Below, piece by piece: positions 1-64,000 of a DNA stretch of 64,000 nt. Position numbers and translations under genes: made by a program. The DNA lies in contig NW_005434659.1 in the NCBI RefSeq assembly GCF_000315625.1, positions 218,494 through 282,493 on the forward strand. Reading direction: 5' to 3'. Every line of letters starts with the position of its first letter. Within the stretch, counting starts at the first letter, position 1. Under the pieces are notes generated by a model. That model made no database searches and had not been told where the DNA came from. It saw nothing but the letters and a program-made list of their open reading frames with translations. The stretch is from Guillardia theta CCMP2712. Lineage: Eukaryota > Protista > Cryptophyta.

Positions 1-138
1 TGGGGCGAAGAGAAGAGAGGAGGAGGACGGAGGAGGGAGGAGGAAGAGAAAGAGCAAGGGGAGAGGAAATGAGGAGGAGGAGGAAGGTGGTAGGCGGGGA
101 GTGGGGAAGGAGAAGGAGAGGAACTGAAGGTGCTGCAG

Positions 139-313
139 ATTACAAAGTCCCTCTCAACAACCAGATCATCATGCACATCCAGCCGAGGCTGGCTGCTGTC
201 AACAAGACACCCGCCAGCACTTCGCAAGAACATGTGAAGTAAGGAAACATTGAGGAGGAGGTGGCGTTGTTGGCGATGAAGATGGAGATGATGATTGATA
301 TAGAGATGAAGCA

Positions 314-349
<36 letters not shown>

Positions 350-533
350 AGGGAGGAGAAGGGGGAAAAGCTGAAAGTTGTGGTGGGCGTGATGGTAATG
401 TTTATGGTGGAGACTGGTGGGAGGGAGGCGGGGAGGGGAAAAGTCGTTTCCTCCCGCTCATGCACTTCTTCATTTCCTGTTGCAACAACTGACCTTGTTA
501 TTCTCTTTCAGCAAGTGCTGCATCATCTGCTGA
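139..533 (+). CDS. 3' exons of a membrane-anchored ubiquitin-fold protein (UBL3/MUB-like); 5' end lies outside the window
   Basis: Exons 139-238 and 512-533 (GT-AG) splice in frame to YKVPLNNQIIMHIQPRLAAVNKTPASTSQEHVNKCCIIC*. The 'IIMH' strand, linker and terminal CC-x-x-x prenylation motif resemble the UBL3/MUB C-terminus. Confidence 0.65.
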
Positions 534-748
534 AATTTTTCCTGGGGATCGAGACATCATGTTAGACACCTCTGACATGCTGTCGACTACGATTCACATG
601 CTTTGAATCCTTCCCCCCGTCCTCTCTCCTCTCCCCACATCGACACCACCCTGCAGACTAATTATGCTGTACAACTCGTAGACGACTCAGATCCTGTTTG
701 CAGCTTTTGATTTCTATTTCGTAAATGTCATGTCCTACCCCCTGCACT

Positions 749-1819
749 TCAACCGGCTGCCACAGTGTGCAGCGCTGCCATCTCTTGCGCAAAGAGCTCC
801 CATGCTGCAAGACTCCAAGTCACTCTTGGGACAAGAAGGCAGCAGGAAGCATGCAGCTGACTTTGCAAGCAGCTCGTCTCCACTTGTCGAACCCACCAAT
901 CTCTGCTATCCACGTGAGCAACGACACGAGCACTCCAGCAACCAGCGGGACCTGTCGAAGAGGGAGGATGCTTGCTTCTCTCCCATGAGCTTCTCGTGCA
1001 GTCTTGCCATCTCCTGCGGCCTGTGGCGATCGCTCGGTCAAGGTAGGAGCAGACAAGGAGAGGGAAGAGCGTCAGGCGCGAACATGAACACGTCACAGAC
1101 TCTGAACACGTCAAAGACTCGCCTCGAGATCAACTTGGTTGCAATCTCTTCGTAATCCTGTAAAAGCTATCATCAAATCTATCCCCTCCTCCTCCTCCTC
1201 CTCCTCCTCGTCCTCCTCTCCTCCTCCTCCTCCCCGACTGCCTCCTCGACCGCCTCCGCCTCCTCCTCCTCCTCCTCTCCTCCCTCGACCTTCTCCTCCT
1301 TAAAACCATCATCGACTCTTCCTGTTCCTGCCTCTCCTCTTCCTCTCCTCCTCCATTCCCCCTATTCGTCATTCCCCTCCATCTCCTCTCTCTTCTACCT
1401 CAAGATCCCTCGCAATTATCTCTGGCAGGCCAGCAGCAATCACAACGCTGTCACACACGTCAGCTCATCCCCCCCCCTCCCCCCTGTTTCTGCTCCTCCG
1501 CTTTCCCCTCCTGCTCCCCCCTGCTCTCCTCGCCATCCTCTTCCCGCATTCTCCTGCTACTGCTCGTGCTCGTGCTCGTGCTTCTGCTCCTGCTCCTCTA
1601 CCTCGCTGCGACTCTGGACGAGTGAGCCTACAGTGAGCGTGAGAAACGTTCCAATCTCTCGCTCCTTCACTTCACCTTGCTGCCTGGCAGCGTCAGCACA
1701 GGAACACCCGAGGAGAGGACCTGAGACACTCGTGAGGAGCAGAAGAGGAGGAACGAGGAGATGAGGGCGAGTTGAGGAGCAGGAGCAGAGGGAGGGGCAG
1801 GAGCAGGAGCAGGAGCACT

Positions 1820-1906
<87 letters not shown>

Positions 1907-4900
1907 CTGCAGGAGCAGGAGCAGGAGCAGGGGCAGGAGCAGGAGCAAGAGCAGCAGGGGCAGAGGGGATAGAGAATAGGCAAGACCTCTGTTGCTGTTC
2001 CATGCGCGTTATATTCAGGGGTGTCAAGAAACAAATCAGCGACTCTCTTTCCCTTGATTCTTTCTTGCTCCTGTAGAGGCGGAAGTGAGGTGAAAGGAGA
2101 GAGAAGGGAAAAGGCAGGAGAAGGAGAAGGGTACGGGAGGGGAGAGGGCAGGAGGAGGAGGAGGAGGAGGAGACTGGAAAGGAGAGGAGAAGAGAGGAGA
2201 GGGGAAGGGAGAGGAGGGAAAAGTCACCGAGAGCAGGTCGGTAAAGATCTTGACATTCGTTGAAGAAATTTTCTCAGCTCAAAGTGAACTTTGAAATTTC
2301 AAACTCACGAGGAAGTTTTTGAACTCCTTTGCAAAATTCTTGAGGTTCCGCTCAGCTGGCAGAGCCTCTGCGATGAACAAGATGAAAGTTGGTCAGAGCA
2401 GCGAAGGAGGAGGTCGAGGAGGAGGGAAGGAGGAGGTCGAGGAGGAGGTCGAGGAGGAGGAGGAGGAGGTCGAGGAGGAGGAGGAAAGTGAAATNNNNNN
2501 NNNNNNNNNNNNNNNNNNNNNNNNNNNNNNNNNNNNNNNNNNNNNNNNNNNNNNNNNNNNNNNNNNNNNNNNNNNNNNNNNNNNNNNNNNNNNNTGTCCA
2601 CTAGTTGATTACTCTGTTCCGATGTTGACGAGGTATTCAGGAGAGTGAGTTCAACGCCCTTAGCCAGAAGGATCAGCAAGACCGGAGAGAATTTTGGTCT
2701 CATACAAAGCTGGGATATATCGTCTGTACTACGAGCTTGCAAGGATCTATCAAAACAGATACACGTCTACGGCATTGCAACATCTTCGGATTGTTGTGAG
2801 CGATTACGACGCGATGTCCAACGACGACGCGATTGGAGAATGCGTGATCAGCATGAAGGAGACAGGCGGAATGATTGAGGTCCCGCTCGTCACAGGAAAG
2901 AAGCTCCTGACCGTGAAAGGCGAGCAGTCCAAGATCTCGGTCAAGATCGAGAAGAGAACATACCCGCCTGTGGCGGGCAAGGGCAGCAGGTTTGCATCCG
3001 GATGGCTGGTCACGATTGGAGGCATCAACGTCATTCCAAACGAGGACAGGGGGAGGGAGGAAGGGAAGGAGCTCACCAGTCATGACCTCCTCCTCGCTCG
3101 AGCCCTCTCCCTTGAATGCTGAGACAGGTAGCAGCTGCGATAGCTCGTTCAGTTCTGACGTGAGTTGGAAGCAGGTACCTGGAGGCGCTCGCTGTAGAAC
3201 TCGGCATGCTCCGGAGGGGCCTGCGTCGATCAGAGCGTGAGCAGGAGGTCGAGGAGGAGGTCGAGGAGGAGGTCGAGGAGGAGGAGGTCGGGGAGGAGGT
3301 CGAGGAGGAGATTAAGAAATTCAAGAAAGATGGTGGTGACAAGAGGAGAGGGAGGGGGGATGAAGAGACGAGAGAAGTTGGAGAAAGGCGCAGTCGTCCC
3401 TCCTATCAACCAAGAAACGGGGGGGGCAGGGGCAGGGGCAGGGGCAGGGGCAGGGGTAGAGGCAGAGGCGGGAAGAGCAGCGCTAGTCTCTATCTCACTT
3501 GTACTTTGTCGAGGATGTTGTAATGCATGTATGAAGCGCCAGAGGTACCTGCGTATCCCTGCAATAAAACCTGATGGACGAAAACTTCACAAACAGTAAA
3601 AGAAAAGCGAGAGACGAAGGAGAGCTGCAAACAGAAAGAGGGGGGAGAGAAAAGTGGTGGGGAATTGGAAGGAGAGAATTTAGAGGAGAGGAGAGGAGAG
3701 GAGAGGAGAGGAGAGGAGAGGAGAGGAGAGGAGAGGAGAGGAGAGGAGGGGAGAGGAGGGGAGAGGAGAGTTTGAGATTAGCAGGCAGCACGTTGAAGGA
3801 ACATCTTCACTCTCCTGGATGGGGCTCGGAGAGTAGGCAAAGATGGCAGTGCGAGCAGACGCCGTGTAGCCGTTCAAGTTCATCAGAATCTTCTCAGCTC
3901 GTCAGTCGCCGCTGGGACTTGTCAAACTCTCACGTGGACTCCCTGCTGGTTGATAGCCTGGGCCGCGTTGAAATCTGAGAGCTGAGAAGTGGGTGAAGTG
4001 AATTGCCTCAGCTGAGATTTTGAAAACGAAGGGGGAAGTTTGAAACTTGAGCCATTACCTGTTCAAGGGCGACGACTCGTTCGATGGATTCAGCTGTAAC
4101 TTTGTCAGTTGCTGCTGAGACAGAGGAGGGGGAGAGGAAAACGGAGGAGCAGGAGGGAGGAGGAGGGACAGAGGGAGAGGGAGAGGGAGAGTGTAGAGGG
4201 AGGGGGAGAGGGAAGGGGGGGGGGAGGGAGAAGGAGGGGAATAGGTAAAGGGAAAAGGAAAAAGGNNNNNNNNNNNNNNNNNNNNNNNNNNNNNNNNNNN
4301 NNNNNNNNNNNNNNNNNNNNNNNNNNNNNNNNNNNNNNNNNNNNNNNNNNNNNNNNNNNNNNNNNTTGAAAACGAAGGGGGAAGTTTGAAACTTGAGCCA
4401 TTACCTGTTCAAGGGCGACGACTCGTTCGATGGATTCAGCTGTAACTTTGTCAGTTGCTGCTGAGACAGAGGAGGGGGAGAGGAAAACGGAGGAGCAGGA
4501 GGAGGAGGAGGGACAGAGGGAGAGGGAGAGGGAGAGGGAGAGGGAGGGGGAGAGGGAGGGGGGGGGGGATGGCGATTGGAGAGGAAGTAGTGATGCAGCC
4601 GAGCTAGGTTGTAGATGGACGGCAGGTGGTTGGGTGCTCGTGCGATGGCCTGCAGCAGCGCTTCCTCTGCTTTCTTGTTCTCTCCAAGCTTCTGCAGCAG
4701 GCAGCCCAAGTTGCAGAGGATGGCAGCGTCCGTCGGTTTACGCTCCGTCACCCGCTGCACGATCCTCCTCACCTCGTCTTCGCTCGTCTTGCTCTGAGTG
4801 CAAGAGATGCAATACTCCAGCAGCGCCACTGGACTGTCAGGCTGCATGCTGATCGCTCGCTTGAACAGGGCCTGCGCCTCAAGGAAGAACAGCTCCTGCC

Positions 4901-6921
4901 ATGCCTCTCTCCTCCGGAAGGGCCGCAGGCGCTTCAGGCTCTGCCCGCATGTCTGTAGCAGGCGACCAAATTCGAGAAGGCTGGGGACATGCCGGGGCTC
5001 GACAGTCAAGAGGGTCTTGAGGTTCTTGAGGGACTCCAGCCTGTTGAGCTTTGAGAGGAGGAGCGAGAGCTGAAACCTGGCGGGGAGGAAGTTGGAGTCG
5101 ATCTCTCCATAGGGAGAGTCAGCAGGCGAGCAAAACAAGGTCAAGCATCTCACGAAGGGCGAGATGAAGATGTTTGCTCGCTAGTTCAGTCATGGCTGCT
5201 TGCNNNNNNNNNNNNNNNNNNNNNNNNNNNNNNNNNNNNNNNNNNNNNNNNNNNNNNNNNNNNNNNNNNNNNNNNNNNNNNNNNNNNNNNNNNNNNNNNN
5301 NNNNNNNNNNNNNNNNNNNNNNNNNNNNNNNNNNNNNNNNNNNNNNNNNNNNNNNNNNNNNNNNNNNNNNNNNNNNNNNNNNNNNNNNNNNNNNNNNNNN
5401 NNNNNNNNNNNNNNNNNNNNNNNNNNNNNNNNNNNNNNNNNNNNNNNNNNNNNNNNNNNNNNNNNNNNNNNNNNNNNNNNNNNNNNNNNNNNNNNNNNNN
5501 NNNNNNNNNNNNNNNNNNNNNNNNNNNNNNNNNNNNNNNNNNNNNNNNNNNNNNNNNNNNNNNNNNNNNNNNNNNNNNNNNNNNNNNNNNNNNNNNNNNN
5601 NNNNNNNNNNNNNNNNNNNNNNNNNNNNNNNNNNNNNNNNNNNNNNNNNNNNNNNNNNNNNNNNNNNNNNNNNNNNNNNNNNNNNNNNNNNNNNNNNNNN
5701 NNNNNNNNNNNNNNNNNNNNNNNNNNNNNNNNNNNNNNNNNNNNNNNNNNNNNNNNNNNNNNNNNNNNNNNNNNNNNNNNNNNNNNNNNNNNNNNNNNNN
5801 NNNNNNNNNNNNNNNNNNNNNNNNNNNNNNNNNNNNNNNNNNNNNNNNNNNNNNNNNNNNNNNNNNNNNNNNNNNNNNNNNNNNNNNNNNNNNNNNNNNN
5901 NNNNNNNNNNNNNNNNNNNNNNNNNNNNNNNNNNNNNNNNNNNNNNNNNNNNNNNNNNNNNNNNNNNNNNNNNNNNNNNNNNNNNNNNNNNNNNNNNNNN
6001 NNNNNNNNNNNNNNNNNNNNNNNNNNNNNNNNNNNNNNNNNNNNNNNNNNNNNNNNNNNNNNNNNNNNNNNNNNNNNNNNNNNNNNNNNNNNNNNNNNNN
6101 NNNNNNNNNNNNNNNNNNNNNNNNNNNNNNNNNNNNNNNNNNNNNNNNNNNNNNNNNNNNNNGAGGGAGGGAGGAGGAGAGAGGGAGGATAGAGGAGGAT
6201 TAGTTAGAAGGAGTTATCTCACCTGTGATGTTCGTCACTTCCAGGTAGCTTGAGAGCCTTCTCTATCCAGCTGATCGCACCCAGCATGTCCCCTTGCGCG
6301 TGCCTGCCATGCTCTCCCCATCAGCTCGTGGGTCCTAGTTGAGAGGACGCCTTCACTTCGCAAGTCCGACGTTGAAGTATGACCTCGGATCCTTCGCTGC
6401 AGTGCTAGCAAGTCTCATGAAGACCTCCTCAGCCTCCTTGTACTGACAGCAGAACATGTGTCAGCTGTCGCAGCAACCATGGTGCAGAGAATTTGGTCCA
6501 CCATGCCATGAACCCAGTATTCCTGCGCCTGAGCGTTCAATCTCGATATTTCGTCCACATTGTCCTGAGGAGTGCGATCAGCAGAAATGGCATCCAAGGA
6601 ATGTTCTACACATCAAACCCACTGAGTGCAAGGGATCAAGATACGAGTCAAGACGAGGGAGAAGCAGCAGTCAGCTATGAGAGTGGATGGCATGGGATGA
6701 GGCGAGTGAGGGGAGAGGAGAGGAGAGGAGAGGAGAGGAGAGGAGAGGAGAGGAGAGGAGAGGAGAGGAGAGGAGAGGAGAGGAGAGGAGGAGGGTTGCT
6801 TTGCGACGATGCAGAGAGGAGGGAAAGGAGCAGAGAGGCTGAGCAACCGATACCGACGCATCCACACAACATTGCTGCATCTCTCCACCTTCTCGCTCCC
6901 TCCTATCCCGATCGTCGCCAT
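749..6921 (-). CDS. TPR-containing GT41-family glycosyltransferase (O-GlcNAc transferase/SPINDLY-like); multi-exon, interrupted by gaps, start uncertain
   Basis: Spliced exons give TPRs (KEAEEVFMRL..PRSYFNVGLAKHAQGDMLGAISWIEKAL; ORF 4401-5153) and GT41 motifs: AAQAINQQGVHILMNLNGYTASARTAIFAYSPSPIQ, VLLQGYAGTSGASYMHYNILD, APPEHAEFYSERL, ADLFLDTPEYNAHGTATEVLSSGVPVLTLPG, SRVAASVVIAAGLPEIIARDLEDYEEIA, SSLFDR..WELFAQ. Stop at 749. Confidence 0.85.
2694..3048 (+). CDS. C2-domain coding fragment, antisense within the OGT-like locus (possible misassembly)
   Basis: LRIVVSDYDAMSNDDAIGECVISM is a typical Ca2+-binding C2 loop 3 motif. It is followed by WLVTIGGINVIPNED, resembling the start of a second C2, then runs into a purine tract with no GT donor. 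Confidence 0.55.
4020..4502. repeat. ~137-bp direct duplication (about 4020-4156 = 4366-4502) flanking a 100-N gap
   Basis: Identical sequence ttgaaaacgaagggggaag...ggaggagcagga occurs on both sides of the gap. Confidence 0.9.
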
Positions 6922-7009
6922 GGCTGCAGCTATCAGCATCATCCTGGATCCCACCGCCATCGGGGAACTGTACCTTGAAACCCTCATCCCCCAACCGACC
7001 CGTTCCATC

Positions 7010-7204
7010 GATCCTAGATCTGATCCTAGATCCTGTCCTAGATCCTGTCCTAGATCTGTCCCAGGATCTGTCCCAGATCCTCCGAGTCCCAGATCTGGAC
7101 TCAGGATCCGGATGATCTGGACCGACTGCTGGGTGCTGATCTGATCCCTGCAGCGATCCCAGCAGCGATCCTGCCAGCAGCGATTCCAGATCTGATCCAG
7201 GATC
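7010..7204. repeat. GATC-rich degenerate ~12-bp tandem array
   Basis: 18 GATC sites counted by eye in ~195 bp; units such as CCTAGATCCTGT, CCCAGGATCTGT, CAGCAGCGATCC. Confidence 0.85.
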
Positions 7205-7472
7205 ACAGTATGGTCCTGTCTCTGAGCCGACCATCTTTGGGCCAGTCGAAGGGATCAGAACTAACTACGGTACCGGAGTCGTCGCCACCCTGCTATCCTG
7301 CCAGCATCCAGTCATAGTGAAGTCTGATACTGCTGGGGACGTCAGGTCGTTGGGAATGCTGTTCATGAACAGAATCGGGGGCTCGGTGGATGGGGGCAGA
7401 TGAAGGGGCGGACAGTTCTCTTACTGCCATTTGGGTGGAAGTGCTGTGCCAACAAGCCTGGCAGGAAGGAGG

Positions 7473-8600
7473 ATGACGGTAGAGGATCGAGCTGTCGTCG
7501 GCATTGGCAAGATCTTGGCAGACCATCCTTCCAAGGTAGGTAGAGTGAGCGAGTTCCAGTAAGACAACAGGGAGGCAAGGGCTTAGGCGTGACTGCACGA
7601 GGAGGTGGTGGTGAAAGGGGAGGAGGAGGAGGAGGAGGAGGAGGAGGAGGAGGAGGAGGAGGAGGAGGTATTGATGATGAAGCAACGTAAGCAGCAGGAA
7701 ATGAGGCACATCAAAGATCATCGAAGAGAATATGTGGTCCCAAAGACTGAAGGCTGTAGAATTGATGTTTGAGACTGATTATGGCGTACAGACCGAAAGC
7801 CATTTTCGATACGAGCACGGCACAACCGAGATGGGCAATCGGACAAAACGAGGATATAGCGTGGAGGAGACGCATCAAAAAATACATTCCTTGAAGTTTT
7901 ATTTCGAAAAATATGAGAGAACTCTCAAAGAAAAGCTAGCTACGTCATCTTTCCTTTGCTTCCTTTCTTTGTCGAGGTAACTAATGTACATGTGCAAGTT
8001 TTTCGCAAGCAGTTTTCTTGTATCCAGAATGGAGGTCCAGAACATGATATATGCAACAGAAGGCATGTAGAAGTGGTATCAGAGGTTGATTGAGGGCATC
8101 AAATAAACCAGAGCATATCTTTTAGCGCCGATGAGTTCAGACTTTAACTTTCTCACTTTTGTGGTCCAGGCTGCTCTGGGATTTTTCTCTTGCAACCTGG
8201 ATGTTTGAAAGCAATGTCCCAGCCGGTCCATCACATCTGATCAAGAATGATCTCGTCATGGTGATCGACTCTTCATTCATCTTGATCGTGAAGGATCCCC
8301 TTCTATGGTCGCTGATCTGCATTTTAGCAGCGCCTGTGCGCATGTGCGTTTCCAACGAGAGTGTACAAGAGCTGGAGGAAGACGCGAGTTCGTGTGAGCT
8401 GAGCAAGAGACTTGAGGGTCTACTAGTGCAGATGGAGAGGAGCAAGGAGCAAGGAGCAAGGAGCAACGATGATGGGAGTGAAGCCTGAGCGGCACAACAG
8501 ATAGAGATGCTTTGCCCTCCTGCTGACAGTCAGTACTCGACCCCAATATCCGAAACCTCTCCTTTTCGTGCAGCAACAGTTGCTTGACTACTGCAGGAAA
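7473..8600 (+). CDS. Hypothetical multi-exon gene; 3' end uncertain
   Basis: In-frame GT-AG splicing gives MTVEDRAVVGIGKILADHPSK|EMRHIKDHRREY|TESHFRYEHG...YERTLKEKLAT. Later exons are ambiguous and no homology was recognised. Confidence 0.4.
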
Positions 8601-8799
8601 TGTTCTTTTGCGTCAGCAGATCACGGACTTGGCTTCTTCACAGAGTAAAACCAGATCTTCTCGCCAACAATACCGCTGAACCACCCCTTCTCTCACCCCT
8701 GGGGACTACCCCACCCTACAGGAGACGGGGATCGCCTCCAAACCACTGATTTTCGGGGGCGCCAAGGTGGTACTTCATTTTATATGGCCACGGAGCCCA

Positions 8800-9140
8800 G
8801 ACTAGCCGCGCCTGCGCCATGGTGCTTCCGATCTGCCCCACGGCCCGAGATCTGCGGGATCGACTCACCGGCACGGTAGACGGTAACAGTAATAAGTAGC
8901 TGGCTCACTGACCTACAAGTCGGCGGCATTTGCCGGGACTCGGGAAAATATCCGATAAGATTTTCAGCCCCGAGTTCGTAGCTCGAGCTGCGGCCACGTT
9001 TATCATCATCACACTCCGGTCACGGCACACGTTGAGTTGAGTAGTACGGTCGGTGGCACTGGCCCGGGCCCGGAGCCGGGCTGATTGCCACGGTGAGCCT
9101 CGGAGCGCCCGGCGGGCCCCGGGGCACCGGGCCAAACATT
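8800..9140. promoter_or_regulatory. CCGG/GGCC/TGAG-rich non-coding island 5' of the ARM gene
   Basis: Dense ccgg, cccgg, actcgg and cggtga words, followed by an AT-rich tract (9140-9270). Same composition as four other islands in the window. Confidence 0.5.
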
Positions 9141-9625
9141 GAACAAGTATTTTAAACTCAATCAATTTTAAGTTACTATTTGTACTGTTGATACTTGTAT
9201 ATATTAATAATTATAGTGGATTTCGATTAAATGTAATATTGTTTTACAATGAACTTGTAACACATTTTTGTGGGGAAGGGGGCATGGCGCAGTTGCTTGC
9301 TGCTGTAGCGCCTCCTCGGACGGCACGAGGCAGACGCGATGGGAGACAAGAAGGCGCAATGGCGGAGTCGCAAACGTTGAAAGACATGCACATGCCCGTG
9401 GACAGATGCTCTTACAGACTCGTCTCTGCGATGGTTGGCAGGCATGGGTGGACTTGCTAGGAACGACATTCCCAGACTGTACCCTTTCAACTGCCTGACA
9501 GCCAGGAGAAAATTTTCCTCGTCCCCGATCCTTGGAATTTAGAATCTGCCTTTCCACGCTGCTGTGTACAGCGTCAAGCTCCGTGTTGAGTTGAACCCGT
9601 GGCTTTCCTTCATCTTGGCCCAACC

Positions 9626-14177
<4,552 letters not shown>

Positions 14178-14194
14178 AGGTCGACGCCGACAAC

Positions 14195-14460
14195 GAAGCA
14201 GGAGCAGGAGGGGGAGGAGCAGGAGGAGCCGAAGGAGCTGGAGCTGGAGCAGGAGGGGGAGGAGCAGGAGGAGCCGAAGGAGCTGGAGCTGGAGCAGGAG
14301 GGGGAGGAGCAGGAGGAGCTGGAGGAGCTACAGCAGGAGCAGGAGCAGGAGCAGGAGCTGGAGCTGGAGCTGGAGCTGGAGCTGGAGCTGGAGCTGGAGC
14401 TGGAGCTGGAGGAGGAGGAGCAGCAGGAGCTGGAGCTGGAGCAGGAGCTGGAGGAGGAGA
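14195..14460. repeat. (GGAGCW)n low-complexity repeat between convergent genes
   Basis: Runs of GGAGCT/GGAGCA with an internal tandem duplication. Confidence 0.85.
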
Positions 14461-14593
14461 TGGGAAGAGAGTTGGGAAGGATGTCGTCAAGCATGAGCAA
14501 GGGTAAGAGTGACGGGAGGAAGAAGAAGCTTTTCAACCAACGGGCATGTCGCTTGATTTGTAAATTTCACTCAAAGACGAGCAGCAGAAACTC

Positions 14594-17500
14594 TCAGAGG
14601 TCACGCGAGACGAGGAAGAGGATGGGGAGCTTGTGCTTCCCGCTCTCTTCCTCCCTCCTCCCCGCCACCTCCTCCATCGCGTTCACCAGCAACGGGTGCG
14701 CGTTGAGCTCCTTGACCTCCTTCATGATCTTGCTCCACCTCTCCACCTCTCCTCCTCCTCCTCCTCCTCCTCCTCCTCCCTCCTCCTCCTCCTCCTCGTG
14801 CTACCATCACCGCCAGCACCCTCCTGTACATCTCGAGAAAGATATCCATCCTGCTGCTCACTCCCCTACCCAGCACGAGCTCTTCCCCAGCCCCCGCAGG
14901 GTCCCCACGAGCTCCTCCAGCCGGGCCATGCAGGCGGCGACGTCTCCGAGGGGCAGAGGAGGAGAGAGCGATGCGGCACTGCGGGCAGAGAGCTGGAGGA
15001 GGAGGAGAGCTTCAGCCTGAAAGTTGTCGCACTCCTTCTCGAACAGCCTCCTTGCCATCACCTCGTCCGCCACCGGCTGCTTCCCCGCCCCCTCCGCCTC
15101 CTCCTCCCGCTCCTGCCCGTCCTCCGCCTTCCCCTCTCCCCTCCCCGTCAGGTTGCCAAGTAGAAACCTCCTCCACACTTCGTGTCCACCTGCCTTAGCG
15201 CTCAGGTGCTCGAACACAAGCTCGATCGCCTTGGCTGGCTGCACATGCCCGCGTGCGAGGAGGGGGAGGGCGCGCGAGACAGAGTTCGCCATGCTCGTCC
15301 TCGCCTCCTCGTCGTCGTCCTGGAGGAGGGTCAGAGCTACCAGCCAGCTGCGCAGGAGGAGGGGGAGCAGCTCGTGGTCCTCGTCCAGGGAGCAGCAGAG
15401 CAAGTCTGAGCGGGAGAGCGCGTCCACTGCTGAGATCCTGCTGTCCACGTGCATCGCCTCGTGCGAGTTCTCTTCCACCATCACGATCCATTCTTCCAGC
15501 ATCCTCCTAACTGCACTGCCTGCTGCTGCTCCTCCTCCTCCTCCTCCTCCTCCTCCCTGCTTCCATCGGTTCCCGCGGAGCAGAGCAGAGAGGACTTCTC
15601 CTGACATCGCCAGCGCCCGCTCGCTGCTCTTGACGTCCGTCGATCGCTGGATGGATGACAACCAGGTCCACACTGGCACCTCCTCCCCCCCCTCCTTCAC
15701 CGCCACGCTCTCCTCCTGCAGTTTCCCGAGGCTCAGCAGCAGGCGGAGGAGCTTTCTCCTGCACAGATGGTTGGATTCCTCCTGCAGCCGCTGCAGCAGC
15801 CGCTGCTGGATCCTCCTCTTCGCCCTCCCGCTGCTCAACTTCAGACCTCTCCTCCCCAAGATCCCTTCCTTCAACCCTCGCAGAGCCATCCACCGCACCT
15901 CATACATCCCATGCTCGCACAGGCCCATCACCTCTTGCAAGATCTCCTCCTCCTCCTCCTCTCCCTTCTCGTTGCTCCTCCTCTTGCTGCTCCTCTGTTG
16001 CAGCCGGAGCACAAGGTGGCGGACGAGGAAGCGGCTGGCCTGGCCGAGGAAGGAGAAGAGCATCGGAGCATGCGGCTCCTCCCGCTCTCTTGCTATCAGC
16101 CTCCTGCATGCTCCAGCCGCCGCCTCCCTCAGCTCATACGCCCCCGTACACCTTCGCTCATTCCCTGCTCCTCCCCGCTCCTCCTCCTCCTCCTCCTCCT
16201 GTTGCACCAGCCTGCCGCTCGGAGCCCACACGAGGTCGTCGACTACCTTGAGGAGGGTCATCCGGATGGGAGGAGGGACCCGTTCGTCCTCCAGCGCCGC
16301 TAGCTTCTCCTGCAGAGCCTCACACAGGAGGTGCCAATCACCCCTCCCTTTCAGCGACTCTATCAGGTCTGACCACCCCTCTTCCTTCCTCGTCTGCGCC
16401 TCCACCATCTGACGGGCAGCCTCAAGCATGCCCTGCACGAGGTTGTGCCGGTTGTAGGCGGGGAGAGGAGGAGGGAGAGGAGGAGGAATCTTCCCGAGCA
16501 GCTGGTCCCGGATGAAGGAGGGGACGGACTGGACGGGGACGAAGGGCAGGAGAGCTCTTGCCGCCATCCTCCTTACCATAGCGTTGGCGTAGAGGAGGCA
16601 GCGGGAGACGAGCACGATGAACCCTTGCAGATGCGCCTGGTCGTCTCGAACGTGGAGGGCAGGGGCGAGCTGAGCCAGGAGGACGAGGATGGGTTGGAGC
16701 TCCGGGTGGAAGGAGGACGAGCTTTCGCTCCTCTTCCTCCTCCCCTCCTCCTCCTCCGTCGCCGCCGCAAGGCGGGCGAGCAGGTCGGGGCAGAGGCTGG
16801 GGTACCGCAGGAAGAACTCGCCAGCCCCGAAGGCCTTGCGCTGGTGGGCCCCGCCCATGGAGCGAGAGAGCAGGACGGAGAACGCAAGGGTCGAAGAGTT
16901 CCTGACGGCCCAGGAGGAGGCGCCAAAGCCGGAGATGGCGGACGAGATGGCAGGAGGGAGGAAGGCAGAAACCTCCTTCGACAGGGTCGTGTCCAGGAAG
17001 ATGTGTCGCAGGATGTTCAACGCGTGCACCCGAGCACGCAGGACCCCTCCTTCGTCCTTGAGCTTCTCCGCCACCCGTCCCTCCTCGGACTCCTGGATCA
17101 CCGCAGGGGAGGCTTGCCGTCGGCAGCTGCGAGGAGAAAGAGCATAGTCCGCTCCAGCAGGGTCCTCTTGGAGTTGGGCAGCTCGGCGTCTAGGACGGCG
17201 AGGATGGAGAAGGAGAGTTGCGAGCTCCTCCTGACCACGGGGACGTCGTGGTCATACAGCCGCTCGAGCAGCCGGTCGAGCCACTCGGAGGGGAGGAAAC
17301 GAACTCTGCTCCTCTGGCTGCGAAGGAGCTGCTGGCAGAGTCGCTGGAAGCCCAGCCGAGCCTTCTCGATGGCGCCGTTGTGGAGGGTGGAGAAGATGAT
17401 GTCGAGGAGGAGGTTGCCGCTCTCGATGATCTGCTCTCTCCGCAGGAACCTCTCCTCCTCCTCCTGGAACACCCTCACCAGCATCCCCACGCTCAGCGCC

Positions 17501-20500
17501 ACCTCCTTCAGCGTCAGCCAGCAGCTCACTACCAGCAGCTGCTCCTTGGGCCCCAGCCGCGCGAGACGAGCCTCCTCGTCGTCCTCGTCTCCTCCTCCTC
17601 CCAGCGTCATCTCTTCCATCAAGCTCTCCACATGCGTGTGCTGCGGGCACGCAAGGGAGGAGGAGGAGGAGGAGGAGGAGGAGGAGACGTTCACGTTCCT
17701 GTGGGTGGCAGCGAGCGTGTCCCTCTGGACGGAGTGTGGGGTACTGATGCTTCTCCCGTCCTCTGCCTTCCTGTACATGGAGCCGAAGAGACCCGTCGAC
17801 ACACTCGCTCCTCCCACCACCACAGGCTTCTCTCCTCCTCCTTCTCCTCCCACCCGCTCTGGGGGGCAGCCGGCCATGGCGCCGACGCAGATCATGGAGA
17901 GCAGGCGCATGCGGTGAAGCATCTCTTGCAGAATCCTCCTCCACTCCTCCACCTGCTCCGCGCTGGTGTCCCCGCGCTCGATGGAGATGGCGGACGGGAG
18001 CTCGATGTCGGGGAGGAGGTGGCGGAGGGCGAGGAGGAGGCCCTGGGCGAAGCTGGAAGAGAAGGTGGACTCGAAGCTCGTGCGGGCGGCTGATATGACC
18101 CGGTCCACCTCCAGGAGCAGCTCATGGATGAAGAAGACGGAGGGGTGGGGGTACTGCTTCCTCGCCTCGTTCACTTCCTCGCTGGACCTCCAGGGGTCTC
18201 CCAACCAGCCGAGCTGCTTGACGTACTTGAGGTGAATCACCTGCCGAGAAGCAACGATGAGAAACGCGAGGAGGAGGTGAGGAGGAAGGGGTGAGGAGGA
18301 GGAGGAGACTGGGGAAGTAGACGGGGAGAGAGCAAGAGCATGTCGAGGAAGTGAGAGTAGGGAGCAGGACGGAGACATCCAAGAGAGAGGAAGGAGGAGG
18401 GAAGAAGGGAGGAGGGAGGGAGGGAGGGAGGGAGGGAGGGAGGGAGGGAGGGAGGGAGGAGTGAGTACCTTGAGAATGAGACCTCCCGCGTCGCTCTCCC
18501 TCGCTCGAGGGCTGGCAATGAGACTCTGCGCCCAGCTCGCCAGCTTCTTGACCTCCTCCTCGGTCTCCAGCCCAGGGAGAGGTGCAGGGAAGCGAAGGAG
18601 AACCTCCAGCGCCTGCTTCCTAACATGATCGAAGCTGTTCACCACTGCGTTGATCACAGCGTTCACTGCCTCCTCTGTGAAGAGCGAGGACGCGATCCTG
18701 CTCTCCTGCTCCTCCGTCACAGTCAGCCCCAGCAGCGCGGGGTCAGGATGCATTGCAGCCCTCGGCTGCCACACGTCAATGACCGTCACCAGGAGCTCTA
18801 GGGCCATTATGCCGCGCTCGTAGGAGGAGCCAGGGAAGAGGGAGGAGGAGATGTTTCCCACCAGCCAGCACAGGAAGTCCTCTCCCTCCCGCACGATCCT
18901 GACCCTGTCCTCGTCCGGGCGCTCTATCTTCCTCCCCTTCTCGTCCCTCGTCCCCTTCTCCGCCTTCCTCGCCTGCGTCAGGATGTGCTGGCTGCTGATC
19001 CTGATGCGAGTGAAGAACTTCTTAAGGAGCTCCATACAGCGCTGCCGGTAGTGGGAGGAGGAGGACTTCATGTTGAGGAGGAGGAAGTCCTGTACAAGCT
19101 CCACCTCCCTCCTTGTCGCCGCCTCCGTCTGCTTCGCCTGCATGCAGATCATCTCCAGCCCGTTGAGCCGCATGTCGTCCTCGACGTGCGACAGCGCCCG
19201 ACGCAGGAAGCGAACCATCCCCTCCGAACTCACGCTCAGCATCTCCTCCGACCCAACTCCCGTCCTTCTCGCAACCTTGATCACTGCTGTCATCGCCCAC
19301 AAGCTCTCGTCCTCCTCCTGCTCTCCTTCTCCTCCGCCTCCCTCCCTCCTTCCGGCAGGAGCCTCCTGAAGCTCCTCAAACAGCATCTCCATGCTCTTGG
19401 GCAGCACCCGCGCAAGGACTGGCAGCGCGTAGCTGCACATGGCGTTTCTGAGCTTGACGTCATTACTCGTGATCGCCTCCACCAGCGGCTTCATCCACCA
19501 CGGCTTCCTCCTCCCCGCCTTCGCCTCCTCCTCCTTCCTCTCCTTCTTCTCTCCCTCCAGCAACATGGCCTCCAGCAAGGAAGACGAGCACGAACCAACG
19601 CTCTGATCCCTCATGGCGGCCAGCAGCTCGTGCGCGAACGAGGAGAAGGAGGAGAGGAGTCCCTCAACTCCGACCTTAGGAACGAGGGCAAACAGAACGC
19701 GGTACCTTGCCTTCCTGTCTCGCTTCACAGTCATCGCCAGCTGCAGAAGGGGATGAAACAGCTGTCTCCTCTCCTCCTCCTCCAATCTCCATCCTCCCTC
19801 CCCTCCTCCTCCCTCCAGCTTCTGGAGGGAGCGTGCAAGCTCCAGAAGATCGACTATGAGCTCGAACATCGCCTTGGTCTGGTCCGCGATCCCTTGGAAC
19901 GGGTCCTCACAATGCGGCCACAACAGATCTATCCCCTTCTTACACATCTCCTCCACGGTCGATGAAGAGCACGGGTAGCCTCCTCCTCCTCCTCCTCCTC
20001 GCTCGTCGATCTCCTTGAAGAAGGTCCTGAGCACATCCTTGGCGAGGGAAAAGGCGTAAGACAAGGATTGCAGGCCGTAGCACACAAGGAAGAGGTCAGC
20101 TGTCTCCGAGCTCTGCAGGCAGATCAGGTCGAAGAGGAGGGAGAAGAGGAGGGAGCTCCTCCTCCCCTCCCCGACCTCCATCGGCTCCAGCAGCACCCGC
20201 TTGTCCCCAGCGCTCAGCATTCCCCTCAGCATCGCCTGCTGTCCGAACTTTGACAGCCTCTCGAACTCCACGGGGACGAAGCCGGGGAGGTGAAGCAGGG
20301 GAAGGAAAGGCTTCCTGTCCTTGAACGCTTCCTCCACCTGCTTCTCCTTCAGCTTCACCTTCCCGCTCAGCCCCGCAAACTGGAGCGACACAGACGCGGC
20401 GTCCTTGCTGGACTTCTGCACGAACGAGCAGAGGAGGATGGTAGCTGGGGTCAAAGCGTCTCGTTGAGCCCCGTCATTCTCAAGGATCTTCACGAGCATC

Positions 20501-21675
20501 TTGACTAGCCCCAGGAAAGCTCCGACATCGTCGTCCTCTCCCTCCTTCTGCTGCCTCGTCAGCGCGCGTGAGATCGTCTCGATCACTCGATCCTCAACGG
20601 CGGAGAAGAAATCTTTCAGAGCGTGCATGCAGAAGCAGAGCATCTCCGGCTCGAACATGGGCAGCTGCTCCTCCTCCAACGGGCCCTTCTCACCACTCTC
20701 CTCCTCCTTTCTCTCCTCCTGCGAGATGATCCTGCTGACCTCCGCCTTGACGCTGCTGGAGTGAGTCTGCAGGAGGGCCTCGTTCAGATCGTTGAGGATG
20801 CACGACAGGAGGTCGAGAATGCTCTTGAAATTTTCTTTGAGGATGGGATGCGTTGATGAGACGTGGCTCAGAACTCCGAGGGACAGGAGGACCTCTGGTC
20901 CCCTCTGCGACAGGATCTGCTCCACGAACTTCGAGATGGCCGGCTGGGAAATGGAGGGAGGGAGAGCCTGGAGGGTGGTACGTGAGGAGAAGTGCGAATC
21001 GTATTCCTCATCATCTCCCTCAGCATCATCATCATCATCTCCATGTCCATTATCATCACAACACAACTTCTCAAGACAACTTCTCACTAGAACATCTCAA
21101 CTTAATATCTCAACTTAACATCTCAACTCAACCTCTCATCTCAACATCTCAACACAACTTCACGTACCAGAATGAACTTCTTGATCTCATCGTGCAACAG
21201 CTTGCTCCCCCCGCATGGAAAGATGCTCACAACCGCCTCTGAGATCTCCAGCAACCCCGGGACCTCCGGCGAGATCGAGGGCTGCTCCTTGGAGCTTCCC
21301 AGCGACGAGACTGCAAGGAAGGAGATCAGAATGCAGTGAAAGCCGTCAAGGCACGCAGAGACGAGCAGCAATGCCGCTCAGTGACGCAAGAAGTGACTTC
21401 ATGATACAGCTCAGAGGACATGGGTTACGTCAGAGTCATCATCGCGGCCTTACAACAGGACAAGCATGCTGACACAACTTCCTCCTCTCACCGATCGCCT
21501 TGAGAGCGCAGAGCTGGTTCAGGGCAGAGTCCCCATTCACAAGCTGCCTGATGTCTTCATGACGGACGGGGCATGTTGCCGGTAGGCTGATGTTCAACAG
21601 GCCCTTCGAGATGTTCACTCGATTCGCTTTGAGCCTGTTCTTTGCTGATCTTGCTTGCCGCCCGTTCGCCCCCAT
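14594..21675 (-). CDS. THADA: THADA / Trm732 (DUF2428) tRNA 2'-O-methylation cofactor, with three apparent frameshifts
   Basis: Motifs ASPRARESDAGGL, LLVVSCWLTLKEVAL, STLHNGAIEKA, VVRRSSQL, RVHALNILRHIFLDTTL, SGFGASSWAVRNSSTLAFS, FFLRYPSL, LLQDDDEEAR, LFEKECDNFQAE. Confidence 0.9.
21060..21160. repeat. Degenerate CAACWTCTCA-type repeat in a THADA intron
   Basis: Repeated caacttctca / aacatctca / caacttaacatctca units. Confidence 0.7.
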
Positions 21676-22825
21676 GACGACGAGACGCTGGCAGGAAGAG
21701 GAGGCGAGGGGGAGTTTCGATCTCTTTCACACACGTCCTGCGCAGGAACATTCAGCACGAGGGGGGAAACTGGATGACAAGACAAATCGATGGGAGCACA
21801 AGAGAACGGCGATCAGGAATCAGCGGCATCAGCACGATAGCATATACATTTCCAGGTGAGGATGATGTATCAGGGCACGGATCTAAATCACGAGTGACGG
21901 GTTCTCCTACCCTTCTTGTCTCCTCTCCCCTCGTCTCCTCCCTCCCTCCTTCCCTCCCTCCCTCCCTCCCTCCCTCCCTCCCTCCCTGAATCTGATCTGA
22001 AACTCTCTATCTCTGTCCCTCNNNNNNNNNNNNNNNNNNNNNNNNNNNNNNNNNNNNNNNNNNNNNNNNNNNNNNNNNNNNNNNNNNNNNNNNNNNNNNN
22101 NNNNNNNNNNNNNNNNNNNNNNNNNNNNNNNNNNNNNNNNNNNNNNNNNNNNNNNNNNNNNNNNNNNNNNNNNNNNNNNNNNNNNNNNNNNNNNNNNNNN
22201 NNNNNNNNNNNNNNNNNNNNNNNNNNNNNNNNNNNNNNNNNNNNNNNNNNNNNNNNNNNNNNNNNNNNNNNNNNNNNNNNNNNNNNNNNNNNNNNNNNNN
22301 NNNNNNNNNNNNNNNNNNNNNNNNNNNNNNNNNNNNNNNNNNNNNNNNNNNNNNNNNNNNNNNNNNNNNNNNNNNNNNNNNNNNNNNNNNNNNNNNNNNN
22401 NNNNNNNNNNNNNNNNNNNNNNNNNNNNNNNNNNNNNNNNNNNNNNNNNNNNNNNNNNNNNNNNNNNNNNNNNNNNNNNNNNNNNNNNNNNNNNNNNNNN
22501 NNNNNNNNNNNNNNNNNNNNNNNNNNNNNNNNNNNNNNNNNNNNNNNNNNNNNNNNNNNNNNNNNNNNNNNNNNNNNNNNNNNNNNNNNNNNNNNNNNNN
22601 NNNNNNNNNNNNNNNNNNNNNNNNNNNNNNNNNNNNNNNNNNNNNNNNNNNNNNNNNNNNNNNNNNNNNNNNNNNNNNNNNNNNNNNNNNNNNNNNNNNN
22701 NNNNNNNNNNNNNNNNNNNNNNNNNNNNNNNNNNNNNNNNNNNNNNNNNNNNNNNNNNNNNNNNNNNNNNNNNNNNNNNNNNNNNNNNNNNNNNNNNNNN
22801 NNNNNNNNNNNNNNNNNNNNNNNNN

Positions 22826-23445
22826 AGGGACCTACCAAAACTCTACAAGATATACCTGAGAGATGCAAGAGGGGTCGGAGGGGAGAAAGTAAGGGTGATC
22901 AAGTTCCCTGTTACAGACCAACCCCGCTTCGTCAGGCTTTGACCAACCCCCCCCCATCCCTCCAACAACCTCCCTCCCTCCCTCCCTCCCTCCCTGAATC
23001 TGATCTGAAACTCCTCCTATCCTCCTCGTCCCCTCCACCGTTCCCCATATCCGGGACCCCCCCCCCAATAACCCCCCCCCCCCTTCTCTCTTCCTCTCTC
23101 CCCTCCTCTTCCCGCGCCTTCGTACCTCTAATGGATCGCCATGCACGTGGAGCACGTGAAGCCGGAGTATCCGTATAAGTATCCGTAGGGTATCCGTAGG
23201 GTATCCGTAGGGTATCCTCTGGTGTATCCGTCAGTGATGCACGTGTAGATAGGCGGATCTGAAAATGGGGGGTGGGGGTACTTGTCGGTGGGGTCCAGCA
23301 AATGAGAACAGTTGCTAAAAGGGTAGTCTGAAGGAGATTTGCTGGTGAAAGTACCGGTGATGAAGTACCCCTACCCCATAGTTGTAGGAGGCATGTGGGG
23401 GGCCTGTACTTCTGATTCAACTCGCTGGGGTGGGTTTGTTGAAGG
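22826..23445. promoter_or_regulatory. GGGGTA/TACCCC-rich block with 11-bp GTATCCGTAGG repeats and three CACGTG boxes, in the divergent THADA / C1orf109-like spacer
   Basis: GTATCCGT-type units at 23167-23232; CACGTG at 23144, 23153 and 23240; agtacccctacccc and gggggtact words. Confidence 0.5.
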
Positions 23446-23458
23446 ACCGAGGAGCGGC

Positions 23459-24095
23459 ATGGCACGAGCAGCTTGGAGGGAAGCGGAGGAGGCGGCGATG
23501 GGATGGGAAGAGGCGGATGCTAGAGGCAGAGACATGCTGCTTGCCCTGTCCAACGCATCTTCTCGCATCAAGGACTTCGAGCAAGCAAGGGGCCGGCTCG
23601 GGGTTCTTTCCAACGTGAAAGGGGCGGAGGATAGGCTTCTGGTAATTCGTTCGCTGATTTGGCGAAGACAGCAAGGGCTAGAGGCTGAGTTGCTTGCCTC
23701 AGGTCATGCTGGGATCAAGCGTAGAACGGCTGATAGTAGCTCTGCGATCGATCGTCGTTTCTTTGAAGACAAGCTGCTCGAAGATGGAAAAAGCTGTGGA
23801 TGACGTCTTGACGGAGCTGGCGAATGCGCGAAACGAAGAGAACAAAAAGTTGTTGGCCTGGGAAGCAGATCGTGGACAACCGGTCTTAGCTGACATGGCG
23901 GAATGGCTCGAAGATGCATTGAACAACATGAAGAGAGAGAATGCTCTGCGTGAAATGCTTGTAGACGGCATCTCATACACTGAGAATGATGGGATCCGGA
24001 GGGCGATCGAATTGTGGAATACAGAAGTCTTCTTCCACCGAGACGAATTTCGTCAGCGAGCAGAAACCGTCAAGATTCATGCAGCAGCGGCATGA
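23459..24095 (+). CDS. C1orf109/AIRIM-like helical protein (2 exons; intron 23642-23703)
   Basis: MARAAWREAEEAAMGWEEADARGRDMLLALSNASSRI...LGVLSNVKGAEDRLL|VMLGSSVERLIVAL...PVLADMAEWLEDALNNMKRENALREMLVDGISY...IELW. The pattern recalls the C1orf109 family; assignment from memory. Confidence 0.5.
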
Positions 24096-25319
24096 TAAGG
24101 GATCTCTCGGTGAGGAAGCTTGTTATGTGGTGTCGTGACTCTTGGTGCCGATGATGCACGAATTGAAATTCGTGCTTGGTTATTGAACAACATGTTATGA
24201 AAGCAAGTTTGAGATTTGAGGCATCAGCATTTGTTTTCGATGCGATGAACCATGATTCGTTTTCGAGCCTTGGTGACACCTCTGCCGCAGGTTTCATTAT
24301 TTCCTTGCACTTAGCAGTCCCGAAGCCAATGCAAGGTGAGGGACATGTTTGAGGAGCTTCGAGGCCTCTAGAGTCGTGGATGCACTTTCAAATTGCTGGT
24401 GCGAGACTTTTCCATGTCTCCATCAGTGCCGCTAATGGTGCTACAAGATGCCTACTGCTTTGAATGCTGCGAAAATCTGAACGAATAGCTTTTGGCAAGC
24501 AGCATGTAGGCAATAATCGAAATTGAGTCACGTTGACCTTCGATTTTTGACATGTGTTGCAGGTCTTCCAACACGTCCAGTGAAGTTTCTATGGGGAGGT
24601 CGAGCAAACTCGAGGTAATATTAAGATGCTTGTCTGTGATACCCTTTGCATGTAGTGGGTATGATGAAATCCTCAAAGACCATGTATAGGAAGAGCCGTC
24701 TGATCTCTGTGATGATTTTGGTCTCTGACCTGCTCGATTGCTGTCTTTCATATGTCCAAGTGTTGTTCGCAGCTGGCTGAGCGGTCTTGCGCGTGCAGGC
24801 ATCTTCTCTGCCGTCCGCTCGTTGGCGGCAAACTCTTCTTCTCAAGCTTTCACACGGTAAGACACTTCTCTTCCTGTCTGTTGGTTTATGCTCCATCGCC
24901 CTGGTGAACGAGAGGATGATGATCTTTCTACTTGGTCCGTGTTATTGAAAGGGATTAAGACCCCCTTCAAGCGTGAAACCACTTTCAAGTACCTGACTCT
25001 TGTGCCTGTGCCTCCTGCTGAATGCTCCTTACTGTATCAGTTTTTCGTGACACCTGTTGTTGCAGATCTCTCGCTCACTCCATGGATGGAACCTGTCGAA
25101 ATCCAGAGCAAGAGGGAGATAGAATATATAAATCGTCCCTTACATCACGATCTCGCTCCACTTTCTCTTTTCATGCAAGAATGGAACATCAGTGAATCTT
25201 TTGCACGTACGCCATTGTCATCGTTCGTCTGCCATGGCGTTCTATGGTGTCCCCTGCTTCTGAGTGCGTTTCACCTTCTCGCCCCAACTTTTATCCCTGC
25301 ACATTGCGAGCCCACAAAG

Positions 25320-25700
25320 TAAAGAGTGGGTAGGGTCGTTGAGTACGGGTCCAAAGTTCAGTCATTGTGTGGTCGATGAGGGGGTACTCAACGACGAAAA
25401 GGGGTAGTTGGAAGGGGTTGTTCTATAGTGAAAAAATTGAGGTCTAATAGTCAAGTAAGGACTCTGATGGTGGAAATTGATAGGGTGGGGTACTAAAGTA
25501 CCGTGTATAAACCAGGGAAAATGAGGGGTAAATTTACATTAGGGTGGCTCTCATAGTCAAGATTGACAGTACCTATAGTCAATGATCGAGGATCTTTGGA
25601 TCAAAGAAGGGGTACTCAGATAGATTTTTCTGGGGGTACATTTGTGAAAAAAATGGGGGGTGGTATTCATAGTCAATAATGATTCTGGTTATAGTCAAGA
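25320..25700. promoter_or_regulatory. GGGGTA(C)-rich block directly upstream of SmG
   Basis: Repeated ggggtact, ggggtag, ggggtaa and gggggtac words, plus repeated atagtcaa. Confidence 0.5.
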
Positions 25701-25732
25701 TTGCTGCCGCTGGCAGCGGCGGCGCGTGAAAG

Positions 25733-26382
25733 ATGAGCGGCAAGGGAGGGCCAGACCTGAAGAAGTACATGGACAAGCGCGTCACATGTAAGTGATGGCT
25801 GAGAGAGAGGATGGGGAGATGAGAGAGGGGAGGAGGAGGAACAGCAGGAACAGGACGAGGAACAGAAGGAAGAGGAGGACGAGCATGAGAGAGTAGTAAT
25901 CCGTGGGAGGTTAAGGGAAGCAGGGAGTTGACTAAAGAGAATGTGTGAACGGGGAGTATAAGACGAGAGAAGAGCGAACGGTGTGTATGGAAGGGAGAGT
26001 TGTGATGGAGGAGATCAGCAGAATTTGTTGGAAAGGGCAATCACAGTCTCGTTCTGAGACGAGACTTGGCTGGCGATGTTCGATGCAAAAATTTGAGTGG
26101 GCTAGAGGGATTATTTCAGAGTGTGACTAGCGTGAGTTGTGAAGAGCATTCACACGAGAAGTATGAGGGGAGACGAGGCAAACTAACGAGTTTCTCGCAG
26201 TGAAGTTGAACGCGAACAGAAATATCACTGGGATCTTGCGTGGATACGACCAGTTCATGAACTTGGTGTTGGACCATACTCAGGAGGTTGTGACCCCCAC
26301 ACAGAGAAACGAGATCGGCATGGTGGTGGTGAGGGGAAACAGCATATCGATGGTAGAATGTGTGGATAGAGTGTACGGCTGA
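25733..26382 (+). CDS. SNRPG: Small nuclear ribonucleoprotein G (SmG), 2 exons (intron 25788-26200)
   Basis: [43 protein letters not shown]...IGMVVVRGNSISMVE; Sm1 and Sm2 motifs. Confidence 0.95.
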
Positions 26383-26561
26383 TGCGGGAGCTGCAGCTCA
26401 TTGAAAATCCTTGTCAGCTGCGGGTTTGGGTATTTTGCTGTTTGGTGAAGGATTGAATGCAGTTTTTTGTTCAAGCATACGGGTCGTTGTGGGATCCTAT
26501 TACTGTAAGATTGAAATGAATTGACAACTACGGAAACAGGCTGTGCAAACATTCAAATGTA

Positions 26562-28788
26562 TCATGTGGTACACACAGAGTTGCATGTCTCAACCGTGTG
26601 CCCTTGCATGATGAAATCATCGAGTGCTGCTGAGTACGAGCCGCCAAGGGTAAGAGAGTCAGGAGCTTTACTCTCCCTTGCTAAAATCAACATAATTTAA
26701 CATCACACGCTGAGTCCGTCGGGAAAGTACCTTGCCTGCTCTTGCATCAGCTGTGAACTGATGAGCATCAAGTGTAACGTACAAGTTCAAGATCGATGTT
26801 GTGGTTTCCCTCCGACATCGGAACCTGTCTGTCGCCTACCCGCCTACGTAGACGAAGCCTCAACATAGGCAACAAGAGAAGGCTCAAGGTACTCACGACA
26901 GGTCCGACTTCAAAGCTTCTCTCATCACTTCCATCGCCAAGTTTGACTGCTTCTTGCTGTGCCCTCTGCCCACCTACAGCACCAGACCAAACGTCAGAGG
27001 AGAGGAAAGCAGAACTCCGAGCGGCTGCGTCATACCGAGCTGTACGAGTCAGACAGCTGATGATAGACGGGAAGCTCCCTAGACTCCCGTGCATGACTGT
27101 GATGCGCCACTCCTCCCGTCCTCCGATCGAGCTCTGCCTTGAGAGCATGGATCGTGTCCTCCTCCTTGGCGATGGTGTTGAGAAGCGCGTGCCGCTCGTA
27201 CTGCTGGGGGTCAGAGAAGCCGAGAGCCTCGACAGCGGTCTGCTTGTCGTAGGGATGGGTCGGTGTCCACAGCTTGCCGAACCTCCTCTTGGGGATGCCG
27301 GCAGCTCCTCCTCTCACTTGCCCCGAGGGCATCCTGATCTCGTCGTCGCCCAAGCCCAGTCTCTGCACAAGAGGACAAGAAAAGGTCAGAGGAACGACGC
27401 AGTCACGTGGGAAGGAAGACCTTCAAGCCCTCGAGGATGCTGTTCTGATGAGATTCGATCTGTACATGATCCACTGACCGGCAGTTGGCGGACGAGAGCT
27501 CGGAGAGCAGCGGAAGGCCACACAAGAAGGGGGCTGTGGTATCCCGTGCCTTCGAGACGTACCTCGTCTGCCTGCTCTCAGCCGCTAAGTCGCGCGATAC
27601 CTGCTTGGCCTTTTGCAGCTCCATTTCCTTCTTCGCAAGCTCCTTGCTGATCCTGGCTAGTTTGCGCCAATCCTCAGATCTCTTCCCAGATCGGTGATGG
27701 GTAGCGGCAAGCATATTCTTCTGACGACTTTTGTCCATAACATAATGCCCGCCGTTGAGGATGAAGTTGGCATGAAATTCGTTTTCTTTTTCGAGCCGAG
27801 ACGCCTTCTCCATCTCATCCGACAGCATCTTGTCATACATGCTCTTCTTAGCATCGGCATTGTCTTTGCGGTTGTCCTGCTTGGCTGGTGGCTGCTTGCT
27901 TGCTTCTGCCGGCTGTTCCTGTCGCTCCGCCTGCCTTCCTTGGTCATGTTGGGCGGGACCAGGGGAGTGTACCTGATGCAACAGGGAGGGTCAAACACTT
28001 TCGACAAGAAGGATGGGAGAGGAGCTCACCTTCATGTTCAGCTCCTTATTCTTCTCCCTCTCCTCCTTTATCTCTCTCTTCAACTCCTCGATCTGTTGAG
28101 AGAGCTTACCAACTTTGCTGGTGGATTCTTGAAAGTTGTCATCGAAGAGGTGCGAATCATCGGCAGCAGACAACGGGTTTCCCTTTGCCGTTGCACGCGC
28201 GACAGGTTGTCTTGCCTTGTTGACTGCCTTGACATGATGCCGCTGGGTCCCATGAAGGATCCCAGGAGCAAACTGATCGTAAACCACGTTCAGCCCGTTC
28301 GACTGCACTGGGGCTGCATAGAACGAAGGAGCTGTTGACGTTCGGGACAGACGTGGAGAGCTCGCTGCGGGCTTGCCTCCTTTGCTCTGCTGCCCAACTC
28401 TAGCGTGAACCTGCTGCACTGCGTGATGAGGTGCGCGAGCATCTGCCGGTTTGGCGGCGGCTGAATTGGATCCCTGTAGTTTCAGCTCCTGATTAGGGAC
28501 ATTCAGCTGGAACTTCTTCGAGCCCAGAGCGACCGAGAGGTACTCTTTCATGGACGGATCACGAAGAATGTCATCTAACCCAGCTGCATGAAGCTTGTCT
28601 TTGTTCTCCTGTAGGAATCTCCTTCCAGCCTTTTCATCTTCTTGATAGACCTTATTAACAAAACTTGACGCCAACCCGTTTTGACCCCTACCCGTCAGCA
28701 GCTCAATGGAGCTTCCTCGTGGAAGGAGGATCACGCAAACCAAACCAAGAGCCGCTGTTGCAAAGGCTGCCTTCCGAGCGACTGCCAT
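26562..28788 (-). CDS. Orphan signal-anchored or secreted protein with coiled coils; multi-exon, 3' end uncertain
   Basis: N-terminal hydrophobic segment MAVARKAAFATAALGLVCVILLPRGSSIELL. ORFs 27991-28788, 27403-27981 and 27030-27368 plus small downstream exons join through GT-AG sites. Confidence 0.65.
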
Positions 28789-29079
28789 CTCTCCCCAGCG
28801 AGTCGAGGCAATCAATGGCTTCAGGAAGGATTCAAGGAAAGAAAGAGATGAAGAGAGAGACATGTGGCGAGAGGAGAGAGGAGAGGCTTTCCGAGTGTGA
28901 GGAGGAAGTAGCCTTGACCGCCATGTCATCTTTCTGGCCCCTCCAGGCGGCGAACCCTCGACTCTCTCGCTGCCCTGCATTGACCGTGCCATGACCCTTC
29001 GCCGAACCTCGAAAACTTTCAAACTTTGTGACCAACAACTTCCTCCGAAACTTCGGAACTTCGATAATCAAACTTTGAA

Positions 29080-29410
29080 GTCGCTGACCGTACCAGGTCA
29101 GTGACCCAGTGAGCCCGGCAGGAGCGGCCGGGCCCCGCCCGGCGCCGCCCCCAGGACTCGGAGGCTCGGGGACCCGGCCGCCCGCGCCTGCCAGCTGAGT
29201 GAGTCTGCGAGACCCGGCGGTGACTAGTGCCACTCAGTCAAGTTCCGAACTCCGATTCAGCGGCGGGGCGGCACTGACCGTGAGTGTCGGTTTCATCCGA
29301 AGGGCCGGGCGGCCCTGCCCGGCCGCGGCGGCGCGATGATATCAGTACGGTGAGCCGTACTACTCGTGACTGGGCCCACGGTTCAACCGTTCAACGGTTG
29401 GCCCCACCGC
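29080..29410. promoter_or_regulatory. CCGG/TGAG-rich island in a divergent 5' spacer
   Basis: Very dense ccgg, ggccg, tgagt and actc words, flanked by an AACTT cluster (29013-29080). Confidence 0.5.
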
Positions 29411-29537
29411 GCTGGTAGCAAATTAAGTTAAAGATCTCAAATCATCACCCTTGAATTGTACCAGCAGTCAGCCTAGTACTACCGAGATGTTCTAGCACAT
29501 GTCGTAGTACCTTGAGCCTCCGAAAACTTTCACCATA

Positions 29538-30163
29538 TGTCTGCAACACGTAACTTAATGGTCGTTTTTGTTTTACAGAAGAGTTTTGTTAACTCGGCAC
29601 TGACTGGCACGGCTGGCATACAGATCCATCAGACTCGAGTTCTCCTGCCAAGTGTGGAATGATTGGAGGCTAGAAGAAGACTCAGTGCGGCGAATTGCAA
29701 AGAAATACACAGAGGTTCATTCATGGTAGAACTGCATCAAAATGGGTACCCATAAACAAGTTGCTGAGGTCATTGCTAGAACGTTCTTGAGGCAGATTGT
29801 AATTGATGCTGTTGGATTTTGAAAGCATCTTATCACTTGTTGCGTCCTGAGACGAAGTACTCAGAACCTCTGACTAGAACAGGCAAGTCATGGATCAATC
29901 AGGGGCCATAGAGAAAGAGATATATCATTTCATCAATGTCTGTATCATTTCAGACATCATTGATATCTCCCTTTTTGGTAACATGATGCTTCATGAATGG
30001 CAGGATGCTACAGCTATATTTTGTTTTTGGCTGAAAAATTGGCATGACAAGGAGGTAAATAATCTTCCACAGCTTCATTCCATGTTTGAAATAATAGCTA
30101 CTTTGCTGGACTCCAGTCAAAGCATCATGGCATTGACTTCCCGGACATAAAACACCGCGACTG
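29538..30163 (+). CDS. Possible AT-rich multi-exon hypothetical gene
   Basis: Exon-like segments with GT-AG borders (IRLEFSCQVWNDWRLEEDSVRRIAKKY; QVMDQSGAIEKEIYHFIN|DATAIFCFWLKNWHDKE|SKHHGIDFPDIKHRD*). Not all phases are resolved. Confidence 0.3.
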
Positions 30164-30439
30164 AGGAATGGAGTCTCCTCTCCTTCCTCTACATATCTTT
30201 GGATGTAGAGCCTCCTGCAGATCAACTCATCGACCTGCTTGAACGCTTCTCTCACTGGAAGCATCGAAGAGAAGGGCATACCAGCATTTCATCTTATTCG
30301 ACGCTCTTAATGATAAATATTTTGTGCACATTACATCGCGACTTCATCTTGGTTCGACTTCCTTCGCGCGGCATTCGCTACGATGTTGAAAGCTTCGACC
30401 ATCGTCGTCTAGGATCATCGCCCCGACAAATCCCTCTGG

Positions 30440-31115
30440 AGTAACGGAAAGTACCTACCCCCCCCTTGGATATCCGTTTGCCTTGTACCCCACGTCAGTC
30501 AGCATCTCATGAATTTCATACTACCCCTCCAATCGTACAAATTTGCTAGAAATTTCCAAAGGGGGTACGGTCAGTTCCAAGGACCCTACCTGCACGAAGG
30601 TGCGACACGATTACAAAAGACCCCTACCCCCAGTTTTTCAAGTTTGTAACGAGGATAATATCTCCGCCGTATCCCCGGAACCCCTCCCCTCCACAACAAA
30701 CTACCCCTAATGACTTAACTAAATTACAATTTGAACACCCACCCCCCTGCCCCCATCCCCAATACAGGTTTTTCATACACTCTTCCCCAGGGGGTCGAGT
30801 ACCCTACCCACTGAGGGGAACATGATAACCCTACCCTGATGAATCAGTCATATTGTCCCCACCCATCTCAGATCACCCCAGATTTTCCTCATGTTTTTCG
30901 ACGAGGTACCCCACCAGAAGTCCAAATACTTGGACCCCTACCTTCCTCATACGGGACCCCCCATCCCCAAGAAATTGAGCTCTACCCCTGTAAATCAATA
31001 TCAGACCACCCCTACACACTGATGTGACCCTACCCGTGTCATAGTGGCTAAACACGACCACCCCTGGAATTTCAATTGTCCTACCCCCCTACAAACCAGC
31101 CCTACCCCTACCCCA
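30440..31115. promoter_or_regulatory. TACCCC/CACCCC-rich block upstream of the CBS gene
   Basis: Many ctacccc, gtacccc and accctac words in otherwise unique sequence. Confidence 0.5.
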
Positions 31116-31736
31116 CGGCTCTAACGGCTTCTCTATTGTGTATGGCAGGTTGGCGATGCTCGCATTTCCCTTCCCCCTCCCGTCCTCATCTCTGTCTCCT
31201 CGCTCTTCAGCTTTCATCTCCCATCCCCTCCTACCATCTCCTGCTGTCATTCATCTACTTCCCTCCCCTCCCCTCCCCTTCCCCCCTCTGTTCCGTCTCT
31301 CATTTTATGTACGGACTTCTGTCGCGTTTGACATGGCTGCATGAGTCCCCGCGCATCCTCTAGCCCTTCATCTTGTTATGCTCAAGACATCCTGTATTCC
31401 TCATGCTTTACATGCTCTCCAAGATATGGCCGTCCATCTTCCTGCCTTCATTTGGAAATTTTGTTTAAAGACCGCTGACTCTTGCAGTCGCATGTTCCCC
31501 TGGTTGTGTGTCGAATCCCTACAGAATCATTCGCATGTCTTGCACTGTGATGGTCTTCTTTCTCGATTCCTCCCATGCTTGCTTCTACCAATCGTTGCAG
31601 AATTCCCCTGACATTTCCTTTTCTTGTGTGCTCGTGCGCCAAATGCATTGCTTCACATTTTTGGTAGTTCTCGAAAGCACGTGCATCTGATTACGCGTGC
31701 TACCGATGAAGTGCAGAAAGCTGACAGTGGCCTCAG

Positions 31737-33682
31737 ATGAGCAATCAAGGAATGGGTGACGGCACTTTAAAGGGATATCAGGAGGTTGTCCTAGAATACC
31801 TCAAGACGAAATCTGTAGATGAGATCAAGGTAAGAGACCGATCGGCTGCCTCAGATCATGGTAACGCCTTGCCAGCCGTTCTCACGACCACCGATCATTG
31901 TCAAAGATGACATTTCTCCTCTTGAGGGTTTTCAGATCCTTGCAGGTATGGACTGATTTGTTGAGCGAACCCGGCGGATTGAGTGTTGTGGATGGGGAAC
32001 GGCAAGCTGAGCTGACATACCTTGTTTTTGCAGAAAACAACATTCGTGCCTGCCCTGTATGGTCAGACAAGGATCGTAATTTCATCGGAACTTTGGATTT
32101 GAGGGATGTTTGTAAACTCTTCGTTGAGGTGAAGAGGCAAAAGAAAGAGCAGAAGGTGAGGACTGAATTTTCGTTCCTTTATGTTTCTTGTTGTCATCTG
32201 ACAAATTCTCTCCTCGCCTCCTTTCTTCTATTATTTGCTTCTTTCTCTTTGTTTATCTGTCAGGCACATCAGCACAAGCATTTCTCAGCAATCTCAGAGA
32301 ATGAAGAGGAGAAACCCGCAATGCCTGTCGATGAACTTGTCGCAGAACAAAACATCAAACCAGATTCGTATGAAATGTAATCATCACTTTATCTCTTCAA
32401 ATCATGTGAAAACTTCCCGCAGTCGCAAGAAAGGGACAAACCTTGTGCTCGAAACAATCACAAAGCACCCAACAATTATCTCAGATTCTACAACACTGAG
32501 ATACATTGCGAAAATGCGAGTTCTGAAGAGGTATTGTTGATAATGCGGCCATTCAAGAGGACAGTGCGTTGACGGAGAGCGTCTCTTATCAGATTTCCGC
32601 ATGATACAAATTTGTTAAGCATTGCTGATGCTTTGGCTGAGGTACAGATCTTCAAATCAAAATCATCCCAGTGATTTGCAATCGTAGGGAAGTCATCTTG
32701 TTGCAATTGATGGCGAAGGAGAAAATTCAAAGGTGATCTTTTGCCGATAATTTAAAGGAGGAGATGGATTGATCTCCTTGACTATGACAGAATGGAATCA
32801 ATATGGTCATCACACAAAAGATGCTGTAATCATAGAGATTCATGATATTCCTTGAGTAAGAACTTTGTTGGACCAGATTTCAAGTGATCAGCCCAGTTCT
32901 GGAAAAGATCAAGTTGAGAGCTGACAGCATAATGAGAAGCCCAGTGATTTCCGTGAGGCCTCAAACTAAGCAGAACGGCAGAATGATGCGCATGGACAGG
33001 TTGAGGCATCCACAAACGCGTTCGATGCTTTCGTTATCATGGCCGACAAAGGAATCAGGTAAATGATCACGTCTGTTGGCCCATGAACATGATCCTTGGA
33101 TTCAGTGCCTTGGCAGTCACAGACGAAGACGGCTCCTTAGTACACAACACAAGGTCTCTCTACTCCATGATTACTTCTTGCATTCTCAAATGCTTTCTAT
33201 CAGCTCGAGAGACATCAAACAGTGGGTTGCGGGACCGGCTGAAGAGGGGGGAAATGCCGTAGACATAACCGACATGACCATCGAAGATTTCGTGGTTCAG
33301 GTCAGACAATCGAAACCATCAGTCAAGACTTGCGCCACCGTCTGCTCTGTGCACAAGGTGAGATTTCAACTTTTCAGACGTCCTTGTGCTGACTCTTTGC
33401 TTTCTTCGCCTCCGCCTTCTTTCTCTGTCTATTGCAGGAGTCGGAAGTAGGCCATGCTGTCAAGCTTCTCTTGAGAACTGGATACCATCATGTAAGGGTG
33501 CACCTCCGAGTGCATTATTGGTTGACCCTGTCGCCGGATGCAGATGTGGGTCGTTGAAACAACAGACGACGGCAATATTCCTGTATGCTTGCTGATTGAT
33601 TTTTTGGAGTTTCTAACAAGAAGTCTAGGTGGGGTTGATATCTATAACGGACATTTTCCGGAAATTTGCCCACACGCGCTGA
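31737..33682 (+). CDS. Four-CBS-domain protein (AMPK gamma/SNF4/Sds23-like); many short exons
   Basis: All introns are GT-AG and splice in frame: DDISPLEGFQILAENNIRACPVWS..FIGTLDLRD; SPVISVEASTNAFDAFVIMADKGISALAVTDEDGSLV; RTGYHHMWVVE..PVGLISITDIFR. Confidence 0.85.
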
Positions 33683-33739
33683 AGAAACTGAGGCCCGGGC
33701 CGTATATGTGCGCTGTACAGTCAGTGAAGAGCTGAGTCG

Positions 33740-34040
33740 GAGCGAATGCTGGCCTGAGTCCGGGAGCGAGCTGGGGGCTGTGTGCCGACACTTCAGTGAA
33801 GGACCATCGGACAGCCTGGGAGCCGCAACGACAGGGATAGGACAGCATCGGTGGAGCCTAGTACCAACTTGCACTAAGAAATTCTTTAATGATTAAAGCC
33901 GAGTTGAAAATCTCCGAACCGTTGAGGCGAGGTGAAGCCGCGGCCGGGCCGCAGGCCCGGGTCCTACCGAGGCAGGCCCCGGCTCTGAGTCCGGGTCGAG
34001 TGACGCCGTGAACTTCGGAAGCCGGGAAATGTCACGGTAA
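33740..34040. promoter_or_regulatory. CCGG/TGAGTC-rich island 5' of the microprotein gene
   Basis: ctgagtccggg twice, cggccgggccg, ggcccgg, gaacttcggaa. Confidence 0.5.
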
Positions 34041-34138
34041 CCAGAGAAACGGAAAGTAACGAATCTATAACTGCTTTCTATTTCAGGGGTTGATGCGCCA
34101 TGCTGGGCGATGTAGAGGAAGAAGTGGAGGAGGAGAAC

Positions 34139-34181
<43 letters not shown>

Positions 34182-34456
34182 GAAGTATGGATGTAGCGAG
34201 AATAAGAGGGCAGGGAGCATCAGACGAATGAGGAGGATGAGATGAGAAATCTAGAACAGCAAATCCAGCTGAAGGGACCGATAAAGACGTGGATATCTCA
34301 AGAAGGAAAAAGAAGAGATGCGTACACGAGAAAGGAGGACAGATCATGAACAGAATGAGAGAGGGAGTAAGAATGCGAGGAGGGAGAGGCTGGTGTTTGG
34401 GAGTTAGATGTATTTCAATGCGGCGTCTCTGCTGTTCAAGACGTCAAACTCAAAAC

Positions 34457-35093
34457 ATGTTGACGGTCTGGCTCAGCGCTGCTCTCTCTCTCTCTCTCTC
34501 AATGTCTTATGGGAGCGACACTATGTTGATCATGCCATGGCAGATGTTTCAAGCGCTCGCCATGGTGTTCCAGCAGCGGAGGGTGATGTCGGCTCTCGAT
34601 GAGGACGGCGAGACTCAGATGGACATGTAGACCATGATCACACTGATGGGTGGAGGATGTGACAATCGTTCTAGGTACCTCGACATGCCAGGATCCACAG
34701 CGACCGGAACTTACTGGGATCCTCCATCAGGTATCGCCCACTCTTCGTCTTCTTGTTCGTCGTCCTCTTCCTCTTAATCTCTCTGTCTCTCTGTCTCTCT
34801 GTCTCCCCCCCCCCCCCCTCCCCTTCCCTCCTCCTCGTTGTTTTTGTTCTTTCCGTCAACCTCCATGTCTTCATTTCTTCATGCTCCTCCCACCGTCCTT
34901 CCTCCAAGTTTCCCGCTATCATCGTCTTCTCTTGCCTTGCCCTCGCTCGCTTCAAGAACCTTTTCTCCTTGTAGTTTTCGTTTCCTGTCTATCACCTTCC
35001 TCCATCATCCATCCCATGATCTCCCCCCCCCTCCCCTCCTCGTGTCTTTGACTCTCTTGCTCAGGCGAGGCGTGCTGCGGAGGAACTTACTAA
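34457..35093 (+). CDS. 58-aa spliced microprotein (exons 34457-34465, 34544-34626, 34675-34730, 35065-35093)
   Basis: Three GT-AG introns join in frame to MLTMFQALAMVFQQRRVMSALDEDGETQMDMYLDMPGSTATGTYWDPPSGEACCGGTY*. Confidence 0.6.
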
Positions 35094-35209
35094 GTCTAGT
35101 GGGATTCGGACGGGGGGGAGGTAGAGATCAGGGAAGGATTGCAGCAATCAGCTCGTGGTTCTTGATGTTACTACATACAATCTCGACTTGATTGAGGGGG
35201 CTCCCGTTG

Positions 35210-38200
35210 CTACTGCTCGTCGGCGAACAAGCTGTTGGAGTTGAATTTGGCCGTGCTGTCTTGGATCATGTTCAGACGCAGCGAGTAGGCATCGATGTTG
35301 CCCTGGATCTGCTGTCCCTTCTTCATCTGTGGGGAAACCATGACGGTCCTCCTCGTCGGATCGATCTCCACCCGCACTCGGACAGACCTCCGATCGAACT
35401 CGGGCAGGCAGAAAGTCCTCCGGTACTCGGGCTCGGAGGGGAGGAAAACGGCGAAGCACACATCCTTTCCTGCTGGGATCCTCCAGATCGAGTTCACGTC
35501 CCCCGACGGGAAGCAGCCGTTGGGGGGGACTTCAGCTTTGATGATCGACTCTCCGCTCCTCTTGAACACTTCCACGTGCACTGGCTCGAACGCCATGTTG
35601 GTCACCTGCCACTCAAGTCAGATCCCCTCGCGGGGTCTTTGACTCCATCTCCTTTCACTTTCCCTCCTCTCCAGTCTCATCTCTCTCCTCTCCTCTCCTC
35701 CTTCCCCTCCCCTCCCTCTCCCTCTCGCACCACCTCCCTCCTCCGCCCTCACCTGAAGTCCCCGGGTGTCGGTGGTCTGTCCTAGAGGCGAGGGGGTCGC
35801 GAAGCTGGGTGTTCCCATGCTCTGCCTGCCACCAGCAGCCGCCTGTCCCACCGAAGGGGTCGCGACCCCCGTCCCATCGGCTTGTGCCGTGGGAGAGGAG
35901 GAGGAGGCAGACTTCTGCGGAGTCGTACGATCGTCCCTCGATCGGTCCGCACCAGCACCGGACCTCGAGGACATGCTGCTCCTGACACGGGAGTTGTCGA
36001 GCCCAGCTGGGATGGACTTGCGGGCGGGCGGGTCGTCCCTGGCGAAGCTGAAGTGACCCGAGGAGTGGCTGTCGTTCTTCCCGTCCTTCTTATCAATGTG
36101 ATGGCACTCGACCTCGAAGAACTCGCCCGTCAAGCTCGAGATCTTCTTCAGCCGGCTCGAGTAGACTCCAGCAAACAGTCTGCTCTCCGCCATGGTCGCT
36201 TGGTCCCTCAGCTCCTGCACCAGCTCCCGCGGTGTCTTTTCGTCCTCTCTGCCAGGCAGGATGGCGACAACCACGACGACGCTGCCGGAGGAGACGTTCT
36301 TGATGGAGACACGGTACTCGTCTACCCGCAGGCAACGCGACAGGTCTCTCTTGAGGCCGGTAGAGAACTTGTCCATGGCTGTGAGCACGAAGCCGAAGTC
36401 CATGTCGAGAACCATCTGAAGAATCTCCTCGTTGACTGCTGACTGATCGTTGAAGAAGTCCTGGTCTGCCTTGGACGTCTCTCCCTGGTACGAGTCGAAC
36501 ACCCTCGTGTCGTCGTCGTAGATCTCCCGGGTCGCGTCGTTGCCCTCCGGCATGATCGTGCTGACTCCTCCCCTCAGGTTCAGCGTCTGGTCTGCAGCCT
36601 TGGAGTCGCTCGTGTAGAGGCTCGCGATCGCCCGCTCAAAGCGCTTGCTTACAGCTTCTCGCACCGATGCGCTCACTGAGGACGGGCCGAGTTTGTGGTA
36701 GGACTCGGGCAGGAAGTCGGCGAGCAGGATGATGAACTTCCGTATGGAGAACCTGTGCGACTGGAGCTTCTTGTTCACCCTCGACATCGCGTCCACCAAG
36801 TAGTTCCTGAACTCCTTGTTGTCCTTGGCCTCTGAGACCGTCCTGGCTGCGCTGCAGAAGCCGTTGGCTGCCCTGATCGCGTCCTTGTGCAGCTCGTCGG
36901 TGCCGTCGGCGTTGGTCTTGAGGCTGATGAGGCAGGAGTAGAACGGCTTGTCCTCTCCGATGACGATGACGTTGGAGACGGCGCGGACGAGGTCGAGGAT
37001 GATGCTCTCTACCTCGGACTTGTCGTAGTCCACCTCCTCCGGCTCCTTGGCTTCCTCGCTGTAGAAGTTGGTGGGCAAGGGGAGCTCGACGCTAGCCTGC
37101 TCGTCTAGAGCATGCGTCACAATCTCGTCTTCCTCCTCCCTCACAGCTTCCGGAGGAGGGGCCTGAGCTTTCAGGAATGAACTCCTCTCTCTCTCCTCGA
37201 CCTTGGAGTTGCCAAGCTCCCCGTCCTCGGGAGCATCCTCCTCCTTCCTACTCAAGCTGGAAGCATTCATCTCCTCTGCTTGCACGACGCTCTCCCCTCC
37301 GTCCTTTTTCTCCTCCTCGACTCCGAAGGACTGGTGCACATCAGGGACGCTCGACGTCGCTCCCTCCTTCTCCTCCTTCGCCGCAGGAGGAGGAGGGACA
37401 GGAGCTGGATGCTCCGAGACCGCAACCGAACTCGCATTCTTCTCTCCTCTCACATCAAAAATCTGCGAAATGGACCCTGCTCGTGAGCTCACCCAGTCTT
37501 CCTTTCCCTCTCCAGCCGCAGCAGCTCCAACGTCTCCTGGCCCTCCCTTGGCATCGACCCACGAGTCGCGGTAGATCTCCCGGATGTTCTTGGCGTTCCT
37601 CGCGGCAATGAAGAGTCGTCGCAGCTAACAGCAGGAGTAAGCGCGAGCTCTCACGCCCCGGCGTGCGTCGTACCTCTTGCAGCGGCGTCAACTCCCCTCC
37701 TTCCACGGAGAACTGCCGACCAAGGATGGAGAATCTCTTGATGGCCGGGTAGCTGCGCAGGTACGTGAGGGAGAGAGGACAGAGTAGGGCAAGGGCAAAG
37801 GAGCAGCCGTGACTTACAAGGGGGGGAGAGACTGGTTGACCCGTTGGACTCCCTGGATCAGAAGGGACGTGAACGAGTCGCTCTTGCGAGCATCTTGGAT
37901 GGTGTGGATACGAATATTCTTGTGCTGAAGGAACTTGATAAACTCGTCGTCCAGGTAGACCTCCTGCTTCGTCGTGCTCGGCTGCTTGGCTTTGAGAGGG
38001 AGCGTGATCAGGCAAGACACGAACGGCATGCCGTTCCCTATCATGACGACCCCACTGACGAAGGGGAGGAACTGCTTCAGGTACGCCTCGTAGAAGCAAG
38101 CCGACACTTGCTTTCCGGTTGAGAGAGTGATGATCTCAGTGTCCCTGCATTCGATCTTGATCAGCATCGAGTCCGAATCGATCTTGCCGATGTCGTGGGT

Positions 38201-40330
38201 CCGGAAGACACCATCATCGTCGAACACTTGCAAGCATCTTTTCGCCTGTTTGTAGTACCCCAGCATCACGTTCCTCCCTGCGACCTCGAGCTCATGTAAC
38301 TCGCACTCCGGCGAGACCTCCCCGGCCTGCTTCCGGAACAAGATCTTCGTTCCTGGCAGAGCTCTGCCAGAGTATCCGTGCCGGAACTTGGGCGAGCTGC
38401 TGTGAGTCTTGGTCAGTATCGTGAGTCCCTGGACTCCACTCGTCTCAGTCGCTCCGTACATGCACAGGACGGGCCTTCCTATACTCGCAAGCAGGTCTAG
38501 TGTGTCGCTGTCCACGCATGGCCCGAAGCATGCAGCGTACCTGCACTCGTCGAGCCCGACCGTCTCCCACATCTTTGAGAACACCAGCCTCTTCGCCAGC
38601 CCCCATGACGCCCCCTTGGACGAGTTCGGCTGCCCGCTCGCCAGCCCGATCCCCTGCTGCTTTTCTGCCACGGACTTGCCTCGCTCGAGGGCCCAGGAGA
38701 AGGTCTTGGCCTTGGTGCCGTGCGCTTCTGTGATCTGAGACTTGACGATGCCGGCGACCTGCTGCCAGAAGGGAGCACGTGCGATGACGTGGGTAGGCTT
38801 GATGGCCCTGAGGGCCGTGAGCATGTCCGAGAACTGCACGTCGTTGCGGATCGGGAAGGAGACAGAGCAGCCGGAGACCAGGGCCAAGTGAAGGCAGAAG
38901 ATCTGGGAGGTCGCACACGCCATGGGCAGGCAGGAAACGATCGAGTCCTTAACAGTCAGGTTCAGGTTGGCCTGGAGGGCTGATGCTGTCCAGGTAACAT
39001 TGTCGTGAGTCAGCATGACGGGCTTCTGAGAGCCCGTCGTTCCCTGAGTGGTCAAGATGCAGCAGCACCGGCCGGGCCGAAGATTCTTCTTCCTGTTGTC
39101 CAACTCCGCCGTGTGTTCTGCATCCTTGGAAACATCGAGGAACGAAGTCCATGTGTACACCCCGTACCAGTTGTTTCTTCGATCCCCAGTCCGCTTCTCT
39201 TCCAAGTCAAGGATCTGCTGAATCTGTGAAGGAGGTTTTTGGTTGTCGTTCCAGTACACGATATTCCTGAGGAACGGAAGCTCGTCCTTGACGTGGTAGA
39301 ACGAGCGGACGACGGTCTGGCTGGACGCTATGATGACCGAGGGCTCCAGATGCTTCACGTTTGCCAAGTGCGTCTCGAACGCGTCTTCTTCGAAGAGGCA
39401 GCAGGGGATACACCCTGCGCAGATCGACCCGAGGTAGGAAATCACCCATGTACAAGACCCATGACCGATCAGGCAGATCCTATCGTCCGCCTTGAACCCA
39501 CGTTTCACAAAGGCGTACGCGCTGGCATTGGTTTTCTCTGCAAGAGAGTCATAGGTCAGCTCTGTCCTCCTCTTCCCGTCTGCAGTGACGTCGGAGTAAG
39601 CCACATTGACTTCGAACTTCTTCGAGGCTTGGCGCAACACTTGCAGCACGGTAGTTGGAGTGGAACTGTATGCTTGATCAAAACATCGCCGAACGAGCTC
39701 GCGATCTAAGACTGAAGACCAGTTCTCCGCAAACTGAGGAGTCGAGTCTGTTCCCTGAGCAATGCCGCCACTCTCCATGGTCTCTTTCCTGCTGGAAGGC
39801 TGCACGGACACCTTCTTGGTTTGTTCTTGTTTCTCGACGTTCGGATGCCCCTGATTCTCCTCCTCGACAATCTCGCAGACGGCTTCTCTTGCTGCCTGCG
39901 ACTTTACACCCGATCCTGCAATTCCTTCTCGAGCTTTAATCGTGGAGCCTTGCTCCTCCGCCTGTGGAACAGACCCTACTGGCAAGGGCTGCCTTACAGC
40001 ATCAGCACGAGCAAGCAGCCTGGTAGCAGAGACTCACTTGCTCAGCCGATGGACTAGATAGATCCTTGTACTTGACATGCTTGTGCTGGAACAAACCATC
40101 TTAGTCGGATGCTAGCTTGAGACAGAACAAGTTGTACTGACCTCAGCGTTCGCTGGAAGGGAGTGCAACGCGTTGAAACACTGGGAGGAAAAGTAAAACT
40201 TGAGCAGCAGCGGTGAATATCTTCGTCAGAGTCAAATACTCACTTCAGTACAGAGATCTTGATAACAGTCTAGACAGAAATAAACTGAACCAGGAACATC
40301 ACACAGGGCACAGTTCGGTCGCTCAGTCAT
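35210..40330 (-). CDS. Fusion protein: B-box zinc finger + bubblegum-type long-chain acyl-CoA synthetase-like domain + duplicated ACS C-terminal subdomain + SEA-like domain + unknown C-terminal domain
   Basis: Exons 40330-40244, 40180-40142, 40085-40038, 39961-37818, 37752-37674, 37624-35753 and 35605-35210 all join in frame at GT-AG sites. AMP-binding family motifs include TTQGTTGSQKPVMLTHDNVTW, YGATETSG, GRNVMLGYYK and FSVEGGELTP. Confidence 0.85.
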
Positions 40331-41139
40331 GGATCATACAGCAATTGCATGCAAACTGTCAGATCAATCACTTGTTATCAAGGTCATTCCTGCAAGTATT
40401 CACTTCAATATCAACCCATGCATGCTCTCCACTCGACATTTCGAAACATTTCCCTTCTACCAACTCCTGGAGCTGAATCACTTCCCAACATCTATTCAAC
40501 CGATGAACATCTCGCCACCATCATATCTAAGAACTTTTGCACGATGTCAACTCGCTATCTTCCCATTGATCTACAACAAAAAACGGAGAACATCTTCACT
40601 GTCTTGTACTCATGTTGTCCTGCTAGGCAAGAATCCGCATCTATCTACAGAACCGACTTTCTCAGCTCTCATTGACTGCAAACAAGTCAATCTGATCACA
40701 AGCAACCATATCTTGATTCAAAATCCCATTGAAGTCTGTCGGTCGTTCTATTCTTTTTGATCCTGGCATGCTCTTGGAGCCGGACAGAGTTTGCGGTTCA
40801 ATTTGAGACAAAACCTTGACCTGCATCAAGGGAGCATACCCCATTCTCGCCTTCACATTTTCTCAACATGATCTTACACTTTTCTTCGCTTTCAGTCTCT
40901 TACTTCTATTCGCCAGACCTCTCATGACACGAAATTGTACTTCCGTCACCTCTTGTACCAAACCCCCACTTCACCTCTCTTAGTTCGTAGCTCTTGTTCT
41001 ATACTCTCCTGTCATGCTAGGCCTTGAAACTTGCTCTCTCGTGTTGTGCCATGCACTAATATACCCTCCTATGCCTTGCTTTCCCCTCCTATGCCCTCCC
41101 TCCTTCCCTCCTTGCCATCCTCTTCTCCTTCCCATCGCA

Positions 41140-41620
41140 TGATCCTCCTCTGCAAAAATGGAGGTGTTTGCTTTGGGGGTGGGGGTACTCACCCCCACCT
41201 CTCTTTCCATCTCTGTGTGCCCCAAAAATCTAGGAAACTATGGGGAGAAAGGACTACCCCCAATGAGGTAGTCTTCACACCCCACCCCGTAATAGTTTAC
41301 TGACCCAGCCTCCCCCGAACGCAAATAGGGGTAGGCACCCACAGCAAACTCACACAGAGGGTGGTAGGGGTGAGAGAAATACCCCTAATTCTTCCACTAG
41401 AACAGAGGAGAAGTACCTGGTGGGGTGGAAGGAGACTGCTGGCTGGACGAGGGTGGGGTCTCTGAATAAACCTGAATCGAGAATTAGTTAATAAAGTTTA
41501 GTTAATTTCGAGGGGTGGGGTAGTAAAACTCTAAAGGGGGGGTCATGAATTTGATGACCGACAATCAGAGGGAAGGGGGGGTGATATTCAAGGGTGGGGT
41601 GGTATCATGGCAGTTGGGAA
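41140..41620. promoter_or_regulatory. GGGGT-rich block in the divergent spacer between the ACS-fusion and NTF2-like genes
   Basis: gggggtgggggtactcaccccc, ggactaccccc, ggggtagg and repeated gggtgggg. Confidence 0.5.
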
Positions 41621-42255
41621 TGGCGGGAGAAGGGCACTGCGGTCAGAGAGGAAGAAGAAAAGATGGGAAAATGAGGAGACGAGGAGGCTAGGAGACGAGG
41701 AGGAGAGGTAGAGAGTCCGAAGAATGATCAAGAGGAGCCTATGGAGGGAGAATACTGACTAGTATGAGAATGAGAAGCGAAGGGAGGATGTGGTGTGAGT
41801 GAATTTTATGAGGGAAGGGGAGGACAGTGAAGATAAAGAATTAGAAGAAAGACCGAGCTGAGAAAGATACACAAGTATTGATCCAGGCTCATTGCAGAGA
41901 GTAACCCTGAAAAGCGATTGTGATTTTGGAGAGTTTGTAGTTTGCACCCTCGTTGCGGTCACCAATAGTAAGCAACGGGATGCAGAAGAATGAATCGATT
42001 CTAGTCGAACAACGATTCAGACTTTCTCCTCTTCTTCAGTAGACACATACAGCTTTCTTGAGGATATTGATCTAGCACTCAACCTGTTGAGGCATATGCA
42101 AGGCAACACTCTTCACACCTCTGCCAGTTTCCCTGTGCTCCTGGTTGCTGACGGTCAAAGCTGCAGGCGCTGGGATGGCAGTGATAGAGAGGAGTGAAGC
42201 CATGCCATTCCGACTTTGATTCGGTTCGCCGACGGGGGTAGAGCACAACGCAGTC

Positions 42256-45200
42256 ATGGACGATCAAGAAATCGCGAATCAATTCGCAAGCTTCTTCTTC
42301 AAGACGTTCGAGAAGGAACCGCAAGAGGTATGCAGCTCCTGCTGCTCTTTCTTATCTTGTTGTCAGAAAGTTGTTGAAACTTTGAAACACGTTTGTAACC
42401 TTGAACCTCTAGTTGTACAAGTTATATGCACCTTACTCGGCCAGATCTGAACTGATTTGTCGTGCCGGACATTCGCACGACAAACGAAGGTGATACCGAC
42501 ACAAGATGAAATGTTGTCGATCAACTTGATCTTGGCTGGCCCCTGTGAATGAGATGAAAGAGTTGCTTGCTAATCACTTGAACGGTCATTCTCCCTTGTA
42601 AACAAACAGTCCTTGTTATCGCTTGATGGTGCATACTGGCTGCTCTCCATCTGACTGGTGTCATCAGGCATGCCCAGACGATGAGGGGTGTGAAAGCCGA
42701 TGGCATACGGGAGATCTTTGGACTGGTAGTTGGAGTCTTGAGACAATGATGCGACTCATGTTGCGCTCTAGACGGAGCGAACAGTCAGATCGGGAGTGAA
42801 GTTTTGCATCAATGCAGTTTACAGGTGAAAACTCCTGCAGTTGTGCAGATGAGAGGTGTTGAGTGCTTGTTTTTTTTTCTAGCCAATCGCACAGTCAAAA
42901 CAAACTCACCGTGGTTGTCATTGGGGATTGCTCCTGCCCGCACGATGGCGAGGAGGGGGGGGAGCAAGACAGGCCTCTGCATGCAACCTTTGTACGTCTT
43001 GTACTTGTTCTTCTCGTGGATTTCTTAGTGACTTGTCATCGCACCAGATTGAAGTCTTCGAACTTGAAAGGGCCAATCGGGACATGGCCTACTACATATG
43101 CAGCGATGTTCTTCAAATGCATGAGAATGAAGCTAGGCAGCCGTCCTCGGACGACATGGAGGTGACATGCCTGGTCCGAAGAGACGAGCGTCTGACTTTG
43201 TACAGGGTCTGAATTTGACGGTTGAAATCCACAACATCAAGAGTCTCGTATCCTCCAGCCTGCAAGAGGTGAAATTCAAGAGAGGAGGGAGGGAGGTGAC
43301 CATGCCTGACACTTCCCCAAGATTGTCGATCAGACTGCTGATGTCATCAGAGAGATGAGAGAGACTCAAGACTTGCTGCAAGAGACTGAACAGTCGCTGA
43401 TCGAGAGCTCTTCCTACGCACTCCGAGACCTCGAAATGAAGCACAAGATGGCATTTGACCACATCGAGAAGCAGCTCGTCTCGCTCACGAAGCAGTTGGA
43501 GTACAAAGTATGCAAGATCGCCTCCTTGAACCTCGCTCCTCATGTGCACCCAGGACTTTGCCAGGAAGGAACTGCTCGCAGCGAAAGAATGCCTGGAGAA
43601 GAATCTCTCTAAGGCCAAGGCAGAGGGCATGGTAGGCGATGGCAACTGGGGTATATGTGAGTAACGACGTGTCGAAGTCTTTCAAACAGGAGCTGGAGGC
43701 GTGCAAGATGAAGATCGACGAGCTGAACATGAAGGGGAAGATTGCAGAGTCCGAGAGAGACAGCCTTGCAAGACAGGTGGAAGGAGGAGGGTCTTGACAT
43801 GTAGGAGTCACTGACTGATTGCTTCACGGCAGCTCGAGGGCGCCGATCTCGATCTGAGCCAGAGCAAGGTGAAGGAAGTTGTGGCTGTTTCCGTTGTGAG
43901 GACGAGCAGGCTGCTTATTCCCGGCTGGAGATATCTTCGGGTGAGAAGCTGCAGAAGACCAAAGATCTGCTGAAGAAGGTGAGGTGACCAAGGCAGCCAG
44001 ACGGACTGAATGACGTGGGCACATAGATGCTGGATTCGTACAAGCAGAAACAAGCTGAAGTCGAGAGCTTGCAGCAGGTGGAAGAGAGGAGGAAGGCGTC
44101 TTGCTCTCGTGATGAAATCTCGGGGTCGCAGGACTTCAACAGGATGAGATCACAGACTTTCCAGCTGGAGAAGAATGTCGAGCTACTCAGTGAGCAGCAG
44201 GAGTGCTGGAGACAAGACCGTCCTGACGTCTAGTGGCAGCGAAACAAAGAGACAACGCAATAGCAGAGCTTCTCGACTTCAGGTGACTCGTCGCTAGCGA
44301 TCAGTAGACGAAGACGACTGACTTTTACCCAGGGAAAACGTGGGGTAAGACGACGTTCCGTCGCCAGTTGATGGCACACTGCAGATGCTTCTCCTCCTCC
44401 TCCTCCTCCTCCTCCTCCTCCTCCTCCTCCTCCTCCTCCTCCTCCTCCTCCTCCTCCTCCTCCTCCTCCTCCTCCTCCTCCTCCTCCTCCTCCTCCTCCT
44501 TACCTCTTCAAACCTGCCAATCACTCGTATCCTTGCTAGGATCGTTCAAATCAGAACCAAACAACCGGCCAAAGACTTGGTGAGCTATCGATACCTCGGA
44601 AGAGAAGGTCTTCAACGGGCTGACTGGCAGTCACCTGGCAGTCTCAAAGCTTTGAACTGGAACGACATGCGCTGAACAGCACAATATCGAGCTTGAGGAC
44701 GCGAGTGGAGCGTCTGGTGCAGCCGCTGCTGTGAACGATGGCGGGGGTGACCCGCTGGCAGGAGGAGGAGAACAACGCGCTGCACACGACATCAGACAAG
44801 CTGAAGGATGATCTGGAGAACCTCAAAGTGATTCTGCTGCTGAATCGCAACGAGCTCTTGTCAAGCCTTGCCGCAGTTGAAGGAGGAGGAGAGCGCGATC
44901 GCTTCGTCCATGAAGATCGAGGGCTTGCAGGTACAAAAGGGGACAGAGCAACGCCCCTCCTTCTTTCCACCCTCCCCCCTTCCTTCTCTCCCTGCTGACG
45001 GCCGCACCCTCCTTGCAGGCGATGGTATCGCAATATGAAGGAAAGGAGCGAGAGATGCTTGCAGCGGTAGACAGGGAGCAACGGACGAAAGAAAGTTTGA
45101 AGGTACAAGAGTACAAGATGCTTCAAAGCTGATCGCGGGTTGCAGCAAGAGTTAGACCAGCTTCGAAAAGGTTTTTCTTGTGCTTCTGATTGAGATGGAA

Positions 45201-45856
45201 AGAGTTTCTCATTGTGCATAGATTTACAAAATCGGAGAGAGGAGCTCGAGAGCGCGCAAAGGGAGGCAGTGCTATGGAAAGAGAAGGTGAGCAAGAGACG
45301 TGTCTTTCGACTGCTCCTGATCCCTCGACTTACAGGTAGAGAGTCACGAAGTCAGCCTCAAGAGGCTCAGGGAGAAGATCGCGAGGCTAGAGGAGCTGGA
45401 CACGTTGCATCGCAAGGAGAAGGTAAAGATGACGGGCTCAACGTGCTGTCACTTTCTAACACGCCGACAGAACTGTCTGTCGTTGCAGTCCAACTCTTAT
45501 GCTGAGAAATGTGGCAACTTGGAGAGGTAAGCCTCGCCTCCCTCCTGCCAAGTTTTTCACGCTCCCTGCCCAGAGCTCTTGCGAACGCCCTGAGGGAGCG
45601 AGAAGGAGTAGAAGAGATGCTTCGACTGGCAGAGGAGAGCATTGGTGAAAGACCTGTCCATGTCCTCAACCGTCTTCCTGACAAGTGCTCCATGCAATCA
45701 GTTGACGAGACCAGAAGACGAGAAGAGCTGGAGAGAAGGTTTCTAGAGCAGATATCTGATGTTGTCTTCAACCTTCCCTCTCTCTCCTCCTCGCTCACAG
45801 CCGTGCAGATGAAAGAGGAATTCGAAGCCAAGTTGGAGCTGGCAGTGGTCAAGTGA
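42256..45856 (+). CDS. NTF2-like domain + long coiled-coil protein (many small exons)
   Basis: Spliced N-terminus EIANQFASFFFKTFEKEPQELYKLYAPYS...FCINAVYSQSHSQNKLTVVVIGD...FIEVFELER..YYICSDVLQ matches the NTF2 fold pattern. The rest is heptad-rich and ends ...EFEAKLELAVVK*. Confidence 0.7.
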
Positions 45857-45917
45857 AGATGGTGGTTGTACTATAGCGGGCTGTAATGCCAGTGTGTAAC
45901 TGAGTCCTGCGGTCAAC

Positions 45918-48511
45918 TCAGGACGTGTGACTAGTGTAGAGTAAGTGATAAAGATAAACCCAAGGCTGGTGCTCTCCCTCTCTCCTACCTTGTTGGCAGG
46001 TCTTGTTGTCTGCTGCACGACAAACGTCAGCGTTCAGGGCCCAGCTGCGGGTCGAGCTCACAGCGGCCAGGGTGTGTCGAGGAGCTGAAGCCTCTCCCAC
46101 CTTCTTCAGCTTCATCACCGCCTTCTTAGCGAGAGCTGAGAAACGTCGATCAGTGACGAGCCCCCACCCCGTTAGGACTAACCGAAGTGATCACGGGGGG
46201 TGGGCTTGTCAGCCACGGGGGGCGCCAGCAAGCCGGAGAAGACGACGGTCTTCATGCTGAAAGGTTTGTTCCCCCCGCTCCTGCCTCCTCCCTGCGCGTC
46301 TCCGGGGCCGGGGCTCTTGGTGGAACGTTTCTCCTCCTGCAGCAAGGGCTTTTGCTCTTGATTCACAGCGGAGGAAGAGGAGGGTTCTTTCGTCGGGGGG
46401 GAGAGGGGGTCCACGACTATCGCAAACGCTCCCATGCAGCGAGCGATGGCCTCCGCTCGCTTCCGACGGATCTCCTCCTTCTTCGCCTCCCACATCCTTG
46501 ACTTGATCTTCCATCGCTCCTCCAGCTTCTGCGCTATGACCTTGCGAGGACCTTCAAGCTTCGAATGAGCCGCGCTTCTGCTCGACGACACCGCGTCCAC
46601 TCCCTCCTCCTTTCCCACAGGCACTGACTGCCTTGCTCCTCCGCTCCCCTCCCGCATCTCGTTCGAGTTTGACTGGGGAAGTTTCGCATCCCCAGTCCGC
46701 TCCTCCTCCTCCTCCCTCGCAACAAGGTCTCGCAGATCCTTCAAACTCTTCATCTCGCTCAGATGGCTGAACGTCTCTGACACTCTCCGCGCTGTCTCCA
46801 CCCGCACCTCCCTCACAGTCTCTTGCACTCTCTTCATGCCGCTCTTCTGCCACATCCTCGAGACTTCGGACTGGATGGCCGTTAGCTTCTCGTCAAAGAA
46901 AGTCCCCACGTCGTCAAAGTCTTTGACGTTGTCGGGTCCGGTCTGATCCGCGTGCAGAGCATCATCATCATCATCATCATCATCATCGTTGCGGAAGCTA
47001 GCGAGAAGTGACTTGTGGAAATCTTGAATGCGATGGCACAAAGAGAGGACCTGAGAACGAGAGAGAGAGAGAGCCTTGCTGTTCGCCTTCGACCTCGACT
47101 GGCTAACATGGCGAGTCTGCAAAGAGACTCGGGCTGAGGCAGACGGCGAGGCTTCAGGGTCGGGATCGTCATGCGGAGAAGGGACGGCGAGTAAATCTGA
47201 GGCAGGGGAGGCATCGGAGGGGTATGACTCTTCCTGATCGTTCGAGTCATCAAGTAGAGGAGAAGAGTTTTCAACGCTCTGTCCTCCTTTCGTTTGTTTT
47301 GACTCCCCCGGCTTCCTTTGGTTGCTTTTCAACGCCTGGAGGGTCTGTTGGAAGACATTGCCAGACATCTTGGCTTGATTGTTCTTGAGCGTCTGAATCT
47401 GCTTCGATTGAAACTTGACCTTGTTCTCCAATGCTGCAAGGAACCCCTTCAGCCTCTCGGCCTCCGCCTGACTCTCCTCCTCGATCTTGCTCTTCTCTGC
47501 CTGCAGCTGCTCGCTCGCTCGCTGCAGCTTCCTAATGTCGTGAGGAATCTGTTGCAGCGCCTTGTCGATCTTGTCGTCGTCGATCGAGAGGTCGGCAAAC
47601 ATCTGACCATCAACAGCTCTCCTCGACGCTACCAAAATGTCCCTTTGCATGTCGATCTCTGCCAGGAACGCCTGATCAGCTTCGGCGTTCTTCATAGCGA
47701 GAGACTGCAGCGCCTCCGTCAGCTGCTTCTGCAGCCTCTTCTTCTCTTCTTCCTTCTGCTGCACAACCGCTCGAAGCTCTTCCAGCTCCGTCTTCGTCTT
47801 CGCCAGCTCCCACTCCATCTGCGCCGTCTGCGCTGTCGACGGAGCCTCCCGCAAACTCTGCAGCTGGTTCTCGATGTCTGTGCCATTCTTACGGCGCTCA
47901 CGGACGGCGTCTTGATCGATGGCTCGCCATAGCTGCTCCTCGCGGAATCTGAGCTTTTCCTTGAGGACCAAGGTCATCATCGTCAGCCGCTTGTTGTTCT
48001 TGTCTTGCCGCTCCAGGCTCTCGACGAGTCGGTTCACCTGGGAGTTGAAGGAGAAGAACTGCTCGGAGAGCTTCTTCCTCAGTACCTTGTGATCCGAGTG
48101 AGCGGTTGTGATGAGGCTGTCGGAAATCTGCTGCAGCGACGTCTTCAACAGCCTCGCTTGCTCCAGACTCTTCGTGACCTTGTCCGTCGTGACGTCATCG
48201 AGGTCTATGGCTGTCCGCATCTCCTCGTCCAGCTGCTGGGTCACCTCCTTGTCGTCGAACCAGCCCTTCAACTCCTGCAGCGAGTCTCTCTGCTCCCCTC
48301 CCTCCCCTTCAGCCCAGGACTCATCCCCGGTAAACATGCGATCCCCACGTAGCAGCCTGTCGTTGTCTCTCTCCGACGAGTCCAGCATCTCTTCCGTGCT
48401 CATGATCGCCATGAAAATCTTCTCGAGCGTCATGCTCTGCTCGTTGACGAGCGTCTGCAGGGTTCGCTCCCCCTCCTGCCCCCCACGCTCCTCCTCCCCT
48501 GCCATCTCCAT
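45918..48511 (-). CDS. Coiled-coil hypothetical protein; 3' end uncertain
   Basis: 784-codon open frame with typical codon usage and heptad repeats, spliced to a further exon near 46135. Confidence 0.7.
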
Positions 48512-48636
48512 CCCCGGGCGGGTAGCAACCACGCCGGATTAAAAATCATAGTAAATTAATATATGATTTTAAAACGACAGTACAGATAAAATCAGTTTTA
48601 AATGCTTGATGGGGGTTGTCAAGCCGAAGCGACAAG

Positions 48637-51600
48637 ATGGAACATGAAGCGAACAATCAGCCCGGGAGCTCGATCAGAGTGAGAGGAGGAGGAGGAGGAG
48701 GGGGAGAGAAGAGCATGCAACATCAGGAGGAGGAGGAGAGAGGGAGGGGAGAGAAGAGCATGCAACATCAGGAGGAGGAGGAGAGAGGGAGGAGAGAGAG
48801 AAGAGCATGCAACATCAGGAGGGAGAGAGAGAGGGAGGGGAGAGAAAGAAGAGCATGCAACATCAGGAGGGAGAGAGAGAGGGAGGGGAGAGAGAGAAGA
48901 GCATGCAACATCAGGAGGGGGAGAGAGAGAGAGAGGGAGGGGAGAGAAAGAAGAGCATGCAACATCAGGAGGGGAGAGAGAGAGGGAGGGGAGAGAAAGA
49001 AGAGCATGCAACATCAGGAGGGGAGAGAATGGTGAGCAAGATATTGTTCTGAAGCACGGCCGCAGGAAATCATCGAAACACGCGTGGAGCATGTGTTAGA
49101 GATCGTAATCCCACAGCTCGAGATCAACGTTGACTTTGTGAGCTAATCAAAATGTTGGGAGGCGCTTATCCTGATGAGAGGCTGCCAGCAAAAGCTGAGG
49201 GAGAGGTTCCGCAAGAACACGAAGATGGAAGGTCAAGTGCGATCCATCTTCGACGACCTGATGACTGCGGTGAGCTTCAGACATGAAGAACAATCAGCGA
49301 CCTGACGGCTCAACCGCAAGATCAACACATGGCACGTGAAGGACAGCATCTTCAAGCACGCGACTGCGATATCGGAGGACCTGCCTCGTGACATCGAAGA
49401 CATCGGGAGGACAGCTCAGCGCCATGGGTAAGAGTTTCCTGCCCCCATCCTTTCAGCGCCTGACCGGGAAGCTCACAGGTATTTTAGTCGCTTCCAGACG
49501 GAAGAAGCCGAAAAGATTCGCATCCTTCAAGCTACTGTGAGCTGACCGCCCTTGTTTCCTCCCTTCTCAGTCTGCCCTCCCAGGTTGAGGATCTTGAAGG
49601 AGACCTGTAGCTCGTCTGCCCTCCCCGCCGCGCGTGACTGCTGGGTGCTGCAGGCAACGGCTGCGGGGATTGTACAAGGAAGACATGGAGCGAATGAGCG
49701 AGGAGCTCGCAAGCTTGAGGTGAGCTGGGGCAGCGCCGTTGCGATGGGAACCGACGAGTTGCAGGCTGGAGCTGGTGGACTCGGGCAAGCAACGGCTGGA
49801 GCTCCAGCAGCAGATTATTGTGCAGGTCGTTGCGCCTGCTGCCTGCTGAGGGCGTCTGAAGGAGGAGGATCGGGGTGTGCAGGAGCAGAGGACCAGTGAG
49901 GAGATAAATAGGCTGCAGCAGATTGTGGACAACGACACCATCGTGGTCACGTCATTGTCAAACGTAAGTGCGCCCGCTGCTTCCTCCTCCTCCTCCTCCT
50001 CTTCCTCCTCCTCCTCCTCCTCCTCCTCCTCTTTCTCCTCTCCTCCACCAACTCCTCCTGCTGTTCATTGCTTCCGGCTGGCAGGACCTGGAAATTATTA
50101 AGCTGGAGAAGGAGAAGCTTAGAATGGAAGTGAAGGACCTGGAGGTGAGGAAAGGCCGGAGATGGCGATAAGCAAGGAAGGGTCAGGAGGGAGGAGAAGA
50201 GAAAAAAAGGAACAGGGAAGCAAAGCAAGAGTCGAGGAGACGAACAGAGGGAGGAGAGGAAAGAAAAGTACAAGAGAAGGGAAAGAGGAGGAGGAGGAGG
50301 AGGAGGAGGAGATGAATGAGATGAACGCAGGCGCGTCTGGACAGCTGTGAGCTGACTATCACGAAGAAGGAAGCGAACATCAAGTGATTCATCTGCCCTC
50401 CCTGTTCCTCCTCCTACCCTCCTCCTGCCATCTTTCTTTCTTTATCCTTCCCCCCCTACAACGCCCTTCCTGCCTTCATTTCTTCATCCTTCCCCCTCCT
50501 CCTACCCTCCTCCTGCCTGACACTCCTTGAGGTCGTTGGAGTCCTACGTCGAGCGGGTCTGCTGCGAGGGGCGCGTGATGGAGGGCTAAGAGGATACTGG
50601 GCAGTTGACGAGTGACAAGGGAGGGATCAAGCAGGCGATGGTGGAGGCGGAGGGGAAGCTGAAGTCGAGCGAGAGGGTAAGAGGGATGTTGGAAAGTGCG
50701 AGGAAGATAGAGTTGGGTGCAGGCACAGGAGCAGCTCATGGAGCTCAACGAGAAGATCGCAGCGAAAGGTAGCACGTCATGGCATGCAGACATTTCCATC
50801 CCTTCCTTCTCTATCCTCTCCTCTCCTCTCCTCTCCTCTCCTCTCCTCTCCTCTCCTCTCCTCTCCTCTCCTCTCCTCTCCTCTCCTCTCCTCTCCTCTC
50901 CTCTCCNNNNNNNNNNNNNNNNNNNNNNNNNNNNNNNNNNNNNNNNNNNNNNNNNNNNNNNNNNNNNNNNNNNNNNNNNNNNNNNNNNNNNNNNNNNNNN
51001 NNNNNNNNNNNNNNNNNNNNNNNNNNNNNNNNNNNNNNNNNNNNNNNNNNNNNNNNNNNNNNNNNNNNNNNNNNNNNNNNNNNNNNNNNNNNNNNNNNNN
51101 NNNNNNNNNNNNNNNNNNNNNNNNNNNNNNNNNNNNNNNNNNNNNNNNNNNNNNNNNNNNNNNNNNNNNNNNNNNNNNNNNNNNNNNNNNNNNNNNNNNN
51201 NNNNNNNNNNNNNNNNNNNNNNNNNNNNNNNNNNNNNNNNNNNNNNNNNNNNNNNNNNNNNNNNNNNNNNNNNNNNNNNNNNNNNNNNNNNNNNNNNNNN
51301 NNNNNNNNNNNNNNNNNNNNNNNNNNNNNNNNNNNNNNNNNNNNNNNNNNNNNNNNNNNNNNNNNNNNNNNNNNNNNNNNNNNNNNNNNNNNNNNNNNNN
51401 NNNNNNNNNNNNNNNNNNNNNNNNNNNNNNNNNNNNNNNNNNNNNNNNNNNNNNNNNNNNNNNNNNNNNNNNNNNNNNNNNNNNNNNNNNNNNNNNNNNN
51501 NNNNNNNNNNNNNNNNNNNNNNNNNNNNNNNNNNNNNNNNNNNNNNNNNNNNNNNNNNNNNNNNNNNNNNNNNNNNNNNNNNNNNNNNNNNNNNNNNNNN

Positions 51601-51975
51601 NNNNNNNNNNNNNNNNNNNNNNNNNNNNNNNNNNNNNNNNNNNNNNNNNNNNNNNNNNNNNNNNNNNNNNNNNNNNNNNNNNNNNNNNNNNNNNNNNNNN
51701 NNNNNNNNNNNNNNNNNNNNNNNNNNNNNNNNNNNNNNNNNNNNNNNNNNNNNNNNNNNNNNNNNNNNNNNNNNNNCTCCTCTCCTCTCCTCTCCTCTCC
51801 TCTCATGCATGTTGGTCAGCAAAGAGGATCAACGCTTTGATGAAGACTCACCTGGAGCAGAAGGAGGTGATGAAATGCGATCTACCATCACCACCACCAC
51901 CACCTCCTCCTCCTCCTCCCTCCTCCTCCTTCTTAACGTCAGTTTCTTCTGCCGCCTCCTCTCCAGGTAAGGTGA
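48637..51975 (+). CDS. Coiled-coil hypothetical protein; many exons, spans an N gap
   Basis: In-frame splicing: MEHEANNQPGSSIR|EIIETRVEHVLEI|QKLRERFRKNTKMEGQVRSIFDDLMTA|INTWHVKDS...|EQRTSEEINRLQQIVD..|DLEIIKLEKEKLRMEVKDLE. Confidence 0.65.
48700..49030. repeat. Minisatellite: 7 copies of AAGAGCATGCAACATCAGGAGG with variable GA-rich spacers, in intron 1
   Basis: The core recurs every ~45-55 bp (near 48709, 48754, 48801, 48849, 48897, 48951, 49000). Confidence 0.9.
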
Positions 51976-52079
51976 TGCTTCCAGGCTGTTCGTCTTTCTG
52001 GGACTTTCCCGCTCCTCCTCCTCCTCCTTCTTGCTGCTTGCCGCCATAAGAGGATTCCACTGAGATATCTCACGAGCCT

Positions 52080-55786
<3,707 letters not shown>

Positions 55787-55999
55787 CGTCAGGCACTTAG
55801 CAACTCTAGACAGAGAGGAGGGAGCAAGGACTTGTTCTCTCCCCCATGTCAGCCCCTAGCCTACATCCACGTCGTTCCAGTCTGCATGTCCACCAGACGT
55901 AGTATATTTTCAGCCGTTACATTTGACCATGTCAATCAAAACCGTTACTTTTTTTACTTTCTTTCACATTTTAAAAAAGTTACTTACGTTTGACTTGTC

Positions 56000-56180
56000 A
56001 GTCTAGGAGTCGCGTGACTTAGCGGGGGCCCGGGGGCCCGGGGCCTCTTGTAGTCAGTCACTCTCAACGGATGTGGGCCGCGGACTGGCCGCGGGCAGTC
56101 TGTTTCCGATACGTGACTGTAGGGGACGGAGTCCGGAATTCGGGAAGCAGTGCTGAACTTGCAAACTTGAAAGTTGAGTC
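56000..56180. promoter_or_regulatory. CCGG-rich island in the divergent spacer 5' of DCAF13
   Basis: gggggcccgggggcccgggg, ccgcgg and gagtccgg, with an AACTT cluster at the edge and an AT-rich tract at 55900-55995. Confidence 0.5.
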
Positions 56181-56182
56181 AG

Positions 56183-56402
56183 GGGCTGAATGAGGGCGCG
56201 GCCGCAGTGAATAGATCATTGAGGGCAGATTGAGGCTGACTCAGCTGAATGAGGGCTGAATGAGGGCCGCAGTGAATGGCCATTGAGGGCAGATTGAGGC
56301 TGACTCAGCTGAATGAGGGCTGAATGAGGGCCCGGGCTGAAAAATGATCAGGGGCTGTATGAGCTGCTGTATGAGGGGCTGTATGAGGGGCTGTATGAGG
56401 GG
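56183..56402. repeat. Hierarchical tandem repeat: ~65-bp unit x2 built from GCTGAATGAGG, then (CTGTATGAGGGG)n
   Basis: Units start at 56201 and 56266; 12-bp units at 56355-56402. Confidence 0.85.
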
Positions 56403-56621
56403 TTCAAGTTCACGTGCCATCATGGCCCAAATCAGCGCTGCAGTTGCCGCCTAGCCCAACTGCTCGTGCTCCTCGTGCTCCTTGCTCAGAGCTCTTCTCC
56501 TCTTCTTCTACTTACCATCCTCCTCTAGCGCGTCTCCCATCCCCGCATCCTCCCTGCTTCAGCTTCAGCAGAACCAACCTCCCCCGCCACAGTACCCTCA
56601 AGGCAACGAGAGCTGCGGGAA

Positions 56622-58260
56622 ATGAAGGTGAAGGTCATTTCGCGGAATGAATCGGATTACACCAGAGAGCGCAAGTCGGACATTGTGAAAGTCTTCCACA
56701 ACCCAGGTTGCTCCTTGTTTGATTGCTCCTCCCTCCTCTTCCTCGTCCTCCCTCCTCCCTCCCTCCTGCCTTACTTGGCGTGCAGATCCGGCGTTGCATC
56801 CATTTGAACGAGCAAGAGAGTACAAGCGAGCGTTGAACGCTGTCAAGTTGGATAAAGTCTTCGCCAAGCCCTTTGCTCGATCCTTGTCGGGCCATCGAGA
56901 TGCCATCTCGTGCTTTGCGAGGAGCAAGCAACGGTTGGTCGATGTGGCGTCAGGAAGGTCAGGGAGCAAGACGGTTGCTTCGCATGCGCTTGACATTCAT
57001 GGCAGTTGCGACGGAGAGCTGAGGCTCTGGGACCTCTCGACCGGCAACTCTCGATGGAGCACGATCGCGCACACGGGCTTCGTGCGGGGAGTGACCTTCT
57101 CGCGGGACGGGGAGAACCTCTGGAGTTGCGGGGACGACAAGCTGGTGAAGATGTGGGGGAGAGACTATGAGTCAGAGGTGGGGGAGGAAAGGGCAGTCGA
57201 GCCTGAGCTCACCCTCATGGGCCAACACGCGTTCCTGGGCATCGACCATCACTGGAAGGAGTCGTTGATCGCCACGTGCGGGGTAGACGTTCATATCTGG
57301 GACCCCCAGCGATCAGAACCGCTCCACACGCTCTCATGGGGCAGCGAGAGCGTCGTGTCTGTTCGGTTCAATCCGGTCGAGCACAACGTGTTGGCATCGA
57401 CGGCATCAGGTGATGAAGGGGAGGGTGCAGTGATGAAAGAGGGAAGGGACATGTTGTTTGATGCAAGGATGGTTGGTTGGTTGGTTGATGTTCTGTTTGC
57501 TATTGCTCTTTCTAACACTTACCTGCATTCGAACTTGCGACTTGTACTTGTACTTGTAACTTGATTCATCTTTCTCTATGTTTTCATTGCCGTCCTCGGC
57601 CCGTCCCCGTCCTCATTCCCGTCCCCGTCCTCATCCCCGTCCTCTTCATCCTCGTCCCCGCTGCCACTCATCCTTCTTCCTCACAGACAGGAGCATCATC
57701 CTCTACGACATCAGGACCGCGACCTCGCTCAGAAAGCTGGTGCTCAACAAGAGGAGCAACCGACTCTGCTGGAACCCTATGGAAGCTTTCAACTTCGTGG
57801 TTGCCAATGAGGATCACAACCTCTATACCTTCGACATGCGCAAGTGAGATGCCTCTTCCTCCTCCCCCTCCGCCATCTCATCCTCCGTCTCCTCCTCCTC
57901 TTTCACCACGTTTTCCTCCTTCTCCTCCTCCTCTTCATGCTCCCTGTCCCTGTCCCTCTCCCTCTCCCTCTCCCTCTCCCTGTCCCTCTCCCTCTAAGTC
58001 TAACTCCTTTCCCACAGGTTCGACTCTGCTCTGTGTGTGCACAAGGACCATGTGTCTGCTGTCCTCGACGTTGACTTCGCCCCAACGGTATGGGAGGGTT
58101 GATGACGTCATCGTCGCTGGTTTGACTCGCGAGGGACAGGGACGGGAGTTCGTCTCCGGCAGTTACGATCGAACTGTTCGCATCTTCAAGTATAATGCCG
58201 GGAGAAGTCGTGAGGTTGCCTCCTCGCCCTGCTGCTGCTGCTCCTCCTCCTCCTGCTCTG

Positions 58261-58320
<60 letters not shown>

Positions 58321-59132
58321 TGCTCCACTATCTCCTTGCTCGGACTTTTCTCCTCTGTTCTTCCTTCTTACCCTCCATCCCCCTCCCTCTGCAATTTTCC
58401 GTCTCTTTGACATCTCCTTCCTTGCAGGTCTACCACGGCAAGCGGATGCAGCGAATCTGGTCGGTTCTCTTCTCAGGAGACGCCAAGTGGGTCCTTTCAG
58501 CGTCTGACGACTTCAACATTCGCTTGTGGAAGGCAAACGCAAGGTGAGGACGAAGAGGAAGGAAGATTGAGAGCAAGCAGTCAAGAGAGGACAGCAAGAA
58601 GAATACAAGAGGAGATTGCTGGGCTCTTGTGGCAGAGCGGAGGAGGAGGAGGAGGAGGAGGAGGAGGAGGAGGAGATGCATCGGGCTGGTCCTGACATGT
58701 CCGGCAGTGAGAGCGTGAAGCCGCTGCTTCCAAGAGAGCAAAGGAAGTTGGAATATCTCGACAAGCTCAAGGACAGATTCAAGGAGGTAAGTCCTCTCCT
58801 GCTTCCTCCCTACTCCTCCCCTCTGGTTTCTCCGTCGTCGTTCCTCCTCGTTCCTCCTCCCTCCCTCCTCTCCCCCCTCCTTCCTCTCACCTCCCTGCAG
58901 ACCGCGGACGTCAAGCGCATATCCCGCCATCGTCACCTCCCCAAGGCGATCCTCAAGGTCTGGAGGCTGCGGGAGCTGCTGGGGATGACGAGGATGGCAG
59001 GCTACGAAGCTCAAGGGCATCATCAAGGACTCGAAGAAGAGGAAGGAGAACAACGTCAGGAAGCATTCCAAGCCAGGAGCCGTCCCCTACGTGGCGGAGA
59101 GGAAGAAGGAGATTGTCAAGGAGTTAGAGTGA
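56622..59132 (+). CDS. DCAF13: DCAF13/Sof1 WD40 U3 snoRNP protein (18S rRNA processing)
   Basis: MKVKVISR..DPALHPFERAREYKRALNAVKLDKVFAKPF; WNPMEAFNFVVANEDHNLYTFDMRK; YHGKRMQR; VKRISRHRHLPK; RKHSKPGAVP. Confidence 0.97.
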
Positions 59133-59436
59133 TCGCCCATCTCCCCCCTCCCTCCCCTCCTCCCTCCATTCTCTTCCTCTCAGTCCCTCCCTCCTCCTTC
59201 TTGTCCCTCCTCCCAACTTTTAAGTTCGCTCTTCTTGGCCTGTAGACCAGTGATCCGTTCCCTGAATACACCTCTCTTGTAATCGTCATATAACCAGGAG
59301 TGAGCAAGGGAAAGCGGGGTACAGCAAGTGAAGTACAACAGTGGCACAAATGCCAAGAGCGAGAGGAGAACGAGTACGAGTACGGGAGGAGGAGGAGGAG
59401 GAGGAGGAGGAGGAGGAGGAGGAGGAGGAGGAGGCA

Positions 59437-60862
59437 TCAGTTCCAAGGCTCTGCATCCTCCCCTACCACGGGATCGCTCGGCTTCTCCTGATCGTAAGAG
59501 AGCAGCTGACGAACGTTGCGCTCGATGCAGTCCACGTAGTCCTCGAGCGGGAGGATGGAGAACGGCTCCTCGATCTGCACGCCGAGCTCCTCGATCCCGA
59601 AGAAGAACACTCCCACAAGGGAGCAGACGGGGACCATAAGGAAGCTGTCTCCGAGCTCCTTCACCAGCGCAAACGGAAGCAGCAAGATCCACAGGGCGAG
59701 GAAGCGACCAGTGTGACGGGTGTACACCAGCGGAACCTGCGACGAAGTGAACAACACCGATGAAATACACCACCATGTTCCTCCTCCTCCTCGACATCCC
59801 ATCAACTTCTCCCCTCCCCCCCCCCGCCTTCCTCTCTTCACTTCCCCTCCTCCTCCTCACCTCTCCCCTTCCCCTTCCTTCCCTCCCTCCTCCCTCCTCC
59901 TCTCATACCGGCATCTTCTGCAGCCTGTCACATGCTACCCATGCGCTGGTGAGCTCGTCCAGGTGGAGGTCAAATCTTGCCTTGGTACTCCCATCAATCT
60001 CCTGCGATCGCCGAACGATCCTCGTGATGTCTGCCAGCGCCTGCACCGGCCGCACCGATGAGCTCATGATCCTCTCGCTCTCCTTCCTCCCCAGCAGCTG
60101 CGTCAGCTTTGACTTCAGCTTCTGCTCCTCATCAGGATCGTGGCGGAAGTGATCCTTCAGGACGTGGGACAGAGCGACAACCCTCCGCGCATGCTCCTCC
60201 CTGTACTCCTTCTCCAGGTACGACATGCCCTGCCTCGCGATGTTGCTGCACAGATGCTCTATCCTCATCCAGTTGCATCTTGCCTCGTTCCACCTCGCGT
60301 AGACCGTGTTGGTCCGGAAGACGAGGAGGAGGGCGAGGGCAGGAGAGGAGAGCTGGAACGGCAGCGTCGGCAGGGCGAGCATGAAGGTTCCGTCCCGGGG
60401 GACGTCGGGAATGAGCCCGTTTAGGATGGCAGCGTTAGTGAAGTAGGCGAGCAGGGCAGTCAAAGTCACGACCCCCACCTCCACCCAGAGGCCTCGGATG
60501 ATGCCGGAGGTGAACATGGTGGAGAGGTTGCTGAACAAGCGCTCGGTCGATCGGAAGGTGAGCCAGTCGTCGCTAGTGAAGATCGTCCTCCTGTACAGCC
60601 GGCTCGCCTCCTTGTAGTTGTCCGACTCGTTGATGAAGCCCAAGGACAGCAGGTCTGCTGAGCTTTCTGTCTCCACTGGGCTGGTCTTGGTCGAGTACTT
60701 GAGCTTGCAGAGCCAACGGGACGGCGCCGCCCGACATCCGCTGGTCGACGATCTGCCAGCAGGTCGCATGCCTCCCCCCCATCGCCCTCCACCCACGGCG
60801 AACTTGAAGCAAGACCCATCTGTGGCGAGCAGCAGGAGGAGGCAAAAGAATAATTTCGACAT
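59437..60862 (-). CDS. Bestrophin-like (UPF0187; BST/VCCN-type) anion channel with a bipartite plastid-targeting leader; 2 exons
   Basis: YKEASRLYRRTIF..W..RS..R; ALALLLVFRTNTVYARWNEAR; CDRLQKMP|VPLVYTRHTGRFL; GIEELGVQIEEPFSILPL. Leader MSKLFFCLLLLLATDGSC-F followed by an S/R/G-rich transit peptide. Confidence 0.92.
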
Positions 60863-61509
60863 TTCCGTACGAGACGACGATCACTTGGTGAGAGCAAGGC
60901 TCTGAACCGTCTGCCAACCCTGCCACAGAACTTCGAGACTGATCGCAAGGAGAAAACTTATCGACAAAGCCAGCAGGCCACCAAACCCTTCGACCTGTAT
61001 TCATCATATCAGTGAAGCTGTTGGAACATGAAGTGGCTCGCTCGAGTGCGAAAGAGCATGCCTTTCCTACTTGGGGGTTGTCTACTTGTGTTTCAAACCA
61101 GCCCCAACCCTTCTCCTCCTCCTTCATTTCCTCTCTCCCTCCCTCTCTCCCGTCCTGCCTTCAACCCTTCCTCCTGATTCTCCCAGGCTCAATGCATCAA
61201 CCGTTTCGTTCTCTGTCGCTCTCCCGTCTTTTCACCCAACGATACAAGCAGGAATTAACAGGGGATCAGATTAACTTCCATCCCTCTCTTCCCTCTCCTC
61301 TCCCCTCCTCCCTCCCCTCCCCTCCCCTTGATCCTCTCCTTCTACTCCCTCCCCTCCCCTTGATCCTCTCCTTCTACTCCCTCTCCTCCCCTTCACCCTC
61401 TCATTCTACTCTCTCTCCCCACGCCTCGAAGCGACAAAGCCATGTCCTACGACAGCCGCCATGTCACATATAAAGGTGACCCTCATCCCCTTCTGATCCT
61501 TCAGTATCT

Positions 61510-61812
61510 CCCGGACCACATGCCGGACCCGACTGAGGGACAGTACCGGGTCCCGGTGGTGCCTGGCGGAGCCTGTCACTGAAGCTCCGACAGCCTCCCC
61601 GCACACTCGGACTCCGACATTCAAGAGCAGGCCCGGCTGCCCGCACTGGCGGCAAGGACTCCGGGATCAGGGAGTCCGTGGCGCCGACCGCGGGCCGCGC
61701 CCGGCCGCGGGCCCCGGGTGCCCGGTCAGTGAGGCGGGCCTCGTCTAGTACTCTGCCTGGTCTCGCGCGCCGGACTCCCGAATGCCACTCGGAGGCTCCG
61801 CGACTTCCGAAG
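61510..61812. promoter_or_regulatory. CCGG/ACTC-rich island in a divergent spacer
   Basis: Dense ccgg, ggactcc and gggccgcg words, followed by AT-rich 61815-61870. Confidence 0.5.
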
Positions 61813-61939
61813 ACAGTTTTAAAAATTCAAATTTTTGGTGGGAATGAATTGAATCTCACCCTTTATATTTCGAGTGACCCCCTCTAAATTGGAGGTGACT
61901 GAAATCTCAGGGTCTCCGACCGATTTTGTCGTTGCGCCA

Positions 61940-63155
61940 ATGGAGGGCCCGAGGCTTCGAGCGAGGGATACGAACCGTCCCGCCCCGCCCATGCACAAGA
62001 GACTTGAGAGTCTCCTGATGGAGGAACAAGCGTCAAGGCCTCAAGTCCGTGATGACCTCGTGGTTCTGGCTGCTTCTCCTGAGCAAGCAAGCCGCACGGT
62101 TGCTCGCAATCGTTCACCCATCGCTGGTAGCACGCCAGAGGATATGAGGAGAAGAACGAAGAAGCCACAGACGGCTGCAGCAGTGCAGGAGAATATTTTT
62201 TCGAAGTTTCATGACCCCAGCATGAACATTGAAAGTCTCAGAACCAGGGAGCCTGCATTCTGCATTGGGGCCCCTCGCTTGAAGCCCATGGATTTCGAAG
62301 GAACTGTCCCATCATTACTAAGTGAACCACAGGACTCCAACGACCCAGCCACATGCGATGCATCCTTGATAGAATATTTAGATCAGGTTCTGAGCATGGA
62401 TTCGGCATACTTCAACGACGAGAGCGCATACGGTAGCTTGTTCCAGAACATTTCATTGAATGAGTTTGAAAGCGGCCTGAGCAAACCGCAAGGGCTTGAA
62501 TCGGGTTGCGCGCAGTATCCGATAGATTGGAGAATGACAGTTCTTTGGCTGTCGTACCTGGCGATCTGGAGCTCTCAAGAGGATCTTGAAAGCATCTTGA
62601 CGACGATGCTAGGGGCTTCACGAGAATACTCTCCATCTGAAGCACAACTCGAAACTCTGACCAACGAGATGTACGTCTACATGATGCGCCACGATGCAGA
62701 TCCTTCGTCGTCGATTTCTCGTCTGCAAGATTTCAGGCGGCTGCCGTTGGATGACAGACTTGGTGCTCTACATGATTTACTTGTGCGATTGCTGACCTTG
62801 AAGGTTGAAACGATCTCGAGTGAGCAGATGAGTTTTTCCTAGTTTGTCATTGATGTTTTGACAGGTCAATCACAGTCAGACGTCAATCAAGTTGAGATGT
62901 ATGCGTTGTCTCTCTTGCTGTGCATGAGCTGAAGTGAGCTTTTCAGAGATGTAGCATTGCCCGCCGACTTTGCCGGAGTGAAAATCTCACTGCGGTTGCA
63001 ACTGCAAGCGCGTTTTGGAATCTTCACCACGACGGGATTCTATCGGTAACGATTGACCTGCTAGCTCCAGTGCTGTCCTTGCTTGACACGAGGTTTCCGC
63101 CAGTGATCTTCAAGTCCTTCAGTCAGCAGCTGTTAGGCTGATAGCTCGAGACTGA
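61940..63155 (+). CDS. Hypothetical protein; one long first exon plus small 3' exons
   Basis: ~290-codon open frame from the ATG at 61940, spliceable to ...DLQVLQSAAVRLIARD*. Confidence 0.6.
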
Positions 63156-63300
63156 AGTCATGGATGAAACCATTAGGAGTTATTGACGAGCTTCCTGACC
63201 CTCTACCTTAACATAGTTTGTACAACAAGAGTGAAAGAGCAGAATGGCTAGAAAGTCATCCTCAGGTGCCCGTGTGACCAGGTTTCCTCCCCGTCGGAGT

Positions 63301-64000
63301 TCAGCGGAGTCGAAATCCCCTGGTTGAGTGCAGTGAGAAACGATCGCCGACGCGACTCAGTGCTACCTCTGGGAATTCATCAGCAAGCTCCTCTTCAAGC
63401 CTCTGGTCTATCTCCTTGTACTCTTCCATCAAGCGGAGAGCTCCTTCCCTCTCCTTCCTAGGGTGACGAGTGAGGAAAGAAAGGGCAAGGGAAGAGGGGG
63501 ATAAGGAAAGGAGGAACGAGACGTACTGAATCTCGTCCTGTGCCATCTCCACGGACTGCGCGACACTTGAGTTCCATTGCCTGTTGAAAAATGTATGAGC
63601 AAGTGAGGAGTGAGAAAGGAGTGAGTGAGGCTTACGAGCTGCCTTCCTGTATACCCTTAGCTCTCAACTCATCGATGATTCTAGCCTCCTTTTCTTCTTG
63701 GGCTGCCTGTGACCCAGAGTTTCATCAGTTAAAAGTTCCATGTTCCCTCTAAGCTGACCTCAGCAAAAATTTCGCTGGCATTGAGTTTGTCCAACTTCAC
63801 CGTCCCATTCCGAACCATCTCCTGTGCCTCTCTGAAGGTAGCGTTAGCCTCTCTGTCACTGACCGGTCAGGCATAAGCTCACTCCCAGCTCCGTTGGAAT
63901 CGAGCCGCACCCGCATGGTCCCGGTCGACAAACTTATTCACGTCTACAGGCTCATCTTCTTTCATGACGCGATCCCACCAGAGTCGAGCAATCTGAACCA
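63301..64000 (-). CDS. 3' part of a NudC/CS-domain-like protein (partial)
   Basis: LWWDRVMKEDEPVDVNK resembles the WW motif that ends NudC-family CS domains, followed by FQRSWEEANATFRE and coiled-coil exons. Confidence 0.45.

What the first reader, a model, noticed from the sequence alone, without database searches (positions are those of the whole stretch)
40038..40330. Hidden B-box zinc finger on three micro-exons, fused to an acyl-CoA synthetase-like protein
Seen: exons of 87, 39 and 48 nt, absent from the ORF track, splice in phase 0 to MTERPNCALCDVPGSVYFCLDCYQDLCTECFNALHSLPANAEHKHV (C-x2-C-x8-C-x2-C-x4-C-x2-C-x4-H-x7-H) and then in frame into the ACS ORF. Established: this spacing is B-box-like, and B-boxes are interaction modules of TRIM and CONSTANS/BBX proteins. 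Inference: I know of no B-box + ANL/bubblegum-type ACS architecture, so this may be a regulatory or scaffold protein that senses fatty acid or acyl-CoA.
Basis: partly seen in the sequence, partly recalled or inferred. Interest (0 to 1): 0.75.

Follow-up and report, generated by a model that had tools for sequence, protein, structure and literature searches.

The report
B-box finger heading an ACS-like gene
In the alga Guillardia theta, three tiny unannotated exons encode a B-box zinc finger that most likely forms the start of a long acyl-CoA-synthetase-like protein with worn catalytic motifs; this domain combination was found in none of the relatives checked, and its function is untested.

Summary
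On the minus strand of this Guillardia theta window, exons of 87, 39 and 48 nt (40330-40244, 40180-40142, 40085-40038) have consensus GT..AG borders and are all in phase 0. Read in order, they give the eight zinc ligands of a type-1 B-box with exact spacing, then run in frame into the acyl-CoA synthetase (ACS) ORF.

- **Transcript support:** the exon 3 to ACS junction appears in a transcript-derived protein of the sister alga Hanusia phi. The exon 1-2 and 2-3 junctions are inferred.
- **Paralogue support:** another G. theta B-box gene has an intron at the same codon.
- **Gene length:** the gene is far longer than the annotated 581-aa partial model, about 1,467 aa. It also holds a second ACS C-terminal-like domain and a conserved unnamed domain.
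- **Relatives:** seven metagenomic family members and the 150 nearest cluster representatives have no B-box. Full-length family members end in a PDZ domain instead.
- **Catalytic motifs:** the core ACS motifs are drifted across the clade.

Exon 1 alone scores 13.6 bits against Pfam zf-B_box, below the cut-off.

Another first-stage note (s1-445715, unchecked) reports a B-box/PDZ/orphan ACS C-domain gene elsewhere in this genome.

Verdict: a real, new domain architecture of moderate interest. The proposed lipid-sensing role is speculation.

The parts
40244..40330 (-). Exon 1 (87 nt, 29 aa): start codon and the first five Cys ligands of the B-box
   Evidence: Translation. An in-frame TGA lies at 40336-40334. 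Pfam zf-B_box scores 13.6 bits, E 0.077, profile positions 3-28 of 42. The half-motif is unique in the window.
40181..40243 (-). Intron 1 (63 nt), gtgagt...cccag
   Evidence: G. theta paralogue L001 has an intron at the same codon.
40142..40180 (-). Exon 2 (39 nt, 13 aa): sixth Cys and first His ligand (starts CFNALH)
   Evidence: Translation. Exon 2 of paralogue L001 starts CFEALH.
40086..40141 (-). Intron 2 (56 nt), gtcagt...ttccag
   Evidence: It holds an in-frame TAA five codons before exon 3, so exon 3 cannot be reached by read-through.
40038..40085 (-). Exon 3 (48 nt, 16 aa): last His ligand (HKH) and the start of the linker
   Evidence: Translation. It matches 11 of 16 residues of Hanusia phi P0001 positions 24-39, including HKHVKYKD, which is followed there directly by the exon 4 equivalent.
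39962..40037 (-). Intron 3 (76 nt), gtgagt...ccacag
   Evidence: In P0001 the residue after ...AEQ is P, not the V that a retained GT would encode, and the linker length matches. The intron is therefore spliced out, or absent, in Hanusia.
37818..39961 (-). Exon 4: acidic linker of about 100 aa, then the AMP-binding (ANL) domain and the start of AMP-binding_C_3
   Evidence: Pfam PF00501 at 2.3e-40 and PF23562 at 24.2 bits. It is 100% identical to GUITHDRAFT_61132 (P0002).
37753..37817 (-). Intron 4 (65 nt), gtaagt...gcgcag
   Evidence: Spliced in the NCBI model P0002 (...SLPPF|YPAIKRF).
37674..37752 (-). Exon 5 (79 nt): end of the ACS C-terminal subdomain up to ...GELTPLQE
37625..37673 (-). Intron 5 (49 nt), gtacga...tgttag. 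Proposed here; the NCBI model reads through it and stops as partial.
   Evidence: It restores the usual ...LRR...IYxD ending seen in relatives and the frame of the downstream ORF.
35618..37624 (-). Exon 6 (668 codons plus stop): linker, a second AMP-binding_C_3-like domain (about 36542-37018), a conserved unnamed domain (36131-36448), and a Ser/Gly/Arg-rich tail
   Evidence: PF23562 hit at profile positions 17-122 of 124. It is colinear with P0017 residues 958-1289, at 36% identity and E 7e-51.

Best explanation
This is one long nuclear gene of Guillardia theta on the minus strand, spanning 40330 to 35618 in six exons and encoding about 1,467 aa.

Architecture:
- The first three micro-exons encode a single N-terminal type-1 B-box, a cross-brace finger expected to bind two zinc ions.
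- An acidic linker of about 100 residues follows.
- Next comes a bubblegum-type long-chain acyl-CoA-synthetase-like (ANL) domain.
- Then come a second copy of the ACS C-terminal subdomain, a conserved unnamed domain, and a low-complexity tail.

Origin: the B-box is an addition of the Guillardia/Hanusia lineage to an older family whose other members lack it. The full-length members of that family end in a PDZ domain instead.

Function (inferred, not shown): the B-box serves as a protein-protein interaction or self-association module. It would tether or cluster an ACS-like body whose adenylation motifs are worn, so that body probably binds an acyl or nucleotide ligand rather than turning it over. 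With no signal peptide ahead of the finger, the protein would be cytosolic or nuclear.
For: Shown:
- Exon coordinates, phase 0 and consensus GT..AG borders, with an in-frame stop just before the ATG.
- Ligand spacing C-x2-C-x8-C-x2-C-x4-C-x2-C-x4-H-x7-H fits the B1 consensus of PMC5533445.
- The spacing equals that of unsplit G. theta B-boxes L007 (28.7 bits) and L010 (23.9 bits alone, 24.2 with its neighbours in frame).
- Exon 1 alone gives Pfam zf-B_box 13.6 bits over profile positions 3-28.
- Paralogue L001 is split at the same codon (...CVE|CFEALH...).
- Hanusia phi P0001 carries exon 3 fused to the ACS part.
- In G. theta a TAA five codons upstream of exon 3, with no ATG between, forces an upstream coding exon.
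- The ACS ORF and the downstream ORF are colinear with single ORFs of relatives (P0017, 1481 aa).
- Relatives carry AMP-binding, AMP-binding_C_3 and PDZ but no B-box.
- Motif drift across the clade: TSGTTGxPKG becomes TTQGTTGSQKP, SGD becomes THD, GGEN becomes TGKQ, and the A10 Lys becomes Glu.
Against: - No G. theta transcript or transcript-derived protein spanning exons 1-3 was found.
- The only Hanusia protein starts inside what reads as retained intron 2, so junctions 1-2 and 2-3 are unobserved.
- The joined finger was not scanned or folded. Exon 1 alone is below Pfam's cut-off and scores equally for zf-UBP. Against solved structures it weakly resembles PHD and HIT fingers.
- With a home-made B-box profile, exons 2 and 3 alone score about 0 bits.
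- GC3 of exons 1-3 is 0.45 against 0.74 for the body, although it rises gradually through the exon 4 linker.
- The function is wholly inferred.
Confidence: 0.7

Rival explanations
1. The B-box exons are real, but the fusion is a minor or alternative product. The main products would be a short B-box-only peptide (intron 3 retained, stop after 11 more codons) and/or an ACS-like protein that starts at the first in-frame ATG of exon 4, about 70 codons in.
For: - Retained intron 3 runs into a TGA after 11 codons.
- Exon 4 has an internal in-frame Met.
- The Hanusia transcript is itself incompletely spliced at introns 2 and 4.
- Exons 1-3 have lower GC3 than the body.
Against: - The Hanusia protein shows exon 3 joined to the ACS part.
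- Coding conservation extends upstream of the internal Met (VKSQ, CEIVEE, HKHVKYKD).
- Splice sites are strong consensus.
Confidence: 0.12
2. The finger is not a B-box but another cross-brace or treble-clef zinc finger, such as HIT, MYND, PHD or UBP-like, with a different partner type.
For: - Exon 1 alone scores 14.1 bits for zf-UBP against 13.6 for zf-B_box.
- The best weak matches among solved structures are the MLL3 and KAP-1 PHD fingers and the ZNHIT1 HIT finger, at E 0.5 to 5.6.
Against: - The zf-UBP match covers only profile positions 1-22 of 63.
- From my own knowledge of those families, HIT and MYND have three residues between ligands 5 and 6 and end in Cys. Here the gap is two residues and the last pair is His/His, as in type-1 B-boxes.
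- Same-spaced G. theta paralogues reach the B-box cut-off on their own or with neighbouring matches in the same frame.
Confidence: 0.08
3. Exons 1 and 2 are untranslated or decaying relics, or a chance pattern, and the true 5' coding exon that feeds exon 3 lies elsewhere.
For: - No transcript evidence exists for exons 1 and 2.
- Exon 1 has GC3 of 0.31.
Against: - All eight ligands are intact, with three in-phase consensus splice pairs.
- Shuffles give 0.01 half-motifs per window.
- A paralogue has the same intron position.
- No other long ORF or B-box half-motif lies in the 2 kb upstream.
Confidence: 0.05

Closest known systems
Type-1 B-box of animal TRIM/RBCC proteins (for example the B1 boxes described with TRIM21 in PMC5533445)
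   Same: The ligand pattern and spacing are identical: C-x2-C-x7-12-C-x2-C-x4-C-x2-[CH]-x3-4-H-x4-9-H. An interaction and oligomerisation role is presumed.
   Different: There is no RING before it and no coiled coil after it. It is a single B1 box, whereas single boxes in TRIMs are usually B2. It heads an enzyme-like protein rather than an E3 ligase.
Plant BBX/CONSTANS B-box1
   Same: It is an N-terminal B-box with C-x2-C-x8-C spacing and a tail resembling H...HKR/HV.
   Different: The fourth ligand is Cys rather than the plant Asp. No CCT domain or VP motif is present (no Pfam hit in exons 4 and 6).
Bubblegum-type long-chain acyl-CoA synthetases (ACSBG; Pfam AMP-binding + AMP-binding_C_3)
   Same: The domain order and fold-level homology match. 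Relatives are named ACSBG by their sources.
   Different: Identity to ordinary members is only 25-30%. The P-loop, A7 and A8 motifs are drifted and the A10 Lys is replaced. The protein adds an N-terminal B-box and about 670 extra C-terminal residues.
Unnamed marine-metagenome clade P0017/P0182/P0185 (ACS-like, second C-domain, unnamed domain, PDZ)
   Same: These are the closest relatives, at 36-38% identity and colinear over the ACS part, the second C-like domain and the unnamed domain. They share the same motif drift.
   Different: They have no B-box, and full-length members end in a PDZ. No PDZ was found at the G. theta locus.
G. theta paralogue on contig C26 (L001/L014): B-box + PDZ protein
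   Same: Its N-terminal B1-type B-box is split by an intron at the same codon, and its exon 2 starts CFEALH.
   Different: It is followed by at least three PDZ domains, two of them Pfam hits and the third read by eye from an upstream small exon. No ANL domain or ACS-C similarity was found. Similarity at DNA level is low, so it is not a recent copy.

Membership tests
B-box zinc finger (Pfam PF00643), type 1 | Eight zinc ligands spaced C-x2-C-x7-12-C-x2-C-x4-C-x2-[CH]-x3-4-H-x4-9-H | tested here: met
   Read across exons 1-3 in order. The consensus is taken from PMC5533445. The columns match G. theta B-boxes in alignment A1.
B-box zinc finger (Pfam PF00643), type 1 | Score at or above Pfam's gathering threshold (24.1 bits) | tested here: inconclusive
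Only exon 1 is long enough to scan alone: 13.6 bits, profile positions 3-28 of 42. Exons 2 and 3 alone score about 0 bits with a home-made profile.
B-box zinc finger (Pfam PF00643), type 1 | Cross-brace fold binding two zinc ions | not testable with these tools
   This needs the joined sequence for a fold prediction, or a metal-binding experiment.
B-box zinc finger (Pfam PF00643), type 1 | The three exons are joined in mature mRNA | tested here: inconclusive
   The exon 3 to exon 4 join is seen in Hanusia phi P0001. Junctions 1-2 and 2-3 are unobserved, and no G. theta transcript product was found.
TRIM / RBCC proteins | RING finger N-terminal to the B-box and a coiled coil after it | tested here: not met
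   The ATG of exon 1 follows an in-frame stop. No Cys-rich ORF lies upstream. The B-box is followed by an acidic linker and an ANL domain.
Plant BBX / CONSTANS-like | B-box with Asp as fourth ligand, often with a CCT domain | tested here: not met
   The fourth ligand is Cys. No CCT hit appears in exons 4 or 6.
ANL superfamily, long-chain acyl-CoA synthetase (ACSBG-like) | AMP-binding and AMP-binding_C_3 domains above Pfam cut-offs | tested here: met
   PF00501 scores 139 bits against a cut-off of 29.9; PF23562 scores 24.2 against 20.8.
ANL superfamily, long-chain acyl-CoA synthetase (ACSBG-like) | Intact adenylation motifs: P-loop T[SG]GTTGxPKG, A7 [ST]GD, A8 GRxK...GGEN, A10 Lys | tested here: not met
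   Alignment A2 with nine relatives plus the exon 5 and 6 reading give TTQGTTGSQKP, THD, CRDTE...TGKQ and ...TPLQELRR (Lys to Glu). The same drift appears in Hanusia and P0017. Activity itself was not assayed.

The most novel reading that the evidence does not exclude
A cryptophyte lineage added a TRIM/BBX-type B-box to a catalytically dead bubblegum-type acyl-CoA synthetase; no PDZ, which ends its full-length relatives, was found at the G. theta locus. This would create a new kind of acyl- or nucleotide-ligand-binding scaffold whose assembly or partner choice is set by the zinc finger. In effect it would be a lipid-state sensor built from an enzyme fossil and an interaction module.
Probability: 0.15. 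Interest if true: 0.6.

Novelty: new variant of a known kind. Interest (0 to 1): 0.4.

Why it matters
- **Annotation:** the finding corrects a reference gene model. GUITHDRAFT_61132 is annotated as a 581-aa partial protein, and the gene is about 1,467 aa.
- **Gene finding:** it shows that whole domains can hide on micro-exons that ORF-based views miss in this genome.
- **Family:** it defines a small, undescribed family of ACS-like proteins with worn catalytic motifs that always carry an interaction module. That module is a PDZ in the metagenomic relatives and a B-box in Guillardia/Hanusia.
- **If the B-box is translated as modelled:** this family offers a tractable case of an enzyme fold recruited to a scaffold or sensing role, and of domain gain through intron-flanked exons.
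- **Limits:** both domains are well known, such accretions are common in protists, and no function has been shown.

Tried and rejected
- Only per-exon references were used.
- **Per-exon profile scoring:** I built a B-box HMM from seven unsplit G. theta B-boxes. Exon 1 ranks 4th of 4,829 scored of the 6,691 AG..GT micro-exon candidates in the window. Exons 2 and 3 score about 0 bits, being too short, so this test is uninformative.
- **Search for transcript-derived G. theta or Hanusia proteins covering the 5' end:** the 715-aa query found only P0001 and P0002. The 200-aa linker query found nothing. A search through P0017 residues 940-1300, aimed at long proteins, found only metagenomic relatives.
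- **B-box upstream of relative P0017 on contig L013:** none in the 600 nt upstream or anywhere in the 24-kb locus.
- **PDZ at the G. theta locus:** none.
- **Recent duplication from paralogue L001:** rejected, because DNA similarity is low.
- **Locating the gene of note s1-445715 (B-box + six PDZ + orphan ACS C-domain):** the C26 gene has a B-box and PDZs but no detectable ACS-C similarity. The C100 orphan ACS-C-like ORF has no B-box within 10 kb upstream. A genome scan with PF23562 returned only the present locus. This is unresolved.
- **Literature:** no paper mentions this gene or a B-box/ACS combination.

Full report
**Source and setting**

The window is Guillardia theta CCMP2712 nuclear DNA. 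The ACS ORF is 100% identical to GUITHDRAFT_61132, a 581-aa model annotated as partial at both ends (P0002). The window corresponds to G000:C15:218494-282493. Nothing here is human, viral or toxin-related.

**Observation**

On the minus strand an ATG at 40330 follows an in-frame TGA two codons upstream.
- Exon 1 (40330-40244) translates to 29 residues.
- Exon 2 (40180-40142) translates to 13 residues.
- Exon 3 (40085-40038) translates to 16 residues.
- Every border is a strong GT..AG consensus with a pyrimidine tract, introns are 63, 56 and 76 nt, and all exons are phase 0.
- Exon 4 starts at 39961 and carries the frame into the AMP-binding ORF (Pfam PF00501 2.3e-40, PF23562 24.2 bits).

Read exon by exon in order, the Cys/His ligands fall as C-x2-C-x8-C-x2-C-x4-C | C-x4-H | H. 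That gives C-x2-C between exons 1 and 2, and H-x7-H between exons 2 and 3.

The five-ligand half-motif is the only one in six frames of the window apart from a poly-Cys simple repeat. Shuffles give 0.01 per window.

**Is it a B-box?**

The spacing meets every term of the published type-1 consensus C-X2-C-X7-12-C-X2-C-X4-C-X2-[CH]-X3-4-H-X4-9-H (PMC5533445).

G. theta has at least 15 six-frame B-box candidates. Unsplit ones that reach Pfam's cut-off on their own or with neighbouring matches in the same frame (L007 at 28.7 bits; L010 at 23.9 bits alone, 24.2 with its neighbours) have exactly the same spacing.

Exon 1 alone gives zf-B_box 13.6 bits (E 0.077) over profile positions 3-28 of 42. That is the part it should cover, but it is below the 24.1-bit cut-off and level with a partial zf-UBP match. 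Against solved structures it only weakly resembles PHD and HIT fingers.

A home-made profile could not score the 13- and 16-residue exons on their own.

**Are the exons used, and joined to the ACS?**

Four lines of evidence bear on this.

1. Hanusia phi, the sister alga, has a transcriptome-derived protein (P0001, EukProt, 80% identical).
   - Its residues 24-39 match exon 3 at 11 of 16 positions, including HKHVKYKD. They are followed at once by the exon 4 equivalent, with a linker of matching length.
   - The residue after ...AEQ is Pro, not the Val that a retained GT would encode, so that junction is spliced or intron-free.
   - The 23 residues before it end in ...FQ, which is what an unspliced ...ttccag acceptor would encode. 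The protein also ends ...PPL, exactly where the G. theta frame runs into the TAA within the gtaagt donor of intron 4. The contig therefore comes from partly spliced RNA and says nothing about exons 1 and 2.
2. In G. theta a TAA sits five codons upstream of exon 3 with no ATG between, so a conserved, coding exon 3 needs an upstream coding exon.
3. Paralogue L001 on contig C26 has a B-box cut by an intron at the same codon (...CVE | CFEALH..., against ...CTE | CFNALH... here). It then continues into PDZ domains. Two further paralogues (L002, L003) are split one codon earlier.
4. The motif is completed only by this particular splice path.

Against: no G. theta transcript product was found. GC3 of exons 1-3 is 0.45 against 0.74 in the body, but it climbs gradually (0.54, 0.56, 0.66...) through the exon 4 linker, so this is a gradient rather than a break.

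**The whole gene**

- Intron 4 (37817-37753) is the one used in the NCBI model (...SLPPF|YPAIKRF).
- After exon 5 (...GELTPLQE, ending at 37674) I propose a 49-nt intron (gtacga...tgttag). It restores the usual LRR...IYRD ending and opens into the 668-codon frame that ends at 35618.
- That downstream ORF is colinear with the single 1481-aa ORF of the nearest distant relative: P0017 residues 958-1289, 36% identity, E 7e-51.
- It holds a second AMP-binding_C_3-like domain and a conserved unnamed domain.
- The predicted product is about 1,467 aa.

**Relatives and architecture**

The every-protein search gave 13,646 hits, but only a handful are close: P0017 (37%; 49 near-identical copies in ENA metagenome assemblies, the contig read being from a Tara Oceans sample, in an intron-poor eukaryote), P0018 and P0026. 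A search through P0017 added P0182-P0185.

The relatives long enough to show it carry AMP-binding, AMP-binding_C_3 and PDZ. None has a B-box-like motif, and there is none upstream of P0017 on its contig.

None of eight N-terminally extended ordinary ACS relatives has a B-box by Pfam.

No PDZ was found at the G. theta locus. On present evidence the B-box is therefore a Guillardia/Hanusia addition. Uniqueness beyond these samples is untested.

**Catalytic state**

Alignment with canonical long-chain ACSs shows these changes in G. theta:

| Motif | Canonical | G. theta |
|---|---|---|
| P-loop | TSGTTGxPKG | TTQGTTGSQKP |
| (unnamed) | LPLSH | LPMAC |
| A7 | SGD | THD |
| A8 | GRxKE...GGEN | CRDTE...TGKQ |
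| A10 | PTMK | PLQE |

Comparable changes occur in Hanusia, P0017 and P0018. It points to lost or altered adenylation, but no assay exists.

**Mechanism, with status**

- Shown: the exon anatomy, the B1-type ligand pattern, the exon 3-4 join in the sister species, the long colinear gene, the lack of a B-box in relatives, and the motif drift.
- Inferred: exons 1-3 are joined in G. theta; the finger binds two zinc ions; it mediates partner binding or self-association of an ACS-like, probably non-catalytic, ligand-binding body; the protein is cytosolic or nuclear because no leader precedes the finger.

**Verdict**

It is a new combination of two well-known domains on a little-known pseudo-enzyme-like family. 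Interest is moderate.

A first-stage note on another piece of this genome (s1-445715) reports a B-box/PDZ/orphan ACS C-domain gene. I could not locate or confirm it.

Noticed in passing
window 35618-39961 (-): The reference model GUITHDRAFT_61132 (581 aa, partial) covers only the middle of a gene of about 1,467 aa. It reads through the intron 5 donor, and it misses exons 1-3, the first 163 codons of exon 4, and all of exon 6.
   Followed up: yes
window 36542-37018 (-): This is a second, duplicated ACS C-terminal subdomain (PF23562 profile positions 17-122), placed about 200 residues after the first. It is conserved in P0017. An orphan paralogue of this domain lies on contig C100 (L015:6027-6770, E 2e-07).
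   Followed up: partly
window 36131-36448 (-): This conserved domain has no Pfam hit (…LDMD…SGSVVV…). It is shared with P0017 residues 1184-1289 and recurs in other G. theta ORFs: once on C9 and three tandem copies on C77.
   Followed up: partly
L013:10001-14446 and P0182-P0185: This is an undescribed marine-metagenome clade of ACS-like proteins ending in a PDZ domain, encoded as single intron-free ORFs in a gene-dense eukaryote of about 54% GC. The organism was not identified.
   Followed up: partly
L001 / L014 (G000:C26:698700-709600, minus): This G. theta gene has an N-terminal B1-type B-box, split at the same codon as here, followed by at least three PDZ domains and a 970-aa exon.
   Followed up: partly
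L002 (C11) and L003 (C119): This pair of paralogous B-box genes has a first exon ending ...KIC(Q/V) and a second exon starting ECDEVIHLIPEKTVHQR. The intron lies one codon earlier than in the present gene.
   Followed up: no
P0001 (Hanusia phi EukProt): The transcript-derived protein appears to come from partly spliced RNA. Its first 23 residues read like a retained intron 2, and it stops at the equivalent of the G. theta in-frame TAA within the intron 4 donor.
   Followed up: partly
window ~52860-52905 (-); also L016 ~6690-6790: A trinucleotide repeat reads as poly-Cys in one frame. A similar repeat lies on contig C100.
   Followed up: no
window 4001-6000, 22001-24000, 50001-52000: Three AT-rich islands (GC 0.31-0.33) stand out in a window that otherwise runs 0.47-0.65 GC.
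   Followed up: no
window 40330-37818 (-): GC3 rises steadily from 5' to 3' along the gene: 0.31 in exon 1, about 0.55 in the linker, and 0.74-0.88 in the enzyme body.
   Followed up: partly
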